The notes under the pieces are model-generated. The model was not told the origin of the DNA and made no database searches. It was given only the letters and a program-made list of their open reading frames with translations. This document shows, one piece after another, positions 1-7,944 of a stretch of DNA of 7,944 nucleotides. The stretch covers positions 1 through 7,944 of the IMG/VR virus record IMGVR_UViG_2585427761_000003. One strand, written 5' to 3'. The translations under genes were made by a program, and so were the position numbers. How positions within the stretch are numbered: the first letter of the stretch is position 1; every line of letters starts with the position of its first letter. This stretch comes from a virus. Lineage: Duplodnaviria > Heunggongvirae > Uroviricota > Caudoviricetes.

Positions 1-262
1 TGACAGTTTCGCGGGAGCCATCTGCAAAAATTGTGGTCACCTTGTAACTGAAGATGAGTCCTCGCAGTTTGATGACGAAATCGTTGACAATATCTTCGGT
101 GCACTCACCAGAGACTTTCTGAAGTAAAGGCGCATACCGCTTAGTTACCGCTCTGATAATTCTTACCTGTCCGGCAATGGCGCTGATATCAATATAAAGC
201 GCCATCGCTGTTTCTTTGCTGATCCCTGGATGCCTTCCATTCTGATGTTTGACTTCGCCCAC
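1..262 (-). CDS. hypothetical protein, 3'-truncated by window edge; gene immediately downstream of the repressor (moron position)
   Basis: Minus-strand frame is open from position 262 to the window edge with no stop; in-frame stop upstream at 286-284. Candidate starts: GTG 262-260 with SD-like AGAGGA (275-270) 7 nt upstream, or ATG 205-203. Translation from the ATG: MALYIDISAIAGQVRIIRAVTKRYAPLLQKVSGECTEDIVNDFVIKLRGLIFSYKVTTIFADGSRETV... Absent from the ORF track, presumably because no stop lies in the window. No family recognised. Confidence 0.5.
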   Translation of the reverse strand, partial: MGEVKHQNGRHPGISKETAMALYIDISAIAGQVRIIRAVTKRYAPLLQKVSGECTEDIVNDFVIKLRGLIFSYKVTTIFADGSRETV

Positions 263-340
263 TGAGAAATCCTCTGTTTCCCCTTAACGCCGGGGTAGCG
301 GAACTAAGACCTGTCGCACCGTTGTGCTTTGATGGAATAC

Positions 341-369
341 ATTGTTCTCTTTAGGTGAACGAAAGTCAA
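341..369 (-). promoter_or_regulatory. putative sigma70 promoter for the truncated minus-strand gene (-35 TTGACT, 17-nt spacer, -10 AACAAT)
   Basis: Minus-strand reading: TTGACT (369-364), 17 nt, AACAAT (346-341). Hexamers are identical to those of the putative rightward early promoter at 870-898. Spacer contains GTTCAC (plus-strand GTGAAC 355-360), the same half-site as the switch-region palindrome. Confidence 0.3.
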
Positions 370-383
370 CATGATGAATACGC

Positions 384-412
384 AAAAAAAAAAAAAACCG
401 CCTTGCGGCGGG
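384..412 (-). terminator. rho-independent terminator for the repressor transcript
   Basis: Plus strand shows A14 (384-397) then GC stem CCGCC (398-402), loop TTGC, GGCGG (407-411). On the minus strand this is a GC hairpin followed by a 14-U tract, 22 nt after the repressor stop (436-434). Confidence 0.8.
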
Positions 413-433
413 ATGATTCTGTAAAATAAAGAA

Positions 434-823
434 TTATTTTTGTCGTGTTATTGGGTCGACGTATTCTGAGTAAAATTCGGTCAGTTTTTGGAGTCGCATT
501 TGAAAAGCTGCCAGCATATTTCTACGTTCTACAGGTGGCAGGTTTCTGTAAACATCAAGCAGGGCCTTCTCGTCATCATCAAGCGCCTCTCTATTTGTCT
601 CTTCTTTCCCTGTCAGTAGCCAAGAAAGGGAAACGTTTGTGGCTTCTGCAATTTTGGCTGCGGAATCTTTACTGATTGTTCCTCTTTTTTTCCATGCGTT
701 GACTGATGAACGACCTACACCAGCGATACGCGCTAAATCTGAACCACTTAAATGATGCTGTTGAGAGATCGTATCTAACCTTTCTGCTAGCGGGGTGTCG
801 TATTGCTTTTTTCTCATGTCCAT
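434..823 (-). CDS. XRE-family helix-turn-helix phage repressor (CI functional analogue), 129 aa, no peptidase domain
   Basis: ORF-track ORF 434..823. HTH signature LSGSDLARIAGVGRSSVNAWKKRG near the N-terminus. Divergent from the Cro-like gene. Only 129 aa, so no room for an S24 (LexA-like) autocleavage domain. The -10 TATAAT (835-830) ends 6 nt before the ATG (823-821), suggesting a leaderless mRNA. Confidence 0.85.
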   Translation of the reverse strand: MDMRKKQYDTPLAERLDTISQQHHLSGSDLARIAGVGRSSVNAWKKRGTISKDSAAKIAEATNVSLSWLLTGKEETNREALDDDEKALLDVYRNLPPVERRNMLAAFQMRLQKLTEFYSEYVDPITRQK

Positions 824-926
824 TTGGCAATTATAACCGTTCAGTGAACACTAACAATTCCTCGAGGTGTTGACTTGTGTTCGTTTTAAGTGAACAATCG
901 TTGTGGTTAGTTGAACTGGAGGTTGT
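824..926. promoter_or_regulatory. immunity switch region: divergent back-to-back promoters and operator-like repeats
   Basis: Leftward promoter (minus strand): -35 TTGTTA (857-852), 16-nt spacer, -10 TATAAT (835-830). Rightward promoter: -35 TTGACT (870-875), 17-nt spacer, -10 AACAAT (893-898), then SD GGAGG (918-922) and ATG 927. Perfect 11-bp palindrome GTTCAgTGAAC at 839-849 lies in the leftward promoter spacer. Related sites: GTTAGTTGAAC at 906-916 (8/11 match) and AGTGAACA at 843-850 and 889-896. Confidence 0.6.
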
Positions 927-1202
927 ATGACAGCATTGGACAAAGCAATAAAGATTGCTGGTGGTATTCGTCCGCTAGGGCGTGCAATAGGGGCTTGGCC
1001 ATCTCAAATACACAAATGGGCAAATGAATACAATGGTCGAGTGCCGACGGGAGAACGGGTTCGTCAAATTTATATTGCAACTGGGGTTACTCCTCATGAA
1101 TTGCGACCAGATTTATACCCGAATCCAACTGACGGGTTGCCTGCTGGAGATAAGGCTAACACACCAAATACACCGGAGTTGATTCATGAAAATCAAGCAT
1201 GA
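927..1202 (+). CDS. Cro-like DNA-binding protein, YdaS family
   Basis: ORF-track ORF. First rightward gene, divergent from the repressor. Motifs A-x-x-I-A-G-G...LGRAIG...P-x-Q-I-x-K-W...TG-V-x-P-x-ELRPD match my recollection of the YdaS/Cro-like family of Rac-type prophages. Good SD GGAGG 4 nt before the ATG. Confidence 0.8.
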   Translation: MTALDKAIKIAGGIRPLGRAIGAWPSQIHKWANEYNGRVPTGERVRQIYIATGVTPHELRPDLYPNPTDGLPAGDKANTPNTPELIHENQA

Positions 1203-1611
1203 ACACATCCGCATGGCGATGAATGCCTGGGCGCGTCCTGATGGCGAAAAAGTTCCAGCAGCTGGAATAACCCAGGCTTATTTTGAGTTGGGTATGACGT
1301 TTCCTGAACTGTATGACGACAGCCATCCGGAAGCCCTGGCTCGCAATACACAGAAAATTTTCCGCTGGGTAGAGAAAGACACCCCTGATGCAGTTGAAAA
1401 AATTCAGGCGTTGTTACCAGCGATCGAAAAGGCAATGCCACCTTTGCTGGTGGCCAGAATGCGCAGCCACAGTTCAGCTTATTTTCGGGAGCTGGTGGAG
1501 ACGCGGGAGCGACTGGTGAGAGACGCTGATGATTTTGTCGCAGTGGCAATCGCCGGTTTCAATCAGATGAACCGTGGTGGCCCGGCAGGAAATGCTGTGG
1601 CAGTACATTGA
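1186..1611 (+). CDS. YdaT-family protein (annotated historically as toxin YdaT; CII-position regulator)
   Basis: ORF-track ORF. N-terminus MKIKHEHI, internal KIQALLPAI and C-terminal AVAVH match my recollection of E. coli Rac YdaT. Overlaps the Cro-like gene by 17 nt; SD GGAG 7 nt upstream of ATG 1186. Confidence 0.75.
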   Translation: MKIKHEHIRMAMNAWARPDGEKVPAAGITQAYFELGMTFPELYDDSHPEALARNTQKIFRWVEKDTPDAVEKIQALLPAIEKAMPPLLVARMRSHSSAYFRELVETRERLVRDADDFVAVAIAGFNQMNRGGPAGNAVAVH

Positions 1612-1682
1612 CTGACAATAGCCATATCGAATCGCTTCCGGCAACTCGTGAGTAAAATGATTCGGTATCAGAAGAGGTGAGT

Positions 1683-2753
1683 ATGGCTAACGCCTGGCTC
1701 AGATTATGGCATGACATGCCAAATGACCCTAAGTGGCGAACAATTGCCAGGGTGTCAGGGCAGCCAATTGCAACAGTGATGGCAGTGTATATCCACCTCC
1801 TGGTGAGCGCGTCACGAAATGTCACGCGAGGTCACATTGATGTCACGACAGAAGATTTGGCAAGTGCGCTCGACGTGACAGAAGAGGTAATTGATTCAAT
1901 TTTGCAGACGATGCAGGGGCGGGTACTTGATGGTGATTTAATCACTGGATGGGAAAAACGCCAGGTGCTGAAAGAGGACAACGGCAATATTTCGCAAACC
2001 GCAAAATCTCCTGCAGAGCGCAAGAGGGCGCAGCGAGAGAGGGAAAGAAAGCGGGAACAAAATGGCGATTGTCACGGCGCGTCACGAAATGTCACGCACA
2101 TGTCACGACGAGTCACGACAGATAAAGATACAGATAAAGATACAGATCAAGAAGATCAAAACACTATGGTCCATGGCGTAAAAAACGCCACGAACCAGGC
2201 AGGGGATGTTCAGACCGTCAATCCTGGTCAGCCAGCAGGCACGACACCGGAAGCCGATTCAGCGTATGCGCTGAAAGCCGATTCGGGCGCTGTGCAGCAG
2301 GTGATGACCGCAAGGCCGGAGCAATCACACCAACTGCAGCAGCCTGAAGCCGATTCCGCCATTCAGCGGGAAGCCGATCGGGTAGTCCCGGAAAGCACCG
2401 GGCAGTCTGTGGGACGAGTGGATTATCCGGATGTGTTCGAACAGGTCTGGCGGGAATACCCGTTGCGTGCCGGGGCAAACCCGAAGAAATCCGCTTTCAG
2501 TGCCTGGAAGGCCAGATTGCGCGAGGGGGTGCCACCAGAGACCATGCTGGATGGTGTGAGGCGTTACGCGAGATACCTGGCGGCGACCGGGAAAGCGGGA
2601 ACGGAATTTGTTCAGCGAGCGACGACGTTTTTTGGGCCGGACCGGAATTTTGAAAACCCCTGGTTGCTCCCGGTAAGCGGCACGAACAACCAGCGTTGTG
2701 TGAATCATATTTCTGAACCGGATACCGAAATTCCGCCGGGATTCAGGGGGTGA
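1683..2753 (+). CDS. phage replication initiation protein (lambda O functional analogue; YdaU-like) containing the putative origin iterons
   Basis: ORF-track ORF 1677..2753 begins at GTG 1677; ATG 1683 with SD AAGAGG (1672-1677) is the more likely start. Immediately precedes the DnaC-like gene with 6-nt spacing. Gene body holds two iteron arrays (see repeat features). The assignment rests on gene order, iterons and a recalled resemblance of the C-terminal region (YPDVFEQVWREYP...FFGPDRNFENPW) to YdaU-type replication proteins. Confidence 0.7.
   Translation: MANAWLRLWHDMPNDPKWRTIARVSGQPIATVMAVYIHLLVSASRNVTRGHIDVTTEDLASALDVTEEVIDSILQTMQGRVLDGDLITGWEKRQVLKEDNGNISQTAKSPAERKRAQRERERKREQNGDCHGASRNVTHMSRRVTTDKDTDKDTDQEDQNTMVHGVKNATNQAGDVQTVNPGQPAGTTPEADSAYALKADSGAVQQVMTARPEQSHQLQQPEADSAIQREADRVVPESTGQSVGRVDYPDVFEQVWREYPLRAGANPKKSAFSAWKARLREGVPPETMLDGVRRYARYLAATGKAGTEFVQRATTFFGPDRNFENPWLLPVSGTNNQRCVNHISEPDTEIPPGFRG
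1807..1879 (+). repeat. iteron array 1: four direct GTCAC(G/A) repeats at about 10-bp phasing plus one inverted copy
   Basis: GTCACG at 1811, 1821 and 1842; GTCACA at 1831 (spacing 10, 10, 11 bp); inverted CGTGAC at 1874-1879. The 21-mer GCGCGTCACGAAATGTCACGC (1807-1827) recurs exactly at 2077-2097. Confidence 0.65.
2071..2160 (+). repeat. iteron array 2 (five direct GTCACG repeats) followed by an A+T-rich tandem repeat; candidate origin core
   Basis: GTCACG at 2071, 2081, 2091, 2102, 2112 (spacing 10, 10, 11, 10 bp). Directly followed by GATAAAGATACA x2 and GATCAAGAA/GATCAAAAC (2121-2160), which is A+T-rich, holds two GATC sites and encodes DKDTDKDTDQEDQ. Confidence 0.6.
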
Positions 2754-2759
2754 TGTGGC

Positions 2760-3506
2760 ATGAAAAACATTGCGGCAGCCGGGGTTCTTGAACGTATTCG
2801 CAGACTTGCACCACAGGCGTCGGTTCCACCGTACCGGACGGTGGAGGAGTGGCGGGAATGGCAACTTGCTGAAGGACGAAAACGCAGCGAGGAGATTAAC
2901 CGCCAGAATCACCAGTTGCGGGTGGAAAAAATCCTGAATCGTTCGGGCATCCAGCCTCTGCACAGCAAATGCTCGTTTGCGAATTATCAGGTGCAGAACG
3001 ACGGGCAAAAATACGCGCTGAGCCAGGCCAAATCCATAGCTGACGAACTGATGACCGGGTGCACGAATTTTGTGTTCAGCGGTAAGCCGGGTACCGGAAA
3101 GAATCATCTGGCAGCAGCCATTGGCAACCATCTTCTGGCGAAAGGTCGCAGCGTGATTGTGGTGACGGTGGCGGATGTGATGCTGGCGTTACACGGCAAC
3201 TACGACAACAAAAACTCGGGCGAAAAGTTTTTGCAGGGGTTGTGTGAAGTTGACCTGCTTATCCTGGATGAAATCGGTATGCAGCGGGATACGCGTAACG
3301 AACAGGTCACACTGAACCAGATAGTCGATCGCAGAACGGCCTCGATGCACAGCGTCGGGATGCTGACGAACCTGAACCATGCGGCGATGAATACGCTGCT
3401 TGGTGAGCGCGTGATGGACCGCATGACCATGAACGGTGGTCGCTGGGTGAATTTTAACTGGGAGAGCTGGCGTTCAAATGTCAGTCATTTAAGGGTTGCG
3501 AAGTAA
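2760..3506 (+). CDS. DnaC-like replicative helicase loader (phage P/YdaV analogue), AAA+ ATPase
   Basis: ORF-track ORF. Walker A FSGKPGTGKNHLAAAIG, Walker B DLLILDEIG, and long stretches matching E. coli DnaC as I recall it (NRSGIQPLH, NQIVDRR, GMLTN, LLGERVMDRM, NFNWESWRS). Starts 6 nt after the initiator stop. Confidence 0.95.
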   Translation: MKNIAAAGVLERIRRLAPQASVPPYRTVEEWREWQLAEGRKRSEEINRQNHQLRVEKILNRSGIQPLHSKCSFANYQVQNDGQKYALSQAKSIADELMTGCTNFVFSGKPGTGKNHLAAAIGNHLLAKGRSVIVVTVADVMLALHGNYDNKNSGEKFLQGLCEVDLLILDEIGMQRDTRNEQVTLNQIVDRRTASMHSVGMLTNLNHAAMNTLLGERVMDRMTMNGGRWVNFNWESWRSNVSHLRVAK

Positions 3507-3520
3507 TTTCAGGAGGACTC

Positions 3521-3913
3521 ATGGCAAGCGTTTTTACACCTGAACAGCGGGAAGAACTGAAGGCACGAATTATCGGGCTGGTACACAGGAACAAACGCAT
3601 GACGATGTCGCAACTGGAGAGGGCAACGGGGGCGGGCTGGCATACGGTCAGACGTTGTCTTGTGGATGTGGTTGCTTGTGGTGATTTGTACATATCCGGT
3701 AAATACGGTGTTTTTGTATCAGAACAGGCGTATCAGGCGTGGTGTAAAACTCCGAAGAAAGCTGCCCCGGCACTGGTCCGGAAGTTACCTGATGGTGAAA
3801 TCCGTCGCTACGACAGAGACATGAACATAATTTGCCGGGAATGCCGTAACAGCGAATCAATGCAACGTGTACTGGCGTTCTATCGGGGTAATTTTCAGGA
3901 GGTGATGGAGTGA
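3521..3913 (+). CDS. hypothetical protein (130 aa)
   Basis: ORF-track ORF. Strong SD AGGAGG (3511-3516) 4 nt before the ATG. The N-terminal region (ELKARIIGLVHRNKRMTMSQLERATGAGWHTVRRCL) looks like a winged-helix segment. Family not recognised with confidence. Confidence 0.7.
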   Translation: MASVFTPEQREELKARIIGLVHRNKRMTMSQLERATGAGWHTVRRCLVDVVACGDLYISGKYGVFVSEQAYQAWCKTPKKAAPALVRKLPDGEIRRYDRDMNIICRECRNSESMQRVLAFYRGNFQEVME

Positions 3914-4209
3914 GGGTGAGGGTTTATATCGCCGGTCCGATGACCGGGTATAAAAATTTCAACCGTGAGGCGTTCCACAAGGCGGAAGAGGAACTGAAAC
4001 GGGAAGGGCATACAGTCTTAAACCCGGCAGTACTTCCGGACGGGCTGACACAGCCGCACTACATGGATATTTGCATGTCAATGATACGCTGCGTGGATGC
4101 GATTTACATGCTGAAAGGCTGGCAGCGGTCGGCAGGCGCTAAGGCAGAACTGGCACTGGCGGAGAAGCTGGGGCATGCAGTTATTTTCCAGGAGGCAAAC
4201 AGTGAGTAA
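3910..4209 (+). CDS. DUF4406-like protein (nucleoside 2-deoxyribosyltransferase-like fold), 99 aa
   Basis: ORF-track ORF. GTG start overlaps the upstream stop (GTGA); SD AGGAGG (3897-3902) with 7-nt spacing. N-terminal VYIAGPMTG motif, then NP-x-x-LP and W-x-RS-x-GA-x-AE-x-A-x-A-x-K-x-G-x-V, matching my recollection of the DUF4406 / NDT-like family. Confidence 0.7.
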   Translation: MRVRVYIAGPMTGYKNFNREAFHKAEEELKREGHTVLNPAVLPDGLTQPHYMDICMSMIRCVDAIYMLKGWQRSAGAKAELALAEKLGHAVIFQEANSE

Positions 4210-4666
4210 CCAATGGCGACCAGATATTTGCCCAATAACCGGACGTGCATTTTTCATGTGGATTGAGCATCCGAAATTGGGAAATGTACCGACGTATGGT
4301 GGCCCATTAGACAGTTACACCATTCCAACAAAGGACAGCGATGGTGAGTTTTCGTGTGAGCGTTACGATCATGATTTCGGTGGCTGGGTAGAAAGCGAAT
4401 GTCTAGGGTTATATCTGATTGATGATGAAGAACAATGCAGAGTCTACGAACTCGAGGAGCGCGTTAAAGAGCTGGAAGCGCGGGAAGTTCATTTACCGAC
4501 TCGCTACGGCCTTCGATATGGACATCCGATAAATGCTGATGAGCGCCACGTCATGATACCTAAAGAAAATGGCTGCTGGATTTATCTGGCTGATTTAGAG
4601 CACGTACTACGTGTTGCTGGTATTCGCATCAAAGGAGAGGAGCATGGAAATAAAACCAGAAGATGA
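4202..4666 (+). CDS. hypothetical protein (about 154 aa from GTG 4202; 163 aa if ATG 4175 is used)
   Basis: ORF-track ORF 4175..4666. I prefer GTG 4202 because of the strong SD GGAGG (4191-4195) with 6-nt spacing and a minimal 8-nt overlap with the upstream stop; ATG 4175 has a weak SD and a 35-nt overlap. Acidic, Cys-containing; family not recognised. Confidence 0.6.
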   Translation: MSNQWRPDICPITGRAFFMWIEHPKLGNVPTYGGPLDSYTIPTKDSDGEFSCERYDHDFGGWVESECLGLYLIDDEEQCRVYELEERVKELEAREVHLPTRYGLRYGHPINADERHVMIPKENGCWIYLADLEHVLRVAGIRIKGEEHGNKTRR

Positions 4667-5000
4667 GTTAAGTAATATTGTTTTATTTCCGGTAAAAGAG
4701 GATGACCCACGTAATCAGGTTAATTTTCTTTATGAGCCATCGGAAAGACCATATTGTCATCACGCCTCTGTCCGGGTTGACGAAAAAGAGCGTCAGGTCC
4801 GTTGTAAAATCTGCGGTGCAGTTGTGGAGCCGTTTGACTGGATGCTCTCTGTGGCGAAAAGAGAAACCAGACTGGCAGATGATGTAAGGCTATTGCGCCA
4901 GGAGGAACAGGAAAGGCGGAAAAATATAGAAAAGTTAATTCAGATTGAACGTAACGCGAAAGCGCGGATACGCAGGGCGACAAAATCCAGAACTGAATAA
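4644..5000 (+). CDS. hypothetical protein with Cys/His cluster and basic coiled-coil-like C-terminus (118 aa)
   Basis: ORF-track ORF 4611..5000; likely start is ATG 4644, preceded by AAAGGAGAGG (4631-4640). C-x-H-H ... C-K-I-C arrangement (PYCHHASVRVDEKERQVRCKICG) suggests a zinc-ribbon-like element. C-terminal 45 aa are rich in R/K/E/Q. Confidence 0.65.
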   Translation: MEIKPEDELSNIVLFPVKEDDPRNQVNFLYEPSERPYCHHASVRVDEKERQVRCKICGAVVEPFDWMLSVAKRETRLADDVRLLRQEEQERRKNIEKLIQIERNAKARIRRATKSRTE

Positions 5001-5095
5001 ATAAATTTAGTGCTGTAAATAAAAATTTAATCCTTAACCGGAGGGATTTCTGCACCCTCAAAACATCAGGAGGCCGCCTGAAAGGGCGGTAAGAA

Positions 5096-5314
5096 ATGAC
5101 TACATTATTCAGAAAAGAATATCCGAGAAAAAGTAGAGCGACAGAATTTTTGTTTCTCATTATATTTATCGTGTTGATGATACCGATACCCCCGCTATTA
5201 CTGGTCTGGTTTATCGTGAAAATAATTGAGCCAGTTATTGAATTGTATAACGACGTGGTGTGGGCGTCGTTCAGCACACTGCACAATAAAATTAATCCGT
5301 ATAAGGAAAGCTGA
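5096..5314 (+). CDS. small predicted membrane protein (72 aa) in an AT-rich insert
   Basis: ORF-track ORF. Hydrophobic core FLFLIIFIVLMIPIPPLLLVWFIVKII is consistent with one transmembrane helix. Stop (5312-5314) is 1 nt before the HNH start codon. SD is weak (AGGGCGG, 5083-5089), so confidence is moderate. Confidence 0.4.
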   Translation: MTTLFRKEYPRKSRATEFLFLIIFIVLMIPIPPLLLVWFIVKIIEPVIELYNDVVWASFSTLHNKINPYKES

Positions 5315-5315
5315 T

Positions 5316-5681
5316 ATGGCACTGACGAAAAAACAACGTGCAGAGCTGCGCATGAAGTTCGGCGGTCGCTGTGCTTATTGCGGCTGCGAACTTGGCGAAA
5401 AGTGGCATGCAGACCATGTAAAACCGGTCATTCGTTTTGATGGAAATATGCTTCACCAGGAACGTGACGATATATCCAATATGGTTCCGGCATGCCACCC
5501 ATGCAATCTGCACAAGCATTGCAGTAGTCTGGAAGATTATCGGCGAATTATCAGTGATGGTCGTCGTGAATTCCTTGCGTCCGGGAAAGGCAAAGCGCTG
5601 GTTCGTATGGGATTGGTTGAAATGAAATCTGACCCAGTTGTGTTCTGGTTTGAAAAATATCAAGAAGGGGCTACGGCATGA
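5316..5681 (+). CDS. HNH endonuclease (121 aa)
   Basis: ORF-track ORF 5226..5681 trimmed to ATG 5316, which has SD AAGGAAAG (5303-5310); the upstream extension is Cys/Trp-rich and unprotein-like. Classic HNH zinc-finger nuclease pattern: C-A-Y-C-G ... H-A-D-H-V-K-P ... [13 protein letters not shown]. Confidence 0.85.
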
Positions 5682-6022
5682 CGACTTTTACCAGAGAGCA
5701 GTTAATAGCTCACGCAGAGGAGACTATTGAAGCACAGAGACTGTGCATACCGGGCACAATCGACCATGACATCATCCGCACATATAAGATGGATATTGCT
5801 GTTCTGGAAATCGCACTGGTATCGCTGGCAGCAGAGCCAGCCGGTAAATTGCATGAATACAAACCAGTGGGATATCAGCGTCTGGTCGATGAGTTAACCA
5901 TGCTGGTAAAGCAGTTAACCTGGCAACTGAGGAAAGCGAAGCCAGACTGCAAATTACCGGATAAGGCGATGAGTTATCTGGAGCGGAACGGACTGATAAG
6001 CGTGGAGGATATTTTACGATGA
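5678..6022 (+). CDS. hypothetical protein (114 aa)
   Basis: ORF-track ORF. ATGA start/stop overlap with the HNH gene; SD-like AGGGG 7 nt upstream. No family recognised. Confidence 0.7.
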
Positions 6023-6102
6023 CCTGGCCTGAAGCATTCACAACGGTAGGAATTGCGATGGCGGTGGCGCTGGTGGTGTATTCGATTTGCCGCTGGGGAT
6101 AA
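6019..6102 (+). CDS. putative 27-aa hydrophobic peptide, translationally coupled to the upstream gene
   Basis: ATG 6019-6021 overlaps the upstream stop TGA (6020-6022). Encodes [27 protein letters not shown], stop TAA 6100-6102. One potential membrane helix. Last ORF before the terminator. Below the size cutoff of the ORF track, so support is purely positional and compositional. Confidence 0.3.
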
Positions 6103-6109
6103 ATCGCCG

Positions 6110-6150
6110 AAAAAAGATCCCGACATAAACATGAGCCGGGATCTTTGATT
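6110..6150. terminator. bidirectional rho-independent terminator between convergent operons
   Basis: 10-bp perfect stem AAAGATCCCG (6113-6122) / CGGGATCTTT (6137-6146) with a 14-nt loop. On the minus strand the hairpin is followed by TTTTTT; on the plus strand by TTTGATTTAT. Lies between the end of the rightward operon (6102) and the end of parE (6228). Confidence 0.7.
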
Positions 6151-6227
6151 TATATAGCCTACGAATCCGCCAGTAAGAGAGGGGGGCGGACGGTTAATTC
6201 TAACACCGGAATGATGTGGGTAAAAGT

Positions 6228-6527
6228 TTATAAGAAATCGGTTTCATAACTTTGCCCACCATGATAGATACCGACAATAAAGACTTTTCTGCTATCAACG
6301 GCAAAAGCAATAATCGTTCTGTGGCGGAAATGAGTTACCCGCATCCCCTGGCGAATATCATCGCGTTTATTGCCCCGATGCGGGAATGTAGAAAACCCAT
6401 CAAGATAATCAAGAAGCGCATTGGCATAATTGTCAGCAATGACGTTCCCTGCTTTCTCCGTTATATACCTGTGCAGGTTGATTATTTGTTGTTCGGCCTC
6501 AGGAGTAATGATGACTTCATATGTCAT
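6228..6527 (-). CDS. parE: ParE/RelE-superfamily type II toxin (99 aa)
   Basis: ORF-track ORF. Starts 5 nt after the stop of a ParD-like RHH antitoxin gene on the same strand. Size and sequence (MTYEVIITPEAEQQI...RVTHFRHRTIIAFAVDSRKVFIVGIYHGGQ) fit the ParE/RelE fold pattern. Confidence 0.85.
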   Translation of the reverse strand: MTYEVIITPEAEQQIINLHRYITEKAGNVIADNYANALLDYLDGFSTFPHRGNKRDDIRQGMRVTHFRHRTIIAFAVDSRKVFIVGIYHGGQSYETDFL

Positions 6528-6532
6528 GCAGA

Positions 6533-6790
6533 TTACTTCCCGGATCGAATCGCGGCGCGAACCTGTGAAATGGAGCGTCCGTTGTTTGGGTTTTCGCGGA
6601 TAGAATCAAGAGAGGGGGCGGCTGAATGCGTTAACCACGCTTCGATTGCTTTATCGCGCTCATTCAGTGCGCGAAGCCCTTCACGAATGACCTCGCTTTC
6701 TGAAGCATAGGCACCGGAAGCCACACGGGCGCGCACCATGTCAGCCATTTCGTTAGTTAATGTAATGCTGAATTGTTGGGTTGTACGCAT
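6533..6790 (-). CDS. parD: ParD-family (ribbon-helix-helix) antitoxin, 85 aa
   Basis: ORF-track ORF 6533..6853 trimmed to ATG 6790-6788, which has SD GAGG with 6-nt spacing; the 21-aa upstream extension is Ser/Gly-rich and unprotein-like. MRTTQQFSITLTNEMADMVRARVASGAYASESEVIREGLRALNERDKAIEAWL matches the ParD pattern (N-terminal beta-strand, G-x-Y-x-S-x-SEV-R-x-x-LR-x-L). Confidence 0.85.
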   Translation of the reverse strand: MRTTQQFSITLTNEMADMVRARVASGAYASESEVIREGLRALNERDKAIEAWLTHSAAPSLDSIRENPNNGRSISQVRAAIRSGK

Positions 6791-6925
6791 GGTAAACCTC
6801 ACGGAGTAGGATAGAACACCATTCGATGATAGCACGTTGCCTGTTGACGACAACAGAAATCAGAGACAATATTGCCGCACGCCAGCTTGAACAACTGGCA
6901 CCTGCTGCGCCAGCAGAGAAAACCG
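6791..6925. promoter_or_regulatory. putative parDE promoter/operator and divergent rightward promoter
   Basis: Minus strand: -35 TTGTCG (6853-6848), 16-nt spacer, -10 TATCAT (6831-6826). Inverted repeat CTGTTG-acga-CAACAG (6841-6856) overlaps this -35 and also a plus-strand TTGACG (6844-6849). A palindrome over the promoter fits RHH antitoxin autoregulation. Hexamer assignments are weak. Confidence 0.35.
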
Positions 6926-7198
6926 ATGGCGCACAATACCAAACATCACAATTCTGATATCGCCCCTGCCAGCAGGCAAGGGCGGTGTTCTCACACATTC
7001 AAATATGACTGGTATCAGCACGATCCCTGCACTGAAGAACAGGCCGAATGGCTGATTCATAACTACCGCAGACGTGGGTATGAGTTTAAGAAAGCCCTTA
7101 GCCTCGACTACCGTCACTGGATAATCTACGTCAGGCTCCTTTATTCCGAACGCCCGCCGCGTCCGTCCCGCACATTCCAGCAACGCATCTGGAGGTAA
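6926..7198 (+). CDS. hypothetical protein (90 aa from ATG 6926; 108 aa if TTG 6872 is used)
   Basis: ORF-track ORF 6872..7198 begins at a TTG. ATG 6926 keeps the start outside the putative divergent promoter region. Rich in aromatic and basic residues, Cys/His at the N-terminus (CSHTFKYDWYQHDPC). Stop is 1 nt before the GTG start of the DUF968-like gene. No family recognised. Confidence 0.45.
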   Translation: MAHNTKHHNSDIAPASRQGRCSHTFKYDWYQHDPCTEEQAEWLIHNYRRRGYEFKKALSLDYRHWIIYVRLLYSERPPRPSRTFQQRIWR

Positions 7199-7199
7199 C

Positions 7200-7944
7200 G
7201 TGCGGGTATTACTTCGACCTGTTCTGGTACCGGAACTCGGGCTGGTGATCGTTAAGCCGGGCCGTGAATCCATGCCGGTATTCCACAATACCCGGGTACT
7301 GGTGGAGCCGGAACCGAAAAGCATGCGTAATCTGCCGTCCGGGGTTGTTCCTGCCGTTCGCCAGCCGCTAGTGGAAGACAAAACATTGCTGCCGTTTTTC
7401 AGTAACGCACGGGTGATTCGTGCTGCTGGTGGTGCTGGTGCATTGTCTGACTGGCTGTTGCGCCATATTAAATCCTGCCAGTGGCCACACGGCGATTATC
7501 ATCACAGCGAAACCGTCATTCACCGTTATGGTACCGGCGCAATGGTGTTGTGCTGGCACTGCGACAACCAGCTGCGCGACCAGACATCCGAATCACTCGG
7601 GCAGCTTGCTCAACAAAATCTGACAGCCTGGATGATTGACGTCATCGGTCACGCAATAAGCGGTACGCAGGAGCGTGAATTATCTCTGGCTGAATTATCC
7701 TGGTGGGCGGTCCGCAATCAGGTGGCGGACGCGCTACCGGAAGCGGTATTACGTCGTTCGCTGGGGTTGCGTGCGGAAAAAATCCGCTCAATGTACCGTG
7801 AAAGCGACATCGTGCCGGGAGAGCAGACCGCCACCAGCATACTGAAACAGCGCACAAAAAATCTTGCGCCGCTGCCTCACGCCCACCAGCAACAGAACCC
7901 ACCACAGGAAAAGACGGTGGTCAGCATTGCCGTTGATCCTGAGT
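7200..7944 (+). CDS. DUF968-like prophage protein, 3'-truncated by window edge; possible HNH-like Cys/His motif
   Basis: Not in the ORF track. Frame opens at GTG 7200 (the first possible start after the in-frame stop at 7122-7124), SD GGAGG (7191-7195), and I translated 248 codons to the window end without a stop. Begins VRVLLRPVLVPELGLVIVKPGRESMPVFHNT, which matches my recollection of DUF968 N-termini. Contains CQWPHGDYHHSETVIHRYGTGAMVLCWHCDN. The minus-strand ORFs listed here (6860..7381, 7368..7559, 7642..7905) have low-complexity translations and are treated as antisense artefacts. Confidence 0.7.
   Translation, partial: MRVLLRPVLVPELGLVIVKPGRESMPVFHNTRVLVEPEPKSMRNLPSGVVPAVRQPLVEDKTLLPFFSNARVIRAAGGAGALSDWLLRHIKSCQWPHGDYHHSETVIHRYGTGAMVLCWHCDNQLRDQTSESLGQLAQQNLTAWMIDVIGHAISGTQERELSLAELSWWAVRNQVADALPEAVLRRSLGLRAEKIRSMYRESDIVPGEQTATSILKQRTKNLAPLPHAHQQQNPPQEKTVVSIAVDPE

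Follow-up and report, generated by a model that had tools for sequence, protein, structure and literature searches.

A probable antisense gene pair behind the early-left promoter of a Rac/Qin-like prophage immunity region

The immunity region and its modules

The whole stretch of DNA analysed here (7944 bases, hereafter the window) is the immunity and replication region of a Rac/Qin-like lambdoid prophage; in addition to the genes listed in Table 1 it carries a replisome organiser and an IstB-like loader. The repressor is a short protein of the CI/DicA-like HTH kind that scores only 37 bits on the DicA model, the cut-off of which is 101. Away from the repressor gene, the minus strand reads first through a terminator, then through a promoter, and finally into an open reading frame that leaves the window at its left edge. 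Across this same left end, NCBI's PGAP annotates a gene on the opposite strand, which the preliminary description of this DNA had missed.

Table 1. Features of the immunity region and the left end of the window (positions in the window).
Feature	Position	Strand	Basis or remark
3' part of ECs_2282-family gene (codons 26-66 and TAA)	2-127	plus	PGAP, NF047912, translation
First early-left ORF, phrog_21318	1-262, off left edge	minus	start GTG 262 (118 aa) or ATG 205 (99 aa)
Conserved hairpin ATGGCGCT / AGCGCCAT, 13-nt loop	177-205	plus	folds, z = -3.0
Shine-Dalgarno AGAGGA	270-275	minus	7 nt before GTG 262; read from sequence
Conserved 28-nt leader linker GTTCCGCTACCCCGGCGTTAAGGGGAAA	278-305	minus	overlap of the two homology blocks
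PL-like early-left promoter (-35 TTGACT 369-364, -10 AACAAT 346-341)	341-369	minus	promoter scan
Putative OL-type operator GTTCTCTTTAGGTGAAC (GTTC-N9-GAAC)	344-360	none	inside PL spacer
Intrinsic terminator of repressor gene (stem CCGCC/GGCGG 411-398, 14 T 397-384)	384-411	minus	terminator scan
CI/DicA-like HTH repressor, 129 aa	434-823	minus	
YdaS/Cro-like gene	927-1202		
YdaT/CII-like gene	1186-1611		

The preliminary description had proposed that a strong terminator ends the repressor transcript and that a separate minus-strand gene then starts from a promoter of its own; both elements were found where it had put them. The terminator stem consists of five G-C pairs that are invariant among the E. 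coli relatives, the loop being variable. The promoter is a sigma-70-like site (TTGACT-17-AACAAT) with a weak -10 and a predicted transcription start near 334, and its hexamers are, as had been claimed, identical to those of the rightward early promoter (PR, 870-898). Such a hexamer match is not above chance in itself, with three promoter-like sites in 1300 nt against 2.1 expected, and because hexamer matches are not rare the case for the promoter rests instead on its being a copy of PR, on its operator and on its conservation. The copy extends well beyond the hexamers: the site and PR (868-898) form a 31-nt inverted repeat that is 77% complementary, and a new transcription unit directly after the repressor terminator, headed by a duplicate of PR, is thus a fair description of the anatomy.

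The suggestion that this unit is wired into the repressor circuit is likewise supported by the distribution of the palindrome GTTC-N9-GAAC. Only two exact copies occur in the 7944 bases (344-360 and 879-895), one in the spacer of each of the two promoters, and copies with one mismatch lie at 839-855 and 900-916, between the repressor and cro. In total the pattern has 11 matches against 3.1 expected, a number reached in none of 200 shuffles. Only one strong operator is evident at the leftward promoter. In E. coli relatives whose immunity regions are 92-98% identical to that of the window, the bases that vary lie between the promoter hexamers, the operator half-sites and the terminator stem, which are themselves conserved; the -10 is invariant, and the -35 reads TTGACA in two of these relatives.

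Between the transcription start and the first reading frame lies a leader of about 70 nt that carries the conserved linker and the Shine-Dalgarno sequence (SD) given in Table 1. A fold check found this leader not unusually structured, and Rfam, at gathering and E-value thresholds, recognised no RNA family in window 1-450; its only match was DicF, further left in a related locus. The linker marks a mosaic joint between an immunity module and a first-gene module. Homology to the former in E. coli spans window 277-930 and occurs in 1004 genomes, and homology to the latter, which we call the ORF module, spans 1-305 and occurs in 937 (about 940 of 5426 complete E. coli genomes), including the O157:H7 Sakai strain and the O26:H11 strain 11368. 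The exact junction of the two modules seen in the window is present in none of the 5426 complete genomes. The same linker is common to four different contexts, and the SD that follows it serves a ydfA-like gene in E. coli EC12 and the GTG at 262 in the window.

Two reading frames on opposite strands

The plus-strand gene belongs to a family that PGAP names "ECs_2282 family putative zinc-binding protein" (66 aa) and that it reports in 937 E. coli genomes. It has 66 codons in all, and its start and promoter lie to the left of the window. A full-length copy from a related locus (L002) that is 100% identical to the window over 1-290 scores 57.4 bits on the family model NF047912, against a cut-off of 37, and the protein also matches an independent family, phrog_4852 (E 1e-9). 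Its motif CPEC...CKNC is invariant as CxxC...CxxC, the window itself holding the second pair only, and every intact copy examined has 66 codons and the four invariant cysteines. Start codon, SD, cysteines and length are all kept down to about 45% identity. Defective copies do occur in E. coli: one nonsense haplotype and three frameshifted copies (P0002, P0005 and P0012).

Upstream of the gene, outside the window, an SD (AGGA or GGAGG) is present in all lineages, and about 30 nt before the ATG there is an invariant TA...T, preceded by TG in most lineages. We propose from this conservation only that it is an extended -10, a strict promoter scan having called no plus-strand promoter. At the other end of the gene lies the conserved hairpin, which is followed by a U-rich stretch (206-221). 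Its pairing amounts to 92.6% when read as plus-strand RNA and to 81.5% when read as minus-strand RNA; in four sequences the plus-strand RNA forms G-U pairs at places where its complement would have A-C mismatches, and two of the hairpin pairs have changes on both sides. The hairpin is probably the 3' end or a stabiliser of the plus-strand mRNA. Because of the conserved SD and putative extended -10 upstream, and of a 3' hairpin that pairs better in the plus-strand RNA, the gene looks like a compact promoter-gene-hairpin unit that converges on the early-left promoter. PADLOC returned nothing but sub-threshold noise for this protein, a profile search of genome contigs with its alignment gave two generic zinc-ribbon matches, and a literature search found no paper mentioning ECs2282. 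As judged from sequence comparison, this gene is clearly real and is the better supported of the pair.

The minus-strand frame had been described as running out of the window, with 68 visible residues that matched nothing recognisable. It is indeed open from ATG 205 to the left edge, which gives 68 visible codons, yet the in-frame GTG 262 is the likelier start in the E. coli type, making 87 codons visible. That position is an ATG in one homologue (L097), whereas ATG 205 lies about 130 nt from the predicted transcription start, has a poor SD and sits in an arm of the 177-205 hairpin (8-11 bp). The full-length ORF does have relatives: it matches phrog_21318 over residues 1-99 of 99 (E 4e-67; distant homologues, 1e-16 to 1e-36), a family listed without known function, and falls in a 163-member cluster annotated as "hypothetical proteins". 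Hypothetical protein is also what Prokka, RAST and DFAST call it in phage records. The family is narrow: an exhaustive profile search through 1.84 billion representative proteins brought up just 12 relatives, and the antisense partner accompanies every member. Pfam and NCBIfam have no family for the ORF, and a profile search of genome contigs with its alignment gave no match. Searches of PDB sequences found nothing for either protein, the AlphaFold2 models of the two are of low confidence (pLDDT 65 and 58), and Foldseek, queried with the model of the minus ORF, returned nothing at E <= 0.001.

The two frames share their codon boundaries in an exact antisense register, with the third positions of one facing the first positions of the other. 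Variation within E. coli follows the plus gene. In 23 haplotypes, 14 of the 19 variable columns of the overlap are at plus-strand third positions, and the changes divide into 13 synonymous and 6 non-synonymous in the plus frame, whereas the minus frame has 4 and 15. Across five E. coli-type sequences of greater divergence, pN/pS is 0.17 (plus frame) and 0.92 (minus frame), and one pair from this clade gives 0.12 and 1.82, as in a simulation with selection on the plus frame only. Moreover, segment 128-262, where the minus ORF runs alone, has no three-base periodicity in E. coli. Within the clade of the window, purifying selection is seen in the plus gene only, and the minus frame behaves as an unconstrained shadow of it.

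A wider comparison took in homologues from Citrobacter, Klebsiella, Enterobacter and metagenomes down to about 45% identity, nine lineages in all. Purifying selection on the plus frame is clear (pN/pS 0.12-0.39 over the comparisons). Every intact homologue examined, over the nine lineages and several genera, has both frames open, with the stop of the minus ORF no more than a few codons from the start of the plus gene. Among the copies in which the minus frame was read, the only one with an interruption of it (L147) has a frameshift that disrupts both ORFs. Stop avoidance, counted as distinct (column, codon) states for leucine and serine, is seen in both directions: none of 47 such states in the plus frame is TCA, TTA or CTA, the codons that read as a stop in the minus frame (8.2 expected, P = 1.2e-4), and none of 39 in the minus frame would stop the plus frame (6.6 expected, P = 7.6e-4), these P values being approximate since the sequences compared are kin. 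Outside E. coli the non-overlapped N-terminus of the minus ORF begins with a conserved ATG after GGAG or GAGG and has a pN/pS of 0.30; of the five other frames there, four give 1.0-1.5 and one, the reverse frame with third positions in common, 0.33. Between clades, the pN/pS of the minus frame over the overlapped part has a median of 0.71, where a plus-only model tuned to the observed plus-frame value yields about 1.15 with a 5% quantile of 0.71-0.77; at about 57 differences the observed value falls below that quantile. Finally, the plus-strand third positions of codons 36-42 are invariant in 10 sequences. Taken together, and with the reservation that the sequences are kin and the data set is small, these observations point to constraint on both frames.

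The strongest alternative is that only the zinc-ribbon gene is real and that the minus ORF stays open as a consequence of the antisense register, so that early-left transcripts would cross it as an untranslated or incidentally translated leader to ydfC and dicB. The E. coli data taken alone are what this alternative predicts, and PGAP prefers the plus strand. Part of the conservation of the minus-ORF N-terminus could also be due to RNA structure, because that segment coincides with the 3' hairpin of the plus gene. What it accommodates poorly is the wider comparison: at these divergences, the plus-only simulation keeps the minus frame open in only about 10-22% of lineages, and it is open in all nine; stop-creating codons are absent; the minus-ORF start codon and SD are conserved; and the low N-terminal and between-clade pN/pS values and the invariant third positions likewise run counter to selection on the plus strand only. 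We therefore consider a mere shadow frame unlikely, while regarding it as a competitor to be taken seriously. Another conceivable reading is that an open minus frame serves solely to protect the operon downstream of the early-left promoter from Rho-dependent polarity. Such a role could account for the absence of stops and for the conserved start, though not for the between-clade constraint at the level of amino acids.

The early-left promoter and its relatives

The minus-strand promoter follows the repressor terminator, reads in the same direction and carries the repressor operator; its slot is therefore that of PL/OL rather than that of rexAB, with which the preliminary description had compared it. 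To all appearances it is a repressor-controlled early-left promoter (PL) of the ordinary type, although its weak -10 and its single strong operator, where lambda and CP-933P have three, speak against this. Its neighbours behave accordingly in related loci. The minus ORF is the first ORF of the early-left operon and is co-directional with that operon in every context; the loci in which the ORF module itself is found continue, on the left flank beyond the window, with ydfC, dicF, dicB, an exonuclease, xis and int; and in E. coli DCE7 the same immunity type as that of the window leads into ydfA-ydfB-ydfC-dicB. Three other immunity types precede the same ORF module, each with its own OR-like repeat 130-230 nt upstream, and in Sakai prophage Sp12 the module comes directly after paaR2-paaA2-parE2 (ECs_2279 to ECs_2281).

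In lambda, PL heads the early-left operon and carries three operators, of a kind shared with PR. The window promoter resembles it in position, in orientation, in having operators in common with PR and in heading an early-left operon; the first ORF, unlike lambda N, lacks an arginine-rich motif and does not resemble N. We considered this ORF as a possible N-like antiterminator and rejected the idea, there being neither such a motif nor a nut-like element (Rfam). The rexAB genes of lambda, on the other hand, precede the immunity terminator, share a transcript with cI and are active in the lysogen. With these the minus ORF has in common that it adjoins the repressor gene on the same strand, but here the terminator stands between the two and the promoter contains an operator.

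The closest relative of this promoter, PL933P/OL of the cryptic prophage CP-933P of E. coli O157:H7 (Sp12 in Sakai), has already been studied experimentally by Jurenas et al. (2021). It too is found downstream of a repressor operon in an immunity region of the YdaS/YdaT type, has hexamers identical to those of its PR and the same operators as PR, and is followed, as here, by the ECs_2282-region ORF module and then by ydfC and dicB. Repression by PaaR2 and YdaS amounts to about 100-fold there, and the authors could attribute no function to the ORFs that follow the promoter (PMC8630535). The differences are that its repressor is PaaR2, with the operator consensus GTTTAGTAA, that paaA2-parE2 is inserted between repressor and PL, and that three OL sites are reported and repression was measured, as compared with one clear site and an expected repression in the window. 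The Qin prophage offers a second counterpart. Its dicBp, a PL analogue situated downstream of a short CI-like repressor that similarly lacks a cleavage domain, drives an operon with ydfC, dicF and dicB; it is repressed 22-fold by DicA, and this repression is relieved by the antirepressor Rem (PMC10448788). The gene order behind the window's immunity type in DCE7 is that of this dicBF operon. The window differs from Qin in having the phrog_21318 gene in first place instead of ydfA/ydfB.

Judged by its operator and by these two systems, the PL of the window should be off in the lysogen, so the comparison with rexAB fails, and the minus ORF would be expected to stay silent there and to be switched on early once the prophage is induced. 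This bears directly on the proposal that the minus ORF is a moron for superinfection exclusion or defence, an analogue of rexAB expressed in the lysogen from a promoter of its own. An independent promoter behind a terminator, a mosaic module swapped between immunity regions and the lack of any function for the ORF are all compatible with such a gene. Nevertheless, the promoter is an inverted copy of PR with a repressor operator in its spacer, its CP-933P counterpart is repressed some 100-fold by the CI analogue, the ORF heads the early-left operon in every related locus, and PADLOC matches neither the ORF nor its distant homologues. We accordingly regard the proposal as highly improbable, and the question raised by the preliminary description as settled in favour of a probable early gene: its anatomy was largely right, its interpretation was not. 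If anything in this region is a lysogen-expressed moron, it would be the zinc-ribbon gene on the plus strand.

An antisense pair at the prophage switch

Over the same 200 bp, annotation practice divides by strand: PGAP and NCBIfam report a plus-strand gene, PHROGs, Prokka and RAST a minus-strand one, and on the comparative evidence neither need be wrong. That the ECs_2282 family is an annotation artefact on the shadow frame of a genuine minus ORF is the least probable reading of all, as little speaks for it beyond the habit of phage annotators of calling the minus ORF only and the existence of a PHROGs family for that ORF, and it would leave unexplained the plus-frame pN/pS of 0.12-0.17 in E. 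coli, the excess of third-position changes, the persistence of the cysteines, length, start and SD, the avoidance by the minus frame of codons that would stop the plus frame, and the match to phrog_4852.

The reading that we prefer, and to which we would assign a probability of roughly 0.65, is that a PL/OL promoter heads an early-left operon whose first gene, the phrog_21318 ORF, is overlapped in antisense by the zinc-ribbon gene. The two would then be a probable conserved antisense overlapping gene pair with both strands coding. The promoter is an ordinary PL/OL, and this possible pair is the only unusual aspect of the locus.

The computations establish the anatomy, its conservation and the selection on the plus frame. 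What such an arrangement might do can be outlined from its geometry and from its relatives; repression at PL, the timing of expression from each strand and translation of the minus ORF are all things that we infer. In the lysogen, the 129-aa repressor would bind the palindrome in the PL spacer; with OL occupied and PL silent, the zinc-ribbon cassette would be free to be expressed. Derepression would probably come about through an antirepressor, because the repressor has no cleavage domain. Transcripts from PL would then cross the leader and the phrog_21318 ORF into the early-left genes, and the zinc-ribbon cassette might be silenced, either by convergent transcription (transcriptional interference) or by duplex RNA, because the two transcripts converge and are fully complementary. 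Taken to its conclusion, this would make the locus a strand-switching module at the immunity switch: an antiparallel pair written in the same codons between convergent promoters, in which the repressor state of the prophage selects the protein, the zinc-ribbon protein in the lysogen and the protein of 99-118 aa once PL has fired, with the pair retained across prophages of Escherichia, Citrobacter, Klebsiella and Enterobacter. We put forward this whole proposal tentatively, as a possibility with the odds still against it. The small size of the locus would permit coding to be assessed strand by strand, with point mutations that are silent in one frame and introduce a stop codon in the other.

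The antisense genes asa, pop, laoB and ano of EHEC are said to be young and taxonomically narrow, and the title of the laoB paper, with the words "originated by overprinting", points in this direction. The pair in the window is unlike them in that both partners persist over nine lineages and several genera. If real, the pair would be unusually old and widespread for an antisense gene overlap, at a site where transcription from the two sides is mutually exclusive. The likeness to the EHEC cases lies in a protein-coding ORF embedded antisense in another ORF and in annotation pipelines that keep one strand only (PMC6294744, PMC7103648, PMC5810103 and PMC5960689). In the pair described here the better-supported partner is the short embedded one, and the two lie between convergent promoters at a prophage switch.

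Leader element and the conserved block 5' of the zinc-ribbon gene

Between PL, the putative repressor-controlled early-left promoter, and the Shine-Dalgarno sequence of the first gene lies a 28-nt leader element, GTTCCGCTACCCCGGCGTTAAGGGGAAA, which has been kept in four contexts that differ in either the immunity region or the first gene. A small CCCC/GGGG hairpin lies within the element, which matches no family in Rfam. The mosaic joint of the window, where the immunity module meets the ORF module, falls at this element.

Just left of the window, 5' of the zinc-ribbon gene that is antisense to the first early-left ORF (the minus ORF), there is a block, GCCTG-N13-CAGGC...GGTGGTATCyT, that is better conserved than the zinc-ribbon coding sequence itself. 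The small hairpin of this block has a compensatory variant, CCGGG...CCCGG, in one related locus (L105).

Features of the window and of related loci
Feature	Location	Strand	Remarks
Leader element	window 278-305	-	
Block 5' of zinc-ribbon gene	L002 5860-5926, L004 3930-4000 and equivalents		
Fused minus ORF	L004-L006 3995-4519	-	Citrobacter freundii; called protein 174 aa
Two-strand module	L007 and L008 4004-4285	-	Citrobacter amalonaticus and Klebsiella variicola
Replisome-organiser gene	window 1677-2753		
Repeats	window 1810-1870 and 2070-2152		
129-aa ORF	window 4611-5000	+	weak TFIIB-type zinc-ribbon match
HNH endonuclease ORF	window 5316-5681	+	
parDE-type pair	window 6228-6527 and 6533-6853	both -	ParE_toxin E 4e-10; ParD/RHH antitoxin E 1.6e-7

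The minus ORF in other genera

The N-terminus of the minus ORF is plastic, since in Citrobacter freundii the ORF is fused in frame to ~90 upstream codons and in Enterobacter (L010, L011) it carries a 40-codon extension that includes a CKSC motif. The two-strand module (the minus ORF with its antisense zinc-ribbon gene) does not follow the repressor in L007 and L008: there it belongs to the rightward early operon, where it takes the cII position directly behind the cro-like gene. In these two loci, as elsewhere, the long ORF is co-directional with the operon, and the zinc-ribbon gene is antisense to this ORF.

Replication region and toxin-antitoxin pair

The replisome-organiser gene contains iteron-like GTCACG repeats (five copies of TGTCACGACA) along with three copies of ACAGATAAAGAT, and these probably constitute the replication origin. 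The HNH endonuclease ORF is one of the genes that follow the replication genes. The parDE-type toxin-antitoxin pair lies on the strand opposite to its neighbours; related prophages have instead paaA2-parE2 or higBA, located between the repressor and PL.

Follow-up and report, generated by a model that had tools for sequence, protein, structure and literature searches.

How does a short phage repressor obtain its own expression from a divergent intergenic region of 103 bp, and which sequences could it, or the Cro-like protein encoded on the other side, recognize there? We addressed this question for positions 824-926 of a 7,944-base stretch of DNA, here called the window. The window spans 7.9 kb and represents the part of a lambdoid E. 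coli prophage that is devoted to immunity and replication; genes for a replisome organiser and for a DnaC-like ATPase also belong to it. E. coli EC12 carries this DNA at 98.6% identity in a prophage that adjoins tRNA-Ser and mtfA, with kil, dicB and hokD nearby. Taken as a whole, the evidence leads us to regard 824-926, with good confidence, as the right-operator region of the prophage's immunity module, formed by a DicA-family repressor, a YdaS-type Cro and YdaT.

Organization of the immunity module

The repressor gene occupies 434-823 on the minus strand and encodes 129 amino acids (MDMRKK...); its assignment draws on the open reading frame, on Pfam matches to Phage_CI_repr (PF07022) and HTH_3 (PF01381), on an hhalign comparison with DicA, on the PHROG label 'transcriptional repressor/regulator' and on a family alignment. 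On the plus strand, a Cro-like gene of the YdaS family (927-1202, 91 amino acids) was recognized through Pfam PF15943, the PDB Cro proteins 3bd1 and 5w8y, and PHROG 35. It is followed by ydaT (1186-1611, plus strand), a CII-like activator gene identified by Pfam PF06254, PHROG 163 and the YdaT-family PDB chains 3c4r (E 7.6e-89, the alignment being near-identical) and 8bt1 (E 4.2e-79). The PHROGs labels agree with the functional labels of repressor, Cro and YdaT, and no Rfam family was matched anywhere in the window.

The initial annotation described the interval as a compact genetic switch, and this description holds, the switch being divergent and lambda-like: the repressor and cro genes diverge from a short intergenic region that carries two predicted sigma-70 promoters placed back to back, with predicted starts about 82 bp apart. 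The divergent promoter starts of lambda are likewise about 82 bp apart. By sequence, the locus has the constitution of a CI/Cro switch, in that repeated predicted operators overlap both promoters, a second set lies at a left early promoter, and a CII-type activator, YdaT, is present together with its target box. That box, TTGATTCATGAAAATCAA (1179-1196), is located at the Cro stop and ydaT start and matches perfectly the published YdaT site TTGATTN6AATCAA (PMC9986795), so that an establishment promoter for repressor synthesis is to be expected near 1179-1196. At its other end, the repressor transcript runs into a predicted intrinsic terminator (397-411, minus strand), a GC hairpin followed by a run of T that is conserved among six aligned relatives.

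Conservation was judged from two alignments, one of 18 distinct versions of the intergenic region drawn from 33 loci and one of six relatives spanning the repressor gene and the region downstream of it. In the family loci compared, the helix-turn-helix regions of repressor and Cro always change along with the operators, so that natural recombinants did not separate the specificity of the repressor from that of Cro. Recombination boundaries at about 1085 and at 1175-1181 leave repressor, operators and Cro helix-turn-helix linked in a single immunity unit. The complete E. coli genomes with this immunity type number at least 82 and include many O157:H7 strains; the type also occurs in IMG/VR viral contigs, and the present analysis provides it with a testable map of promoters and operators.

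A short repressor of the DicA family

By its sequence, the repressor is a DicA-family short repressor and not PaaR2. It shares the size and domain arrangement of that family (about 125-160 amino acids, with a helix-turn-helix of the Cro/CI type at the N-terminus and, towards the C-terminus, a helical region that is homologous to DicA), including the C-terminal motif LxxxExxLLxx[FY]xxLPxxE. Comparison of the repressor family with DicA by hhalign gave 97% probability over 103 columns (E 8.8e-11), indicating homology over the full length; among solved structures, the N-terminal domain of 186 CI is the best match. Orthology with PaaR2, the repressor of CP-933P, was considered and rejected, as BLASTP returned no alignment and hhalign only a 41-column C-terminal match at 36% probability; pairwise similarity was not detectable either between the repressor and PaaR2 or between the Cro and CP-933P YdaS. 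Pfam Peptidase_S24 was not matched in the 129-residue protein, which has no RecA-dependent cleavage domain. By analogy with DicA and the Gifsy repressors, this would point to induction by way of an antirepressor.

Homologues of the repressor were gathered from genomes, phages and viral contigs. They extend, at identities down to about 30-40%, through Escherichia, Salmonella, Klebsiella, Enterobacter, Lelliottia, Raoultella, Erwinia, Serratia, Sodalis, Chimaeribacter, Xenorhabdus and other genera, and those in phages carry generic annotation only. Our search of the literature turned up no study of this repressor or of its close relatives, and the initial annotation was thus right to speak of an uncharacterised short repressor. 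The 'DicA' studied in O157:H7 (PMC6915034) was considered as the same protein and excluded, since its N-terminus differs.

The repressor mRNA is very probably leaderless

The leftward, PRM-like promoter consists of a -35 TTGTTA (852-857, minus strand, read 857 to 852), a 16-nt spacer and a -10 TATAAT (830-835, minus strand, read 835 to 830), with 10 of 12 positions matching the consensus. The -35 is weak and just its TTG is kept in relatives. The -10 is invariant in the 18 distinct variants, as is GCAATTATAACC, which contains it together with its flanks. TATAAT had been reported to end 6 nt before the repressor ATG, and indeed six bases (829 to 824) separate it from the ATG at 823. This ATG follows a stop, and no other start precedes it in the open frame; a second in-frame ATG is located at 817, and both 129-residue and 127-residue versions of the repressor are annotated in RefSeq. 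A Shine-Dalgarno-like sequence was not found in the 18 nt preceding the ATG (4-mers checked from -18 to -4). The spacing, the precedent of paaR2 and a 5' end of which the first 8 nt are predicted to be unstructured all point to the A of the ATG, at 823 on the minus strand, as the first base of the mRNA. No significant RNA structure was detected at the 5' end of the repressor mRNA or in the left early leader, and explanations in terms of RNA were set aside. Transcription from that A would generate an mRNA devoid of both leader and Shine-Dalgarno sequence and, under this leaderless model, the protein would begin MDMRKK and comprise 129 residues.

The arrangement recurs across the family. Among 19 repressor homologues tested, 17 have a -10-like hexamer (required to show A in the second position, T in the sixth and at least four of six matches) placed 6-7 nt before the ATG, as against 4.3% of the ATG triplets in the same loci, which served as background. 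The members that pass come from Escherichia, Lelliottia, Raoultella, Erwinia, Sodalis, Chimaeribacter, Serratia, Xenorhabdus, Phlomobacter and the phages PHB10, SEN34 and mEp237, and their hexamers take forms such as TATAAT, TATACT, TACAAT and TAAAAT; the two that fail are distant Pantoea members (L014 and L015). A Shine-Dalgarno sequence is absent from most of the repressor homologues and present in most of their divergent cro partners. As the DNA flanking the -10 and ATG of the homologues is otherwise unalignable, the spacing itself appears to be under selection, and it is conserved far past recognisable similarity at the DNA level.

The closest experimental precedent is paaR2 of CP-933P, for which 5' RACE placed the start of transcription at that of translation, and the leaderless message was confirmed by N-terminal sequencing together with mass spectrometry (PMC8630535). 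The paaR2 locus reads GATAAT-TACCAC-ATG, a spacing identical to that described here, and a palindrome lies in the spacer of that promoter too. In view of the 6-nt spacing, its recurrence in 17 of 19 homologues and the agreement with paaR2, we hold a leaderless repressor mRNA, as the initial annotation proposed, to be very probable. Two other candidate precedents were rejected: RacR has a normal Shine-Dalgarno sequence and leader, and no -10 could be recognised 6-7 nt ahead of the dicA ATG, the dicA promoter being undefined. Leaderless expression is therefore not shared by all short non-cleavable repressors as a broader group.

That RacR, a member of this wider group, carries a leader and a Shine-Dalgarno sequence lends something to the opposite view, namely that the TATAAT is coincidental or minor and that the repressor is expressed from an upstream promoter, for example a YdaT-dependent one at about 1179-1196, with internal initiation independent of a Shine-Dalgarno sequence. 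The YdaT box does imply a promoter of the establishment type, and transcripts arising there would have a long leader. We nevertheless find this view improbable, as it must contend with a -10 fixed 6-7 nt before the ATG in nearly all homologues tested, with the unchanged TATAAT and flanks in 18 variants, with the absence of both a Shine-Dalgarno sequence and an upstream in-frame start, and with the mapped leaderless start of paaR2 at the same spacing. A leaderless message would extend the design known from lambda and CP-933P to a separate and uncharacterised repressor family, the mechanism itself being known.

Early promoters and their predicted 19-bp operators

The rightward, PR-like promoter comprises a -35 TTGACT (870-875, plus strand) and a -10 AACAAT (893-898, plus strand) separated by 17 nt, with a predicted start near 905. 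TGTTGAC, which includes most of the -35, is invariant in the 18 variants, and so is GTGAACAA (890-897); on the repressor strand, GTCAA(C) is kept in most homologue loci and reads ATCAAC in three. In contrast to the repressor gene, cro has a clear Shine-Dalgarno sequence, GGAGG (918-922, plus strand), ahead of its ATG at 927. The GGAG is invariant in the 18 variants, and a CTCC-type complement of a Shine-Dalgarno sequence precedes most cro-side start codons in the homologue loci.

A leftward early, PL-like promoter, TTGACT-17-AACAAT (341-369, minus strand, read 369 to 341), adjoins the far side of the repressor terminator and is conserved in the six aligned relatives. It has the same two hexamers as the rightward promoter; PR933P and PL933P of CP-933P likewise share their hexamers, and PL933P has the same arrangement (PMC8630535). 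This promoter does not appear on the map of the initial annotation.

Both early promoters contain a 19-bp inverted repeat of the form TGTTC-N9-GAACA. The proposed primary operator OR1, TGTTCGTTTTAAGTGAACA (878-896), takes up the rightward spacer and four bases of the -10 and has 0 mismatches to this consensus, and the proposed operator OL1, TGTTCTCTTTAGGTGAACG (343-361), lies in the PL-like promoter as the mirror image of OR1, with 1 mismatch. In the 18 distinct variants from 33 loci the arms of OR1 are invariant, GTTC at 879-882 included, and the centre is variable; the same pattern of invariant arms and variable centre is seen for OL1 in the six aligned relatives, and OL1 was found in three further loci (L002, L032 and L033). 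Allowing up to 2 mismatches, TGTTC-N9-GAACA has 11 matches where 3.9 are expected, a number reached in none of 200 shuffles. GTGAAC or its reverse complement GTTCAC occurs only three times in the 7,944 bases, and on every occasion within the predicted spacer of a promoter: at 355 in the leftward early promoter, at 844 in the repressor promoter and at 890 in the rightward promoter. Of the predicted operators, the repeats at 878-896 and 343-361 are the best supported on sequence grounds and, by analogy with DicA, would be the repressor's primary sites.

A second, weak operator may be present at 899-917 (CGTTGTGGTTAGTTGAACT), although we propose it tentatively. It matches 7 of 10 arm positions, covers the rightward start and lies 21 bp from OR1, centre to centre; its left arm reads TGTTG in most E. 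coli variants, while its right arm is variable and is absent in the Salmonella relative.

The operator map first drawn for this interval had relied on shorter elements. These exist at the positions given, but the primary sites are now redrawn to the 19-bp repeats, including the one at 343-361. The GTGAAC at 890-895 had been placed beside the rightward -10; it is present but overlaps that hexamer instead of flanking it, and constitutes one arm of the 878-896 repeat. The element at 906-916, GTTAGTTGAAC, is likewise present, but even closely related E. coli variants differ freely in it and the Salmonella relative lacks it, and we rejected it as an operator in its own right, retaining it as part of the 899-917 site. 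A further palindrome, CCTCGAGG (860-867), located between the two -35 hexamers, is not conserved and was attributed to chance.

A half-site and palindrome in the leftward spacer

A perfect 11-bp palindrome, GTTCAgTGAAC (GTTCAGTGAAC, 839-849, of 5+1+5 form), lies wholly in the spacer of the leftward promoter, between -35 and -10, as had been observed initially. Its frequency in shuffled sequence is not low: perfect 5-bp arms arise at loop 1 in 9% of 103-bp shuffles, a share that rises to 31-53% with loops of 0-4 or 0-10, and a repeated 7-mer arises in 56%. Since neither the palindrome nor the 7-mer is significant by shuffling, the case for a functional site rests on context and comparison.

The comparison supports the proposal of an operator here in part, in that a half-site is conserved whereas the second arm, the promoter-proximal GTTCA, is lost outside the E. 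coli lineage. The conserved core, CAGTGAACAC (842-851), is invariant in the 18 variants and equals one consensus half-site of the 19-bp operators. The arm GTTCA (839-843) is replaced by TCGCA, TCTCA or ACTCA in Lelliottia, Salmonella and Klebsiella aerogenes, in all of which CAGTGAACAC is unchanged and the palindrome is not kept. The Cro helix-turn-helix of these relatives is identical to that of the window in Lelliottia and nearly identical in Salmonella and Klebsiella, and the repressor helix-turn-helix is nearly identical; the loss of the second arm despite such similarity indicates that the conserved unit is the half-site and not the palindrome. Within E. coli, the palindrome is perfect in all 15 distinct E. 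coli-type variants, but the whole block 826-858 is invariant there, which makes its conservation uninformative. In four other specificity groups of the family (L003, L011, L030 and L034), a palindrome of 4+3+4 form, AGCCnnnGGCT, occupies the same place, from which we conclude that a site in the leftward spacer is a feature of the family.

The element lies at about -21, where a bound protein would exclude RNA polymerase, and we therefore propose 839-849 as the site at which the repressor promoter is shut off. Which protein would act there can be argued in two ways. By analogy with YdaS of CP-933P and Cro of PY54, a Cro-type protein may shut off repressor synthesis from the spacer element. As the half-site is identical to that of the operators, it is just as plausible that the repressor occupies the element when its concentration is high, in the way known from lambda OR3.

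In its strict form, the first argument states that the palindrome belongs to the Cro-like protein only, which would close the repressor promoter when the switch flips, and that the repressor alone does not bind it. In CP-933P, the Cro-type YdaS is the first to bind at the repressor promoter and occupies it at low concentration (PMC8630535), PY54 Cro binds exclusively to one palindrome upstream of the repressor gene, and other specificity groups carry their AGCCnnnGGCT palindromes at this same place. The geometry also fits: the half-site cores are 7 bp apart in the palindrome and 13 bp apart in the 19-bp sites, so that one rigid dimer could not bind both alike. On the other hand, GTGAACA is the better arm of both OR1 and OL1, and the same recognition helix could therefore read both types of site; moreover, the second arm is missing in relatives whose Cro helix-turn-helix is identical or nearly so, and PaaR2 is known to leave a footprint that spans its own promoter (PMC8630535). 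We consider exclusive use by Cro a serious possibility, somewhat short of an even chance.

The other argument is that the palindrome is partly accidental and that the unit is the half-site CAGTGAACAC, which may act as a weak repressor site dependent on cooperativity, in the manner of lambda OR3. It gains from the invariance of CAGTGAACAC in the Lelliottia, Salmonella and Klebsiella relatives that have lost GTTCA, from the uninformative invariance of 826-858 in E. coli and from a chance probability of 0.09-0.5 for the palindrome. We find this reading credible, although we would not yet call it probable, and attach a similar degree of belief to its corollary that the second arm is a coincidence specific to one lineage or else a recent improvement. 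It is weakened by the perfection of the palindrome in every one of the E. coli-type variants, by the inner TCA-g-TGA being retained in two of the three distant relatives and by the full palindromes that stand at this place in other branches of the family.

Comparison with characterized switches

The nearest functional counterpart is the PaaR2/YdaS/YdaT switch of CP-933P (Jurenas et al., mBio 2021, PMC8630535). There, too, a short repressor and a YdaS-type Cro diverge, from 97 bp compared with 103 bp here; 6 nt intervene between the repressor -10 and the ATG, the spacer contains a palindrome, the left early hexamers equal the right, and a closely related YdaT is accompanied by a YdaT box at the ydaS/ydaT junction. 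The operators differ, being 18-bp palindromes of the GTTTAGTAA type in CP-933P and TGTTC-N9-GAACA here, and the present repressor gene is followed by a terminator instead of toxin-antitoxin genes. The two switches are thus alike in function, while their repressor sequences group apart.

In terms of protein homology, the closest system is DicA/DicC of prophage Qin in E. coli K-12 (Bejar 1986; PMC3441716; PMC10448788), whose repressor is homologous over its full length and is likewise short and devoid of a RecA cleavage site. DicA represses both the left operon and its cro-like gene, and it activates dicA itself (PMC3441716; PMC10448788). Its operator Oc, TTGTTAGTCATAACTAACAA, was validated genetically (Yun et al. 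2012, PMC3441716); located in the cro-side promoter, it is an inverted repeat, TGTT...AACA, of the same kind as OR1. DicA was reported to bind neither of the two other sequences in the region of the dicA promoter that resemble operators (PMC3441716). Oc measures 18 bp between arm ends, compared with 19 bp for the sites described here, differs in its half-site bases and is positioned downstream of the dicC -10, whereas OR1 is in the spacer.

The PY54/N15 immB switch (PMC4488713) resembles the present one in that its repressor mRNA was mapped as leaderless and its Cro acts on a single palindrome just upstream of the repressor gene. The proteins are unrelated, however, and PY54 cro is leaderless as well, unlike the cro gene described here. 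The Gifsy repressors GfoR, GfhR and GtgR, with which DicA and RacR have been grouped, are short, non-cleavable and inactivated by antirepressors (PMC3121763), and their likeness to the present repressor is one of description.

Lambda shares with this locus the divergent promoters, a leaderless cI message from PRM, a weak PRM -35, a CII-type activator and operators common to the right and left promoters. It differs in that the present repressor is without the C-terminal peptidase (cleavage) domain, and in the layout of the 19-bp operators. As no operator abuts the leftward -35, activation of the kind mediated by lambda OR2 cannot be assumed here.

A model for the switch

For this element and its close relatives, the functional reading is by analogy; we infer from it which protein pairs with which site and where activation or repression would result. 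The leftward promoter TTGTTA-16-TATAAT would start the repressor mRNA at the A of ATG 823, and this message would be translated from its 5'-terminal AUG, in the manner of lambda cI from PRM and of paaR2 from PRM933P. The rightward promoter TTGACT-17-AACAAT would produce an ordinary, leadered cro-ydaT message. The repressor, as a dimer or higher oligomer, most likely binds the TGTTC-N9-GAACA repeats, and its presence on 878-896 and 343-361, where it would cover spacer and -10, would silence lytic transcription. The half-site CAGTGAACAC in the leftward spacer, extended to a palindrome in the E. coli lineage, would turn repressor synthesis off, through the action either of Cro at the flip of the switch or of excess repressor. 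Induction would depend on an antirepressor, the route known for DicA and the Gifsy repressors, and YdaT acting on the box at 1179-1196 would drive establishment transcription.

Beyond this locus, we tentatively put forward two linked ideas, in the knowledge that they are more speculative than the model itself. The first is that leaderless expression of the repressor has been conserved and selected across the DicA-like branch in Enterobacterales, a pattern that may include the second-in-operon paralogues of phages mEp237 and SEN34. The second is that two classes of site have been built from one half-site, with the 19-bp repeats at the lytic promoters perhaps serving the repressor and the compact 4+3+4 spacer palindrome perhaps serving the Cro-type protein. 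If the first idea is true, synthesis of the repressor in the lysogen would be deliberately tied to leaderless (70S-type) initiation.

Predicted leftward promoters

A PL-like early leftward promoter is predicted on the minus strand at 341-369, just past the repressor terminator, and its hexamers and spacing (TTGACT-17-AACAAT) are exactly those of the rightward promoter. Within it lies a candidate 19-bp operator (343-361) that matches the one in the rightward promoter. The transcribed leader of this predicted promoter (270-340) is conserved to an unusually high degree, Lelliottia included (CCTGTCGCACCGTTGTGCTTTGATGG); RNA structure prediction returned nothing significant for the leader, nor did it have a match in Rfam. 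CGTTGTG is present at 899-905 as well, adjoining OR1, the operator proposed for the rightward promoter. Transcription from the PL-like promoter would first reach a minus-strand gene at 2-265, whose reading frame has 88 or more codons without a stop and continues beyond the start of the window; at the matching place in EC12, an E. coli strain with 98.6% identical DNA, a DUF1391 gene of 51 aa is annotated.

The published recognition site of the CII-like activator YdaT, TTGATTN6AATCAA, has a perfect copy at 1179-1196, overlapping both the stop codon of the Cro-like gene and the ATG of ydaT. The presence of this perfect site implies a leftward establishment promoter that would be activated by YdaT, as in the prophage CP-933P.

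Repressor paralogues and recurrence of the sequence

In phages mEp237 and SEN34, a repressor paralogue occupies second position in the leftward operon (gene 038, L026 1501-1893, and gene 42, L027 1915-2316, respectively). The ATG of each is preceded at 7 nt by a -10-like hexamer; SEN34 gene 42 lacks an SD-like sequence, and the sole one at mEp237 gene 038 is a weak GTGA match. The hexamer, together with the absent or weak SD, suggests that these paralogues are expressed from leaderless promoters of their own.

The sequence GAGTGTTCACTGCCGGGTTATAAT was found again, in a different genomic context, in six IMG/VR loci among the comparison loci L036-L066, where the -10 is not followed by an ATG and the upstream divergent gene has an SD.

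Other genes in the window

The prophage early region includes a toxin-antitoxin gene pair, ParE and ParD, on the minus strand (6228-6527 and 6533-6853; Pfam PF05016 and PF03693), and an ORF on the plus strand at 5226-5681 carries an HNH endonuclease domain (PF01844).

Follow-up and report, generated by a model that had tools for sequence, protein, structure and literature searches.

The locus considered here raises the question of whether a prophage starts its replication inside the gene of its own initiator. The stretch of DNA analyzed (the window, 7.9 kb) was identified by its gene order as the early-right region of a lambdoid E. coli prophage, and a first-pass annotation had placed a putative origin within the gene at 1683-2753. 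The data obtained in this study, which consist of sequence comparisons and structure models, support that reading, and with good confidence positions 1811 to 2165 are taken to be the likely replication origin of the prophage. The features on which the argument draws are collected in Table 1.

Table 1. Genes, repeats, and candidate sites in the window
Feature	Position	Strand	Details
CI-like repressor gene	434-823	-	
Divergent promoter-like sites	830-898		consensus scan
pR-like promoter	870..898	+	TTGACT-17-AACAAT; repressor/cro-like intergenic region; consensus match only
YdaS/Cro-like gene	927-1202		
YdaT/CII-like gene	1186-1611		
Initiator gene, 356 aa	1683-2753	+	"phage replisome organizer" (NCBI name); phrog_3729, E 3e-256
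Array 1, four direct iterons	1811..1847	+	GTCACG/GTCACG/GTCACA/GTCACG, starts at 1811, 1821, 1831, 1842
Lone inverted iteron	1874..1879	-	32 bp downstream of array 1
Array 2, five direct iterons	2071..2117	+	GTCACG, starts at 2071, 2081, 2091, 2102, 2112
A/T-rich, purine-rich tract	2118..2165	+	(GATAAAGATACA)x2, then GATCAAGAAGATCAAAACAC; proposed DNA-unwinding element
Mosaic junction	2140..2176	.	N-module (with candidate origin) to C-module (...AACACTATGGTCCATGG)
Inverted repeat	2167..2197	.	TGGTCCATGGCGT / ACGCCACGAACCA; just beyond the A/T tract
DnaC-like AAA+ helicase-loader gene	2760-3506	+	PF01695, E 1e-17; NF009043, E 4e-150

The helicase-loader gene immediately following the initiator gene also matched the DnaC model NF005931 (E 1e-92, under that model's cut-off), and its product is the presumed partner of the initiator C-domain. 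Transcription from the pR-like site would pass through the candidate origin. Past the loader gene, the window carries accessory genes, a ParDE toxin-antitoxin pair, and a DUF968 gene.

The annotation had described nine direct copies of GTCAC(G/A) at a spacing of 10 to 11 bp in two arrays about 260 bp apart, together with an inverted copy by array 1, and all of these were recovered. The spacings were 10, 10, and 11 bp in array 1 and 10, 10, 11, and 10 bp in array 2; the array starts lie 260 bp apart, leaving the arrays themselves separated by ~230 bp. Only three more copies of GTCACR were present across the other 7.6 kb, and no further iteron cluster was found anywhere in the 7.9-kb window. Neither the density nor the phasing of the repeats was reproduced by chance: the observed 10 GTCAC/GTGAC copies per 310 bp were reached in 0/2000 dinucleotide-preserving shuffles (shuffle maximum, 6), as were the 7 adjacent pairs spaced at 10/11 bp (0/2000; shuffle maximum, 1). 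The 21-mer GCGCGTCACGAAATGTCACGC, in which both arrays had been said to be embedded, does occur exactly twice, at 1807 and 2077, but relatives do not share it; it was ruled out as the functional unit, and the conserved unit is the 6-bp core. A possible DnaA box, ATATCCACC at 1790-1798, matched at 7/9 positions by eye, but its synonymous positions were unconserved.

Array 2 is followed by the A/T-rich tract. A 12-bp repeat, ACAGATAAAGAT, was detected there by Tandem Repeats Finder in 2.9 copies (2118-2152), and no 40-mer of the gene forms a less stable duplex than the one beginning at 2121, which ranks fourth least stable in the window as a whole. Among loci with a detectable array 2, a tract of the form (A)GATAAAGATA(A/C)AGA followed it in 44/44, whatever the iteron type; in 41 of these loci, including those from hosts of 65-69% GC, the 30 bp of lowest GC in the gene fell within it, and the mean GC was 0.23 for the tract and 0.55 for the gene. 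No A/T tract was found after array 1. The tract persists against the codon bias of the host: where gene GC was at least 0.55 (23 loci), GAT rather than GAC was chosen 94% of the time within it versus 41% elsewhere (Fisher p = 8e-19), and AAA rather than AAG 75% versus 38% of the time (Fisher p = 1e-9). Depending on the reading frame, the encoded peptide is DKDKD, QIREE, or DRLDKRR. The tandem repeat had been described as containing GATC, and both the repeat and two such sites, at 2145 and 2154, are present, but GATC is not conserved among relatives. A role for Dam at these sites gained no support from conservation: GATC occurred in the tract of only about a quarter of the loci, some of them from hosts that we take to lack Dam, and the sites were judged to be a by-product of GAT repeats.

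A scan of one genome per species yielded 52 loci encoding the same N-terminal domain, from Enterobacteria, Pseudomonas, Aeromonas, Bordetella, Acidovorax, Chromobacterium, Gilvimarinus, Sphingomonas, and other hosts, and collections of phages and E. coli genomes added more. Both arrays, at 10/11-bp spacing, were kept in 44 of ~50 related loci from Gamma- and Betaproteobacteria and one Sphingomonas, an Alphaproteobacterium, and the host gene GC across array-bearing loci ranged from 0.38 to 0.69. Arrays were undetectable in a few family members (L032, L034, L046-L048, L051, and L055). In the 27 distinct GTCACG-type loci, the hexamer was found at matching gene offsets, with two to six copies in array 1 (four in 19/27) and three to five in array 2. 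Spacings of 10 bp were counted 113 times and of 11 bp 32 times in these loci, and the positions flanking the iterons were almost uninformative. Length differences among close relatives fell exactly within the arrays, such that a gain of 21 bp, for example, corresponded to two more iterons, and the loop encoded by array 1 carried insertions of 7 to 22 aa in relatives. The comparison of homologous prophages that had been proposed as a check was thus carried out, with the phasing kept from E. coli to Pseudomonas, Bordetella, Aeromonas, and Sphingomonas and the peptide varying, the reverse of a retained peptide with lost phasing. A strict helical phase between the two arrays was rejected, since the distance from the last array-1 iteron to the first array-2 iteron was mostly 227 to 229 bp and ranged from 219 to 340 bp. 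The split into two arrays, which had been called unusual, is real, but it is the standard design of this family and recurs in a parallel module, L139.

Three types of iteron were distinguished: GTCACG in 28 loci, GTAACG in 5, and CGAACGC in 11. Among typed loci, arrays 1 and 2 were of identical type within each locus without exception. When the dominant phased 5-mer was picked separately for each region, the same 10-bp unit was obtained for both, the sole exception being L017, with a tie between the iteron and the A/T-tract repeat. The pairing of the arrays was also seen in the peptides of 112 typed cluster representatives (124 aligned). The lone inverted iteron was located at a matching offset in most GTCACG-type loci, with only moderate conservation, and was missing ~30 bp past array 1 in those of the CGAACGC type. 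Residues 45 to 51, encoded by array 1, and 106 to 117, in or before the basic helix of the protein, tracked the iteron type (residues 114/115/117 reading KRQ, AKW, or VRY in the three types), an association that is confounded by shared ancestry. The recognition helix of the winged-helix domain showed no visible covariation with iteron type.

The initiator comprises a winged-helix N-domain (aa 1 to ~95), a basic helix (aa 110 to 127), a disordered linker (aa 128 to 243), and a DnaT-like C-domain (aa ~245 to 356). Both arrays lie inside its reading frame. Array 1 codes for the last part of helix 1 and the loop after it (aa 43 to 55 of the N-domain), with low pLDDT in the loop, and array 2 and the tract encode the disordered linker of the structure model. 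From this model, it appears that the cis elements are placed where the protein tolerates any peptide, that is, in a surface loop for array 1 and in the interdomain linker for array 2 and the tract. The model gives a confident fold for the C-domain, which is homologous to the C-terminal domain of DnaT (E 4e-8). Searched against Pfam at E of 0.01 or less, the 356-aa protein gave no match, Phage_rep_O included. The N-domain aligned with PF09681 over the full model length at 16.6 to 19.7 bits, below the cut-off of 23.3, with E values of 0.008, 0.0009, and 0.004 in three members. A fold search with the full-length model returned only matches with E above 0.4 because half of the model is disordered, and a separate model of the N-domain was used for fold comparison. 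The closest fold was DnaD. The N-terminal winged helix of DnaD serves chiefly in oligomerization, not in specific DNA binding, and the assignment of the reading head to this domain is therefore tentative.

The N-domain family is large, with 1013 representatives at E of 1e-10 or less (clusters at 50% identity), and its members combine with varied neighbors. The same N-module, GTCACG arrays included, was found fused to different C-terminal domains. The gene that comes next encodes a DnaC-like loader in the window and in an Aeromonas phage, a lambda-P-like loader in E. coli L004 and L005, and a Toprim-DnaB primase-helicase in a Pseudomonas phage. The upstream genes differed as well and included YdaT, Rha, and unrelated small open reading frames. 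In these sequence comparisons, the arrays and tract were co-inherited with the winged-helix N-module only, whichever helicase partner is present.

Of 5426 complete E. coli genomes, 2524 contained DNA resembling a 1.2-kb query (window 1600-2800, comprising the initiator gene and short flanks), and in 1647 at least 80% of the query was covered. The isolated phages Tritos and Evi also carry such DNA. Matches filed as plasmids were either large E. coli plasmids carrying the module or circular lambdoid phage genomes, the latter description resting on inspection of one Pseudomonas record, and the other matches were chromosomal records; among the plasmid matches, none was shown to rely on the module as its own replicon. 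Some E. coli matches covered query positions 1-541 alone and others 559-1201 alone, which places a break at ~2140-2158, just past the tract; alternative N-termini are represented by P0032 and P0041. The inverted repeat near this junction scored as terminator-like on the minus strand, and its arms are conserved in L139.

Module L139, from E. coli O26, provides a parallel. Its N-module has no DNA similarity to the part of the window upstream of the junction and no Pfam match, and it is joined to the same C-module. Three copies of AAGGGGCTT at 11-bp spacing are followed by three more 256 bp downstream, then by a purine-rich (GAACAG)n tract, and then by the junction sequence of the window. A Rac-type module carries a lambda-style intragenic origin with five ~23-bp iterons followed by a 12-bp A/T-rich tandem repeat. 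Identity of the window with Rac oriJ was excluded, as Rac-type initiators have a different N-module and lambda-style 23-bp iterons. Because the L139 and Rac-type modules share the plan, intragenic origins appear to be the rule in these prophage modules, and the sequences suggest that the two-array form with a period of one helical turn is one recurrent design among them.

That the DNA repeat and not the peptide is under selection had been proposed from repeated SRNVT and DKDT peptides, and both are present in the 356-aa open reading frame (SRNVT twice, and TDKDTDKDTD). The doubled SRNVT could as such reflect selection on a repeated peptide, or on an mRNA structure, in place of double-stranded DNA. 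However, the array-2 hexamer in the 27 loci was read in frames 0/1/2 at 33/30/36, a near-equal use by which one hexamer specifies different peptides and which rules out selection for a peptide repeat; the array-2 peptides differed widely from locus to locus with GTCACG retained, and both array-coded regions were modeled as loop or disorder. When 23 loci were aligned by codon without gaps, the information at third-codon positions was 1.71 bits inside the array-1 iterons versus 0.61 outside (Mann-Whitney p = 1e-5). An RNA structure was ruled out in that both strands of both arrays folded no better than shuffled sequences (z of -0.1 to -1.3), and the 10/11-nt period is the helical repeat of B-DNA. 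Selection on peptide or RNA is accordingly regarded as extremely improbable. Three-frame reading, varied peptides, synonymous-site conservation, and a tract running counter to codon bias together argue that selection acts on the DNA itself rather than on the encoded peptide, as proposed, and would make the gene a clear example of cis-acting DNA overriding both codon choice and peptide sequence.

Given selection on DNA, the sites might be read by a protein other than the initiator, such as a host factor, a CII/YdaT-like or Cro-like regulator, or a partition or packaging protein, and the absence of covariation between recognition helix and iteron type would be compatible with this. It is nonetheless very unlikely, as the arrays persist from Enterobacteria to Bordetella and Sphingomonas, the upstream regulators and downstream partners vary around an N-module that alone is constant, and the iteron type switches inside one protein family. 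The initiator could also bind the arrays for purely regulatory ends, namely, as an autorepression roadblock or for titration or handcuffing, with strand opening elsewhere. Array 1 lacks an adjacent A/T tract and lies within the region coding for a folded domain, and two separate arrays recall the origin and control arrays of iteron plasmids; moreover, only 7.9 kb of the prophage is visible in the window, and an origin elsewhere in the prophage is possible. Against this, array 2 is invariably followed by the least stable tract of the gene, kept against codon bias, which is the canonical combination of iterons and unwinding element, and the window has no other iteron cluster. A regulatory role of array 1 is in any case compatible with an origin at array 2 and so does not exclude it. 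A purely regulatory function was therefore judged unlikely.

For the favored reading as an origin, we infer a course of binding, looping, melting, and helicase recruitment. The winged-helix N-module, possibly together with the basic helix at aa 110 to 127, would bind the 6-bp GTCACG cores, whose spacing of one helical turn would align the bound proteins on one face of the DNA. Indirect support for such binding comes from the co-inheritance of the arrays with the N-module and from the concerted switching of iteron type. The two clusters of four and five sites, ~230 bp apart, could be looped together, and the resulting oligomer may destabilize the neighboring purine-rich (GATAAA)n tract at 2118-2165. 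The DnaT-like C-domain would then recruit host DnaB via the DnaC-like loader encoded by the adjacent gene, probably assisted by pR-type transcription across the gene, as in lambda. A more speculative division of labor, doubtful as it stands, would have array 2 and (GATAAA)n as the firing origin and array 1 as an intragenic control site, with binding specificity partly self-encoded by array 1. Occupancy of array 1 might then keep the initiator and loader genes from being transcribed, or array 1 might pair with array 2. As, outside aa 106 to 117, only aa 45 to 51, which array 1 encodes, track iteron type, site and reader could change together, and self-encoded specificity, if true, would explain the clean switches among GTCACG, GTAACG, and CGAACGC.

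In the literature searched, the coverage of which was incomplete, neither these iterons nor this origin had been described, and no binding, unwinding, or replication experiment on a member of the N-domain family was found. Origins of this kind have long been known, and the two-array variant appears to be new and widespread. Besides its two arrays and its minimal 10-bp units, it departs from lambda and SPP1 in a conserved putative unwinding tract of the GATAAA type. If the reading of this part of the window as an origin is correct, a search for paired, phased arrays of a 6-bp core with a GATAAA tract behind them would provide a simple rule for finding the probable origin in thousands of prophages and phages that lack an annotated one. 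With its three types of cognate iteron and its three sorts of helicase partner, the family would constitute a natural experiment on the modular exchange of specificity and partner, and the origin with its initiator might be of use as parts for compatible replicons or in marking the replication type of a prophage.

Several known systems share part of this arrangement. Two features of the class of phage replicons with the origin inside the initiator gene (lambda, P22, and SPP1) were observed in the window, namely, clustered direct repeats within the initiator reading frame, where changes of sequence are tolerated, and an A/T-rich tract directly beside them. Bipartite chromosomal origins and iteron-plasmid origins have two clusters of initiator sites a few hundred base pairs apart, one of them beside an unwinding element, and looping or handcuffing is the usual model for them. 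Their initiators are DnaA or Rep_3 proteins, however, their sites of 9 bp or 17 to 22 bp are not spaced at one turn, and their clusters flank genes. In Rep_3 iteron plasmids, the 17- to 22-bp iterons are about two turns apart and Rep consists of two winged-helix domains, whereas the window has a spacing of 10/11 bp and an initiator with one winged-helix domain and a DnaT-like domain. The primosome adaptors DnaD and DnaT are related through the homology of the C-domain to the DnaT C-terminal domain, but both are cellular proteins that are not known to bind origins in a sequence-specific manner, nor are their genes known to contain an origin.

A closer likeness is offered by phage SPP1, in which oriL lies inside gene 38 and is bound by its product gp38 (G38P), with an A/T-rich unwinding element adjoining and a loader gene following (PMC6316719). 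The window likewise has direct repeats in the initiator's own gene beside an A/T-rich element, with the loader gene next, and its N-domain aligns end to end with the corresponding family, PF09681, at a similarity under the Pfam cut-off. It differs in its proteobacterial hosts and its far shorter iterons; in addition, the second SPP1 origin, oriR, lies ~13 kb away, whereas the second array of the window is 230 bp upstream, and SPP1 encodes its own helicase.

The comparison with lambda is the one that had been drawn at the outset. The iterons of lambda are ~19 bp long with inner dyad symmetry, and about four of them form a single array. The lambda origin lies within gene O, and the number of iterons varies among phages, altering the length of the protein (PMC7466680). 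Compared with lambda, the window initiator is not an O homologue, its binding units are 10 to 11 bp with an asymmetric 6-bp core, there are two arrays ~230 bp apart instead of one, and the partner is a DnaC-like AAA+ loader, not P, although relatives do pair the N-module with P. What the candidate origin of the window shares with the lambda type, including the Stx phages 933W and P27, is its mid-gene position, in the linker that joins a putative N-domain for origin binding to a C-domain for partner binding, the presence of direct repeats with an A/T-rich tract on their downstream side, and transcription from pR, predicted in the case of the window. The proposed likeness to the origin within O, with a different iteron, is borne out by the succession of direct repeats and A/T tract in the middle of the initiator gene.

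The C-module of the window initiator was also found fused to an alternative N-module, in the Escherichia coli locus L139. The L139 repeats consist of three copies of AAGGGGCTT at 11-bp spacing, three more copies 256 bp downstream, and then (GAACAG)n. The origin-like layout of this N-module, which gave no Pfam match, parallels that of the window. The initiator gene of L140, a Rac-type locus, carries five iterons of ∼23 bp (CATCGGGTCAAAATG...), followed by a 12-bp A/T-rich repeat present three times; only the last ∼19 residues are common to the L140 initiator and the window protein.

Features of the window and of loci L139 and L140
Feature	Location	Strand	Context or evidence
Alternative initiator N-module with origin-like design	L139, 2160-2500		E. 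coli O26:H11, NZ_CP031922.1
Lambda-style origin in initiator gene	L140, 1942-2100		Rac-type module adjoining racR/ydaV
Inverted repeat, 13-nt arms TGGTCCATGGCGT / ACGCCACGAACCA	Window, 2167-2197		Directly 3' of A/T-rich tract
Initiator residues 114/115/117	Window, nt 2022-2033		One face of basic helix
36-nt direct repeat, copies 75% identical	Window, 2247-2282 and 2343-2378		Disordered-linker coding region
14-A run, then GC hairpin (CCGCCTTGCGGCGG)	Window, 386-411		Just downstream of repressor gene
ParE toxin / ParD antitoxin pair	Window, 6228-6527 and 6533-6790	Minus	PF05016, E 5e-10; PF03693, E 2e-7

In L047 (Serratia) and L055 (Pantoea), the window-type N-domain was present and GTCACG-type arrays were absent; array 2 was replaced, at nt ∼325 to 370 of the gene, by phased ACTACGTA-like repeats together with an inserted domain (YVYYV...GISxNPWAR). 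Residues 114/115/117 were K-R-Q with GTCACG iterons, A-K-W with CGAACGC, and V-R-Y with GTAACG; they are candidate specificity determinants, their association with iteron type being confounded by shared ancestry. The Pseudomonas aeruginosa locus L138 comes from a 50.9-kb circular “plasmid” record (CP137943.1), in fact the genome of a lambdoid phage entered under plasmids. Its initiator open reading frame, with the arrays, falls in an unannotated gap (locus positions 4011 to 4897).

Within the disordered linker, the 36-nt direct repeat encodes the peptide PEADSA.... In several relatives from E. coli and Shigella (P0004, P0007, and P0013), the deleted segment corresponds exactly to the interval between the two repeat copies, which suggests that these deletions were repeat mediated. 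Elsewhere in the window, on the minus strand, the A run and hairpin downstream of the repressor gene look like an intrinsic terminator. The ParE/ParD pair is embedded in the late-early prophage genes.

On the minus strand, the hairpin of the inverted repeat received a terminator-like score. Its arms are kept in L139 (2510 to 2540), where they sit behind an N-module without detected similarity to that of the window. In lambda, an inverted repeat is also present to the right of the A/T tract.

Follow-up and report, generated by a model that had tools for sequence, protein, structure and literature searches.

Four adjoining early-operon genes of an Escherichia coli prophage are probably separate shuffled cassettes, with a DUF4406 protein as putative lone dNMP N-glycosidase

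Introduction

The ren/nin region of phage lambda lies on the pR transcript after the replication genes and consists of small, overlapping, dispensable-looking genes. Its Ren protein has 96 aa and no Pfam match. A winged-helix fold has been assigned to the DUF977 proteins (PMC2686095), which are compared with Ren below. The Ead/Ea22-like proteins of the lambdoid exo-xis region are built from an N-domain, a coiled coil and a variable C-terminal domain (PMC10834534), and a pro-lysogenic effect of Ea22 is reported (PMC7093339).

Another group of described proteins comprises the nucleoside 2-deoxyribosyltransferases (NDTs, Pfam PF05014), the 2'-deoxynucleoside 5'-phosphate N-hydrolase DNPH1/Rcl and the CMP N-glycosidases MilB/BcmB. 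In NDT and DNPH1 dimers, the C-terminal ~50 residues complete the neighbouring active site, and in NDTs this segment provides the acceptor-site carboxylate of the neighbouring subunit. The NDT motif is D-x-G-[TS]-x-x-E, and the aromatic residue after strand 1 is Tyr in the deoxy-specific enzymes and Phe in MilB/BcmB. In DNPH1, S98 is a serine that binds the 5'-phosphate, according to studies of rat Rcl. A phage NDT (PF05014) with a preference for dA acts in dZ phages (bioRxiv 10.1101/2025.10.22.683976), which is a precedent for phage use of the NDT fold to shape the purine deoxynucleoside pool.

Here we describe four genes at positions 3521-5000 of a 7,944-nucleotide stretch of viral DNA (the window). 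All four are already catalogued, with 96-100% identity in databases, as DUF977, DUF4406 or hypothetical proteins. A sequence-only reading had taken them as one co-translated operon centred on DUF4406, with a possible role in anti-defence or DNA modification. We find that they form the middle of a longer early operon, and that they are likely to be independent cassettes.

Results

The four genes are encoded on the + strand, at 3521..3913 (gene 1, DUF977, 130 aa), 3910..4209 (gene 2, DUF4406, 99 aa), 4202..4666 (gene 3, an Ea22-type module, 154 aa) and 4644..5000 (gene 4, a zinc-ribbon-like protein with a basic helix, 118 aa), and the coordinates agree with the genes first proposed at 3521, 3910, 4202 and 4644. 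Genes 1 and 4 start with ATG (3521 and 4644) and are preceded by AGGAGG at 3511-3516 and AAGGAG at 4632-4637, respectively; genes 2 and 3 start with GTG (3910 and 4202), with AGGAGGTGA at 3897-3905 and AGGAGG at 4190-4195 upstream. As read from the sequence, GTG 3910 overlaps the stop codon of gene 1 (TGA 3911-3913, forming GTGA), genes 2 and 3 overlap by 8 nt (gene 2 TAA at 4207-4209) and genes 3 and 4 by 23 nt (gene 3 stop at 4664-4666). The overlaps and strong Shine-Dalgarno (SD) sites noticed earlier are therefore present, and translational coupling of the four genes is probable. Pfam matches for genes 1 and 2, together with database relatives of gene 3 (1,034) and gene 4 (150), indicate that these are real genes and not chance open reading frames. 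The same four reading frames are annotated in E. coli prophages in RefSeq, where genes 2-4 are equal in length to those described here.

The region 3521-5000 lies inside the early-right (pR) operon of an E. coli prophage, lambdoid and of the Rac/Qin type, at the ren-nin position. Upstream we found a CI-type repressor gene (434-823, - strand, Pfam Phage_CI_repr), YdaS/YdaT-type equivalents of cro and cII, an O-like gene and a DnaC/IstB-like, YdaV-like helicase-loader gene (2760..3506, + strand, Pfam IstB_IS21, E 1.3e-17), whose relatives are named 'ydaV: ATP-binding protein' in RefSeq. The helicase-loader gene adjoins gene 1 and marks the end of the replication module. Downstream, the same operon continues on the + strand (5096..6022, covered by PHROG 1832, 2118 and 660) with genes for a DUF4014 membrane protein (5096-5314, Pfam DUF4014), an HNH endonuclease (5316-5681, Pfam HNH) and a mosaic protein of unknown function (5678-6022), and RefSeq prophages of the same gene order go on to RusA, DUF968, DUF1133 and the late region. 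The position is that of lambda ren/nin, but the gene content differs, except for Ren and for a weak NinG match of the downstream HNH gene.

A promoter scan against the consensus gave a single pR-like sigma-70 site, at 870..898 on the + strand (TTGACT-17-AACAAT, a pattern match only), facing a pRM-like site at 857-830 on the - strand beside the CI-type repressor gene. This pR-like promoter most likely drives the entire early-right operon, including the four genes. In or just before 3521-5000, the scan of the + strand showed no promoter-like or convincing terminator-like site beyond chance, and an Rfam scan of the window (E<=1) returned no RNA element. The lone pR-like site and the lack of an internal promoter or terminator suggest that the four genes lie within a longer transcript, which would extend from ~927 to 6022 or beyond. 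Other genes of the operon also abut or overlap (927-1202/1186-1611; 2753/2760; 3506/3521; 5314/5316; 5681/5678). The idea of a four-gene operon was thus right about tight packing and probable coupling but too narrow in extent, and close packing and coupling throughout the operon account for the overlaps and the strong ribosome-binding sites, which are no sign of shared function.

Gene 1 is a Ren-like winged-helix protein by its sequence matches, and the positional equivalent of lambda ren: it begins 15 nt past the DnaC-like gene, as ren comes after P in lambda. It belongs to Pfam DUF977 (173 bits against a cut-off of 22.1, E 4e-51) and matches PHROG 142 'Ren-like exclusion protein' (E 1.2e-42), a group that holds both DUF977 and Ren. 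Only its last 29 aa resemble Ren, with 45% identity to the lambda Ren C-terminus (E 1e-6), and DUF977 has an additional N-terminal winged-helix domain that Ren does not detectably share. PHROG 2391 'DNA binding protein' covers residues 1-70 and, with the published fold assignment (PMC2686095), supports the earlier description of a winged-helix-like neighbour of DUF4406.

Genes 3 and 4 resemble the C-terminal parts of Ead/Ea22-like proteins. The gene 3 product starts with a variable N-terminal domain, continues with a short coiled coil and ends in ~70 conserved aa; an ead/Ea22-like protein of 259 aa (P0127) matches its residues 1-145 with 93% identity over residues 114-258. It had no match in Pfam, and PHROG 250 matched residues 77-147 only. 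In other prophages, the gene 3 slot is taken by relatives that share its C-terminal half and differ in the N-terminal half. In the gene 4 product, the N-terminus is disordered, a zinc-ribbon-like hairpin of the pattern C-x-H...C-x-x-C occupies residues 38-59, and a basic helix extends over 55 residues, so the Cys/His zinc-ribbon-like protein with a basic tail that had been described turned out to be a hairpin followed by a single long basic helix. C38, H40, C54 and C57 are invariant. The AF2 model, of moderate confidence (pLDDT 73, pTM 0.40), is mostly one long helix (63-117) after a hairpin at 43-54. Gene 4 matches PHROG 1621 (function unknown, E 1.5e-56) and, under the cut-off, Pfam Zn_Ribbon_TF; its family is found in Enterobacterales only. 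Residues 2-118 share 99% identity with residues 86-202 of another Ead/Ea22-like protein (P0242). These matches fit the Ea22 design (PMC10834534). Searches with PF13935 found no Ead/Ea22 N-terminal domain in genes 3 and 4, which match only the parts C-terminal to it in P0127 and P0242, and the two genes lie in the right operon, as opposed to the exo-xis region of the Ead/Ea22-like proteins.

We then considered how often the four genes occur together. Across 80 DUF4406 loci from different species, DUF977 accompanied DUF4406 in 3, and gene 3 and gene 4 each did so in 2. The 146 open reading frames directly flanking DUF4406 in these loci fell into 113 clusters, and the recurrent neighbours within 5 kb were generic temperate-phage genes (S24 repressor, lysozyme, Dam, Rep_O, RdgC, NinG, RusA). 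Within E. coli prophages, DUF977 and DUF4406 are often neighbours, as DUF4406 follows DUF977 in 69 of 80 DUF977-seeded loci. Among 80 loci seeded with gene 4, DUF977 was found in 72, directly before gene 4 in 41, and DUF4406 in only 23, so that DUF977 and gene 4 are the more persistent pair. The IMG/VR loci behind these E. coli counts are highly redundant, and the counts are therefore not independent events.

Prevalence also differed by gene. Of 5,426 E. coli genomes, 55 carried this DUF977 allele, 1,213 DUF4406, 77 the gene-3-specific part, 1,679 gene 4 and 15 the full four-gene arrangement; no two of the four genes had their best match in the same strain. Architectures vary in E. coli-type viral contigs, where DUF977 and gene 4 may be separated by an optional insert of DUF4406 and a variable Ea22-like gene, and the junction sequence upstream of gene 4 is kept whatever gene comes before. 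DUF977 of 50-99% identity stands beside gene 4 of 99-100% identity, which indicates recombination between the two. Rare fused open reading frames exist: DUF4406::gene 3 fusions (P0121, P0126) form clusters of 1-2 members and are consistent with a frameshift across the 8-nt overlap, and a DUF977/gene 4 chimera (P0280) is the sole database case, in a single-member cluster. Results do not support a module centred on DUF4406, which has no conserved partner, is an optional insert and differs from the other genes in prevalence and closest relatives.

Gene 2 belongs to Pfam DUF4406 (PF14359; 129.3 bits against a cut-off of 22, E 7e-38), the match spanning residues 4-93 and profile positions 2-91 of 91. 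Structure prediction and fold comparison gave a three-layer alpha/beta Rossmann-like fold of the NDT type, that is, a minimal NDT/DNPH1-fold domain. The NDT-like nature that had been proposed from motifs is borne out by structure prediction and structural search. At the sequence level, gene 2 falls below the gathering threshold of PF05014 (Nuc_deoxyrib_tr; 13.6 vs 28.8 bits, E 0.076), hhalign links DUF4406 to NDT-like proteins below threshold (E 0.05-0.26), and no relevant PDB entry was found by sequence, whether the query was the protein or its profile. Fold comparison alone linked gene 2 to NDT/DNPH1, the top structural matches including several NDTs; more distantly similar in structure are two domains that deal with NAD-derived signals, TIR and ThsA-SLOG, and NDT-type matches rank above those to TIR. 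The structural-genomics protein DUF1937 (PDB 1t1j) belongs to a different Pfam family and, being itself uncharacterised, sheds no light on DUF4406 function.

The conserved residues of gene 2 are Y6, N18-R19, Y51, S74-x-G76-A77-x-x-E80 and A84. In 150 DUF4406 cluster representatives, conservation reached 100% for S74, 99% for G76 and Y51 and at least 90% for N18 and R19; at position 6, 86% have Tyr and 13% Phe, and E80 is Glu in 142 of 144 (99%). E80 lies within helix 75-87, after strand 64-67, at the catalytic-Glu position of the NDT-like superfamily, where the helix behind the last-but-one strand begins. A full-length hhalign alignment with human DNPH1 (sequence checked against PDB) paired Y6 with Y24, S74 with S98, G76 with G100 and E80 with E104, its score being not significant. 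As the DNPH1/Rcl signature is kept, with Tyr following strand 1 and the last helix opening with Ser-x-Gly-x-x-x-Glu, we infer binding and cleavage of deoxynucleoside monophosphates (dNMPs). Probably, DUF4406 is a stand-alone N-glycosidase on deoxynucleotides.

Several features set gene 2 apart from the described enzymes. It has 99 aa against 135-165 aa for the structural-search targets, is ~50 residues shorter than DNPH1/Rcl and the MilB/BcmB CMP N-glycosidases, and has no counterpart of the C-terminal segment (~50 residues) with which each subunit of an NDT/DNPH1 dimer completes the active site of the other. With NDTs it shares the fold and a Glu nucleophile at an equal position, but it lies under their Pfam cut-off and its motif is DNPH1-like rather than NDT-like. 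With DNPH1, sequence similarity is not significant, and hhalign sets the triad Asp D80 on C55, a position occupied by Cys in 70% of DUF4406 representatives and by Asp in 13%; D53, close to it, is kept in only 45%. This suggests that DUF4406 may use a different chemistry or do no more than bind a ligand.

DUF4406 is a very large family (18,070 clusters at 50% identity, E<=1e-3), present in 324 phage records from many hosts and carried in the early regions of temperate phages of Proteobacteria, Actinobacteria, Firmicutes and other phyla. In some actinophages it adjoins MazG-type dNTP pyrophosphohydrolases, and fusions of the two are suggested by entries in PHROG and BFVD. MazG was absent within 5 kb of the DUF4406 gene in the 80 genome loci, and 35 long DUF4406 representatives examined for domain fusions had no Pfam partner; their extra length is probably for the most part over-extended open reading frames or unknown sequence. 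Phage records called "deoxycytidylate deaminase" or "MazG-like" proved to be plain DUF4406 proteins of 95-123 aa, with the exception of Orisa01_00067, a 42-aa call covering part of the DUF4406 match. In one of these records DUF4406 merely adjoins MazG.

A role in anti-defence or DNA modification, as first proposed, found no backing. Genes 1-3 had no match in PADLOC-DB at E<=0.1 and gene 4 only a chance-level one (E 0.03); retron-type NDT effectors were rejected as relatives because no PADLOC model matched. We found no modification or signal-related genes near the four genes and, in contrast to the dZ-phage NDTs, no dZ or other modification pathway near gene 2. Literature searches on DUF4406, on DUF977 and on NDT with anti-defence returned nothing on function.

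Discussion

We consider it likely that 3521-5000 is an internal early-operon piece made of separate shuffled cassettes, in which DUF4406 is a putative lone dNMP N-glycosidase, and not a four-gene machine. The module shuffling typical of the ren-nin region would have brought together four accessory cassettes: a Ren-like winged-helix protein (DUF977), DUF4406, a free-standing Ead/Ea22 C-terminal module and a zinc-ribbon/long-helix Ea22 cargo. DUF4406 would most likely act alone, binding a 2'-deoxynucleoside 5'-monophosphate and cutting its N-glycosidic bond via a Glu80-linked sugar intermediate. Early after induction, it may trim or clean the nucleotide pool during phage DNA replication.

Considering the grouping of the genes, a single co-translated module around DUF4406 that modifies DNA or the nucleotide pool, or destroys an immune signal, appears highly improbable. 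The overlaps, the SD sites and the NDT-like fold are real, TIR and ThsA-SLOG are among the distant structural neighbours, and DUF977 and DUF4406 adjoin in 69/80 loci, with the rare fusions P0121 and P0126. Against this, beyond close relatives no partnership is conserved (DUF977 in 3 and genes 3 and 4 in 2 each of the 80 loci), DUF4406 is missing from 57/80 gene-4 loci, the full set occurs in 15/5,426 genomes, overlap is general in the operon, the fusions are frameshift-compatible clusters of 1-2 members, and neither PADLOC matches, modification or signal genes nor literature point to such a role. We regard as a minor but real possibility that DUF977 and gene 4 are a functional unit, in replication control or exclusion, with DUF4406 and gene 3 as passengers. 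Co-occurrence in 72/80 gene-4 loci, adjacency in 41 and the kept junction argue for it; the loci are redundant E. coli prophages, however, the gene-4 family is confined to Enterobacterales, DUF977 varies (50-99%) beside a 99-100% identical gene 4, gene 4 is also fused to an Ead N-domain away from DUF977, and the chimera P0280 is a single-member cluster.

As for the activity of DUF4406, its being a genuine NDT for base-exchange salvage, as in PHROG and many phage annotations, seems very unlikely. PHROG 355 bears the NDT name, several NDTs are among the top structural matches and a phage NDT is active in dZ phages (bioRxiv 10.1101/2025.10.22.683976), but the PF05014 score (13.6 vs 28.8 bits), the S-x-G-x3-E motif shared with DNPH1, the alignment of S74 with DNPH1 S98 and the missing C-terminal segment speak against it. 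A non-enzymatic nucleotide binder (sponge or regulator) or a TIR-like NAD cleaver, acting on a host or phage partner, is unlikely: E80, S74 and G76 are near-absolute in 150 divergent representatives, at the nucleophile position of NDT/DNPH1, as catalysis would predict, and NDT-type structural matches rank over TIR. More speculatively, and still rather doubtful, DUF4406 could be a minimal, free-standing DNPH1-like enzyme in temperate phages of many bacterial phyla, and as such a widespread, unrecognised phage nucleotide-pool sanitiser or counter-defence enzyme, the four-gene grouping being incidental; it would then destroy, early in lytic growth, a specific (deoxy)nucleotide such as a damaged or non-canonical dNMP, a dNMP made by a pool-depleting host defence or a nucleotide immune signal.

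In conclusion, this copy of the locus is of little weight, as its genes are known and the region is known for mosaic accessory genes. DUF4406 itself is a very large family with an intact DNPH1-like signature, and the function of one member would label thousands of phage genes. It could also mend the inconsistent labels that the family now carries, such as "nucleoside 2-deoxyribosyltransferase", "deoxycytidylate deaminase" and "MazG-like".

Organization of the four genes in the prophage

The window corresponds to the part of an E. coli lambdoid prophage of the Rac/Qin type that runs from immunity to early-right, and E. coli chromosomes match every segment of it at 92-100% identity. A CI-type repressor gene (434-823, minus strand) lies next to facing pRM-like (857-830) and pR-like (870-898) promoter matches, followed by YdaS-type and YdaT-type genes (927-1202 and 1186-1611) at the cro and cII positions, an O-like gene (1677-2753) and a DnaC/IstB-like loader gene (2760-3506) that precedes genes 1-4. 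Downstream of the four genes are a DUF4014 gene, an HNH endonuclease gene and then an unknown gene.

Several features of these neighbors were also recorded. The YdaS-type and YdaT-type genes overlap by 17 nt, and Pfam labels both proteins as toxins. The O-like gene, whose product gave no Pfam Phage_rep_O match, carries two clusters of GTCAC(G) repeats (1811-1849 and 2071-2119, with about 10-nt spacing) that resemble origin iterons of the kind found in lambda O. A GC-rich inverted repeat (about 5066-5088) lies upstream of the DUF4014 gene (5096-5314, plus strand), which encodes a 72-aa protein with a hydrophobic central stretch assigned to PHROG 1832, "released from the phage upon host infection". 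The HNH endonuclease (5316-5681, plus strand), in the nin-like region, is weakly similar to Septu PtuB, a retron-associated HNH and the IscB HNH domain. A ParE-toxin/ParD-antitoxin pair (6228-6527 and 6533-6853, both minus strand), so named by Pfam and RefSeq, is also found within the early-right region.

In lambda, the position of genes 1-4 is taken by ren and the nin genes. Four overlapping plus-strand genes with Shine-Dalgarno (SD) sites were confirmed from the ORF list and the sequence, and these four frames are also annotated in RefSeq records of E. coli prophages. Gene 1 (3521-3913; Pfam DUF977, E 4e-51) starts with ATG 4 nt after AGGAGG and does not overlap the previous gene; gene 2 (3910-4209; Pfam DUF4406, E 7e-38) starts with GTG behind the SD AGGAGGTGA and shares a GTGA overlap (4 nt) with gene 1; gene 3 (4202-4666) starts with GTG 6 nt after AGGAGG and overlaps gene 2 by 8 nt; gene 4 (4644-5000) starts with ATG 6 nt after AAGGAG and overlaps gene 3 by 23 nt. 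Translational coupling of the four genes, as proposed, is probable. An Rfam search gave no match, and our scan found no promoter-like or convincing terminator-like site on the plus strand of 3521-5000 and just before it, from which we conclude that genes 1-4 are an internal stretch of a long pR transcript. Neighboring genes abut or overlap throughout the operon, so overlap is not specific to these four.

DUF4406 behaves as an optional insert in a mosaic region

The sequence-only reading had treated the four genes as one module centered on DUF4406, and this did not hold. Across 80 loci that code for relatives of DUF4406 and come from different bacterial species, DUF977, gene 3 and gene 4 were found nearby in only 3, 2 and 2 loci, respectively. 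The 146 ORFs directly flanking DUF4406 in these loci fell into 113 similarity clusters, the largest having 6 members, and four-base overlaps of DUF4406 with any adjacent gene were also common. Genes recurring within 5 kb encode an S24 repressor, integrases, lysozyme, Dam methylase, Rep_O, RdgC, NinG and RusA, which are generic temperate-phage functions.

We also looked at E. coli-type IMG/VR loci, whose contigs are redundant, so that counts describe architectures and not independent events. Loci seeded with DUF977 contained DUF4406 in 69/80, gene 4 in 50/80 and gene 3 in 12/80, while those seeded with gene 4 contained DUF977 in 72/80, DUF4406 in only 23/80 and gene 3 in 10/80, with DUF977 directly followed by gene 4 in 41. 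By these counts, DUF4406 and a variable Ea22-like gene behave as an optional insert, with DUF977 and gene 4 on either side as the more persistent pair. In a set of 5,426 complete E. coli genomes (megablast level, at least 80% of each gene), the DUF977 allele of the window was present in 55, DUF4406 in 1,213, the gene-3-specific part in 77 and gene 4 in 1,679, and the whole stretch 3400-5100 was found in one place in 15. The set of strains with the best match differed from gene to gene (99.2% in R1, 99.7% in 2013C-3342, 100% in KFu019 and 98.6% in C311), which is the signature of mosaic recombination.

A 3-kb contig from a "Collinsella sp." actinobacterial MAG (JAIHTM010000290.1) carries DUF4406 and gene 4 at 96% and 98% identity to the window, with more diverged DUF977 and gene 3 copies (53% and 61%); its presence in this MAG is likely bin contamination.

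Genes 1, 3 and 4

Gene 1 falls into PHROG 142, "Ren-like exclusion protein", holds the position of lambda Ren, and ends in 29 residues that share 45% identity with the Ren C-terminus (E 1e-6). Profile methods give DUF977 a winged-helix fold (PMC2686095), in agreement with the fold proposed for gene 1.

Database relatives numbered 1,034 for gene 3, which has no Pfam family, and 150 for gene 4, which belongs to PHROG 1621 (function unknown). Residues 1-145 of gene 3 share 93% identity with residues 114-258 of an ead/Ea22-like protein of 259 aa, and in other prophages the gene 3 slot is filled by a gene that has another N-terminal half together with the same C-terminal ~70 residues. In gene 4, C38, H40, C54 and C57 are invariant and the basic C-terminal helix is highly conserved; in the AF2 model (pLDDT 73) the N-terminus is disordered, and the rest forms a small hairpin and a helix of 55 residues. 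The invariant Cys/His residues and the hairpin bear out the proposed zinc-ribbon-like character. Residues 2-118 of gene 4 share 99% identity with the C-terminal part of an E. marmotae Ead/Ea22-like protein. In Ea22 proteins, an N-domain and a coiled coil are combined with a variable C-terminal domain (PMC10834534); considering these identities, genes 3 and 4 belong to a pool of exchangeable Ea22 C-terminal modules.

Databases also contain chimeras of gene 4(1-86) with the DUF977 C-terminus (P0280), of DUF4406 with gene 3 (P0121, P0126), and of an Ead N-domain with gene 4 (P0242) or gene 3 (P0127), which are either genuine recombinants or artefacts of frameshifting at the short overlaps.

DUF4406 carries a DNPH1-like signature

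The AF2 model of DUF4406 (44-sequence alignment) was confident (pLDDT 91.8, pTM 0.85), with a beta-alpha-beta-alpha-beta-alpha-beta topology, and Foldseek ranked NDTs, MilB, BcmB and DNPH1 at the top, so that the NDT-like fold put forward earlier proved correct. At the sequence level, DUF4406 scored 13.6 bits against PF05014, under the cut-off of 28.8, and searches of the PDB gave no match. The family comprises 18,070 clusters (50% identity, E<=1e-3). Over 150 representatives, G9, F22 and S74 were 100% conserved, G76, E80 and Y51 99%, A77 98%, and N18 and R19 at least 90%, while position 6 was Tyr in 86% and Phe in 13%.

Human DNPH1, its sequence checked against PDB chains, was aligned to the family profile over its full length, with a score that was not significant (E 0.05-0.09), pairing Y6 with Y24, G9 with G27, S74 with S98, G76 with G100 and E80 with E104. 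PDB entries 8rqd and 8rpt name DNPH1 active-site mutants at Y24 and D80. The alignment gives DNPH1 and DUF4406 a common S-x-G-x-x-x-E spacing. This spacing is also that of MilB, while NDTs proper have D-x-G-[ST]-x-x-E. E104 is reported in DNPH1/Rcl studies to be the nucleophile trapped in a glycosyl-enzyme intermediate (8qhr), and S98 is reported in rat Rcl studies to bind the 5'-phosphate. In work on MilB and BcmB (PDB 4jel-4jen), Tyr versus Phe at the first position reportedly separates deoxy-specific from ribo-specific enzymes. Taken together, Y6 and the S-x-G-x-x-x-E signature point to a 2'-deoxynucleoside 5'-monophosphate as the predicted ligand and N-glycosidic cleavage as the predicted chemistry. 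DUF4406 differs from DNPH1 at the triad Asp (D80), which aligns with C55 (Cys in 70% of the family), D53 being only 45% conserved, and the C-terminal ~50 residues present in NDT and DNPH1 are missing from it.

Possible role of DUF4406

The sequence-only reading had also suggested an anti-defence or DNA modification function. Nothing pointed to either: a PADLOC search of genes 1-4 gave no match, the window has no modification genes, and we found no papers on such functions; the sole related experimental precedent found was a PF05014-type NDT in diaminopurine phages. Located on the pR transcript and adjoining the replication genes, the DUF4406 gene would be repressed in the lysogen and expressed early once the prophage is induced. 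Such expression would fit a nucleotide-pool role in phage DNA synthesis better than a defence expressed in the lysogen.

Weak contextual hints, all from actinophages or uncultured phages and none from the prophage of the window, connect DUF4406 with MazG: the "MazG-like pyrophosphatase" PHROG 12019 contains a DUF4406 domain, this domain is also among BFVD structural neighbours, and in mycobacteriophage Nebkiss gp126 (DUF4406) overlaps the MazG-like gp127. In those phages, a route from dNTP to dNMP and then to base and deoxyribose-5-phosphate is conceivable.

Some names on DUF4406 matches in phage loci (L242 1510-1797, L244 1480-1851, L243 1657-1785) are suspect. Nebkiss gp126 and PhluffyCoco gp54, plain DUF4406 homologues (95-123 aa), are labelled "deoxycytidylate deaminase", and in Orisa01 the label "MazG-like protein" is given to a 42-aa ORF call that covers part of the match; both names are probably wrong.

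In conclusion, the NDT-like fold, the winged helix, the zinc ribbon and the coupling stood, while the module and the anti-defence function did not. Genes 1-4 are already catalogued and nearly identical to many genes of E. coli prophages, in a region known as a mosaic of accessory cassettes. The wider interest lies only in DUF4406, a very large, uncharacterised family with an intact DNPH1-like signature.

What the first reader, a model, noticed from the sequence alone, without database searches (positions are those of the whole stretch)
6019..6150. Translationally coupled 27-aa hydrophobic peptide at the operon end
An ATG overlapping the upstream stop (ATGA) opens a 27-codon frame encoding a single predicted membrane helix ([27 protein letters not shown]), followed 8 nt later by a strong terminator. 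Such micro-proteins are missed by ORF finders and can act as membrane-active toxins or regulators.
Basis: seen in the sequence. Interest (0 to 1): 0.4.

Follow-up and report, generated by a model that had tools for sequence, protein, structure and literature searches.

The report
Conserved unannotated phage membrane microprotein gene
The 27-codon frame is a real, conserved, almost never annotated gene for a tiny single-helix membrane protein found in many Shiga-toxin and other lambdoid phages of E. coli, but its function is unknown.

Summary
ATG 6019 overlaps the TGA of the upstream 114-aa gene, GGAGG lies 10 nt upstream, and the frame encodes [28 protein letters not shown] 10-bp hairpin (6113-6146) starts 10 nt after the stop.

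A short hydrophobic ORF alone is not beyond chance: 5 of 61 ORFs of 20-40 aa in this window pass the same hydropathy threshold. Comparison makes the case. The 84-nt block occurs in 1634 of 5426 complete E. coli genomes, 94 phage records (933W, VT2-Sakai, BP-4795) and 226 plasmids. Its homology starts at the ATG and ends at the stop, while upstream genes (mostly DUF551 mosaics) and downstream elements differ.

58 of 60 distinct copies keep 27 codons, synonymous changes are in excess (p=4e-10), and indels come in sixes. 88 of 99 contexts keep GGAGG and 87 keep the stop/start overlap. More distant relatives of 23-40 aa share WPEAFxxVGxAxAxA.

No Pfam, NCBIfam, PHROG or PADLOC family matches, and RefSeq leaves it unannotated.

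Best reading: a translationally coupled single-pass inner-membrane microprotein. "Toxin" is untested. "Operon end" is only partly right, because the hairpin looks bidirectional and terminates the convergent parDE better. It is a new member of a known kind, of moderate interest.

The parts
5678..6022 (+). Upstream 114-aa early-region gene whose TGA overlaps the microprotein ATG. It has no Pfam or NCBIfam family. Its C-terminal module (..[15 protein letters not shown]) is one of at least three alternative C-termini that precede the microprotein gene in other phages.
6004..6008 (+). Shine-Dalgarno core GGAGG, 10 nt before the ATG, lying inside the last codons of the upstream gene.
   Evidence: 88 of 99 distinct contexts have GGAGG at a spacing of 7 or 10 nt.
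6019..6102 (+). Microprotein gene of 27 codons plus TAA, encoding [27 protein letters not shown]. Predicted transmembrane helix at about residues 6-24. Conserved core WPEAFxxVGxAxAxA, an aromatic residue near position 21, and Arg25-Trp26.
6113..6146 (.). 10-bp perfect hairpin with a 14-nt loop, flanked by A6 (6110-6115) on the 5' side and TTTGATTTAT on the 3' side. Candidate bidirectional intrinsic terminator between the + strand gene block and the convergent parDE unit.
   Evidence: One compensatory variant (L097).

Best explanation
Window 6019-6102 is a genuine protein-coding gene for a 27-aa single-pass inner-membrane microprotein.

Shown:
- The ORF is the unit of conservation. Homology begins at the ATG and ends at the stop, in phages whose flanking genes are unrelated.
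- Frame, length, start codon, GGAGG and the overlap with the upstream stop are all preserved.
- Substitutions are biased towards synonymous changes or changes compatible with a membrane helix.

Inferred:
- It is translated by coupling (termination-reinitiation, or direct Shine-Dalgarno binding) to the last gene of the variable DUF551/Ead-Ea22-type early gene block, so it is made during early phage transcription, roughly in step with that gene.
- It inserts after translation, because at 27 aa the chain is released before it leaves the ribosome tunnel.
- Its orientation is N-terminus out (Glu5) and C-terminus in (Arg25).
- It acts through close helix-helix packing on the conserved small-residue positions G11, A13, A15 and A17, either with a host or phage inner-membrane protein (a modulator, like other bacterial small membrane proteins) or with itself.

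The modulator-versus-self choice and the biological role are not resolved. I favour an accessory or modulator role over a killing toxin.
For: Distribution:
- blastn of 6010-6150 finds 3107 places in 1634 of 5426 complete E. coli genomes. Many matches begin exactly at the ATG and end at the stop, under differently named upstream genes.
- tblastn finds it in 94 phage records at 59-100% aa identity, including 933W, VT2-Sakai, Min27 and BP-4795.
- It is also in 226 plasmid records, 217 of them non-mobilizable and mostly about 95-100 kb. The two examined that carry an IncY replicon (L016, L017) are the basis for reading these as P1-like phage-plasmids.

Coding signature:
- 58 of 60 distinct 84-nt versions keep an open 27-codon frame, giving 34 distinct peptides. 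The two other + frames carry stops in all 58.
- pN/pS is 0.34 over the whole ORF and 0.45 over codons 7-23, which my search pattern did not constrain.
- On a minimum spanning tree, codons 7-23 show 65 synonymous and 53 non-synonymous single-nucleotide changes, against an expected synonymous fraction of 0.277 (binomial p=4e-10). 50 of the 53 non-synonymous changes are between residues compatible with a membrane helix.
- A scan that constrained only nt 1-32 sampled 120 viral contigs. The 12 that failed the strict pattern still encode 23-27 aa hydrophobic peptides in frame. There was no frameshift in codons 12-27, one 6-nt deletion, and one W26 to stop.
- Population length variants are in-frame 6-nt expansions giving 29-35 aa.

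Translation signals: of 99 distinct contexts, 78 have the ATGA overlap, 9 have TGATG or TAATG, and 88 have GGAGG at 7 or 10 nt.

Flanks differ:
- At least four classes of upstream C-terminus occur.
- Downstream lie hok/sok loci, a DUF4222 gene then xis/int, phage-plasmid genes, or several unrelated terminators.

More distant relatives: a profile search of 1.84 billion representative proteins gives only 55 hits, mostly 25-87 aa, sharing WPEAFxxVGxAxAxA, an aromatic residue and a basic C-terminus. Salmonella phage SPN3UB has a 23-aa relative overlapping the stop of its Eaa gene, upstream of ninB.

Hydropathy is consistent with one transmembrane helix across the family.
Against: - There is no direct evidence of translation or of the protein. 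The peptide is absent from the held supplements of two EHEC ribosome-profiling studies and one Enterobacteriaceae smORF census. Prophage early genes are repressed in the conditions such studies normally use (my own knowledge).
- My strict search pattern fixed nt 1-17 and 70-78 and the spacing between them, so conservation of the N- and C-terminal motifs and of the length is partly built into that sample. The unconstrained codons and the looser scan answer this only in part.
- The antisense frame whose wobble positions coincide with the sense frame shows a similar pN/pS (0.36), so the ratio alone cannot assign the strand. That frame has no start codon across 6042-6140 in the window, and its only ORF (5772-6041) lies mainly inside the variable upstream gene.
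- A few homologues are disrupted (L005, L010, P0081-P0085), so the gene is dispensable in at least some prophages.
- The Hessa-scale insertion energy is only about neutral (+0.2 kcal/mol).
- The modulator mechanism is pure inference. No partner is identified.
Confidence: 0.7

Rival explanations
1. Membrane-perturbing peptide. The microprotein self-assembles in the inner membrane and makes it leaky or depolarised, like a type I toxin or a pinholin. That would serve host shut-off, exclusion of other phages or abortive infection, and could underlie the envelope leakiness reported for cloned phage 'ehly' determinants.
For: - It is small and very hydrophobic, with small residues conserved at positions 11, 13, 15 and 17. 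These fall on two helix faces, as would suit packing against two neighbours in an oligomer.
- It is the same size as known type I toxins such as ShoB, DinQ and TisB (my own knowledge).
- One 47-aa long-form homologue gives a weak holin PHROG match (phrog_785, E=0.019).
- The title of Oscarsson et al. 2002, cited in PMC7093339, says that the ehly1 and ehly2 determinants of O26:H- temperate phages cause release of ClyA. The Stx2 II record labels the genes immediately upstream of this ORF as similar to the phiC3208 enterohemolysin and its associated protein.
- Ludwig et al. 2008, cited in PMC11438861, reports release of latent ClyA by a phage putative holin.
Against: - No antisense RNA, promoter or Rfam family overlaps the ORF.
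- Translation is not repressed. It has a strong exposed Shine-Dalgarno sequence and is coupled to the upstream gene, unlike type I toxins.
- It is not in a lysis cassette.
- There is no PADLOC match, and the PHROG matches are inconsistent between family members.
- In-frame 2-10 residue expansions of the helix occur, which fits poorly with a precisely registered pore.
- Whether the ehly clones contained this ORF is unknown, because the paper is not held.
Confidence: 0.2
2. Mainly a cis-acting element. The short frame matters because ribosomes translate it, not because of the peptide it makes. Translation could keep ribosomes on the mRNA up to the end of the gene block, preventing Rho-dependent polarity or shielding the 3' end, or could modulate formation of the hairpin 10 nt downstream. 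Alternatively the conserved 84 nt could serve as a recombination 'linker' between mosaic modules.
For: - A ribosome stopped at TAA 6100-6102 would cover the 5' arm of the hairpin (6113-6122) (inference).
- In several unrelated contexts a different terminator follows the stop within about 5-15 nt.
- Mosaic joints fall exactly at the ORF borders.
- TGGCCTGA (nt 7-14) is invariant in all copies inspected, including the Pro wobble base.
Against: - The amino-acid sequence itself is constrained: synonymous changes are in excess, replacements stay hydrophobic, and indels come in threes or sixes. A frame that mattered only for being translated, or a DNA linker, would not need this.
- Downstream sequences are unrelated between contexts, and most are not terminators.
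- Distant relatives keep the peptide motif while their nucleotide sequences diverge.
Confidence: 0.07
3. Not a functional gene. It is a chance hydrophobic ORF carried along inside a conserved piece of phage DNA.
For: - Hydrophobic short ORFs are common by chance (5 of 61 in this window).
- RefSeq does not call it.
- Some copies are broken.
Against: All the coding signatures listed under the best explanation, plus the fact that conservation stops at the ORF borders.
Confidence: 0.03

Closest known systems
Bacterial small inner-membrane proteins of 50 aa or fewer found by ribosome profiling and tagging (such as KdpF, AcrZ, MgtS, CydX, YohP)
   Same: Size (27 aa), one predicted transmembrane helix, missed by annotation pipelines, own start codon and Shine-Dalgarno sequence, purifying selection.
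   Different: No sequence relationship. The best hit, KdpF TIGR02115, scores 14.7 bits against a cut-off of 26.85 over 12 hydrophobic residues. This one is phage-borne, coupled to a hypervariable early gene, and has no known partner.
Type I toxin-antitoxin toxins (Hok/Gef, TisB, ShoB, DinQ, Ibs, Ldr)
   Same: A short hydrophobic peptide. In 933W-type phages it sits about 150 nt upstream of a hokW/sokW locus.
   Different: No antisense RNA or promoter. It has a strong unsequestered Shine-Dalgarno sequence and translational coupling inside an operon. There is no homology, and the neighbouring hok locus is a separate module that this window lacks.
[quoted passage not shown]
   Same: Same neighbourhood in many phages, downstream of ea22-like genes and upstream of xis/int. 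Early expression and poorly understood accessory functions (PMC4195576, PMC7093339).
   Different: Not homologous. Lambda 26-36 kb contains no WP[ED]A-type frame. None of these products matched the WP[ED]A motif; that they are soluble proteins rests on my own knowledge. The published exo-xis work does not mention this ORF.
Leader-peptide attenuators (trpL- or tnaC-type)
   Same: A very short ORF ending about 10 nt before a hairpin.
   Different: The peptide is conserved across contexts that have no hairpin or a different downstream sequence. No alternative antiterminator structure is evident: the fold of 5990-6110 has z +0.78.

Membership tests
Small single-pass membrane protein (generic class, 50 aa or fewer) | Short ORF with its own start codon and ribosome-binding site | tested here: met
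   ATG 6019 with GGAGG 10 nt upstream. GGAGG at 7 or 10 nt in 88 of 99 contexts.
Small single-pass membrane protein (generic class, 50 aa or fewer) | One hydrophobic segment long enough to span the membrane | tested here: met
   Kyte-Doolittle 19-residue mean of 2.11; Hessa-scale sum about +0.2 kcal/mol for residues 6-24. Similar values in homologues.
Small single-pass membrane protein (generic class, 50 aa or fewer) | Evolutionary signature of protein coding | tested here: met
   pN/pS 0.34-0.45. Synonymous excess p=4e-10. Indels in multiples of 3. 58 of 60 distinct copies intact.
Small single-pass membrane protein (generic class, 50 aa or fewer) | Protein detected and located in the membrane | not testable with these tools
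   No hit in the held supplements of PMC5597208, PMC4765031 or PMC11188072.
KdpF (TIGR02115) | Score at or above the curated cut-off | tested here: not met
   14.7 bits against a cut-off of 26.85, residues 10-21 only.
Type I toxin-antitoxin toxin | Antisense or divergent small RNA antitoxin with its own promoter overlapping the toxin mRNA | tested here: not met
   No promoter-like site within 6019-6150 on either strand. No Rfam family. Downstream and antisense flanks are not conserved between contexts.
Type I toxin-antitoxin toxin | Translation kept off by a sequestered Shine-Dalgarno sequence or a leader ORF | tested here: not met
   Strong Shine-Dalgarno sequence and ATGA coupling to an upstream gene. 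The fold of 5990-6110 is no more stable than shuffled sequence (z +0.78).
Type I toxin-antitoxin toxin | Toxic when expressed | not testable with these tools
   Needs an expression experiment.
Holin / pinholin | Encoded in the late lysis cassette next to an endolysin | tested here: not met
   It lies in the early region, after replication genes here and in the exo-xis region elsewhere. Only one inconsistent weak PHROG holin match.
Leader-peptide attenuator | The peptide sequence is free to vary, and function depends on a specific downstream alternative RNA structure | tested here: not met
   The peptide is conserved while downstream sequences are unrelated.
PHROG 4612 (unknown function) | Consistent significant profile match across family members | tested here: not met
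   E=0.005-0.03 for 3 of 11 members scanned and nothing for the rest.
DUF551 (PF04448), the label PGAP gives to partial copies | Match to the DUF551 profile | tested here: not met
   The peptide gives no DUF551 match. DUF551 lies in the upstream protein and ends before the overlapping stop.

The most novel reading that the evidence does not exclude
The microprotein is the active principle of the old phage-borne 'enterohemolysin' (ehly1/ehly2) determinants. On this reading it is an early-region peptide, coupled to Ead/Ea22/DUF551 genes, that loosens the E. coli envelope enough to release cytoplasmic or periplasmic proteins such as ClyA. It would then be a widespread envelope-permeabilising factor of Stx phages and phage-plasmids. 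A related reading uses the rare natural fusions (P0094, P0100): the peptide may be the detachable membrane anchor that recruits the variable DUF551/Ea22-type proteins to the inner membrane.
Probability: 0.1. Interest if true: 0.6.

Novelty: new member of a known kind. Interest (0 to 1): 0.4.

Why it matters
- About 30% of complete E. coli genomes carry this gene, as do the reference Stx phages 933W and VT2-Sakai, yet it is missing from RefSeq annotation and from Pfam, NCBIfam, PHROGs and PADLOC.
- It marks the constant 3' end of one of the most mosaic and least understood phage gene blocks (Ead/Ea22/DUF551). Published work reports that members of this block influence the lysis-lysogeny decision of Stx phages (PMC7093339).
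- A defined 27-aa product with a clear motif is cheap to tag, delete and express. It gives a concrete handle on that region and possibly on the unexplained ClyA-release phenotype of ehly clones.
- It also shows that PGAP mislabels partial copies as 'DUF551 domain-containing protein, partial'.

Tried and rejected
- Tool length limits: the search for homologous proteins and the search for related loci refuse a 27-aa query. I worked around this with a 40-codon in-frame DNA reference, exact look-up, tblastn and degenerate DNA patterns.
- Cluster look-up: it placed the peptide in a DUF551 cluster. Reading the members showed this is an artefact of one partial, upstream-extended ORF call (P0012), not a real fusion.
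- Frameshift fusion to the upstream protein: rejected. There is no slippery site, and the upstream sequences differ between contexts.
- Coding on the opposite strand: the 52-aa ORF 5974-6132 has pN/pS of about 1.06 and stops in 18 of 58 copies. The other open antisense frame has no start codon over the region.
- Rfam over the whole window: only two chance-level hits elsewhere.
- PADLOC: nothing for the peptide, the upstream protein, ParE or ParD.
- Literature: searches by peptide substrings found nothing relevant. The supplements of three small-ORF studies do not contain the peptide, and one preprint has no held supplements. Oscarsson 2002 is not held.
- Species-representative genome scan: only Escherichia and Shigella, plus two contamination-like mini-contigs. 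The strict pattern cannot see diverged relatives, so this understates the family's breadth.
- Not done: I did not check E. coli K-12 prophages directly. None of the 70 protein clusters carries a K-12 gene name.

Full report
**1. What is in the window**

The window is the early-rightward region of a Rac/Stx-type lambdoid prophage. On the + strand it carries YdaS- and YdaT-like genes, a replication initiator candidate, a DnaC/IstB-like loader, DUF977, DUF4406 and an HNH endonuclease. It is 99.7% identical over 5600-6300 to Stx2a phage ArgO145 and to prophages of O26, O103 and related strains.

At 6019 an ATG overlaps the TGA of a 114-aa ORF (5678-6022). It opens a 27-codon frame ending at TAA 6100-6102 that encodes [27 protein letters not shown]. 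GGAGG lies at 6004-6008. No other start codon exists upstream in this frame.

A perfect 10-bp inverted repeat, 6113-6122 / 6137-6146, with a 14-nt loop follows. Beyond it lie the convergent parE (6228-6527) and parD (6533-6853) genes on the minus strand.

**2. Is it more than chance?**

Not on its own. 5 of 61 ORFs of 20-40 aa in this window reach the same hydropathy threshold. The case rests on comparison with other sequences.

blastn of 6010-6150 finds 3107 places in 1634 of 5426 complete E. coli genomes. Many alignments start exactly at the ATG (query position 10) and stop at the stop codon (query position 94). The upstream genes under those matches carry different annotations: DUF551, dATP/dGTP pyrophosphohydrolase domain protein, methyltransferase, or hypothetical.

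tblastn finds the peptide at 59-100% identity in 94 phage records, including 933W, VT2-Sakai, Min27, Stx2 II and BP-4795. It also finds 226 plasmids, 217 of them non-mobilizable and mostly about 95-100 kb. Two of those examined are IncY, which is the basis for reading them as P1-like phage-plasmids.

Reading 20 loci side by side shows the following:
- The flanks are unrelated.
- The ATG(A), the 26-27 codons and the stop are kept.
- GGAGG precedes the ATG.

**3. Coding signature**

I collected 158 loci in three ways: from BLAST hits, from a strict degenerate pattern (nt 1-17 and 70-78 fixed), and from a looser pattern (nt 1-32 only).

Results:
- 58 of 60 distinct 84-nt versions are intact, giving 34 distinct peptides. 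The other two + frames carry stops in all 58.
- pN/pS is 0.34 overall and 0.45 in codons 7-23, which no pattern constrained.
- On a minimum spanning tree those codons show 65 synonymous against 53 non-synonymous single changes, where 27.7% synonymous is expected (p=4e-10). 50 of the 53 replacements stay among residues compatible with a membrane helix.
- In the looser scan of 120 contigs, the 12 that failed the strict pattern still encode 23-27 aa hydrophobic peptides in frame. One has a 6-nt deletion and one a W26 to stop change. None has a frameshift in codons 12-27.
- Protein-database variants show in-frame 6-nt (Ala-Met / Ala-Val) expansions to 29-35 aa, a few stop-loss extensions and a few frameshifts.

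Caveats:
- The strict pattern builds in part of the motif and length conservation.
- One antisense frame shares its wobble positions with the sense frame and so shows a similar pN/pS (0.36). It has no start codon across the region, and its only ORF lies inside the variable upstream gene.
- The codon-aligned antisense ORF 5974-6132 has pN/pS of about 1 and frequent stops.

**4. Translation signals and neighbours**

Among 99 distinct contexts, 78 have the ATGA overlap with an upstream ORF of at least 40 codons, 9 have TGATG or TAATG, and 88 have GGAGG at a spacing of 7 or 10 nt.

The upstream proteins are highly mosaic early-region proteins:
- About 60 of 99 end in a full or truncated DUF551 domain (PF04448). 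One of the eight representatives scanned also carries Ead_Ea22 (PF13935).
- About 22 end in the window-type module ..YL(E/K)[12 protein letters not shown].
- 8 end in the 933W p77-type module.

Downstream, in 158 instances, I found:
- 43 hok/sok loci
- 43 cases of a DUF4222 gene followed by xis/int
- 17 cases of phage-plasmid genes
- about 20 with a small hypothetical gene followed by a Hok/Gef gene (L017 type)
- at least 22 with one of three unrelated hairpin terminators; the window type accounts for only 7-8 of these

The small ORF is therefore the constant 3' cap of a variable gene block. It sits in the exo-xis region in many phages, and after the replication genes here and in Salmonella phage SPN3UB. 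The lambda exo-xis region lacks it.

**5. The family**

A profile built from 30 members was searched against 1.84 billion representative proteins. It returned only 55 hits, mostly 25-87 aa.

The more distant hits keep W-P-E-A-F-x-x-[VI]-G-x-A-x-A-x-A, an aromatic residue about ten positions later, and a basic residue near the C-terminus. With an acidic residue near the N-terminus and a basic one near the C-terminus, the positive-inside rule predicts N-out/C-in (inference).

Two rare clusters, seen on 1-3 contigs, fuse the peptide in frame to Ea22-like coiled-coil proteins. This is a weak hint of a functional link to the upstream protein.

No Pfam, NCBIfam, PHROG or PADLOC family matches consistently. 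The names given by source databases are only 'hypothetical protein', 'bacteriophage protein', 'prophage protein' or, wrongly, 'DUF551 domain-containing protein, partial'. RefSeq does not annotate it in the loci I read.

**6. The hairpin**

It folds at -16 kcal/mol on the + strand, where the tail is GAUUUAU, and at -21 kcal/mol on the - strand, where U6 follows. One relative (L097) carries a compensatory double change in the stem.

I read it as a bidirectional terminator between convergent units that serves parDE at least as well as the + strand block. The + strand genes further downstream in the near-identical O26 prophage (DUF968, RusA, DUF1133) imply read-through or re-initiation. 'Operon end' is therefore only partly right.

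**7. Mechanism**

Shown: this is a conserved, coupled coding unit with a membrane-helix composition.

Inferred: early expression in step with the upstream gene, post-translational insertion, and action by helix packing through the small-residue positions 11, 13, 15 and 17.

I favour a modulator or accessory role over a killing toxin, for three reasons:
- The features that define type I toxins are absent.
- The helix tolerates 2-10 residue expansions.
- The gene sits unrepressed inside an operon.

The toxin or permeabiliser reading stays open at about 0.2. It gains some colour from the literature. Genes just upstream of this ORF in Stx2 II are annotated as similar to the phiC3208 'enterohemolysin' sequences. 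By the title of Oscarsson et al. 2002, cited in PMC7093339, those ehly determinants cause release of ClyA rather than encoding a hemolysin. I could not read that paper, so whether the clones contained the ORF is unknown.

**8. Verdict**

This is a real, widespread, essentially unannotated phage microprotein gene. It is a new member of a known kind (small single-pass membrane proteins), and its function is unknown. Interest is moderate at 0.4. The finding is solid and cheap to test, and it sits in medically relevant Stx phages, but it is not conceptually surprising.

Noticed in passing
window 6228-6853 (- strand): A ParE toxin (6228-6527) and ParD antitoxin (6533-6853) module is inserted convergently right after the hairpin, inside the phage early region (Pfam). 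PADLOC gives no hit.
   Followed up: partly
window 6224-6197 (- strand): A sigma-70-like site (TTTACC, 16-nt spacer, TG-extended TAGAAT) lies between the parE stop and the hairpin. It could give an RNA of about 80 nt ending at the hairpin plus U6. The number of such sites in the region is no higher than in shuffled sequence.
   Followed up: no
L097 (IMG/VR), hairpin homologous to window 6113-6146: The stem carries a compensatory double change (GAGCCCGG/CCGGGCTC against GATCCCG/CGGGATC), which supports a functional hairpin.
   Followed up: partly
window 6052-6069 region; proteins P0063, P0065, P0067, P0069, P0071-P0073; locus L153: The GCGATG/GCGGTG hexanucleotide repeat inside the membrane helix expands or contracts in frame, giving versions of 25 to 35 aa. 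This acts as a microsatellite-like length polymorphism of a membrane helix.
   Followed up: partly
proteins P0094 (143 aa) and P0100 (206 aa): Rare natural in-frame fusions of the peptide to the C-terminus of Ea22-like coiled-coil proteins. They are seen on only 1-3 assembled contigs.
   Followed up: partly
L005 (ON470583 vB_EcoS-689R5) and L010 (PQ600364 phiSTEC1589-Stx1c): Disrupted copies. L005 has a 1-nt deletion in codon 2-3 and is annotated there as a 36-aa ORF in the wrong frame. L010 has W3 changed to TAG.
   Followed up: yes
L022 (Xanthomonas pisi DSM 18956, 431-bp contig), L025 (Acinetobacter idrijaensis MII, 369-bp contig), PP818812 'Actinobacillus phage vB_Apl-pPE4': E. coli-phage-type copies of the ORF appear in assemblies or records of unrelated hosts. 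The two mini-contigs look like contamination, and the Actinobacillus phage record is 97.8% identical to E. coli phage DNA over 180 nt.
   Followed up: no
window 5678-6022: The upstream 114-aa protein has no Pfam or NCBIfam family. Its last 50 or so residues recur as the C-terminus of several different PHROGs (660, 924, 8171, 30109), which shows module shuffling inside genes.
   Followed up: partly
NCBI protein records P0012, P0018, P0019, P0028, P0037, P0038 and others: PGAP names partial 25-39 aa copies of the microprotein 'DUF551 domain-containing protein, partial', although DUF551 lies in the preceding gene.
   Followed up: yes

Follow-up and report, generated by a model that had tools for sequence, protein, structure and literature searches.

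Organization of the parDE Locus

The window (the whole 7,944-nt stretch of viral DNA that was analyzed) carries on its minus strand an intact type II toxin-antitoxin (TA) pair in which parD (6790-6533) precedes parE (6527-6228). The genes and features at and around the pair are as follows.

5316-5681, plus strand: HNH gene, convergent with parDE
5678-6022, plus strand: hypothetical gene, convergent with parDE
6019-6102, plus strand: 27-aa hydrophobic ORF that closes the rightward block to the left of the cassette; context, outside the cassette
6110-6153, both strands: probable bidirectional intrinsic terminator, a hairpin flanked by an A-tract on the left and a T-rich tract on the right
6228-6527, minus strand: parE, 99 aa, ParE-type toxin, identical to WP_000220601.1
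6533-6790, minus strand: parD, 85 aa, identical to WP_001260977.1, with its ATG at 6790 and GAGG six nt upstream
6876-7198, plus strand: leader with two hairpins and orf90; neighbor of the cassette, outside it

The two genes are separated by a gap of 5 nt, and Shine-Dalgarno sites were predicted for both. Small co-directional neighbors, the antitoxin gene in first position, tight spacing and a dedicated promoter with an extended -10 element are all as in a type II TA operon. The genes account for 6228-6790 of the span 6228-6925 that an earlier note on this DNA had assigned to the module; the end at 6925 could not be retained, as it takes in an intergenic region. The same note had described the pair as convergent with rightward early genes, and the HNH gene, the hypothetical gene and the 27-aa ORF, whose ATG overlaps the stop codon of the gene upstream (ATGA), do all lie on the plus strand.

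The limits of the cassette were placed at about 6104-6875 by comparison with 689R5, a phage that lacks it. Homology to 689R5 runs up to 6103 and stops there, and homology to both 689R5 and the K-12 Qin prophage resumes with the block that begins at 6876. In 689R5 a hok-containing segment replaces 6104-6875; upstream of the shared ydfU block, this slot contains hok in 689R5 and relBE-hokD-rem in Qin. GC content did not mark the cassette. The antisense insertion among genes of the early-right operon that had been claimed for the module is borne out by this discrete cassette and by the different cargo of 689R5. We consider it highly probable that 6104-6875 is a self-contained parDE type II TA cassette, a phage "moron" that a lambdoid E. 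coli prophage carries antisense among its early-right genes. Prophages commonly harbor type II TA modules, and this one, a routine phage passenger gene, contributes little as a further ParDE cassette. It is apparently uncharacterized, although it is already catalogued in RefSeq and PHROGs, and no experiments on it were found in the searchable literature.

To the right of the cassette, the leader contains the hairpins GCCAG...CTGGC (6882-6899) and CTGCTG...CAGCAG (6902-6916). The gene that follows, orf90 (6926-7198, plus strand), is the first of a block consisting of orf90, ydfU (DUF968), rusA and the gene at the Q position. It matches PHROG 1212, a family of unknown function, and its equivalent in Qin is unannotated DNA between rem and ydfU. 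Assignment of orf90 as Rem was rejected, there being no similarity to K-12 Rem. A scan for a promoter belonging to orf90 itself in 689R5 found none, only a terminator upstream.

To the left, the hairpin (6115-6144) that separates the module from the early genes is bordered by A6 (6110-6115) and by TTTGATTT (6145-6152), with a U-tract of U6 on the minus strand and of UUUGAUUU on the plus strand. Its free energy is -16 kcal/mol on the plus strand and -19.7 kcal/mol on the minus strand (z-scores of -3.7 and -3.6, respectively), and in LR-31, a 94%-identical relative, the stem carries one compensatory change from an A-T to a C-G pair. A simple terminator scan called no terminator in this position; the hairpin was missed because its 13-nt loop exceeds 8 nt. 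Folding and covariation agree with the earlier proposal of a single terminator serving both directions, and the hairpin would probably end parDE transcripts on the minus strand as well as the rightward early transcripts. Between parE and the hairpin lie 81 nt with a minus-strand promoter-like site (6224-6197) but no significant structure (z-score of -0.7).

The Toxin Groups with ParE-type Proteins

ParE matched the Pfam profile PF05016 (ParE_toxin) over its full length with an E-value of 4.5e-10 and a score of 40.4 bits (cutoff 23), and matched PHROG 5232, annotated "toxin," at 2.4e-43. No NCBIfam model matched it. Taken as a single sequence, ParE has just a weak match to solved ParE proteins (E-value of 0.011), with 11-24% identity to any of them. 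However, a search of the PDB with a family profile retrieved ParE chains only.

The AlphaFold model of ParE (pLDDT 82.7) comprises strands and helices at E4-7, H9-26, H28-46, E61-67, E71-78 and E81-89. A Foldseek comparison of the model with the PDB placed ParE-family toxins at ranks 1-23 (TM-scores of 0.64-0.73), above every RNase-type toxin (0.33-0.56); the fold is thereby nearer to ParE than to RelE, YoeB, HigB or YafQ. The model has a long N-terminal hairpin of two helices, a feature typical of ParE.

Membership of PF05016 does not in itself distinguish a gyrase poison from a ribosome-dependent mRNase of the RelE kind, since the Pfam family mixes both activities and takes in RelE-type RNases as an mRNase subcluster (PMC11980606). 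The conserved residues of the toxin family (His-66, Arg-68, His-69, Arg-70, Tyr-88 and His-89) could in principle be catalytic. Nevertheless, we regard an mRNase as quite unlikely. The profile matches in the PDB, the ranking of folds and the predicted helical hairpin all point to ParE, no similarity to K-12 RelE was detected (hhalign probability of 0.5%), and the partner antitoxin is of the CC2985/ParD type. Judged by sequence profiles and by the predicted fold, the toxin belongs with the ParE-type toxins and not with the RelE-type RNases; from this class we infer gyrase targeting and toxicity.

The Antitoxin Is a Ribbon-Helix-Helix ParD

ParD scored above the cutoff against TIGR02606 (E-value of 1.5e-14; 53.8 bits, cutoff 46.2) and against PF03693, ParD_antitoxin (1.6e-7; 32.1 bits, cutoff 21), and it matches PHROG 6494. 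Residues 6-51 align with the ribbon-helix-helix (RHH) domains of the solved ParD proteins 3KXE, 7B22, 8C24 and 5CEG. From these alignments, ParD is predicted to bind DNA through an N-terminal RHH domain spanning roughly residues 1-50, which hardly varies across the family, and to bind the toxin through its C-terminal tail. A longer ParD reading frame of 106 aa, starting from a TTG at 6853, was rejected because every homologue begins at MRTTQQ, preceded by a Shine-Dalgarno site. The profiles, the fold and a gene order kept in 17 distant loci together uphold the original identification of a ParD-ParE pair.

Promoters, Palindrome and Candidate Operator

The region upstream of parD contains the following overlapping features.

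6804-6825: probable remnant of the ParD operator, plus strand GGAGTAGGATAGAACACCATTC, which reads GAATGGTGTTCTATCCTACTCC in the direction of parD, from family comparison
6826-6853, minus strand: predicted parDE promoter, -35 TTGTCG (6853-6848), 16-nt spacer, extended -10 TGcTATCAT (6834-6826), from a consensus scan
6841-6856: palindrome CTGTTG-acga-CAACAG, arms at 6841-6846 and 6851-6856
6844-6873, plus strand: predicted isrK-type promoter, TTGACG (6844-6849), 18-nt spacer, AATATT (6868-6873), from a scan

The two divergent -35 hexamers overlap by 2 bp. In the parDE promoter the motif TGnTAnnnT is invariant in the aligned enterobacterial copies. In the plus-strand promoter the hexamers and their spacing are kept and the spacer sequence is variable; its counterparts in alignments are the isrK promoter region of Gifsy-1 (TTGACA-18-TATATT), the promoter examined in PMC4825925, and a site in PA8 (TTGACG-18-TATATT) that lies 7 nt upstream of a match to the Rfam isrK family.

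The palindrome at 6841-6856 was confirmed, as was its overlap with the minus-strand and plus-strand -35 elements found by the consensus scan. The model suggested by the earlier note was that ParD, or the ParD-ParE complex, binds here as a single repressor of both promoters, with 6830-6870 as the fragment for EMSA. RHH antitoxins commonly bind palindromes in promoters, and divergent, autoregulated par promoters are known in RK2/RP4 (work cited in PMC10776004). In addition, copies that share 87% identity have the same 14-nt core, TGTTGACGACAACA, with varying flanks. However, the symmetry is confined to close relatives. Besides the window, only LR-31 and a single Salmonella copy have the palindrome in perfect form. 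ArgO145/PA8 has a shortened version, the symmetry is broken in Yersinia, Erwinia, Enterobacter and another Salmonella lineage (L033) despite near-identical ParD RHH domains, and the distant parDE loci lack the palindrome. The sole invariant part is GTCGTCAA (equal to TTGACGAC), the plus-strand -35 region of the isrK-type promoter, and this half is conserved also in Gifsy-1 and VT2-Sakai, both of which lack parDE and the palindrome. Since the isrK -35 half alone is invariant, the symmetry appears to be largely a product of two back-to-back -35 hexamers. Furthermore, the palindrome does not resemble TAGGAT, the half-site of the family, and an inverted repeat of 6+6 nt with a spacer of at most 6 nt would occur by chance in a 135-nt stretch with a probability of about 0.17. 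An operator at 6841-6856 is therefore rather unlikely; on the aligned copies, the palindrome is better explained mainly as the parD -35 overlapping an isrK-type -35.

A more plausible candidate operator was found by comparison with the rest of the family. Distant parDE loci have AGTAGGATTAAATCCTACT at the equivalent position, a palindrome that sits over the parD -10 and transcription start. The block 6804-6825 in the window contains one perfect family half-site, GTAGGAT (6806-6812), together with a degenerate half, and preserves the family operator at 11 of 17 positions. No match to the full family palindrome was found in the window within 3 mismatches. GTAGGAT occurs once in the window, a half-site position weight matrix has a single match within 6780-6900, and 7 enterobacterial lineages have kept the block. 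On this comparative evidence, we place the ParD operator most likely at the 6804-6825 remnant, which follows closely on the -10, and not at the palindrome (6841-6856). With the operator half-preserved here, ParD may bind weakly or elsewhere. The remnant lies mostly outside the fragment 6830-6870, and 6804-6825 is a better target for footprinting; the plus-strand promoter is best read as a derivative of the isrK promoter.

Linkage to isrK

Six further lineages of enterobacterial prophages have parDE divergent from isrK and a C4-type RNA gene, in some cases followed by an antirepressor gene, with a distance of about 90 nt from the parD ATG to the isrK 5' end. In these sister loci isrK scores 53-81 bits against the Rfam covariance model RF01394; the same model had no match in window positions 5900-7300 at E-values up to 1. 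A tRNA-like element, GGTTCGAATCC, upstream of parD in the sister loci proved to be part of isrK and not a tRNA. The window itself has orf90-ydfU in the place of the isrK body, and it is this block that the promoter now faces. The ancestral order would have been parE and parD leftward and isrK, C4 and antirepressor rightward, an order that Stx2a phages and prophages of Salmonella, Yersinia and Erwinia still show. In the lineage of the window, a recombination event roughly at the start site of isrK would then have exchanged isrK-C4-antirepressor for orf90-ydfU-rusA-Q. The antisense orientation of parDE, which in the earlier note invited the idea of transcriptional interference, recurs in several phage contexts; these cases are not independent, because parDE travels linked to isrK.

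The linkage raises the question of whether the main function of parDE is regulatory, with ParD (by binding DNA) or ParE (by altering supercoiling) tuning expression of isrK-C4-antirepressor or, in the lineage of the window, of orf90-ydfU-rusA-Q. The conservation of the divergent arrangement in the six lineages is in keeping with such a coupling. The isrK promoter is needed for induction of Gifsy-1 in stationary phase (PMC4825925), and the PfiT/PfiA module, of the ParE superfamily, modulates production of the Pseudomonas prophage Pf4 (PMC7264888). Moreover, the orphan ParD of O157 Stx2a prophages has kept its RHH domain unchanged (0 nonsynonymous versus 8 synonymous changes), whereas its toxin-binding tail is relaxed (pN/pS of 0.40 versus 0.14 in a copy that keeps parE). 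These substitution counts are small, however, and the divergence may predate the loss of parE. The operator-like block lies about 60-75 bp upstream of the predicted plus-strand start, an atypical position for repression, and the linkage may be mere co-transfer as one recombination block. We therefore judge regulatory coupling as the main function to be unlikely. A bolder form of the idea, still more doubtful, is that parDE is not a free-standing addiction module at all. As the conserved divergent partner of an isrK-C4-antirepressor switch, it would feed ParD binding or ParE-dependent supercoiling into the induction decision, and the promoter in the window would have been rewired to orf90-ydfU-rusA and the Q-position gene. 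If true, late-gene activation would be tied directly to a TA module. Both the orphan ParD and the linkage between parDE and isrK can be followed up by testing at little cost. Literature searches on ParDE in Stx phages and on a link between isrK and ParD returned nothing relevant.

Distribution and Selection

Among 5426 complete E. coli genomes, about 328 (about 6%) carry the module in full, in all cases on the chromosome. Carriers include prophages of the major non-O157 STEC lineages O26, O103, O111 and O45, and both proteins in the window are identical to those of O26:H11 strain 11368. Should the module affect prophage stability or induction, it would bear on the maintenance of Stx phages and on toxin release. 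The order parD-parE is held in all distant loci with a readable parD.

Decayed copies do occur. In Yersinia similis parE is frameshifted, in PA8-type Stx2a prophages it is lost altogether, and in many O157 Stx2a phages the version without parE sits next to the antirepressor locus. Some lineages can therefore do without the toxin. These copies, with the half-degenerate operator, could suggest that the pair in the window is an inert remnant whose expression or toxicity has gone. However, both reading frames are intact, the full module occurs in the roughly 328 E. coli genomes noted above, and both genes are under purifying selection (dN/dS of 0.11-0.19 for parE and 0.07-0.21 for parD). The promoter, the Shine-Dalgarno sites and the terminator, including the compensated stem, are conserved as well, and we consider an inert remnant very improbable.

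Proposed Role of the Module

A mechanism can be proposed by analogy with the ParDE systems of RK2, Caulobacter (ParDE1), V. cholerae (ParDE2) and M. tuberculosis (ParDE1). Dimers of ParD would bind the promoter operator and repress the operon, and the C-terminal tail of ParD would wrap around ParE and neutralize it. If the supply of ParD ended, through loss of the DNA or through transcriptional shut-off accompanied by proteolysis of ParD, free ParE would be released, which would poison DNA gyrase and arrest the cell. The most probable role of the module would be selfish stabilization of the cassette and the prophage, to which phage exclusion may be an added effect.

Abortive infection as the role of the cassette would require that infection by another phage shut off host transcription; the labile ParD would then disappear, leaving ParE to kill the cell or halt its growth. 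Prophage TA modules have repeatedly been implicated in defense, according to reviews; the cargo slot holds hok or relBE-hokD in other phages, and PHROGs classes the module as a moron. Nevertheless, PADLOC returned no matches for ParE, ParD, orf90 or the upstream hypothetical protein, and without a model matching ParE or ParD there is no support for a catalogued defense role. In the searchable literature we found no report of ParDE-mediated defense for this family, and the loss of the toxin in some lineages also speaks against it. We think an abortive-infection defense improbable and prefer selfish stabilization.

Comparison with Known Systems

The module has the antitoxin-toxin order and similar gene sizes of chromosomal and plasmid systems with solved structures, such as Caulobacter ParD1-ParE1 (3KXE), V. 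cholerae ParD2-ParE2 (7R5A), M. tuberculosis ParDE1 (8C24) and Mesorhizobium ParDE3 (5CEG and 6X0A). With CC2985-type systems it shares the RHH N terminus of ParD and the ParE fold, and its relatives have a palindromic promoter site. Unlike the solved systems of this type, it is phage-borne and lies antisense inside a phage operon. The recognition elements also differ, being GGTA boxes for V. cholerae ParD2 (PMC10776004) and the half-site TAGGAT in the present family.

PaaR-PaaA-ParE of E. coli O157:H7 prophages (5CW7 and 5CZF) likewise has a ParE-type toxin, and its ParE2 matches the model with a TM-score of about 0.7. That system has three components, whereas the module has two genes and a ParD with its own RHH DNA-binding domain. 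No PaaA-like or PaaR-like gene adjoins the module; parD alone precedes parE.

Two further ParE-superfamily toxins are, like the one described here, encoded by prophages. ParESO/CopASO is reported to stabilize the excised Shewanella prophage CP4So (PMC8706911), and PfiT, of the Pf4 module mentioned above, is the second-best structural match to ParE (9W3A). Their antitoxins (CopA-type and PfiA, respectively) are unlike the RHH ParD of the TIGR02606 family. CP4So is P4-like and Pf4 is filamentous, and, unlike the relatives of the module, neither system has an isrK neighbor.

At the level of the locus, relBE-hokD of K-12 Qin is TA cargo in the matching slot, upstream of the homologous orf90-like/ydfU/Q block. 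It differs in that RelE is an mRNase, a hok gene is added and the genes are co-directional with ydfU, and it has no sequence relationship to the module. Gifsy-1, with its isrK-orf45-anrP locus, offers a parallel on the regulatory side. Its promoter region aligns with the plus-strand promoter of the window, and in sister phages isrK and a C4-type antisense RNA, grouped by Rfam with that of phages P1 and P7, follow this promoter. Compared with Gifsy-1, the window has lost the isrK body, C4 and the antirepressor gene but has kept the promoter and perhaps a stem resembling the first hairpin.

Gene Content and Family Assignment

The window holds the early-right region of a lambdoid prophage, in which a cI-like repressor gene is followed by cro-like, YdaT-like, DUF1376/O-like and DnaC-like genes and then by small nin-type genes. 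From position 5020 onward it shares 99.35% identity with a prophage carried by E. coli O26:H11 strain 11368. At the corresponding immunity region the window differs from this near-identical prophage, which has a second toxin-antitoxin-like pair (HigB toxin and HTH protein; L001 1402-2066) adjoining the repressor gene.

Features of the window
434-823, minus: cI-like repressor gene, start of the gene run
5316-5681, plus: HNH gene, near the end of the nin-type string
5678-6022, plus: hypothetical gene, 114 aa, last of the nin-type string
6019-6102, plus: 27-aa hydrophobic ORF, last rightward ORF, stopping shortly before the hairpin
6115-6144, both strands: hairpin between the 27-aa ORF and the parE stop, flanked by A6 and TTTGATTT
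6527-6228, minus: parE, 99 aa, Pfam ParE_toxin
6790-6533, minus: parD, 85 aa, TIGR02606 and Pfam ParD_antitoxin
6841-6856, both strands: palindrome CTGTTG-acga-CAACAG, overlapping two consensus-scan promoters
6853-6848, minus: TTGTCG, -35 of the predicted parDE promoter (consensus scan; 16-nt spacer, TGcTATCAT)
6844-6849 and 6868-6873, plus: TTGACG and AATATT of a predicted promoter (consensus scan; 18-nt spacer)
6926-7198, plus: orf90, 90 aa, PHROG 1212, function not assigned there

The ParD-ParE pair described as antisense in the earlier note was recovered on the minus strand as two ORFs 5 nt apart, both of which pass their family profiles. ParD scored 53.8 bits against TIGR02606 (cutoff 46.2) and also passed Pfam ParD_antitoxin, and ParE scored 40.4 bits against Pfam ParE_toxin (cutoff 23). 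ParD is the same protein as WP_001260977.1 and ParE the same as WP_000220601.1; they correspond to PHROG 6494 ("antitoxin") and PHROG 5232 ("toxin"), category moron. Pfam PF05016 contains both gyrase-inhibiting ParE toxins and RelE-type mRNases (PMC11980606), and so the branch to which ParE belongs was checked by profile, fold and comparison with RelE. In the PDB, a profile of 16 homologues picked out ParE chains exclusively (6X0A at 4e-6, then 5CEG, 7YCS and 8C24); RelE, YoeB and HigB were not matched, even at E up to 10. The AlphaFold model of ParE (pLDDT 82.7) has a β-strand, two long helices and a three-stranded sheet. Its top 23 Foldseek matches were all ParE-family toxins (TM 0.64-0.73), among them Mesorhizobium ParE3, PfiT, PrpT, Pseudomonas aeruginosa ParE1, O157 ParE2, Vibrio cholerae ParE2, Mycobacterium tuberculosis ParE1/2 and Caulobacter ParE1, with RNase-type toxins below them (E above 0.02, TM 0.33-0.56). 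Comparison of ParE with K-12 RelE gave a probability of 0.5%, and the ribbon-helix-helix of solved ParD proteins aligns with ParD residues 6-51. Together these results place the pair in the ParE and ParD families at the level of sequence and predicted fold.

Between the pair and the early genes, where the earlier note placed a bidirectional terminator, lies the 6115-6144 hairpin, a probable terminator. Its free energy is -16 kcal/mol on one strand and -19.7 on the other (z about -3.7), and in a 94%-identical relative one stem pair has changed from A-T to C-G on both sides, a compensatory substitution. A simple terminator scan made no call here because of the 13-nt loop.

The 27-aa ORF shows ATGA translational coupling to the upstream hypothetical gene and may be the extra hypothetical gene annotated around 6019-6102 in some RefSeq records. 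Just past the parE stop, a promoter-like site on the minus strand (6197-6224; TTTACC, 16-nt spacer, TGnTAGAAT) faces the hairpin. An RNA of ~75 nt is possible from this site; folding of the 6147-6227 spacer was not significant (z -0.7).

The Operator Candidate

The 6841-6856 palindrome exists and overlaps the predicted -35 elements on both strands, as had been noted; its reading as the ParD operator is unlikely. We compared parDE at 17 distant loci; the sources include Paraburkholderia, Polynucleobacter, Desulfovibrio, Pantoea, Winslowiella, Scandinavium, Buttiauxella, Dyella and a Bordetella MAG. Wherever parD is readable it comes before parE, and ParD residues 1-53, including the β-strand RTTQQFSITL, are nearly invariant across the family. 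A near-perfect palindrome, AGTAGGATT-A/T-AATCCTACT, is centered ~27 nt upstream of the parD start in 13 of these loci. By our reading a TTGnnn or CTGACA hexamer precedes its left half, TAGGAT, by 17 nt; TAGGAT would then be the -10 element, and the family palindrome would be an operator of the classic kind, covering the -10 and the start of transcription.

At this position the window reads, in the parD sense, GAATGGTGTTCTATCCTACTCC, with an almost perfect right half, a degenerate left half and agreement at 11 of 17 positions; the full palindrome had no window match within 3 mismatches. GTAGGAT at 6806-6812 is the sole copy in the window and the sole PWM hit in 6780-6900, and the block GAATrGTGTTyWATCCTACT is kept in seven enterobacterial phage-borne lineages.

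The 6841-6856 palindrome is perfect only in the window, LR-31 and one Salmonella copy. Its arms are cut to 5 bp in ArgO145 and PA8, and its symmetry is disrupted in Yersinia, Erwinia, Enterobacter and a second Salmonella copy (L033). The sole invariant part is GTCGTCAA = TTGACGAC, and the probability that a stretch like this contains a short-spacer 6+6 inverted repeat by chance is about 0.17. On comparative grounds this palindrome is not the best operator candidate. The earlier observation stands; its reading of operator and promoters has to be revised.

An isrK-Type Promoter

At the homologous site in PA8 and ArgO145, TTGACG, an 18-nt spacer and TATATT lie 7 nt upstream of an Rfam match to the small-RNA gene isrK (53 bits; threshold 50), followed by C4 antisense RNA (70 bits) and an ORF6N antirepressor gene. 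The divergent arrangement of parE and parD against isrK and C4, in part continuing into ant, also occurs in a Salmonella prophage, Yersinia similis, Yersinia enterocolitica and Erwinia tracheiphila, with ~90 nt from the parD ATG to the isrK 5' end in each. In all, six enterobacterial prophage lineages have isrK and C4 directly divergent from parD, mostly followed by an antirepressor gene. A literature search found no paper describing this linkage.

isrK (RF01394) with C4 (RF01695), divergent from parD
L002: 5280-5462
L004 (PA8 Stx2a prophage): 3367-3549
L007 (Salmonella): 3462-3648
L018 (Y. similis Y228): 3458-3643
L029 (Erwinia): 1959-2143
L031: 1956-2143

Several toxin systems cluster near the parDE-isrK-ant block in Salmonella and Erwinia prophages, where sok antisense RNA (RF01794) was found at L007 2589-2739 and L029 802-971, with a hok gene in the latter.

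Deletion of the isrK promoter in Gifsy-1 removes IsrK and stationary-phase induction (PMC4825925). The Gifsy-1 promoter, TTGACA-18-TATATT, aligns column by column with TTGACG-18-AATATT of the window, and both Gifsy-1 and VT2-Sakai are without parDE and without the palindrome. The plus-strand promoter of the window is, by this alignment, an isrK promoter. On this reading the palindrome is essentially the parD -35 (TTGTCG) set back to back on the isrK -35 (TTGACG) with a 2-bp overlap.

Homology of the window to isrK-type loci ends at ~6873-6880, the isrK start site, and an Rfam search of 5900-7300 at E up to 1 did not detect isrK. The orf90 leader retains an IsrK-like first stem, ACGCCAGC...CTGGC, similar to the one at the 5' end of IsrK in Gifsy-1 and VT2-Sakai. 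Leader and isrK may thus be related, and this likeness may have guided recombination. The leader (6882-6916) contains two hairpins, GCCAG-N9-CTGGC and CTGCTG-cgc-CAGCAG. The window-type junction is the commoner in E. coli (328 genomes versus 42 of the isrK type).

Cassette Limits and Distribution

Phage vB_EcoS-689R5 aligns with the window as far as 6103 and then from 6876 onward, which puts the cassette at ~6104-6875, with the hairpin, parE, parD and both promoters. Between its matching flanks the phage has 1148 bp that include a hok gene and other ORFs (L003 3473-4620). In K-12 Qin (L026 4152-5373), relB-relE-hokD-rem lies directly upstream of a ydfU-type block, and the DNA past rem is 87% identical to window 6909-7944 (orf90-like region and ydfU). 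With parDE, hok and relBE-hokD-rem in one place, the same slot thus takes different toxin cargo by phage; the position upstream of orf90/ydfU/Q is a hotspot for such cargo. Identity of orf90 with Rem was rejected by comparison with Rem.

The ParDE cassette is real, intact and already annotated. The whole module is present in ~328 of 5426 complete E. coli genomes, every time on the chromosome. dN/dS for both genes is 0.07-0.21 (versus the 94% E. coli variant and the 86% Salmonella copy), and conservation extends to the TGnTAnnnT motif of the extended -10, the SD region and the stem of the probable terminator.

Decay occurs elsewhere. In Y. similis Y228 parE is a frameshifted pseudogene (L018 about 4001-4290) beside intact parD, isrK and C4, and parE is gone from PA8-type O157 Stx2a prophages. 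There (L004 3020-3277 and 2694-2966), and in 45 Stx2a phage records, only the first five codons of parE remain, and a lipoprotein-like ORF of 90 aa and a HigA-like gene take the place of the rest. Relative to the window, residues 1-47 of the orphan ParD have 0 nonsynonymous and 8 synonymous changes, and residues 48-85 have a pN/pS of 0.40 versus 0.14 in the Salmonella copy with parE (small numbers). This pattern fits retained DNA binding with no toxin to neutralize.

Proposed Role and Comparison with Known Systems

The module also lies antisense in several other phage contexts. Since parDE and isrK travel together, such recurrences are not independent evidence for transcriptional interference. 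A functional coupling of parDE to the isrK/antirepressor switch, rewired in the window lineage to the ydfU-Q block, seems improbable to us; it is raised by the linkage and the orphan-ParD pattern only.

The antitoxin-toxin operon of the window is intact and under purifying selection; it has a predicted promoter, SD sites and a probable terminator, with a predicted ParE fold and a ParD ribbon-helix-helix. By analogy with characterized ParDE systems, ParD dimers would repress the operon at the operator, the ParD C terminus would neutralize ParE, and once ParD was no longer replenished free ParE would poison gyrase. Candidate roles are stabilization, exclusion and control of induction. There are precedents in other prophages: ParESO/CopASO is reported to stabilize excised CP4So (PMC8706911), and PfiT/PfiA to modulate Pf4 production (PMC7264888).

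What the first reader, a model, noticed from the sequence alone, without database searches (positions are those of the whole stretch)
7200..7944. DUF968-like gene missed by the ORF track, with an HNH-like Cys/His motif
A 248-codon open frame with a GTG start and good SD runs off the window on the plus strand; the ORF track instead shows only low-complexity antisense ORFs. The visible part contains C-x4-H-x3-H-H ... C-W-H-C-D-N, reminiscent of an HNH/zinc-finger nuclease core, which would hint at a nuclease function for a family generally annotated as unknown.
Basis: partly seen in the sequence, partly recalled or inferred. Interest (0 to 1): 0.45.

Follow-up and report, generated by a model that had tools for sequence, protein, structure and literature searches.

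The report
YdfU prophage nuclease gene, truncated

Summary
A GTG-initiated frame stays open for 248 codons from 7200 to the window end, behind GGAGG. It is 89% identical to E. coli K-12 YdfU (Qin prophage). RefSeq annotates it with the same start as "DUF968 domain-containing protein". Matches occur in 4548 of 5426 complete E. coli genomes. It was "missed" only because ORF listings drop frames that run off the end.

The nuclease idea is not new. DUF968 is already placed in the His-Me (HNH) superfamily with YbcO/DUF1364, and PHROGs calls it "HNH endonuclease". That assignment rests on a canonical HNH core at residues ~274-318, outside the window.

In 35 diverse homologues C93 (34/35), Q94 and C118 are conserved, and positions 101 and 121 are always His or Cys (one Asn at 101). 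That is a four-ligand zinc pattern. H97, H102 and H120 vary.

Verdict: a known gene; the N-terminal module is probably a degenerate, zinc-stabilised HNH-like domain. Low interest.

The parts
7191..7195 (+). Shine-Dalgarno GGAGG, 4 nt upstream of the GTG start
   Evidence: Read directly from the sequence.
7200..7944 (+). 5' part (248 of ~348-349 codons) of a YdfU/DUF968 gene; the frame runs off the window end
   Evidence: Open frame. 89% identical to K-12 YdfU, E = 6e-165. Same start as the RefSeq CDS WP_001265113.1. phrog_96 E = 5.8e-73 for residues 1-160.
7200..7376 (+). Residues 1-59: beta-rich N-terminal sub-domain (strands 2-4, 7-10, 15-18, 48-50); G48 is invariant
   Evidence: AlphaFold model, pLDDT 84-94 over these blocks; alignment A1. 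No Pfam or NCBIfam family matches.
7377..7664 (+). Residues ~60-155: unannotated N-terminal zinc module with a predicted HNH-like (treble-clef, beta-beta-alpha) fold
7476..7568 (+). Proposed zinc ligands are C93 (7476-7478), H101 (7500-7502), C118 (7551-7553) and C121 (7560-7562). D122-N123 sit on the helix.
   Evidence: Counts in 35 homologues: C93 34, Q94 35, position 101 H24/C10, C118 35, position 121 H21/C14, D122 31, N123 26; H97 7, H102 16, H120 21.
7512..7574 (+). Predicted beta-hairpin (105-110, 113-118) plus helix (119-125) of the N-module
   Evidence: DSSP on both models; mapping of residues onto the secondary structure.
7677..7944 (+). Residues 160-248: start of the Pfam DUF968 (PF06147) match. 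It comprises a helical middle region (ELSWWA motif), a low-confidence Q/P-rich linker and the VDPE motif that precedes the off-window HNH domain.
   Evidence: Pfam match to residues 160-248, profile positions 1-73 of 171. In the full-length orthologue the match is 160-345, 257.5 bits. pLDDT below 50 at residues 230-235.
6926..7198 (+). Upstream 90-codon ORF (phrog_1212, function unknown) whose TAA ends 1 nt before the DUF968 GTG; a likely co-translated partner
   Evidence: PGAP CDS WP_001342259.1 at the same place in L002. phrog_1212 E = 1.1e-35. No Pfam hit. Not similar to K-12 Rem.

Best explanation
Window 7200-7944 is the first ~71% of a lambdoid-prophage gene of the YdfU/DUF968 family.

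The complete protein (about 348 aa in the nearest relatives) has three parts:
1. An N-terminal region (residues 1-155) that is not in Pfam. Its core (~60-155) is a zinc-stabilised treble-clef/beta-beta-alpha module with the shape of an HNH domain. The zinc is held by C93, H/C101, C118 and C/H121.
2. A helical middle region and a flexible linker.
3. A canonical C-terminal HNH (His-Me finger) domain related to YbcO/DUF1364 and P1 Ref. This domain lies beyond the window end.

Mechanism proposed (inferred, not shown): the C-terminal HNH performs metal-dependent DNA cleavage. The N-terminal module has lost the general-base histidine in most members, so it acts as a non-catalytic, zinc-dependent DNA-binding or substrate-positioning domain (a 'pseudo-HNH'). 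The protein works on recombination or replication intermediates in the phage nin-like region, together with the neighbouring RusA Holliday-junction resolvase. It fills the slot that YbcN (Orf) and YbcO fill in DLP12.
For: Identity of the gene:
- 89% identical to K-12 YdfU.
- 98.7% nucleotide identity to RefSeq 'DUF968 domain-containing protein' genes.
- Pfam DUF968 at 257.5 bits and phrog_96 'HNH endonuclease' at E = 8e-175 for the full-length orthologue.

C-terminal HNH:
- The sequence CACCGKPADDPHHLIGH...LCREHHNELH is present in the orthologue.
- hhalign against a YbcO/DUF1364 profile gives Prob 96%, E = 4.4e-9.
- Catalytic His residues are conserved in 18-19/22 members and D303 in 22/22.
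- Published placement in His-Me finger group 7 (PMC5714182).

N-module as a zinc site:
- C93 34/35, Q94 35/35, C118 35/35.
- Positions 101 and 121 alternate only between His and Cys (one Asn at 101).
- The same C/H alternation is seen at the fourth zinc ligand of the C-terminal HNH (C14/H6).

N-module as an HNH-like fold:
- The confident model shows beta-beta-alpha.

N-module as non-catalytic:
- No hairpin position has His in more than 7/35 members.
- The criterion of a conserved His on the primary hairpin comes from PMC4999995.

Context:
- RusA is directly adjacent in L001 and L002, and in distant members P0223 and P0237.
- The slot is the same as ybcN-ninE-ybcO-rusA-Q in DLP12.
Against: - Foldseek against the PDB found nothing significant (best E = 3; ScoMcrA E = 4).
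- Profile-profile and HMM comparisons show no sequence relationship of the N-module to YbcO (E = 0.11), to its own C-terminal HNH (E = 0.16), to any Pfam family or to any PDB sequence.
- Zinc binding is inferred from conservation only.
- The window's own protein does carry His at 102 and 108 plus D122/N123, so activity of the N-module in the E. coli clade is not excluded.
- No biochemical data exist for any YdfU-type protein in the searched literature.
- K-12 lacks rusA next to ydfU, and P0177 has no adjacent RusA.
- The C-terminal HNH cannot be verified for this particular copy because the window ends first.
Confidence: 0.62

Rival explanations
1. The N-terminal Cys/His module is a second, catalytically competent His-Me finger active site, at least in the E. 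coli clade. YdfU would then have two nuclease centres, for example for paired incisions on branched DNA. This is essentially the first reader's reading.
For: - The fold is HNH-like.
- D122 (31/35) and N123 (26/35) occupy the helix positions that hold H314 and N315 in the C-terminal HNH.
- The window protein and its close relatives have His at 108, at the end of beta1, and at 102.
- A subgroup (P0196, P0236, P0255) has lost the C-terminal catalytic residues but keeps the N-module intact. This shows that the N-module is under selection on its own.
Against: - No His on or next to the hairpin is conserved across the family: position 108 is His in 5/35, position 110 in 7/35 and position 102 in 16/35.
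- H101 is exchangeable with Cys, which fits a zinc ligand and not a general base.
- The beta1-beta2 loop is a 2-residue turn, so the usual loop carrying the middle Asn is missing.
- There is no sequence-profile similarity to any His-Me family.
Confidence: 0.1
2. [not shown]
For: - No significant sequence or profile similarity to HNH families.
- The best (non-significant) PDB sequence hit is the RPA12 zinc ribbon, E = 0.97.
- Foldseek is negative.
- Treble-clef families are known not to be monophyletic (PMC4999995).
Against: - The helix motif C-x2-[C/H]-D-N-x-L-R runs in register with C-x2-[C/H]-H-N-x-L-H of the protein's own HNH.
- The first knuckle C-Q-x6-[C/H] has the same spacing and the same Gln as YbcO's C-Q-x6-C.
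- A helix containing a conserved Trp precedes the knuckle in both modules.
Confidence: 0.2
3. The frame is a decaying remnant in a cryptic prophage, with no current function in this genome.
For: - K-12 YdfU sits in the defective Qin prophage and is listed as uncharacterised.
- Many database entries for this family are truncated or chimeric.
- The window ends before the catalytic domain, so intactness is unknown.
Against: - There are 248 codons without a stop or frameshift.
- The same start and length are kept across thousands of genomes.
- Homologues down to 25-30% identity keep the domain order, the zinc ligands and the RusA linkage in apparently complete phage modules.
- The window's replication and immunity genes appear intact.
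Confidence: 0.08

Closest known systems
E. coli K-12 YdfU (b1560, Qin prophage); Pfam PF06147 DUF968; His-Me finger group 7 of Jablonska et al. 2017
   Same: 89% identical over all 248 visible residues, with the same start. Pfam DUF968 is above its cut-off. It has the same position before a Q-type antiterminator, and in most relatives it is next to RusA.
   Different: Nothing material; this is an orthologue. There is a 3-nt indel in the Q-rich linker relative to the nearest RefSeq copy. The window stops ~100 codons before the end.
YbcO / DUF1364 (PDB 3g27), DLP12 prophage predicted nuclease
   Different: YbcO is a 96-aa single domain with a conserved hairpin His (consensus; PMC4999995). The N-module has no conserved hairpin His, has a 2-residue turn instead of the long beta1-beta2 loop, and shows no significant profile similarity (E = 0.11).
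Bacteriophage P1 Ref (PDB 3plw), RecA-dependent HNH nuclease (Pfam PF16786)
   Different: The Pfam RecA_dep_nuc match is only E = 0.38. Ref has a disordered N-terminus instead of the ~250-residue N-terminal and middle regions. RecA dependence of YdfU is untested.
Lambda Orf / NinB family and Orf-HNH fusions (Curtis et al. 2014, PMC4118853)
   Same: That paper describes DUF968 proteins of Gram-positive phages as an Orf-like DNA-binding domain fused to a zinc-finger HNH. The general logic of a DNA-binding module plus an HNH in the nin/recombination region applies here too.

Membership tests
DUF968 (PF06147) / YdfU | Match to the Pfam HMM above the gathering score | tested here: met
   Window part: 56.7 bits against a cut-off of 27.8, residues 160-248. 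Full-length orthologue: 257.5 bits, residues 160-345.
DUF968 (PF06147) / YdfU | Orthology to the named member YdfU | tested here: met
   220/248 identical to K-12 YdfU, no gaps, E = 6e-165.
DUF968 (PF06147) / YdfU | C-terminal zinc-finger HNH core (CxxC...HH...CxxC/H-H...H) present in this copy | not testable with these tools
   The window ends at codon 248. The core is at ~274-318 in the 98.7%-identical RefSeq copy and is conserved in 18-19 of 22 full-length homologues.
His-Me finger (HNH / beta-beta-alpha-Me), applied to the N-terminal module (residues 60-155) | Beta-hairpin followed by an alpha-helix (beta-beta-alpha topology) | tested here: met
   b105-110, b113-118 and a119-125 in two independent AlphaFold runs, local pLDDT 92-97. 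This is a prediction, not an experiment.
His-Me finger (HNH / beta-beta-alpha-Me), applied to the N-terminal module (residues 60-155) | Structural similarity to solved His-Me finger domains | tested here: inconclusive
   [not shown]
His-Me finger (HNH / beta-beta-alpha-Me), applied to the N-terminal module (residues 60-155) | Conserved catalytic (general-base) His at the end of beta1 / on the primary hairpin | tested here: not met
   His frequency at positions 105-118 never exceeds 7/35, and H102 is His in 16/35. The control, the C-terminal HNH, has H287 and H288 in 19/22. The criterion is from PMC4999995.
His-Me finger (HNH / beta-beta-alpha-Me), applied to the N-terminal module (residues 60-155) | Metal-binding residue (His/Asn/Asp) on the alpha-helix right after the second zinc knuckle | tested here: inconclusive
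   D122 (31/35) and N123 (26/35) occupy the positions of H314/N315 of the C-terminal HNH. Whether they bind a catalytic metal is unknown.
His-Me finger (HNH / beta-beta-alpha-Me), applied to the N-terminal module (residues 60-155) | Detectable sequence or profile similarity to a recognised His-Me family | tested here: not met
   hhalign against DUF1364 gives E = 0.11 and against its own C-terminal HNH E = 0.16, while the positive control gives 4.4e-9. No HNH-type Pfam hit in any of the 33 members at E up to 10. No PDB sequence hit.
Treble-clef structural zinc finger, applied to the N-terminal module | Four conserved Cys/His ligands: a knuckle before the hairpin, and the hairpin end plus the first helix turn | tested here: met
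   C93 34/35; position 101 H24/C10; C118 35/35; position 121 H21/C14. Ligand geometry and actual zinc binding are not testable here.
Lambda Orf (NinB) family, applied to the middle region | Orf-like fold (PDB 1PC6) in the part N-terminal to the HNH | tested here: inconclusive
   [not shown]
P1 Ref-type RecA-dependent nuclease (PF16786) | HNH core structurally similar to Ref; nuclease activity dependent on RecA filaments | tested here: inconclusive
   [not shown]

The most novel reading that the evidence does not exclude
YdfU-type DUF968 proteins are tandem His-Me finger proteins. The unannotated N-terminal module would be an ancient, strongly diverged duplicate (or an acquired YbcO-like copy) of an HNH domain. 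In the E. coli clade it would retain a working active site (H108 or H102, D122, N123). The enzyme could then make two coordinated incisions on branched or D-loop DNA ahead of RusA. The subgroup with a dead C-terminal HNH would rely on the N-module alone.
Probability: 0.1. Interest if true: 0.45.

Novelty: already known. Interest (0 to 1): 0.22.

Why it matters
As a gene it does not matter much. It is a ubiquitous, already annotated prophage gene, and its family has been assigned to the HNH/His-Me nucleases since 2014-2017.

There are two modest points of value.

First, the case shows how a truncated window can mislead. The visible Cys/His cluster is not the motif that makes this family a nuclease.

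Second, the first ~155 residues of YdfU-type proteins are covered by no Pfam or NCBIfam model. Here they appear to be a zinc-binding module with an HNH-like fold that lacks the catalytic histidine. If confirmed, this would refine the domain annotation of a protein present in most E. coli genomes. It would also suggest how the enzyme recognises its DNA substrate. YdfU is still listed among the uncharacterised K-12 genes (PMC11551758).

Tried and rejected
1. Internal duplication. BLASTP of the N-motif against the C-terminal HNH gave only in-register but non-significant fragments (E = 2.1; E = 4.8). hhalign of the sub-alignments gave E = 0.16-0.27. Duplication is not demonstrable from sequence.

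2. Link of the N-module to YbcO/DUF1364. A single YbcO sequence against the profile gave E = 0.11 on an irrelevant stretch. A 77-sequence YbcO profile also gave E = 0.11, although the positive control worked.

3. Profile of the N-module against PDB sequences. Only chance-level hits were found (RPA12 zinc ribbon E = 0.97, squalene cyclase, aldolase).

4. Per-member Pfam scan of the N-module at E up to 10. No family was hit by more than one member.

5. The weak Glyco_hydro_42 and DUF2093 Pfam hits were rejected as noise, being below cut-off.

6. Foldseek against the PDB gave nothing significant.

7. NCBIfam has no model.

8. The upstream ORF as a Rem homologue: no similarity.

With the single protein it returned only close Escherichia/Shigella copies.

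10. Promoter and terminator scans around the gene were at shuffle level and were not used.

11. Zinc-ligand distances in the model could not be measured because coordinates are not exposed.

Full report
**1. What is in the sequence**

Window 7200-7943 is open for 248 codons on the + strand, starting with GTG. GGAGG lies at 7191-7195, 4 nt upstream. A 90-codon ORF (ATG 6926) ends with TAA at 7196-7198, one base before the GTG.

The mechanical ORF list shows only short or antisense frames here, because ORFs that run off an end are not listed. That is the whole reason the "ORF track" missed the gene.

It reads C93-Q-W-P-H97-G-D-Y-H101-H102 ... C118-W-H120-C121-D122-N123. The first spacing is x3, not x4.

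**2. Identity and context**

The window is the immunity/replication/nin-like region of a lambdoid prophage of E. coli. Its genes, in order:
- cI-like repressor (434-823, minus strand)
- YdaS and YdaT
- replication initiator (phrog_3729)
- DnaC/IstB-like loader
- DUF977, DUF4406 and DUF4014
- a stand-alone HNH gene
- a ParE/ParD pair on the minus strand
- the small ORF and the frame in question

The frame is 89% identical (220/248, no gaps) to K-12 YdfU of the Qin prophage. It is 98.7% identical at the DNA level to RefSeq genes annotated "DUF968 domain-containing protein", with the same GTG start and 348 codons. Similar DNA occurs in 4548 of 5426 complete E. coli genomes, with up to 9 copies per genome.

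In the closest phage and chromosome relatives the gene is followed by rusA and a Q-type antiterminator. Distant homologues (about 30% identity) also have rusA directly adjacent (P0223, P0237), though not always (P0177; K-12). In DLP12 the same slot holds ybcN (Orf family), ninE, ybcO, rusA and Q.

**3. What was already known**

Curtis et al. 2014 described DUF968 proteins as a DNA-binding domain fused to a zinc-finger HNH nuclease motif (PMC4118853).

Jablonska et al. 2017 placed DUF968 together with DUF1364/YbcO (PDB 3g27) in group 7 of the His-Me finger superfamily. They named YdfU, noted the RusA and Q neighbours, and proposed a recombination/repair nuclease role similar to NinG and Ref (PMC5714182).

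PHROGs labels the full-length family phrog_96 "HNH endonuclease" (E = 8e-175).

So nuclease function for this family is not a new hint. No experimental work on YdfU turned up, and it is still listed as uncharacterised in K-12 (PMC11551758).

**4. The catalytic motif is outside the window**

The full-length orthologue carries CACCGKPADDPHHLIGH...LCREHHNELH at residues ~274-318.

Four results support this as the active HNH:
- It is homologous to YbcO/DUF1364 (hhalign Prob 96%, E = 4.4e-9).
- In the AlphaFold model of a full-length orthologue (P0121, pLDDT 87.4) it forms b285-288, b306-309 and a311-319, with the HH pair at the end of beta1.
- Its catalytic residues are conserved in 18-19 of 22 full-length homologues.

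Pfam's DUF968 model covers residues 160-345 only.

**5.

Residues 1-160 match no Pfam or NCBIfam model and only function-unknown phrog_11007.

An exhaustive search of 1.84 billion representatives found a narrow family: 174 proteins at E <= 1e-3. Intact members always continue into the DUF968 C-terminus.

Conservation in 35 diverse sequences (25-92% identity):

| Position | Count (of 35) |
|---|---|
| C93 | 34 |
| Q94 | 35 |
| 101 | H 24, C 10, N 1 |
| C118 | 35 |
| 121 | H 21, C 14 |
| D122 | 31 |
| N123 | 26 |
| H97 | 7 |
| H102 | 16 |
| H120 | 21 |

His/Cys interchange at two positions, plus two (near-)invariant Cys, is the signature of a structural four-ligand zinc site and not of a general-base histidine. 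The fourth zinc ligand of the C-terminal HNH shows the same interchange (C14/H6).

**6. Fold of the N-terminal module**

The AlphaFold model of the window's 248 residues has pLDDT 85.6, and 92-97 across residues 61-150. It was built without templates and contains no C-terminal HNH. It shows:
- helix 79-89
- a loop (90-104) carrying C93 and H101
- a tight hairpin, b105-110 and b113-118, ending in C118
- helix 119-125 starting W-H-C121-D-N

Against this, four tests were negative:
- Foldseek found nothing significant.
- A profile of the module hit no HNH protein in PDB sequences.
- No member hit an HNH-type Pfam family.
- hhalign against YbcO and against the protein's own HNH gave E = 0.11 and 0.16.

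Motif-level correspondences exist but are leads, not proof:
- C-Q-x6-[H/C] against YbcO's C-Q-x6-C.
- C-x2-[C/H]-D-N-x-L-R against C-x2-[C/H]-H-N-x-L-H.
- A Trp-containing helix before the knuckle in both modules.

**7. Is the N-module catalytic?**

By structural register, the catalytic-His slot (the end of beta1) is residues 108-110, not H101/H102. Position 108 is His in 5/35 members, position 109 in 2/35 and position 110 in 7/35. Only 12/35 have any His there.

By the published criterion, a conserved His on the primary hairpin (PMC4999995), the module fails where the C-terminal domain passes.

D122 and N123 stand where the C-terminal HNH has its metal-binding H314 and N315, and R126 stands where it has H318.

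The most likely reading is a degenerate, zinc-stabilised HNH-like domain that binds or positions DNA (inferred).

The window's own protein does have H102, H108, D122 and N123. A subgroup (P0196, P0236, P0255) has lost the C-terminal catalytic residues while keeping the N-module. So residual or alternative activity cannot be excluded (about 10%).

**8. Mechanism proposed**

Shown:
- gene identity
- domain order
- conservation pattern
- predicted folds
- RusA linkage

Inferred:
- The C-terminal Ref/YbcO-like HNH cleaves DNA.
- The N-terminal module and the helical middle region supply substrate binding.
- The protein acts on recombination or replication intermediates of the phage alongside RusA.

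**9. Verdict**

- The motif region is HNH-shaped, and four of its Cys/His residues are conserved.
- Those four look like zinc ligands, and the His-His pair is not a conserved catalytic pair.
- The family's nuclease assignment is already known and depends on a motif beyond the window.

Noticed in passing
window 6228-6527 (-) and 6533-~6790 (-): A ParE toxin / ParD antitoxin pair sits just upstream of the small ORF and the DUF968 gene. In K-12 Qin the equivalent slot next to rem-ydfU holds relB-relE-hokD. Different toxin-antitoxin cassettes therefore occupy the same position in related prophages.
   Followed up: partly
window 5316-5681 (+): This is a second, unrelated stand-alone HNH endonuclease gene (Pfam PF01844, E = 3e-6). 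It matches only positions 161-275 of the 301-position phrog_2118 profile, so it may be an N-terminally short version.
   Followed up: partly
proteins P0196, P0236, P0255 (alignment A1): A subgroup of the family has lost the C-terminal HNH catalytic residues (HH becomes YQ, YL or FM; H314 becomes Y, Q or A). It keeps all zinc cysteines and the N-module motif. The converse is seen in P0209 and P0214, where the C-terminal zinc cysteines are lost and the catalytic His residues are kept.
   Followed up: partly
proteins P0132, P0136-P0138, P0140-P0143, P0154: About ten 50%-identity cluster representatives share the same N-terminal 115-250 residues of one YdfU lineage. They are joined at different break points to sequence that by eye does not belong to this family (Gly-rich and other repetitive stretches, possibly phage structural proteins; not checked). 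They are probably chimeric assemblies or gene-call artefacts.
   Followed up: no
L010 (Veillonella parvula MAG contig) and L013 (Leifsonia sp. 248-nt contig): Copies of this E. coli prophage gene, 89-96% identical, appear in records assigned to unrelated Gram-positive taxa. This is most likely contamination or mis-binning.
   Followed up: no
window 6926-7198 (+): A 90-codon ORF of unknown function (phrog_1212, no Pfam hit) has a stop codon 1 nt before the DUF968 GTG, which suggests translational coupling. It is not related to K-12 Rem, which occupies the corresponding position in Qin.
   Followed up: partly
window 1677-2753 (+): A 358-aa replication initiator has no Pfam hit at E <= 0.01 but a full-length match to phrog_3729 (E = 2.8e-256). 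It is followed by a DnaC/IstB-like loader at 2760-3506.
   Followed up: partly
window ~7885-7900 (residues 229-234): There is a 3-nt indel in the Gln/Pro-rich linker relative to the nearest RefSeq copy (QQQNPPQE against QQKPPQE). It falls in the only segment with pLDDT below 50.
   Followed up: no
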